Assembly (NCBI RefSeq): GCF_000582535.1
Contig: NZ_CP006932.1
Span: 420,001-452,000 of the forward strand
DNA length: 32,000 nt
Reading direction: 5' to 3'
DNA from: Candidatus Saccharimonadota bacterium
GTDB lineage: Bacteria; Bacillota_I; Bacilli_A; Mycoplasmatales; Hepatoplasmataceae
The notes below the pieces were generated by a model, which had not been told where the DNA came from, did not search any database, and saw only the letters and a program-made list of their open reading frames with translations. Positions 1 through 32,000 of the stretch are shown here, in pieces. Each line of letters starts with the position of its first letter. The stretch's first letter is position 1. A program made the translations under genes and the position numbers.

Positions 1-2
1 AA

Positions 3-827
3 TATTTAAAAATTCAAGAAAAATATAGTCTTTATGCAACAGCAGAAACAAAAAAGAAAAAATTACATAATCATCAAAAAGAATCAAAAAAAGCATTAGA
101 AATATTTGGTTTTTCTGATCATTTTATAATTCCAATATTTTTTACAATTTTATTTTTGTTTGTATTTCCTTTTACAATAATTGCTTCATTTATTCCTGAA
201 GGTCCAGAAAATTTTCCTAATTACTTATCAGCTATTCAATGAACTTCGATTGTTATATTACCTTTAATTGTAATTTACTATCTTATAAGAACATATTTTA
301 TAAGAAGTGAACATGATGAAGATCATTCCCATGAAAATATCCACGATAAAGGAAAAGAAGGAATTAAACATCAGATAAATCATATTTCTTATAATTTAAT
401 TTTAATATTATCTTGAGTATCAATTACTTTATTAATTATCAATTTAATAGTATATGCGATTGTTTATTATTCAAATCTTTATCAAAATATTAATGATCTT
501 CAAGATAATGTTGATCAATTTAAAAATGATTGATGATATTTAATTTTGCTTGTAATAATTGGAGCTTTAATTGGTCTTATTCCAACATGTGGTCCACAAA
601 TTGCTTTTACTCTTTTAATGATTGGTGAAATTGGCGGAAGTGAAGCAATTGCATTTGGGGGAATAAGTGCACTTATTGCAAATTCAATTTCACAAGATGG
701 ACATGCCGGAATTGTTTATTTTACATTTGATAAAAAAGGATATGGAATTGTAAAATTAATTGAAATTATAAGTGCAGTAATTTTTGGATTAATCTTTATT
801 CCATTAGATAAATATACTAATTTATAA
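3..827 (+). CDS. Polytopic membrane protein, 5'-truncated by the window edge; a His/Asp/Glu-rich loop suggests a divalent-metal transporter
   Basis: Frame 3 is open from nt 3 to TAA 825-827 once TGA at 240, 414, 531 and 534 is read as Trp (the track shows only 546-827). There are several long hydrophobic stretches, a loop SEHDEDHSHENIHDKGKEGIKHQINH, and a C-terminal IPTCGPQIAF...SQDGHAG. Confidence 0.6.
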
Positions 828-1487
828 TTAATTTAATGTTTCTTTTAATTCTAAATTAGTATTTAAATCAATATTTTTTATTTTAAATTGACTATTATAA
901 TGTCCGGGATAAATAACATAATTATTTTTTTTACATAAATCATAAAGAAATCTTATTGATTCAAAAAATCTATCAAGATCAGTACCAATTTCTTTTCTAT
1001 GCATTCCAATACTTTTTAAAAAGATTGTATCACCAATAAAAATATCTTTTTTATTAAAAAGATAAAATGTAGATCCTTTTGTATGTCCTCCAAAAGGAAT
1101 TATTTTAATATCAATTCCTAATAGTTTTAATTCTTGTTCTTCATTTCCCAAAAAAGTAATAATATTTTTTTGTTTTTTGTCTAATTGTCAATTTAAATTA
1201 GATAATGCTGATCTATTTATATTTGCATCAAAAAGACCTTCTTGGTCTTTTTGATTAATATAAATTACTGGATTAAATTTTTCAATAATTTTTTCTAATC
1301 CCATAAGATGATCTAAATGATTATGAGTTAATAATACATATTTTATTTTAATATTATTATTTATACAATAATTAATTATTTTATCTTCTGATGTAGCGGT
1401 ATCAATCAAGATTGCTTCTTTATTATCTTTGATATATAGATATGAGTTTGTAAAATTAAAGTTTTTGTTTTGAAATTTTTTGATCAT
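828..1487 (-). CDS. Metallo-beta-lactamase-fold hydrolase (219 aa)
   Basis: Track ORFs 1188-1487 and 828-1151 share one frame and are joined by TGA(Trp) at 1188-1190. LLTHNHLDHLMG is the HxHxDH zinc motif, followed by GGHTKGS and PGH. Confidence 0.8.
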
Positions 1488-1589
1488 AATTTTTTTCTTT
1501 ATATTATTTAAAAAATAAATACAATAACATTATAAGAAAAAACAATTTTTTATTCTAATATATAAATATAATAAAAACAATGAAAAATT

Positions 1590-2021
1590 ATGAACGAAAA
1601 ATACGAAATTTTAACTATAAAATTTGGAAATTTTTTAACACTTTGTTTTACTGTTTCTTTCAAAAAATTAAAAGATAATACTTATGTTTTAAAAAACGAA
1701 AAAATGAATTATGAGTATTATTCAGAAGAAAAAGATGAAAACATAGCAAAAAAAGATTTTGCAGAAGCGATTTTAACATTTTTAGTATCTGGTATAAAAG
1801 AAAGAAAAATTTTTAAATGATTAGAAAATTGAGGATTTAAACAAAAAATAAATGACAAAGAAGCATTTAATTCAGCTTGAAAAGATATAAAAGAAAAAAT
1901 GAATGAACAAAAAAGTAATTTTAAAAAATATAATAATTTTTCTGTAAATAATGAAGGATTACTTTCTAAAGATAGTTTAAATAATTTACAAAATAATCAA
2001 ATGAATTTTAATTGAGGATAA
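1590..2021 (+). CDS. Hypothetical protein (143 aa) with a weak HicB-antitoxin-like N-terminal pattern
   Basis: Starts at ATG 1590. The track ORF stops at TGA 1818-1820, but the frame stays open through three more TGA codons to TAA 2019-2021. It ends 2 nt before the next ORF (operon-like). The segment SEEKDENIAKKDFAEAILTFL resembles the HicB N-domain helix, but only weakly. Confidence 0.55.
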
Positions 2022-2023
2022 TA

Positions 2024-2344
2024 ATGGGAGCAAATATTTCTGCAGACGATCTCAGATTATAATTATTAAAAAATAATTGAAAATATACAGGTAAAACAAA
2101 ACATGAACATTGAATTTATGAAATAGAAAAATGTAAAATTAATTCTCCATTAAGTATAAATTTTAATGTTAAAAAAGGTTCCGGAATTAAAGATTACACA
2201 TTAAAACAAATAAGTAATATAATGAAAATTAGTAAAAATGAATTAATAAATTCAATTAGAGAAAATAAAAGATATACGGAAGAAGAATTAATAAATTTTT
2301 TATTTTCAAAAAGTGATCTTTTAGATTTATATATTTCAAAATAA
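2024..2344 (+). pseudogene. HicA-like mRNA-interferase toxin gene interrupted by an in-frame TAA
   Basis: From ATG 2024 the frame reads MGANISADDLRL-TAA(2060-2062)-LLKNNWKYTGKTKHEHWIYE...VKKGSGIKDYTLKQISNIMKISKNEL, ending at TAA 2342-2344. This loosely follows the HicA pattern (LLxxxGW..xGSHxx...KxLxxGTLxxILKQAGL). No in-frame start follows the TAA until ATG ~2222. Confidence 0.3.
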
Positions 2345-2366
2345 AATTAAATATATAAATATGCTT

Positions 2367-2936
2367 TTACATGCAAACTTTATAAATATATTTATATATT
2401 TTATTATATTTTTCATCTTGAATACTTATTAATGAAAAAGCTTCTGTAAATAAAGCAATATTTAATAATAAAAGAATAAAAAGAATTTCTTTTTTTTCAG
2501 TAATTTTTTTTTGAATTATTTTATGTTTTAACGCATAATCATTAAATTTTAAATTTTTACTAACATAAAAATCATCGATTATTCTCTCGTGATTTTTAAA
2601 TTGTTCAAAAATTAATTTATGATCGAATTTTAATCTTTTAATTTTTTTTACAGAATCTATATATCTTCTTTTTGTAATTGGTGATTTAAAATATGTAATT
2701 AATTTTAAATCTGCTTTTGAATTTATTAATTTTTCTTTATCTAAAATTCCATCAATAAATAAATAAAAATTTTTTAAAATATTTTCCGCAGTTGTTTTTC
2801 TTAAATTAATATTTAAATCTTTTCGATATTTAAAATCTCAGATTGTATAAAAAATACCAATAAAAGCCATTATTGTAGTAAGAATACTAAGTGTTACCAA
2901 AAAAGTTCCACTAATTCAAGCAGCAAAACTATCCAT
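2367..2936 (-). CDS. Membrane protein, tandem paralog A (189 aa; N- and C-terminal TM segments)
   Basis: Not in the ORF track (TGA at 2916 and 2838, and no alternative start after them). I checked codon by codon: ATG 2934-2936 to TAA 2367-2369. Begins MDSFAAWISGTFLVTLSILTTIMAFIGIFYTIW and ends KYIYKVCM. Confidence 0.7.
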
Positions 2937-2950
2937 AAATTTCCCTTAAA

Positions 2951-3520
2951 TTACATACAGATTTTATAAATATATTTATATAATTTATCATATTTTGCAT
3001 TTTTTATTTTAACAATTGGTAAAGTTTCTGTAAATATAGCAACATTCAATAATAAAAGAACAAAAATTATCTCTCTTTTATTTGTAATTTTTTCTTCAAT
3101 AATATTATTTCTTAAAGCATAATCATTGAATTTTAAATTTTTTCTAATATAAAAATCATCTTCTACTTTTTTATAATCTTTAAATTGATTAAAAATTAAT
3201 TTCTGATCAAAATTTAATTTTTTTATTTTTTTAATTGAATCTCGATATTTTCTTCTTGTAATTGGAATTTTAAAATTAGTAAGTAACTTAAAATAAGCAT
3301 CAGATTTAATCATTTCTTGATCATTATCCAAATTCTTCATAAATAAAGAAAAATTTTCAATTATTTCCTCATGTGTTTTTTTTCTTAAATCTATATTGGT
3401 ATCTTTTTTATATTTAAATCCTCAAATTGAAAAAAAAACTCCAACAAAAATCATGATCGAAGATAAAGTACTATAAAATACAAGAAAAACCCCGCCAATC
3501 CAAGCTAAAGCACTATCCAT
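2951..3520 (-). CDS. Membrane protein, tandem paralog B (189 aa)
   Basis: Track ORF 2951-3340 extends upstream through TGA codons to ATG 3518-3520. Begins MDSALAWIGGVFLVFYSTLSSIMIFVGVFFSIW and ends KYIYKICM. Same length as paralog A and collinear with it. Confidence 0.7.
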
Positions 3521-3540
3521 AAAATAACCCCATTAAAATT

Positions 3541-3586
3541 ACCATTTTAAAAACTTCAAAATAAAGTTAAAAACTTTTAAAATGGT
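3541..3586 (-). terminator. 12-bp perfect inverted repeat abutting or overlapping the tRNA 3' end
   Basis: ACCATTTTAAAA (3541-3552) pairs with TTTTAAAATGGT (3575-3586). The right arm includes the tRNA ACCA terminus. The stem is AT-only, so stability and function are uncertain. Confidence 0.3.
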
Positions 3587-3665
3587 GCCCGAAGTGGGAC
3601 TTGAACCCACACAGCAAAGCTAAAGGGTTTTGAATCCTTCGTGTCTACCATTCCACCATTCGGGC
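3583..3665 (-). tRNA. tRNA-Leu (anticodon CAA), class II with a long variable arm and an encoded CCA
   Basis: The reverse complement reads GCCCGAA-TG-GTGG-AATGGTAGA-CACG-AAGGA-TTCAAAA-CCCTT-TAGCTTTGCTGT-GTGGG-TTCAAGT-CCCAC-TTCGGGC-ACCA. The acceptor and T arms are perfect and the anticodon loop is UU-CAA-AA. The 31-39 pair is A/C. Confidence 0.9.
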
Positions 3666-3756
3666 AATTATTAGTAAATACAAATTAAAAACAAATACAT
3701 TATAATATAAATTATAAATTTTTCTTTTTATATTTTCTAGTTAGGGGCTTAAAATA

Positions 3757-4497
3757 ATGGTTTGATGAGGGATTGCCCTATCTGAATTTTTTGGAACTTT
3801 TTTTCTTATTCTTTTAGGATTAGGGATTAATGCCGATTCAACTTTAAAAGGGACTTACATCAAAAATAATAATTGATTATTAGGAAGTTTTGGTTGAGCT
3901 TTTGCATATTTTATCGGTGGATCTATCGCCTATTATTCTGGAGGAAATATAAATCCAATAATTTCACTTTCAGTTTGACTTACTGATCAAATAACATTTG
4001 TTCAGTTTCTTGATTATATTTTCTTTCAAATTTTAGGAGCTTTTTTTGCAATTGTCATTATAAATTTTCTTTATTTAGATCAACTTAAAAAAACAGATGA
4101 TCAAGAAAGAATTGCAAATGTTTTTTATACTATACCAGCAATAAAAGATTATAAATTTAATTTTTTAACAGAAATAATTGCTAGTTTTGTTTTAGTTACT
4201 GCTTTTTTAAGTTCTGTTTGATATGGATTTAATTTTTTTGAACCATTATTCATGGCTCTTGTTGTATTTGCAATTGCTCTATCTCTAGGAGGTCTTACTG
4301 GATATGCAATAAATCCAACAAGAGATCTTATTCCAAGAATTTACCATAGTTTATTTAAAATTCCAAATAAAGGAAAAACTAACTGAAGTTATAGTTGAGT
4401 TCCTACAATTGGACCAATTATAGGTTCATTATTATCTACAGGACTTATTTGAATAATAATAGAAATTATCGGAGAAGGAAACCCATTTAATAATTAA
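3757..4497 (+). CDS. glpF: MIP-family aquaglyceroporin / glycerol uptake facilitator (246 aa)
   Basis: Runs from ATG 3757 to TAA 4495-4497 with many TGA(Trp) codons, so it is absent from the track. Reads MVWWGIALSEFFGTFFLILLGLG...GGNINPIISLS...LTGYAINPTRDLIPR. The protein has six hydrophobic segments and two NPx boxes. Confidence 0.85.
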
Positions 4498-4545
4498 AAA
4501 ATAAAAAAATCAGTCTATATTATTTTAAAATATGTGATAATAATT

Positions 4546-4608
4546 TTGAAGCACATTTAGTTGTGTGGAAAAAACAAAGAATTTTATTGAAGCACATTTA
4601 GTTGTGTG
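4546..4608 (+). repeat. Two perfect 22-bp direct repeats, TTGAAGCACATTTAGTTGTGTG, 41 bp apart
   Basis: Copies lie at 4546-4567 and 4587-4608, immediately 3' of glpF. Each contains a short CACA...TGTG dyad. Confidence 0.9.
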
Positions 4609-5695
4609 AATTTAAAAAATAACTTTTGTTTTCAAATGAAGCAATCATATTATTTGGTTGCTTCATTTTTTTATTTTTATTTTTGGATATTTTAAAATTA
4701 AAAAAATCCTTATAATGGTTTCTTAAAATTTTATTATGAGAAATTAAATTATTTTTTAAAAAAGCTATTTTCATTTTATAAAATACTTCAATTGTATAAT
4801 CATTTTTTAAAAGATCATATTGTCCATAAAAATAATTTAATAGATCTTCAACACAATTTTTATCAATTAATAAATCATTTAAATGAGAAATTTTATTTCT
4901 ATATTGATTAGTTATTTGTAGTCTTGATATAAAATATTCTCATATTTTATTATTTATTTCTTTATCTGAACATAAAGGATATCTTTTTTTAAAAAAAATC
5001 ATTCTTTCATCAACTTTTAATTTATTTATAAAATTCCTTTTTATTAATTCATCTATATTTAAATAATTATTATTTCATAAATATTTTAATATTAATATTT
5101 TTTCGGCAAAATATAATTTATTAATAATTTTTGAATTTTTTAAAAAAATATTTTTTTCTTCTTTAATATCAATATTTTTTTCTTGAATAGATAATATTTT
5201 ATTTTTTAATGAATTTTTAAATTTCATTTCAAAAATATTTAAATATTTGATAATTAATTTACTGTTAATTAAATAATTTATATTTTTTTCAAAGGAAAAA
5301 ATATAAGTATAAATTATAGCTAAAATTTTATCATTTAAAACATCCAAAGAATCAATTAATTTTTTAATTTCTACTTCAAAATTTTTTATTTTTTTTGATT
5401 TATTTTTTTCTAGAATATCATTTATATAATTAGGAAAATTTTTATAAATTCCTACAATTTTTATTGGAGATATATAACCAGATTTAACAATTAGCAAAAA
5501 ATAATAAATTTGAAAAAATTCTAATTTTTTCTTAAAATTATCTATTTTAATATTTTTATAATTTTTATTTAAAATACTATAATTTAGATTATATTTTTCT
5601 GAATATAAAATGTTAATTATTTCTGAATTTGATTTATTAAAAAAATTTTGATATTCTTTATTAAAATTAAATTTATTTTTTTCTTTTTTATTCAT
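4598..5695 (-). CDS. Hypothetical 365-aa protein, AbiD/AbiF (Abi_2)-like with an RxxxxH HEPN-type motif
   Basis: Track ORF 5075-5695 continues through TGA 5075-5077 and 4940-4942 to TAA 4598-4600 (checked codon by codon). It contains KIWEYFISRLQITNQYRNKISHLNDLL, with RNKISH at 4883-4900. Size and motif position resemble lactococcal AbiD/F-type proteins. Confidence 0.4.
4637..4672 (+). terminator. Rho-independent terminator downstream of glpF
   Basis: An 8-bp perfect stem TGAAGCAA (4637-4644) / TTGCTTCA (4658-4665) with a 13-nt loop, followed by T7 (4666-4672). Confidence 0.7.
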
Positions 5696-5750
5696 ATTAA
5701 AATTATTATAAATATAAATAAAAAATGATAATAAAATTTAAATTTTATTA

Positions 5751-6052
5751 TAGTTATTGCTTTTTTAAATTCTATTTGATATTAATTTGATTTTTTTACA
5801 TAATTATTTATGATTTTTTTATTTTTCATTGCTTTATCATTAGGAAGATTTATTGAATATGAAATAAATTCAACAAGAGATCTTATTCCAAGAATTTATA
5901 ATAGTTTATTTAAAATTCCAAATAAAGGAAAAACTAACTGAAGTTATAGTTTTGTTCCTACAATTGGTCCAATTATAGGTTCTTTATTATCTACAGGACT
6001 TATTTGAATAATAATATAAATTATTAGGAAAGGAAATCCATTTAATAATTAA
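5751..6052 (+). pseudogene. Decayed duplicate of the glpF 3' end
   Basis: 5751-6052 is collinear with 4192-4497. From ~5870 onward it is nearly identical (CAACAAGAGATCTTATTCCAAGAATTTA...GGAAAAACTAACTGAAGTTATAGTT) and it becomes progressively degenerate toward the 5' side. NPT is changed to NST, and GAA->TAA creates a premature stop at ~6017. Confidence 0.85.
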
Positions 6053-6116
6053 TATTAAAAAGAATATTTTAAAATTTTTAATATTAATTCAAAATATGAG
6101 AATTTATAATTAATTT

Positions 6117-6125
6117 TGATATACT
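6117..6125 (+). promoter_or_regulatory. Candidate extended -10 promoter (TGaTATACT)
   Basis: TGATATACT lies at 6117-6125. No convincing -35 is present. The AT-rich background makes chance matches likely. Confidence 0.3.
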
Positions 6126-6228
6126 AAATTTAGTTAATTGTTAATTAACTCTACCGATGAAAGATTAGTCTATAATTGTTTAATCTGAAATTGGATAGGA
6201 GCCCTATTGAGGGCTTTATTTGTTTTTT
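6126..6228 (+). ncRNA. Candidate ~100-nt structured RNA or leader with two degenerate ~37-nt repeat units, ending in a terminator
   Basis: Collinear motifs occur twice: TTAGT (6130, 6165), TAATTGTT (6135, 6173), and GATGAAA (6156) / GATAGGA (6194). There is a hairpin AGATTA (6162-6167) / TAATCT (6181-6186). I found no ORF longer than 15 codons. Confidence 0.3.
6198..6228 (+). terminator. Rho-independent terminator upstream of the toxin-like ORF
   Basis: A GC-rich stem AGCCCT (6200-6205) / AGGGCT (6210-6215) with loop ATTG, followed by TTATTTGTTTTTT. Confidence 0.7.
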
Positions 6229-6284
6229 ATCAAATTAAATGGAGTTTTGGGGAAATAATATTATTAATATGGGTGAAAATAAAT

Positions 6285-6677
6285 ATGTATCACATAAAAA
6301 TCTGAAAATTTGATCAATTTATTGATTTAAAAGATCTTGATTATCAGAAAAAAAATCAAAATAAAGGAGATTATAGACCTTGTGTCGTTTTAACTAAAAG
6401 AGAAAATCAATTAGTATTAATACCTTTTTCTACATCTAAAACAAATCCTAAATGAAATATTGAATATAATTCTGCTACTAGAAATAAACCTTCAAATATT
6501 CAAATAGATAGATTTAGAATTTTAGATCCAAAGTCTATAGTTATCGAATCAAAAAACTGTACTCCAGTAGATAATGTAAAATTTAAAAATCAAAATGCAA
6601 AAATATCTTCTAAAAAAATTAAAAAAGAAATAATAAATAAATATAACGAAAGATTAAATTATTTAAATTTAAAATAA
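6285..6677 (+). CDS. Kid/MazF/PemK- or ToxN-like endoribonuclease toxin (130 aa)
   Basis: ATG 6285 follows GGTGA (6272-6276), and the ORF ends at TAA 6675-6677 with two TGA(Trp) codons. Reads MYHIKIWKFDQFIDLKDLDYQKKNQNKGDYRPCVVLTKRENQLVLIPFSTSKTNPKWN...IQIDRFRILDPKSIV. This fits the beta-strand / RP-VVL / PxTSxK / DQxRxxD pattern of these toxin folds. Confidence 0.55.
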
Positions 6678-6679
6678 AA

Positions 6680-6703
6680 AGCACACCCTCTAAGTGATGT
6701 GCT
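6680..6703. terminator. Bidirectional hairpin terminator between convergent units
   Basis: AGCACA (6680-6685) / TGTGCT (6698-6703) with a 12-nt loop. An A-run lies on the left (a T-run for the minus strand) and GTCGTATTTT lies on the right. Confidence 0.5.
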
Positions 6704-6800
6704 GTCGTATTTTCTAAGCTCAATCTCAGAGAGATCTAGATACGATTGCTAAATTAACGAGCTCATATAAAATTATGATGAACACGGGAATATTTTTTCC
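6704..6800. other. Locally GC-enriched, dyad-rich non-coding segment (possible small RNA, strand unclear)
   Basis: It contains nested complementarity: AGCTC (6717-6721) / GAGCT (6761-6765), CAATC (6721-6725) / GATTG (6744-6748) and ATCTC-AGA-GAGAT (6723-6735). It is noticeably richer in G+C than the flanks and has no ORF. Confidence 0.25.
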
Positions 6801-6834
6801 TATAAAAATTATAAATAAATATTTAAATTATGCT

Positions 6835-7411
6835 TTATTTTTTCCTAAATAAAGTAACAAGATATATTTTATCATCATTCAAACTATATGAAAATATAAA
6901 ATTATATTGAATATTTTTTGAAAATTGATTAATTCTAAATATATCTTTAAGAATTATTCTTTTTTGCTTATTTAGTTTCTTAATATAATTTTCTATCTGA
7001 AAATTATTATTTCTATTCAATAAAATTTTTTGAATTTTTTTGTATATTAAATAATACTAATTTCTCATTATAATCTTTATTTAATTTATCCATTTTATAT
7101 TTTCTATAAAAAGATTTATTTAATATTGTCATATGACAATAAATAAATTTCAAATCTTTTATTTTTAATTTTTCATCAATTAAAGAAATTGCTTTATAAT
7201 TAAGATCTCAAATTATTTATTGTATATAATTAATTTATATGTTAGCATTAATAATTTGTTTTCTAGTTTTAATAAATAAAAAAATTCAAGGATGAAAACA
7301 AGCAATAATAATTTCTTTATCTTTTGTTATTTGTAAAATTCTTTTTACTCTTGTTTTTATTTTTCCTCTTTTATTATTTGTAATACTATTTTTTGGTAAA
7401 ACAATTTTTAA
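6835..7411 (-). pseudogene. Block of short, mutually frameshifted ORF fragments; the last (6835-7020) is RelE/ParE-like
   Basis: Three fragments are each closed by TAA or TAG and lack a credible ATG start: 7235-7411, 7013-7216 and 6835-7020(+). The last ends ...NIQYNFIFSYSLNDDKIYLVTLFRKK, reminiscent of the RelE/ParE C-terminus (YRIIYxIxxxxIxIlxIxHR). Confidence 0.3.
7124..7141. promoter_or_regulatory. 18-bp perfect palindrome TATTGTCATATGACAATA (operator-like)
   Basis: The sequence is perfectly self-complementary. It lies ~30 nt upstream of a minus-strand ATG (7091-7093) inside the decayed ORF block. Confidence 0.3.
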
Positions 7412-27655: not shown

Positions 27656-28200
27656 TATTTCTTTTTATTTTTTTTCTTTGTTTTTGTTAGTTTCTTTTCT
27701 GCTTTTTTTTGTGCCTTAATTGCTTTTGCTTTATCTTTTTCTGCTTTTACTCTATTTTTATTTTGTTTATAGATTGTTTTAATTTCATGTTTTGAATAAT
27801 CTTTATTTTGGTCTTGTACTAAATAAGTCATCACAAATAAACGATGTTTATAATAATTATTATCAGAAATAAGTGAAGCTGTTTTATATATTTTAAAACC
27901 TGAATATATAATTAAAATTATATAAAAAGTAGCAGCAATAAAAATTCATAAACTTTGTAAAAAAATTATAAATCCTTCCATTCCATTATCAGAATTTACA
28001 GTATCACTAATTCCTTGTCCAGCATCAATTATTATTAGTATTCCTAATCCAATTGACATTATTAAAAATCAGATTCAAAATATTAAAATAGGTCAAAGTC
28101 TTTTATTACTATTTTTTCAATCTAATTTTTGTTGTTCTTTTCGAGAAATCTTTTGCTCTGGATTATTTATATTAGTTGTTTCTTTAGAATTATCTTTCAT
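27652..28200 (-). CDS. Small membrane protein with a poly-Lys C-terminal tail (182 aa)
   Basis: Runs from ATG 28198-28200 to the stop at 27652-27654, checked codon by codon (6 TGA). Two hydrophobic segments (WPILIFWIWFLIMSIGLGILIII and FIIFLQSLWIFIAATFYIILIIY) are followed by ...KAEKDKAKAIKAQKKAEKKLTKTKKKNKKKY. Confidence 0.65.
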
Positions 28201-28216
28201 ATTAAATTTATAAATA

Positions 28217-29761
28217 TTAATCTTTAATTAAAACTTCTCCTGTCATTTCTTTTGGAATTTTAATATCTAAAAGATGTAAGATTGTTGGTGCTAAATCTGC
28301 TAATTTAGATTTTATATTTTTTGGATTTGTAAATTTATCTTTAAATATAAGATTTTGATCAGTAATAATTGTTAATACTGGATTTAAAGAATGTGCTGTC
28401 ATCGGTTTTCCTTCTTTTGTAAGCATCACATCAGAATTACCATGATCAGCTGTAATAATCATTACTCCTCCCATTTTATTTACAATTTTATCATAAAGTC
28501 TACCCAACATTTGATCAGCAACTTCACAAGCTTTTATTGCAGCAGGAATAGATCCTGTATGTCCTACCATATCAGGTTGAGCATAATTTATAATAAATAC
28601 ATCTACATCATTTGCATTTTCAATAATTCGATCTGTTAATTCATAAGCTGACATTTCTGGCTTTAAATCATATGTTGCAACTTTAGGAGAGTCTACTAAA
28701 ATCCTTTTTTCATGTTTTTTAGGAATTTCTTGTTGTCCATCTAAGAAAAATGTAACATGAGGATATTTTTCTGTTTCTGCAGCACGCATTTGTACTAATT
28801 TATGATTTTCTAATACTTCACCCAAAAGATGTTTCATATGTTTTGCAGGGTATAAAATATTTGTTTTAATTCCTGCATATTCACGCATTGATGCATAAAA
28901 TAAATTTTTTAATCTTTTCCCTTTTGCTTCATAATCATAATTTGTAATTTTTGTATTAGAACCAATTAACATATGAGACATTTCTCTTGCCCGATCTGAA
29001 CGAAAATTAGCAAATAAAACAGCATCATTATCTTTAATTTGTCCATCTAAATTTTTATTATAAGCAGGAATTAAAAATTCATCAGTAACTTTCTTTTTAT
29101 ATTCTTCTTGAATATATTTAAAAATGTCTTTAAAATTTTCCCCTTTTCGATTAACAATAACATCATAAGAAAGTTGAATTCGATCTCATCTTTTATCACG
29201 ATCCATTGCATAATAACGGCCACTAATTGATGCGATATTTATTTTAGCATCGATTAATTTTTTAATTGATTGTTGTGAAGAAACTGGAGAAACATCTCTT
29301 CCATCTGTAAACGCATGAACAAAAACATTTACATTATGATCTTTTGCAATTTTAGCAAGAGTAATAATATGATCTATATGTGCATGAACTCCCCCATCAG
29401 AACAAAGTCCCATTATATGAAAATTACTATTATTTTTCTTAGCATAGTTTATTGCTTTAAGAAGTATTTTATTATCTTTTAATAAATCCTCTTTGATTTC
29501 TTTATTAATAAGAGCAAGAGATTGATAAACAATTCTTCCAGCTCCAATATTCATATGTCCAACTTCAGAATTACCCATTTGTCCATCTGGAAGACCAACA
29601 AATTTTCCTCCTGTGTTCATTAAAATGCTTGGAAATTGTTTTTTTCATTTATCGATATTTGGTGATTTAGCAAGTTTTACAGCATTTCCTTTTCCTGCTG
29701 GTGCTTGTCCATATCCATCCAAAATAACTAAAGCAACTGGTTTTTTTGTTTTTTTATCCAT
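28217..29761 (-). CDS. gpmI: 2,3-bisphosphoglycerate-independent phosphoglycerate mutase (514 aa)
   Basis: Track pieces 28217-28981 and 29186-29620 share a frame, and I checked the gaps (TGA at 29186 and 29645). Contains VALVILDGYG, GNSEVGHMNIGAGR, CSDGGVHAH, PDMVGHTG and ITADHGN. Confidence 0.93.
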
Positions 29762-29772
29762 AATATTTTAAA

Positions 29773-30477
29773 TTAGCCTTTCTTATTTAAATTTTTCATT
29801 TTTCAATCTGAAAAAACACAATTAAGTTCATATATTTTTTGATCATTTATTTTATTTTCAATCTCTTTTGGATATGAACAAGGTCATTTTACAATTTCTT
29901 GCAATCAACGATTATTGTTTTTTTCATAAGTTTGATTAAGATAAATTAAATTTGTTTTTGGTGTATTTTCAAAAATTTCTCTTGCTCGAAAAATTGTTCC
30001 ATTTACAATTGTAATTAATCTTTTTTTTCTTTTTTCTTCGATAATTGAAAAAAGATCCATTCCTGTTGATATGATAATTTTGTAATTTATTTTAAAGGGA
30101 AAATTATCTAAAAAACTATTTATTTCAATTGCAGCTGTAAGCAAATTTCCTTCTTGAAAATTATTAACTGAATAATGATCTATGAAAGCATAAATCTCAG
30201 TTCCAAATAAATGATAATTATTTATTTGATAATAATTTAAAATTTTTAAAATACTTTCTGTATAAAGATTGATAAATTTTAATTGATCTTTTTCTTTTAA
30301 TTTTTCGATCAAAATCTGATAATTTTCAATATTTATATAAATTGTTGTAATCTTTAATTTATGATTACTACCACTTAAAAATTTCTTAATATCAGGAAAA
30401 TTATTATTAATATTTACATCAATTTCATCAATCGTTCTAATCTTTTTTTTAATATTTAAACGCAAAGAACGAATCAC
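29773..30477 (-). CDS. Hypothetical protein with a degenerate class III nucleotidyl-cyclase-like (palm) pattern (~234 aa)
   Basis: Track ORF 29905-30477 (GTG start, uncertain) continues through three TGA codons to TAA 29773-29775. It has cyclase-like blocks IYINIENYQILIEKL / GTEIYAFI / IISTGMDLFSII / VNGTIFRAREIFE, but the two metal-binding Asp positions are substituted. Confidence 0.5.
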
Positions 30478-30571
30478 AGCCTAATTTTATTTCCTTATCA
30501 TTTTTTATAATACAAACAAATTATAAACTTTATTAATGATTTAATAAAAGTTTATAAATGCAAAAATTGTT

Positions 30572-31138
30572 CTATTCTAATCTTTCATCAGAAATAGAAA
30601 CAGAATTTATAAATAAAAGATAAATTCCATTAATTGCTAGTGTTATAAAAGCAATAACAAGCATTATAATATCATCTACTGTGTATTTTTCAACAATTTC
30701 TATTCCCGGAATATTATTTATAATATTTCAAGCTGGATCATTTTGATATAAATTTGCATAATATAATATTTTTTCAGCATAAAAAAAATATAAAGTAATA
30801 AATAAAATAATCACAATTGCAATAAAAAGACCATAATATATATTTTGAAATTTGGCGATTTTAAAACTAGTAATTAAAAAAACAATAGAAACAGCAAAAA
30901 TTGCTGCAAAAATAAACATAAATACGATTGGTGTATATGTTTCTTTATCTAAATCAGAAGCAATTGGAAATCCATCTAAATCATTATTAAATTTAACTGT
31001 ATCAGATAATTTAATTGATGCAACTGTAAAAAAAGAAACTAAAGTAACTACTGCAAAAATTAAAAAAACAAACTTAAAAATAAAAAATTTATCTTCAAAT
31101 GTTAACTCTCTTTTTTCCTTATTTTTTGCTTTTGCCAT
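30572..31138 (-). CDS. Small integral membrane protein (188 aa, ~4-5 TM)
   Basis: I place the start at ATG 31136-31138 (MAKAKNKEKRE), since the track's TTG is at 31153. It continues through TGA 30728-30730 to TAG 30572-30574 (checked). Confidence 0.65.
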
Positions 31139-31153
31139 AATTAAATTATACAA

Positions 31154-31750
31154 TTAAAAATAATTTGAAAATAAATTTTTGATTGCTCTTAAATTAGTTT
31201 TATTTATTGCTGAATATAAAATAATATTATTTTTATTTAATTTAATTTTAATTTCCTTTATAAATGCTGCTTTTTCTTTTTGATTTACCTTATCTAATTT
31301 AGTAGCAACAATTTGATAATTTATCTTATTTTCTTGTAAATAACTAATCATTAAAAAATCATCATTTGAAAGTTTTCTTCTAATATCTAAAAGTAAGATT
31401 GCAAGATCCAAATTATTTCGCTTCGAAAAATAATCTCCCAGCATTTTAGAAAATATTTGCAATTGCTTTTTACTTACATTTGCATATCCATAACCAGGAA
31501 TATCGACCAAACGAAATTTATTATCAACATCAAAAAAAGAAATGGCACGTGTTTTTCCTGCTTTATTTGATTTTTTTGCAAGTTGTTTATTGTTTGCGAT
31601 TGTATTTATAAATGTTGATTTACCAACATTTGATCTTCCAATTATTACAATCTCTTTTAAATTATCATTAGGCATTTTATCTAAACTATCTGTAGTAAGT
31701 AAATACTTTACATTTTTTAAGAAATTATTATTATCTAATTGATCATTCAA
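31154..31750 (-). CDS. engB: Ribosome-biogenesis GTPase EngB/YsxC
   Basis: Has G1 GRSNVGKSTFIN, G3 DIPGYGYA and G4 ATKLDK. The TTG start follows GGGGTGA. Confidence 0.88.
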   Translation of the reverse strand: MNDQLDNNNFLKNVKYLLTTDSLDKMPNDNLKEIVIIGRSNVGKSTFINTIANNKQLAKKSNKAGKTRAISFFDVDNKFRLVDIPGYGYANVSKKQLQIFSKMLGDYFSKRNNLDLAILLLDIRRKLSNDDFLMISYLQENKINYQIVATKLDKVNQKEKAAFIKEIKIKLNKNNIILYSAINKTNLRAIKNLFSNYF

Positions 31751-32000
31751 ATTTTTTCACCCCCGCTCCTATAAAAACAATAATCATTACTAAAGGTGTA
31801 AATGAATAAAGAATTGATTGGGAATCAGAAATATCAAATAAAACAAAAGGATCAATAAAAAATTTAAGTCAATCTTCTGCTGGTTCCGAAAATAAATTTG
31901 TAATGAAAGTATTTAATGAATCAACATTTTTAAATACAATAGTAGCAGGAACTTCATTTCCTAAAAAATCAACTGAAATCTTTTCAAGATTTTGAAATGT
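31731..32000 (-). CDS. 3' end of an unidentified gene (C-terminal 89 aa, hydrophobic tail), truncated by the window edge
   Basis: The frame is open from 32000 to TAA 31731-31733 with TGA read as Trp. Ends ...SILYSFTPLVMIIVFIGAGVKKFEWSIR. It overlaps the engB start by 20 nt. Confidence 0.5.

Follow-up and report, generated by a model that had tools for sequence, protein, structure and literature searches.

A small cassette between an aquaporin gene and its dead 3′ end in Candidatus Hepatoplasma crinochetorum: probable exchange by host homologous recombination

A unit of ~1,555 bp appears to have been inserted in the 3′ part of a stand-alone aquaporin gene of Ca. Hepatoplasma crinochetorum by host homologous recombination, without an element-encoded integrase or transposase, and we favor a Campbell-type crossover at the NPxR box of this gene, giving the whole reading a probability of about 0.5. 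The window, the 32,000-nt stretch of DNA analysed here, which most likely belongs to strain Av or one very close to it, carries an intact MIP-family aquaporin/glycerol-facilitator gene at 3757–4497 on the (+) strand (246 aa in genetic code 4; Pfam MIP PF00230, E = 1e-28), which is 97–98.5% identical to its orthologues in strains Tokyo2021, L013 and L015. Downstream of it are an insert whose only ORF is a (−) strand gene, here called P, and then, at 5743–6052, a dead, 5′-truncated copy of the last ~104 codons of the aquaporin gene. The original prediction had named the intact gene glpF, but it is a stand-alone MIP/aquaporin gene, and the glpF that belongs to the glpFKA cluster is a different one (PMC10928387, Table 5).

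The duplication had been described as collinearity of 4192–4497 with 5751–6052, and local alignment of 4100–4520 against 5690–6080 bears this out (score 415; mononucleotide shuffles 28 ± 4, maximum 43), with the true start of the repeat ~8 bp further upstream. When the two flanks were aligned with each other, the functional aquaporin 3′ end (copy 1, 4185–4497, (+) strand) and the dead copy (5743–6052) scored 416 (z ~100), in collinear blocks 4185–4254 = 5743–5812 and 4258–4497 = 5813–6052 with a 3-bp deletion in the second copy between them. The identity profile is far above chance and sharply biphasic: in positions of the intact copy there are 29 differences at 4189–4315, none at 4316–4343 and 12 at 4344–4482, which is the identity gradient that had been noted. 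The predicted change of NPT to NST (C to T at 5870) and the truncating change of GAA to TAA at 6017–6019 are both present; two more in-frame TAA stops, at 5783–5785 and 5801–5803, had been missed, like the 3-bp deletion, so that the dead copy has three premature stops in total. At 22% GC this genome yields numerous weak AT-rich matches, a point in favor of chance similarity or an assembly artefact, yet the alignment score lies ~100 sd over shuffles and three data sets that were assembled independently show the identical arrangement. Besides the window, the occupied state and a dead copy of identical sequence are found in two independent assemblies, L002 (a JGI metagenome contig, 99.5%) and L015 (an ENA contig with 0 mismatches over 4498–6284), and the arrangement is therefore not an assembly artefact. 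Alignment scores and independent assemblies together refute this explanation, to which we attach practically no weight.

An empty site, in which the intact gene would run directly into the DNA that follows the dead copy, had been anticipated, and we found it in three independent assemblies of the same species (L013, L014 and L016). In all three, the DNA after the aquaporin stop codon begins with the 35 bp found at 6053–6087 in the window and continues into the D element and the PemK-like gene, just as it does 3′ of the window’s dead copy, and the flanks are 98.5–98.6% identical to the window. Absent from these sites are the core module of the insert (4537–5742) and the spacer after the intact-copy stop codon (4498–4536), which bears a weak likeness to the post-stop region of the outgroup strain Ps. 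The cassette is present or absent among strains with ~99% identical flanks; Ps and the three in-group assemblies have neither P nor the dead copy, and Tokyo2021, whose flanks are 97–99% identical to the window, has a 47%-identical P allele at a different point of the same slot. A pattern scan of metagenomes added one useful contig (L007, the same as L009). In genome contigs, an aquaporin-protein search found no related loci, and the sole match to an exact DNA pattern was in a Lachnospiraceae contig that is not related, Hepatoplasma being seemingly absent from or masked in that set.

The original prediction saw in the dead copy an orphaned, decaying original 3′ end of the gene. This description suits the distal ~180 bp, which appear to have been orphaned recently, but not the proximal ~125 bp, which are much older. 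The proximal part (5743–5870, (+) strand) is heavily decayed, with the stops at 5783 and 5801, the 3-bp deletion and the NPT to NST change; within ~125 bp it has 29 differences from the intact copy, 23 of them G/C to A/T, and its GC content has fallen to 14.8%, the intergenic level, against 31% in the intact copy. The distal part (5871–6052, (+) strand, with the TAA at 6017) is contiguous with native downstream DNA and ~93% identical to copy 1, from which it differs at 12/180 positions; from other living alleles it differs at 9–14/180. Changes private to the dead copy number ~27/123 in the proximal part versus ~6/180 in the distal part (binomial p = 2e-6), and 22 of 37 G/C sites have changed in the former versus 8 of 47 in the latter. 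Two other ideas were considered and rejected. Hypermutation driven by a promoter or by transcription, as the cause of the proximal decay, finds no strand asymmetry among the proximal substitutions, and in a second case, described below, the decayed half of a uvrB duplicate adjoins the 3′ side of P and not the P promoter. Purifying selection on a 69-aa ORF at 5810–6019, an annotated gene in L015, is at odds with the many radical changes in its first 21 codons.

Living aquaporin alleles are themselves mosaic, and unusually polymorphic precisely in the distal 180 bp. The window and the empty-site allele L013 differ at 10/180 positions in 4318–4497 versus 5/561 elsewhere in the gene (Fisher p = 5e-4), and the differences between the intact genes of the window and L015 are confined to 4285–4440. 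The distal part of the dead copy has a TTT (Phe) variant in common with alleles L013, L014, L016 and L009, and the dead copy has T/C/A variants in common with the window’s intact copy and L009. We also rejected the idea that, in the window’s lineage, the dead copy had converted the intact one, since the intact copy has none of the dead copy’s private variants within the putative tract.

These profiles place the putative crossover in a short interval, CAACAAGAGATCTTAT, at 4316–4331 on the (+) strand (= 5871–5886 in copy 2), which comprises the codons of the NPxR box and is flanked by 4315 and 4332. The last dense difference between intact and dead copies is at 4315, and the divergent recombination patch of the intact copy (4332–4482) has its first difference at 4332. 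That decay ends where the patch starts is the reciprocal pattern predicted by a single crossover, and the start of the patch lends independent support to the junction that had been proposed near ~5870. A boundary at the conserved NPxR box fits a homology-driven (Campbell, or ends-in) crossover there. Together, the identity profile, the empty sites and the presence of the module at another locus (below) support the earlier proposal that the insert arrived by recombination through an aquaporin-homologous segment.

We propose that the unit would act as a natural ends-in targeting construct made up of a living distal aquaporin end (~4332–4497), the 39-bp spacer, the 1.2-kb module and the old decayed fragment 5743–5870. 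Crossing over in the NPxR box would join the chromosomal proximal part of the gene to the incoming distal end, so that the gene stays intact, and would strand the chromosome’s own distal end (5871–6052) on the far side of the module, joined to the decayed arm. This arm, the proximal ~125 bp of the dead copy, seems to move together with the cassette; being too diverged to recombine, it would stay linked to the module and go on decaying, and the distal part would be renewed at each exchange of the unit or by gene conversion with living alleles. The L015 contig combines the same module and dead copy with an L013-like distal end of the intact gene, a mixture for which at least one extra recombination event is needed. 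A linear-DNA route or later gene conversion gives the same end state as ends-in integration.

One such route is homology-facilitated illegitimate recombination (HFIR) from linear DNA. Here a fragment from a donor with the module directly downstream of its aquaporin gene would be anchored by homology on the left, within the gene, with an illegitimate joint on the right at codon ~143 of the recipient’s gene, displacing the recipient’s 3′ end, whose distal 180 bp would later have been converted from a living allele. A conserved anchor on one side and an old 3′ end kept downstream of the new DNA are what such an event would give, and both are seen at this locus; displacement that leaves orphaned 3′ ends is documented in other systems (PMC5361080). 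The right edge of the module at 5742 abuts the start of the dead copy at 5743 with no homology between the two; this joint lies in DNA of ~5% GC, in which the short matches found in a microhomology check are uninformative. Strain Ps keeps a single R-like motif and an extended −10 directly after its aquaporin stop, much like the stop-to-R junction of the window, which suggests an old gene-then-module arrangement as a possible donor, and the mosaic alleles speak for frequent conversion at the aquaporin 3′ end. Against this, HFIR requires two separate events, the match between the dead-copy boundary at 4315 and the intact-copy patch at 4332 becomes a coincidence, and the proximal decay implies a displacement before strain diversification, yet occupied and empty flanks differ by ~1% only. 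We therefore consider HFIR unlikely, if still worth weighing, and a single crossover at the NPxR box remains the reading that we prefer.

The module itself recurs as a unit elsewhere. The core mobile module (4537–5742) comprises a promoter-like element, two repeats (R1 and R2), a terminator, gene P on the (−) strand and the region upstream of P, and it aligns in one block with positions 8586–7379 of L012, from Ca. H. scabrum (71.8% over 1231 nt), where it sits at an unrelated locus between a Ser/Thr kinase gene and an RCC1-like gene. The pair of 22-bp direct repeats reported between the aquaporin copies is present at 4546–4567 (R1, TTGAAGCACATTTAGTTGTGTG) and 4587–4608 (R2), both on the (+) strand and 41 nt apart; the core of R1 is a predicted 5-bp hairpin, CACAU/GUGUG, and R2 contains the P stop codon on the opposite strand (...LNSHN*). 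A putative extended −10-like motif, TGTGATAAT, read from the sequence at 4533–4541 (+) upstream of R1, has counterparts in Tokyo2021 (TGTAATAAT), H. scabrum (TATATAAT) and Ps (TGTATAAT). The terminator seen in the original prediction is also there: at 4634–4678, within the last 30 codons of P, a 14-bp stem (hairpin 4634–4668) followed by a T-run forms an intrinsic terminator that is strong on the (+) strand only. The 17-nt R core is kept exactly in the H. scabrum module, where the R1–R2 spacer is only 47% identical; both cores are conserved at 17/17, versus 47–54% identity in neighboring DNA. With two 41-nt units, the −10-like motif and the strong terminator, this array is a candidate repeat RNA gene, lying downstream of P and convergent with it, and the predicted R-R-terminator RNA (4546–4685) has a fold z of −4.15. 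Rfam scans at gathering and permissive thresholds returned only tRNA-Leu.

The slot as a whole raises the possibility that the module is an old resident, and that a local tandem duplication or unequal exchange of the gene 3′ end plus module was followed by deletion, the empty sites being derived by recombination between direct repeats. R-like sequences occur across the slot in all strains (the Ps motif, an R-like promoter at the start of the D element and a decayed R pair at 7461–7516), and the window order R-R-terminator-P-dead copy-D can be derived by circular permutation from gene 3′ end-D-R-R-terminator-P, the order in Tokyo2021; 300-bp direct repeats would also favor deletion, as in the excision of e14 between icd and icdC (PMC13626634). 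Yet this scheme takes several steps and leaves both the two ages of the dead copy and the reciprocal patch unaccounted for. P and the dead copy are missing from outgroup Ps and three in-group assemblies alike, the decay marks expected in empty-site genes (the TAA at 6017 and a His to Asn change) were not seen in them, and the closest relative of the window’s P is at another locus in another species. We regard old residence as improbable.

We next consider gene P, the minus-strand gene of 365 aa that had been reported in the insert and that is confirmed at 4598–5695. The ORF exists only in code 4, the host’s genetic code; in table 11 it is interrupted by two TGA codons, and all ORFs were accordingly called in code 4. 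P is an orphan, predicted to be all-helical, of a family restricted to Hepatoplasmataceae: an exhaustive profile search gave only nine clusters and detected no relatives outside Hepatoplasmataceae. Queries for some of the database searches were a homologue, P0002 (47% identical), and the stop-free pieces of the window’s P; in a word-indexed search with the P-family alignment, low-complexity words dominated the output. For none of the 10 family members, P included, was there a relevant match in Pfam (E up to 10), NCBIfam, PADLOC, PHROGs or PDB sequences. An AF2 model of P0002 reached a pLDDT of 77 from 10 sequences (46 from 3 sequences, which was useless), and Foldseek with the full-length model against PDB and BFVD gave nothing with E < 0.4. 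The family alignment does show an R-N-K-I-S-H motif at aa 266–271 (4883–4900, (−) strand), HEPN-like in its Rx4H spacing, in which R, N, I, S and H, together with an L, are conserved in every family member covering the region. The label ‘defence-like’ in the original prediction thus finds no support in PADLOC, Pfam, NCBIfam, PHROGs, PDB or Foldseek, and P shows only the HEPN-like RNxxxH motif; similarity to described HEPN, Abi or toxin families was found neither by sequence or profile nor by the full-length fold search with the P0002 model. The family is patchy and multi-copy, with extreme allelic divergence and one frameshifted copy, and it occurs in at least five different genomic contexts. 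The relative closest to the window’s P is the one at the other locus in Ca. H. scabrum.

A bracketing duplication is also found at a second P locus. Just past the P copy P0129 of Ca. H. vulgare lies a duplicate of the final ~166 bp of uvrB (score 203; shuffles 41 ± 6), and the module-proximal half of the duplicate is again the more decayed (77% versus 90%; p = 0.03). Such duplications flank only two of eight P loci and are therefore not an obligatory signature of P movement. We considered whether the element mobilises itself, with P as a new nuclease or recombinase that makes widely staggered nicks near gene 3′ ends or recognizes R, and the repeats as very long target-site duplications. Two independent insertions in different genes and orientations, both bracketed by duplicated host-gene 3′ ends, would agree with this, as would R cores that travel with P and are far more constrained than their surroundings, and a conserved Arg/His motif in a protein with no known fold match. 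The repeats are, however, very unequal in length (~166 versus ~313 bp) and lacking at six of eight P loci, so that no short target-site duplication of fixed length accompanies every copy; a single duplication event is at odds with a dead copy of two ages; and P, predicted to be all-helical, resembles no recombinase, transposase or nuclease family. Terminal inverted repeats are absent as well, the inverted repeats found being AT-rich noise only. Self-mobilisation is thus highly improbable. The earlier statement that the insert has no recognisable integrase or transposase holds, there being no recombinase match in P or its relatives and no terminal inverted repeats. Looked for among phages and plasmids (blastn, tblastn) and in IMG/VR (two pattern scans), the insert was on no record, although the module does recur as a unit at the H. 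scabrum chromosomal locus. A plasmid blastn match to Ca. Stammera (24% of the query at 67% identity) was judged to be AT-rich chance similarity, and the IMG/VR pattern matches had no P homology.

Downstream of the dead copy, the slot has occupants of its own. The D element (6088–6230, (+) strand), native to the slot and outside the insert, has a promoter-like TATAAT, a predicted structured RNA of ~110 nt (predicted fold z = −3.2) and a terminator at 6198–6217; it is conserved in Ps and the empty sites and decayed in strains without PemK. It lies upstream of a PemK/MazF-like toxin gene, also native to the slot, at 6269–6677 on the (+) strand (core ORF 6285–6677; Pfam PF02452, E = 2.3e-5, 25.0 bits against a cut-off of 23.1). 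Comparison with L013, L015 and Ps shows a 2-bp deletion in this genome that shifts the reading frame of its first ~27 codons. No protein antitoxin gene was found beside the PemK-like gene; upstream is only the non-coding D element, likewise in Ps, L013 and L015. With low confidence, we suggest that the P/R-R module may have entered a small toxin island that separates the aquaporin gene from the ribosomal-protein operon, and, equally tentatively, that P and the R-R RNA could form a selfish toxin/RNA-type module of an abortive-infection or addiction-like kind. The points taken for this guess at function were the patchy orphan family, its extreme allelic divergence, the invariant RNxISH, the conserved R cores and the PemK-like neighbor. 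The R-R array is convergent with P and not upstream of it as in type III toxin-antitoxin loci, a point against the guess.

In its published description, the genome of Ca. H. crinochetorum Av has no phages, plasmids, transposons, insertion sequences or introns (PMC3942034), and a later comparative paper reported no toxins (PMC10928387). A streamlined, host-restricted Mollicute, an isopod gut symbiont, would still be exchanging a small, selfish-looking cassette, apparently on host homologous recombination alone, which makes the locus a concrete and testable example of gene movement in genomes without classical mobile-element machinery. A displaced gene end that can keep exchanging sequence with the living gene may create a local hotspot of mosaic alleles; in another strain this slot holds a deeply diverged P allele, and P has paralogues at other loci. 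The orphan RNxxSH family and the two small structured RNA candidates beside putative toxins could represent a new toxin/antitoxin or defence type in Mollicutes. A bolder and rather doubtful extension is that P/R-R is an unrecognised minimal mobile element of reduced Mollicute genomes that has no recombinase of its own and spreads both inside Hepatoplasma lineages and from one to another. It would retain a dead piece of the target gene permanently, for use as a homology arm, and borrow a living end at each transfer. The two-age pseudogene would then record repeated integration and excision, and P and the repeat RNA would form a novel toxin/RNA-antitoxin-like pair through which the cassette resists loss.

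One close parallel is the Campbell-type (ends-in) integration of a suicide plasmid carrying the 3′ fragment of a gene, which is RecA-dependent, yields an intact copy and a 5′-truncated copy as direct repeats around the vector, and is reversible via those repeats. The predicted product is identical to the aquaporin arrangement, although, unlike laboratory integration, the present case would be natural and chromosomally transmitted in a reduced symbiont genome, and neither a replicon nor a circular form was detected. For P and its repeats, the systems to compare are the HEPN-domain RNase toxins associated with Abi and toxin-antitoxin loci, and the type III toxin-antitoxin loci, which include ToxIN, CptIN and TenpIN and in which repeats lie upstream of the toxin gene and co-oriented with it. 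The invariant R-N-x-x-S-H motif falls in a C-terminal region of P predicted to be helical, which recalls HEPN proteins, and a promoter-like element, two ~41-nt tandem repeats and a terminator lie beside P, which recalls type III loci; the patchy, multi-copy, fast-evolving distribution of P is also in line with both. P differs in having no sequence or profile match to HEPN or toxin families and no full-length fold match in PDB or BFVD, and its repeat array is downstream and convergent, with the P stop codon inside R2.

In E. coli, the e14 cryptic prophage (and phage 21) in icd leaves the icdC pseudo-3′ end (Hill et al. 1989, via PMC13626634). As far as the account in PMC13626634 goes, there too the insert brings its own last part of a protein-coding host gene, which stays intact, and beyond the insert the displaced original 3′ end persists as a directly oriented, 5′-truncated pseudogene; on excision it is joined to the gene again, and chimeric alleles arise. 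By the same account, the e14 prophage spans 15 kb, encodes a site-specific integrase and has a short att core, whereas the aquaporin insert is 1.2 kb plus homology arms, and neither an integrase or other recombinase nor an att-like core was detected in it. In contrast to e14, the aquaporin insert apparently entered by ordinary homologous recombination, one of its arms is long dead, and the P family is also found at uvrB in another species. A second parallel is the displacement of C-terminal ends in Rhs, CDI and T6SS effector loci by HFIR (PMC5361080; Jackson et al. 2009 cited there). In those loci, as PMC5361080 presents them, a conserved upstream segment serves as the homology anchor and the new DNA brings a replacement 3′ end with an adjacent gene; the former 3′ end comes to lie downstream, where it decays as an orphan, and the loci are polymorphic among close strains. 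On that description, the tips displaced in Rhs and T6SS loci are toxin domains that differ from one another, and each incoming payload consists of a toxin tip and the matching immunity gene. At the aquaporin locus, what is displaced is a homologous end of one and the same housekeeping channel gene, the insert carries a payload with no relation to that gene, and the orphan is a mosaic of two ages that points to repeated exchange.

The window has a GC content of 22% and TGA is read as a sense codon, so open reading frames (ORFs) were called with genetic code 4. [quoted passage not shown] The host gene at 3757-4497 (+) encodes a 246-aa channel of the MIP family (Pfam E = 1e-28). The gene, called glpF in the original prediction, stands alone, whereas the published glpF is a member of a glpFKA cluster (PMC10928387, Table 5), and 'aquaporin/glycerol facilitator paralogue' is thus the safer name. 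Upstream of the nearby tRNA-Leu(CAA) (3583-3665) are two tandem minus-strand paralogues (2367-2936 and 2951-3520; 189 aa, ~75% nucleotide identity, hydrophobic N-termini), which are kept in all strains examined.

The 3′ end of the aquaporin gene had been predicted to be duplicated around an insert, and we found this to be so, with a local alignment score of 415-416 against ~30 for shuffled sequences (maximum 43). Positions 4185-4254 are collinear with 5743-5812, and 4258-4497 with 5813-6052. The second, dead copy (5743-6052) has none of the sequence 5′ of codon ~143 and one 3-bp deletion relative to the intact copy; it also carries the predicted NPT to NST change and premature stop (in-frame TAA at 6017, plus TAA at 5783 and 5801). 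The predicted contents are likewise all present between the copies: two exact 22-nt repeats, R1 and R2 (starting at 4546 and 4587), a strong plus-strand terminator (4634-4668) and a minus-strand 365-aa ORF (4598-5695), designated P. The same arrangement was found in a JGI metagenome contig (L002, 99.5% identity) and in an ENA contig (L015, with no mismatches over window 4498-6284). An artefact is less consistent with the data, and this recurrence rules out one of assembly. A 69-aa ORF (5810-6019) persists in the dead copy; it starts at the native internal Met codon and is annotated as a gene in L015, but is probably non-functional, given the many radical changes in its first 21 codons.

If the insert was acquired, relatives might retain an empty site, with the intact gene followed by the DNA found 3′ of the dead copy in the window. 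Such a site exists in three independent same-species assemblies, L013 and L014 (Logan) and L016 (an ENA soil metagenome), in which neither P nor a second aquaporin copy was found. In all three, the stop codon is followed by the same 35 bp and the same element, D (window 6088-6230), as lie 3′ of the dead copy in the window; a PemK-like gene comes next in L013 and L014, while the L016 contig stops within D. Over the flanks, L013 and the window share 98.5-98.6% identity. The more distant strain Ps (~77-84% identity) likewise has neither P nor the dead copy; there the gene is followed by a single R-like motif, a terminator-like sequence, D, the PemK-like gene, a conserved GC-rich element, two small minus-strand genes and rplO. 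Together, the empty sites and the Ps layout indicate that 6053-7216 is native to this slot between the aquaporin gene and the ribosomal-protein operon, and that 4498 to ~5870 is the added DNA. In Tokyo2021 and a short contig, L009, the 35 bp between the aquaporin stop and D are missing, and this deletion falls between two TTTAATA(A/T)TTAA repeats of 11-12 bp, consistent with slippage.

The two copies differ at 29 positions in 4189-4315, none in 4316-4343 and 12 in 4344-4482. Polarisation with eight living alleles placed ~27 private dead-copy changes in 123 bp of the proximal part (5743-5870) and ~6 in 180 bp of the distal part (5871-6052; p = 2e-6). At 23 of the 29 proximal differences the living copy has G/C and the dead copy A/T; G/C sites have changed at 22/37 proximal and 8/47 distal positions, and the GC content of the proximal dead copy is 14.8%, the intergenic level, compared with 31% in the living copy. 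The dead copy thus has two ages, an old proximal and a young distal part. The distal part resembles a living allele, having a TTT (Phe for Trp) in common with L013, L014, L016 and L009, and several further variants in common with the window's own gene and L009. The window's living copy in turn differs from the empty-site allele at 10 of 180 distal positions versus 5 of 561 elsewhere in the gene (p = 5e-4), with the divergent patch starting at 4332. L015 is identical to the window in the module (4537-5742), the dead copy and D, and differs at 8 sites within 4332-4440. Between the two boundaries are 16 bp, CAACAAGAGATCTTAT, the codons of the conserved NPxR box. No other stretch of the segment is as well conserved, so the box is the likeliest site for homologous pairing of diverged sequences.

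The simplest explanation is one crossover in the NPxR box between the chromosomal aquaporin gene and an incoming unit. This unit would have carried, in order, a living distal end, a spacer, the module and a decayed proximal fragment, and could have entered as a circle (Campbell-type integration) or in linear form, from an occupied donor. Joining the two in the box would yield an intact gene with a foreign distal end, and a 5′-truncated copy made of the old foreign proximal part and the newly orphaned native distal part. The decayed arm would no longer recombine, would remain linked to the module and would continue to decay, while the distal part would be renewed with every exchange or conversion. 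The main rival, homology-facilitated illegitimate recombination followed by conversion, would leave the agreement between the two boundaries to chance. Local duplication with a secondary deletion, which would build the second copy in place, is less consistent with the data than a crossover in the NPxR box.

The module matches a Ca. H. scabrum locus (L012, AP027133.1) as a single alignment block (71.8% identity). A Ser/Thr kinase gene flanks it there on one side and an RCC1-like gene on the other, and the match stops at 5742, one base short of the dead-copy start. Each 22-nt repeat is identical at 20 of 22 positions, with exact 17-nt cores, compared with 47% identity in the R1-R2 spacer, 54% in the terminator and 65-80% in P. 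This closest relative of P (L012 7435-8525) is split by one frameshift into ORFs of 137 and 174 aa, and both R cores beside it are still intact. A P allele of 47% identity, accompanied by an R-like pair of its own, is found in Tokyo2021 at another point of the same slot, 3′ of a decayed D and replacing the PemK-like gene, with no duplication. Ca. H. vulgare has one family member between cbiQ and truA and another adjoining uvrB, and members also occur between uvrA and uvrB in Ca. H. scabrum and two Logan contigs. These varied locations indicate that P is a patchy, multi-copy gene that has relocated repeatedly. Near the end of rplO (7461-7516) is a decayed R-like pair, GCATATATAGTTATGTG then CCATATTTAGTTATAT ~40 nt on, that is kept in all in-group strains and may be left over from an older module.

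An exhaustive profile search of 1.84 billion representative proteins recovered only nine clusters of the P family, all K/N/I-rich and Hepatoplasma-associated wherever the source was traced. Searches of all family members against Pfam, NCBIfam, PADLOC, PHROGs and PDB sequences gave no match, nor did Foldseek against PDB and BFVD with the all-helical AlphaFold model of a P homologue, P0002 (pLDDT 77, pTM 0.69). The sole lead to function is an invariant motif, Y-R-N-x-I-S-H-L (residues 265-272 of P), similar to the HEPN Rx4-6H signature; this similarity does not establish membership of the HEPN superfamily. The R-R-terminator region has a folding z of -4.15, each R core forms a 5-bp hairpin, base changes in diverged R copies mostly preserve pairing on reading of the sequences, and a -10-like motif lies 5′ of R1 in all four lineages. 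The fold, the pairing-preserving changes and the -10-like motif suggest that the R-R region encodes a putative small RNA partner. Unlike in type III toxin-antitoxin loci, the array is convergent with P. Our working guess, held with low confidence, is that P and R-R form a selfish toxin/RNA module. The distant uvrA-uvrB homologues of P are followed by GC-rich elements of ~60 nt, e.g. gatgggctaagtctcgcaatggaccgcccatatgg… (L017 6084-6236, L018 2185-2398 and L019 6510-6651), which are unrelated to R in sequence and may be analogous RNA partners.

Compared with L013, L015 and Ps, the neighbouring PemK/MazF-like gene (6269-6677) has lost 2 bp from an A-rich run at ~6352. Reading from the conserved ATG at 6269 reaches a stop after 31 codons, and only an alternative ATG at 6285 opens the frame of the toxin core; the toxin may be inactivated in the window strain, or the deletion may be a homopolymer sequencing error. 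Directly 5′ of this gene, D comprises a TATAAT-like box, a ~110-nt three-hairpin RNA candidate and a terminator (6198-6217), with no antitoxin ORF found there, a layout similar to that of a type III toxin-antitoxin locus. In its 5′ part, D is similar to the promoter and core of R. Ps and the empty-site strains have a well-conserved D, whereas in Tokyo2021 and L009 it has decayed, with G/C to A/T and compensatory stem changes; the PemK-like gene is absent from Tokyo2021, and the L009 contig ends before its position. Further on, a GC-rich block (6678-6830) is kept between Av-type strains and Ps more than its surroundings. It contains a minus-strand terminator (6703-6680), matches nothing in Rfam even at E = 1, has a fold z of only -1.75 and may be an unclassified small RNA. 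At ~7210-7215 the window is without 433 bp found in L013 and L015. Three genes are affected: one of 73 aa is lost completely, a minus-strand one of 150 aa has lost its 5′ part and one of 65 aa its start. Divergence from L013/L015 is 9% over 6831-7615, versus < 0.5% in the flanks, and the slot thus contains another patch of recombination or decay.

A second bracketing duplication was found in Ca. H. vulgare (L010, AP027131.1), where another copy of the final ~166 bp of uvrB (7737-7902) lies at 9131-9294, just past the P homologue P0129 (score 203 versus 41 ± 6 for shuffles, maximum 61). The uvrB pseudo-copy shows frameshifts and G-to-A/T decay; the half nearer the module has decayed further (77% versus 90%, p = 0.03). 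In L010 the intact gene end is next to P on its 5′ side, in the window on its 3′ side, and these opposite orientations exclude promoter proximity as the cause of the decay gradient. A GC-rich element of ~60 nt lies between the P homologue and the uvrB pseudo-copy. Flank comparison at six other P loci revealed no bracketing repeat; the duplication is recurrent, not obligatory. Self-encoded transposition with giant target duplications, which would attribute the repeats to the element itself, is less consistent with the data.

Inserts that push aside the 3′ end of a host gene and bring a replacement for it are already known: e14 displaces the end of icd, leaving icdC (PMC13626634, citing Hill et al. 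1989), and C-terminal displacement in Rhs/T6SS genes has been ascribed to homology-facilitated illegitimate recombination (PMC5361080). The aquaporin locus has this in common with both systems. It differs in that its payload is tiny and without an integrase, that the cassette appears reliant on a permanently linked dead homology arm, that the pseudogene is a two-age mosaic associated with a hotspot of mosaic living alleles, and that the setting is a reduced genome, that of a Hepatoplasma symbiont, reported to be without mobile elements (PMC3942034).

Follow-up and report, generated by a model that had tools for sequence, protein, structure and literature searches.

A conserved three-helix RNA ending in a terminator upstream of a MazF-like toxin gene suggests a new variety of RNA-controlled toxin in Hepatoplasma

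The genome of Candidatus Hepatoplasma crinochetorum Av, an isopod symbiont, carries a locus in which an extended -10 box (6117–6125), a non-coding RNA of ~100 nt with an intrinsic terminator (6126–6228) and an ORF of predicted MazF fold follow one another on the + strand. Coordinates refer to the window, the stretch of 32,000 nucleotides that was analysed. The RNA is a new covariation-supported motif without an Rfam family, whatever its function. The original prediction had read promoter, structured RNA, intrinsic terminator and toxin from the sequence of the window, and this order proved to be kept in the homologous loci of relatives. Together, the conservation of the RNA and the missing protein antidote suggest a new variety of RNA-controlled toxin. 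The features of the locus are as follows.

6096–6125, + strand: small-RNA promoter, its extended -10 being TGaTATACT (6117–6125) and its weak -35 ATGAGA
6126–6228, + strand: conserved structured RNA of ~100 nt (fold, covariation, covariance model, identity to homologous locus L100)
6132–6139/6143–6150, + strand: P1 hairpin (consensus fold)
6151–6158/6190–6198, + strand: P2, with a bulged A at 6195 (consensus fold)
6159–6163, + strand: unpaired GAAAG within P2 (consensus fold)
6162–6168/6180–6186, + strand: variable inner hairpin within P2 (consensus fold)
6187–6190, + strand: invariant GAAA within P2 (consensus fold)
6199–6205/6210–6216, + strand: P3, which with the U-run to 6228 forms the intrinsic terminator (consensus fold, terminator scan)
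6229–6268, + strand: non-conserved spacer from the terminator to the authentic start codon (58% identity to L100, equal to background)
6269–6364, + strand: authentic 5' portion of the toxin gene (MGENKYVSHKNLKIWSIYWFKRSWLSEKK...; tblastn, genetic code 4, frame 2)
6345–6677, + strand: rest of the toxin gene, encoded in a different frame (tblastn match 6345–6674, frame 3)
6680–6703, strand not assigned: hairpin past the toxin stop codon (terminator scan; intrinsic terminator score on the minus strand)

A covarying RNA between promoter and terminator

The RNA has a single-copy architecture of three helices, with a minimum free energy of -26.1 kcal/mol (z = -3.35). In the consensus fold of eight homologous loci compensatory changes were seen at 11 of the 21 base pairs, compared with 0–2 in slid controls, and 94.5% of the paired cells were able to pair, as against 82% in shuffles (0/500) and 29–57% in slid alignments. 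A covariance model scored every homologue at 76–108 bits and returned no other matches. Since only five to six independent lineages back the covariation, its phylogenetic depth is small. At the nucleotide level the RNA is 91% identical to that of L100, compared with 75% for the CDS and 49–58% for the flanks, and further comparisons of RNA and CDS gave 90% vs 77%, 84% vs 56% and 69% vs 55%. The RNA is under purifying selection, and its conservation equals or exceeds that of the CDS. The idea would have had to be given up if homologous loci showed no conservation upstream of the toxin; this was tested, and the RNA is both conserved and covarying in the homologues. GAAA is the sole invariant unpaired motif, and P1, which comes right after the -10 box, is a near-invariant palindrome (AGTTAG..CTAACT). 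The 5' hairpin and the terminator, which make up two of the three helices, are of a generic kind. Searches of Rfam 15 with the window and three other loci gave no match at the gathering threshold and nothing credible up to an E-value of 10.

Each sequence string of the original prediction lies where it had been placed: TGATATACT (TGaTATACT) at 6117–6125, TTAGT at 6130 and 6165, TAATTGTT at 6135 and 6173, GATGAAA at 6156, GATAGGA at 6194 and the hairpin arms at 6162–6167/6181–6186. The description of the RNA as repeat-containing did not survive, as the tandem array was not borne out and the RNA is one three-helix copy. The similarity between the two units of 37–38 nt reached p ~0.016–0.02 by local self-alignment in the window when the suggested comparison with dinucleotide shuffles was made, and the same shuffle test gave p 0.18–0.99 in six homologous leaders, where the similarity was not found. 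A repeat search of the window did not include a 37–38-nt repeat among those reported. Tandem repeats, being weak in the window and absent from the six homologous leaders, were rejected as a feature of the family. Set against the definition of a type III operon used here for comparison (PMC5086642), the locus therefore lacks tandem direct repeats upstream of the terminator.

A promoter scan identified a -10/-35 match of 9/12 positions plus TG at 6096–6125. Such matches are by themselves not above chance (21 observed vs 23.9 expected), so the case for the extended -10 originally proposed at 6117–6125 comes from its position, which is conserved in eight homologous leaders, and not from the scan match alone. 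In each of the eight type-A leaders a TATAAT or TATACT box precedes helix P1 by 5–9 nt, and inspection of the sequences showed TGn in five of the seven distinct leader lineages. No promoter-like match starts in the spacer (6229–6268), and a convincing promoter of its own is not evident for the toxin gene.

The terminator scan returned a site at 6198–6217 followed by a T-run, one of three terminator-like sites in 2 kb where shuffles lead to an expectation of 0.1. The intrinsic terminator originally placed at 6198–6228 is thus strong in the scan, and compensatory changes across eight loci confirm it; as in type III operons, a terminator precedes the toxin. The U-run after P3 is weak or missing in L004 and L101, and the helices are retained in both. 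Neither an antiterminator nor an alternative fold was found in seven leaders, where nascent folding keeps P1 and P2 and leaves the 5' arm of the terminator free. The mutually exclusive terminator and antiterminator folds of riboswitches and attenuators are therefore absent from these leaders, and the terminator is apparently constitutive. A strong, conserved terminator with no antiterminator pairing suggests that the RNA is a discrete product, like that of a type III operon.

The terminator also bears on an alternative that we consider rather unlikely, though a serious competitor, namely that the RNA works in cis, as the 5' leader or attenuator through which an orphan MazF-type toxin or abortive-infection effector is controlled. 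The terminator would then keep the toxin nearly off until some factor, a protein or a phage product, raised read-through on need, and the RNA would not neutralise anything. Consistent with this, RNA and ORF are adjacent on the same strand with no promoter detected between them, the terminator is conserved and the RNA is single-copy and unrepeated. A second subfamily (L006, L009 and L102) moreover has a different leader, resembling just a 5' UTR, from which the terminator is absent, so that the RNA-terminator design is not family-wide. However, a leader acting in this way would be expected to show the conserved antiterminator or alternative fold that the seven leaders lack, and the conservation of P1, P2 and GAAA far exceeds the needs of a bare terminator. 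L101 and L004 keep their helices despite the missing U-run, and any leak of an uninhibited MazF RNase would be harmful.

A frameshifted toxin gene of predicted MazF fold

ORFs were recomputed with translation table 4; the ORF of 130 aa (6285–6677) is open solely when TGA is read as Trp. The original prediction was right that this ORF is present in that code, but it is a frameshift product whose first ~27 residues lie outside the family frame. By tblastn, family residues 1–31 are encoded at 6269–6361 (frame 2) and residues 27–136 at 6345–6674 (frame 3), the product of the latter being 94.5% identical to the orthologue P0001. The authentic start is the ATG at 6269, from which the invariant residues W15, I17, Y18, F20, R22 and E27 are encoded in frame. 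This frame is closed by TAA at 6362–6364, following a 2-nt deletion: the window has TCAAAA, and L001, L002 and L003 have TTCAAAAA. The reading frame of L100 is intact at this site and the deletion is absent from four related strains. Judged from the sequence, the toxin of strain Av is probably inactive through the frameshift, with the RNA gene intact. A sequencing error is a less likely cause, since the genome is an Illumina assembly.

The 6345–6677 portion carries the motifs KG-YRP-VV and P-(L/F)-S-S, in which R37 and S55 are invariant among ten members. From inspection of the motifs, we take R37 (in YRP) and S55 (in PLSS) as putative counterparts of R25 and T48, the catalytic residues of B. 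subtilis MazF. Past the stop codon, the hairpin at 6680–6703 is retained in L100 with compensating changes. On the + strand a T-run starts 5 nt after it, and the hairpin could plausibly terminate the toxin transcript as well. The segment 6678–6800 was rejected as part of the core module because it is conserved in the window lineage and L100 only.

The orthologues P0001 and P0013 were modelled with AlphaFold2 (pLDDT 84.7 and 82.6), and both models show the SH3-like barrel of MazF and Kid. Foldseek matched them to S. aureus MazF with E-values of 2.4e-5 and 1.5e-4, and gave TM scores of 0.56–0.69 to S. aureus, E. coli and M. tuberculosis MazF and to Kid (1m1f). The Kid/MazF-type fold foreseen for this protein is thus upheld by the models, but not the statement that it fits ToxN/AbiQ equally well, as Foldseek gave only MazF, Kid and CcdB down to an E-value of ~0.2. 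No type III toxin was among the top 50 PDB matches of either model, which after these three ran into noise, so the nearest structure is not ToxN, AbiQ or CptN. On the predicted structures, the protein is MazF/Kid-like and not ToxN, AbiQ or CptN.

Sequence profiles gave a fainter signal. The suggested profile search yielded a marginal match of the window ORF to Pfam PemK_toxin (PF02452; 25.0 bits, cut-off 23.1) and none to Pfam ToxN, which likewise did not match the other family members. The intact orthologue P0001 scored 21.8 bits against PemK_toxin, which matches two of seven family members with a maximum of 25 bits. The NCBIfam matches were to type III toxins only and were faint (TenpN, E 0.0035; CptN, E 0.11), with TenpIN/CptIN scores of ~12–14 bits against a cut-off of 90, placing the protein outside the ToxN, CptN and TenpN sequence families. 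PADLOC gave no match for the locus, and among PDB sequences no MazF or ToxN chain was matched, whether the query was a family profile or one member alone. The family is tiny, comprising ~10 clusters, each from organisms that read TGA as Trp.

These low scores would also fit an explanation that we hold to be improbable, in which an independent small RNA, or P1 as a DNA operator, would serve a purpose other than neutralising the protein, and the MazF-fold protein would have been domesticated into a non-toxic RNase or RNA-binding protein with no need of an antitoxin. PemK similarity is marginal and confined to those two members, the PDB MazF sequences were not matched by profile, and a near-invariant palindrome after the -10 box suits an operator equally well. 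Against it, P2 and P3 covary over arms 35–40 nt apart, which indicates constraint at the RNA level, the Arg and Ser that are candidate catalytic residues do not vary, and the RNA was not found without the toxin gene by either pattern scans or the covariance model.

Neighbours, distribution and a candidate RNA antitoxin

The absence of a protein antitoxin flanking the toxin, noted originally for the window, holds across 11 loci: no antitoxin-sized gene is conserved beside the toxin and no MazE, PemI or Kis gene adjoins it. The genomic contexts all differ, with no neighbouring ORF of at least 25 aa conserved inside 2 kb, so that the RNA accompanies the toxin in unrelated surroundings where other neighbours are not conserved. 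These surroundings are variable or rich in defence genes (L006 lies near GmrSD and DpnII). It is highly improbable that a protein antitoxin is hidden in the locus, either in an antisense frame of the toxin gene (6374–6658, minus strand, 95 codons) or in a small leader ORF. The antisense frame has just one to four stops in 11/11 genes and its translations match one another by BLASTP; however, it is broken at differing places, has no conserved start and lies in short pieces in L100, L006 and L009. An F/L-rich product like this one is expected from the strand opposite a K/E-rich gene, real genes in the window commonly have long antisense ORFs facing them, and the leader ORFs are not conserved. 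We regard both as shadow ORFs.

The covariance model found no copy of the RNA apart from the toxin gene in ~187 kb of sequence, and, DNA-pattern scans included, no RNA was found without a toxin gene. Matches of the first DNA pattern (77 in GTDB genomes, 12 in IMG/VR) were dismissed as chance, among them a CRISPR-like spacer of Spiroplasma and a coding region from Clostridia; a stricter pattern gave one chance match in JGI metagenomes and none in IMG/VR. Two peptide patterns brought no further loci from GTDB, JGI metagenomes or IMG/VR; one of them contains Trp and was presumably blind to TGA codons, since Trp would be back-translated as TGG.

Our favoured explanation, still a tentative one, is a type III-like module: the layout is observed, and the terminator-boosted small RNA would neutralise the MazF-like RNase. 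Since most transcripts would end at the terminator, the RNA would be in large excess, and rare read-through would supply a small amount of toxin mRNA. The RNA would bind the toxin dimer and block its RNase site, probably via the conserved unpaired GAAA(G/C) flanking the variable hairpin, as a pseudo-substrate or a processed substrate. Were transcription to stop, for example when a phage attacks or the locus is lost, the RNA would decay and the stable toxin would cut cellular RNA. The decay of the toxin in strain Av next to an intact RNA fits toxin-antitoxin logic. Known type III toxins cut A-rich sites (AA/AU, A/AAAA and A/AAA; PMC5086642), and GAAA is the one unpaired motif that never varies. 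In the leaders of the second subfamily a UUAGAAAGA motif occurs one to three times. Points that weigh against an antitoxin are the lack of a tandem array and the deviating second subfamily and L004/L101. Orphan MazF genes, too, are known.

Somewhat more speculatively, this may be a genuine MazF-family endoribonuclease restrained not by MazE but by an upstream single-copy three-helix RNA, which would make a fourth, non-repetitive class of RNA antitoxin, type III-like in kind. As part of that reading, and held with the same reserve, the module could link the toxins of type II with the antitoxins of type III and be confined to minimal-genome, arthropod-associated Mollicutes. If so, control by an RNA antitoxin evolved or was retained among proteins on the MazF side of the fold, searches for type III systems based on repeats overlook some loci, and a very small (~0.55 kb) RNA-protein module becomes available for structural and engineering work. 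Going by the published genome papers searched, Hepatoplasmataceae would have had no reported toxin-antitoxin or abortive-infection candidate before this one: the defences named there are restriction-modification and CRISPR only (PMC3942034, PMC10928387), and according to one of the two the family seemingly does not encode toxins.

Comparison with known systems

Terminator-containing 5' leaders, such as attenuators and the expression platforms of riboswitches, similarly place a structured leader and an intrinsic terminator next to an ORF. The Hepatoplasma element differs in that an antiterminator was not found, Rfam has no match for it and it was found only with a MazF-like toxin family.

Type II control, in which one protein restrains another, has its textbook example in the MazF toxins. 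The Hepatoplasma protein shares with MazEF, PemIK and Kid-Kis its predicted fold (TM 0.56–0.69) and a length of ~120–140 aa; going by motif inspection, its YRP-VV and P-L-S-S may correspond to the sites of the catalytic Arg and Thr of MazF. In contrast, a MazE, PemI or Kis-like gene is absent from the 11 loci, where a structured RNA and terminator occupy the place of the antitoxin gene, and Pfam PemK_toxin recognises the sequence only marginally.

To our knowledge, all type III antitoxins described so far are defined by a tandem repeat array, and we know of no described type III system that does not combine a ToxN, CptN or TenpN toxin with a tandem-repeat RNA. Whereas these RNAs consist of 2–5.5 tandem repeats of 34–40 nt, the Hepatoplasma RNA is one three-helix copy of ~100 nt. 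Its toxin is by predicted structure MazF/Kid proper, with ToxN, AbiQ and CptN absent from the Foldseek top 50 and profile scores of ~13 bits against 90; processing and a pseudoknot are further traits of type III. With toxIN, cptIN, tenpIN and AbiQ/antiQ the module nevertheless shares a promoter, a non-coding RNA, a Rho-independent terminator and a toxin of endoribonuclease fold without a protein antitoxin, and also the Kid/MazF-like superfold, an A-rich conserved unpaired motif and faint HMM matches to TenpN and CptN.

The toxin gene and its predicted fold

The window has a G+C content of 22% and TGA codes for Trp there, and ORFs were computed with translation table 4 (TGA = Trp) instead of table 11. 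Three ribosomal proteins encoded in the window are identical to their counterparts in Ca. Hepatoplasma crinochetorum Av, a Mollicute whose 657-kb genome was assembled from Illumina data (PMC3942034). Restriction-modification and CRISPR are the only defences described in the Hepatoplasmataceae genome papers, which describe no toxin-antitoxin systems (PMC3942034, PMC10928387).

P0001, a close intact orthologue of the toxin, matched just seven credible clusters when 1.84 billion cluster representatives were searched exhaustively with HMMER. A profile search added three, giving a small family of about ten clusters, of which one belongs to Ca. Hepatoplasma vulgare. Every member has in-frame TGA codons, and W15, I17, Y18, F20, R22, E27, K33, G34, R37, V41, P53, S55, R72, D87 and P88 are invariant in the alignment. 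The invariant N-terminal block LKIW.IYWF.R.WL.E lies outside the frame of the original prediction; the window encodes it from ATG 6269.

6285-6677, plus strand: originally predicted ORF, 130 aa with TGA read as Trp
6269-6361, plus strand, frame 2: toxin residues 1-31, stop at 6362-6364 (tblastn, code 4)
6345-6674, plus strand, frame 3: toxin residues 27-136 (tblastn, code 4)

Since the family residues are split over frames 2 and 3, and the window reads TCAAAA where three near-identical strains (L001-L003) have TTCAAAAA, the Av copy of the toxin is frameshifted. The reading frame is intact at this site in L100, a syntenic but more distant locus. The 130-aa ORF does match Pfam PemK_toxin (25.0 bits, cut-off 23.1; no match in PADLOC), but it is a chimera, its first ~27 residues being fortuitous and out of the family frame.

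AlphaFold2 models of P0001 (pLDDT 84.7) and of a distant member, P0013 (pLDDT 82.6), both matched MazF of S. aureus, B. cereus, E. coli, M. tuberculosis and D. radiodurans, and Kid, in a structure search (E as low as 2.4e-5, TM ≤ 0.69). The best 50 matches of P0013 comprised MazF, Kid and CcdB to E ~0.2, with noise beyond, and included no ToxN, AbiQ or CptN entry. Sequence profiles did not reach MazF or ToxN chains in the PDB. NCBIfam gave faint matches only, all to type III toxins: TenpIN in two of ten members (best E 0.0035) and CptIN (E 0.11), each at ~12-14 bits against a cut-off of 90. Neither R37 (within YRP-VV) nor S55 (within P-L-S-S) varies across the family and, judged by motif inspection, both are presumably placed like the catalytic R25 and T48 of B. 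subtilis MazF. Because the structures match MazF and Kid and the type III profile scores fall far under the cut-off, the toxin is predicted to be a very divergent MazF-fold protein outside the ToxN family. Both models thus bear out the Kid/MazF-type fold originally proposed; the suggestion of an equally good fit to ToxN/AbiQ was not upheld.

The upstream RNA

The RNA at 6126-6232 has a folding energy of -26.1 kcal/mol (z = -3.35). Seven window-like (type A) leaders, independent or semi-independent, were compared (L002, L100, L005, L007, L008, L101 and L004). Helix P1 (AGUUAG..CUAACU; CUAGU..ACUAG in L101) begins 5-9 nt past the -10 box and is followed by P2, a helix of 8-9 bp that has either a bulged A or a small loop. 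Inside P2 lie GAAAG, a hairpin that varies and a GAAA that does not. P3, the terminator hairpin, adjoins P2; it is GC-rich (GGCCC/GGGCC and variants) and is followed by UUAU, then by a U-run in 6/8 leaders.

The RNAalifold consensus of eight leaders contains 21 pairs, 11 of them with compensatory double changes, on a covariation basis of 5-6 lineages. Several of the toxin loci are short low-coverage contigs, and the 3' end of L007 may be chimeric. Paired cells amounted to 94.5%, against 82.1% in column shuffles (0/500 as high); sliding the 3' partners by 1-3 columns reduced them to 29-57%, with just 0-2 pairs showing double changes. The sole substitution between the window and L002 RNAs, A to G at 6153, converts an A-U pair to G-U. 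A covariance model scored 76-108 bits on 10/10 leaders, eight of which were its own training sequences, and found no further match in 187 kb, the rest of the window included; the RNA is linked to the toxin gene. That the element is an unrelated sRNA or operator beside a domesticated protein seems improbable.

The leader is conserved at least as well as the toxin coding sequence, with nucleotide identities of 90% vs 77% (L002/L100), 84% vs 56% (L005/L007) and 69% vs 55% (L005/L008). The window and L100 agree at 91% of positions over 6117-6228, at 75% in the coding sequence, at 58% in the post-terminator spacer and at 57% upstream of the promoter. We conclude that the upstream RNA, found conserved and covarying in the comparison of homologues that had been proposed, is a real, conserved element. 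Rfam 15 gave no credible match, and the motif is new to Rfam.

The original prediction also described this RNA as repeat-containing. Its two ~37-nt units were recovered in the window by local self-alignment (TTAGT..TAATTG.TTAAT, p ~0.016-0.02 against dinucleotide shuffles) and were absent from the output of a general repeat search of the region. When leaders were cut at both GAAA motifs and unit 1 was compared with unit 2, p was 0.016 in the window only and 0.18-0.99 in the other six leaders. As the inner region is also the least conserved portion of the RNA, the resemblance is lineage-specific or due to chance; tandem repeats were rejected as a family feature, and even a degenerate periodicity is unsupported.

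The three most divergent toxins, from Hepatoplasma vulgare-like loci (L006, L009 and L102), have an upstream region unlike type A: a conserved TGTTATATAT box, a 5' hairpin UGUGUAGA..UCUACACA, UUAGAAAGA in one to three copies, and no terminator in any of the three. L009 (Ca. Hepatoplasma vulgare AP027131.1) carries at 2910-3043 a 67-nt tandem duplication that takes in the UUAGAAAGA motif (TTAGAAAGACATAATA) together with the first part of the toxin ORF; its close relative L102 has one copy of the unit. UUAGAAAGA is similar to (U)AGAAA(C), which is invariant among type A leaders (L004, for example, has GUUAGAAAC). The sites cleaved by known type III toxins are A-rich (AA/AU, A/AAAA, A/AAA; PMC5086642), and GAAA might be a recognition site of the MazF-fold RNase. 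A DNA-pattern match at 7400-7700 of L086 (Spiroplasma sp. OZ245361.1) falls in a spacer of a CRISPR-like array with repeat GTCTTATTTAGTTGTTGTTTTTGGTTAGAATAAGTT and was regarded as chance.

Expression signals and gene neighbourhood

All sequence strings quoted in the original prediction were present where it had placed them (direct check).

Plus strand, promoter candidate: -35 ATGAGA, 18 nt, -10 TATACT with TG (scan match)
6198-6217 and U-run, plus strand: intrinsic terminator (terminator scan)
6374-6658, minus strand, and equivalents elsewhere: antisense frame, open for 43-120 codons in 11/11 toxin genes

The promoter site exists as cited but is alone no better than chance (21 sites in the scan vs 23.9 expected). 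A TATAAT or TATACT box occurs in all seven window-like leaders, and by inspection the extended TGn in 5/7 distinct leader lineages. The terminator at 6198 held up, as one of three terminator-like sites in 2 kb where shuffles gave 0.1. As the promoter scan found no promoter-like site beginning between the terminator and ATG 6269, the toxin seems reliant on read-through. In nascent transcripts of seven leaders, folded after truncation before the terminator 3' arm, P1 and P2 were unaltered, the 5' arm was unpaired and no conserved antiterminator was found. A purely cis-acting leader RNA that keeps an orphan toxin silent is the main alternative to the type III-like reading given below, and somewhat less probable than it.

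Eleven toxin loci were recovered, and the neighbours of the toxin gene vary from context to context.

Genes neighbouring the toxin
H. crinochetorum strains and L100: glpF, ribosomal protein operon
L005: P-type ATPase, acidic proteins
L008: pgk
L004: surface-like protein
L006: GmrSD, DpnII, PnuC
L009: SNF2/DEAD helicase, PnuC
L102: uvrC

In an all-against-all BLASTP of ORFs of at least 25 codons within 2 kb, only the toxin and an antisense shadow frame were common between lineages, in agreement with the predicted absence of a protein antitoxin; a hidden one is very improbable. Stops interrupt the antisense frame 1-4 times, at positions that vary, and it has no conserved start; from its sequence it was judged to be probably a shadow cast by the K/E-rich sense frame, not an antitoxin gene.

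Several other elements lie nearby. A metallo-beta-lactamase-fold gene matching Pfam Anti-Pycsar_Apyc1 occurs no more than a few kb from the toxin at 828-1487 of the window (minus strand), 5729-6358 of L006 and 5788-6420 of L009; its presence in these three different Hepatoplasma-like genomes may be mere synteny. A 252-nt direct repeat (4259-4510 and 5814-6065, 87% identical), a duplicated glpF 3' end, flanks a 365-aa ORF (4598-5695, minus strand; no match in Pfam, PADLOC or NCBIfam); since the whole block is present in L001 and missing from the close strain L002, it is a strain-variable insertion adjoining the toxin module. Two tandem 41-nt units at 4539-4620 each contain a GCACA..TGTGT hairpin (AATAATTTTGAAGCACATTTAGTTGTGTGG...), and L100 has two copies at ~1340-1420, between glpF and the toxin leader. 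Past the toxin stop, a GC-richer (~40% by eye) non-coding element at 6678-6800 starts with a hairpin (6680-6703) which the scan rates as a terminator for the minus strand. L100 shares this element at 80% identity (nhmmer E 3.6e-14), whereas it is missing from the remaining loci, and Rfam gave no match; it may serve a 73-aa gene, which is convergent, as 3' UTR or sRNA.

That gene and a 150-aa gene form a second pair beside the toxin that has also decayed in Av, because only 61-, 46- and 30-codon fragments remain at 6835-7305 (minus strand) and both are intact in L001-L003 (the 73-aa gene also in L100). The toxin locus is eroding in strain Av, whose toxin is frameshifted while its RNA is the same as in strains that keep the toxin gene intact. 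A toxin-antitoxin module would be predicted to lose its toxin ahead of its antitoxin; neutral decay is also compatible with the pattern.

Mechanism and relation to known systems

Our leading, still tentative, reading is a type III-like module. The small RNA, produced in excess, would bind and neutralise a toxic MazF-fold RNase made through read-through, and loss of transcription would free the toxin. In type III operons a terminator fixes a high RNA-to-toxin ratio (PMC5086642), and the likeness here is a toxin gene seemingly reached by read-through past a terminator. What defines a type III antitoxin is its tandem repeats (PMC5086642), and the upstream RNA differs in lacking them. Degenerate type III arrays do exist, since E. 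coli TenpI repeats may, according to a 2025 survey, be non-identical yet keep a conserved adenosine stretch (PMC12283969). The module thus resembles type III systems in layout and differs from them in repeats, toxin family and closest structure, by all three of which it falls outside them; with MazF (type II) it shares the toxin fold and differs in having no MazE. Given a type III layout and a MazF fold without repeats or MazE, we class it as a variant of a known system type.
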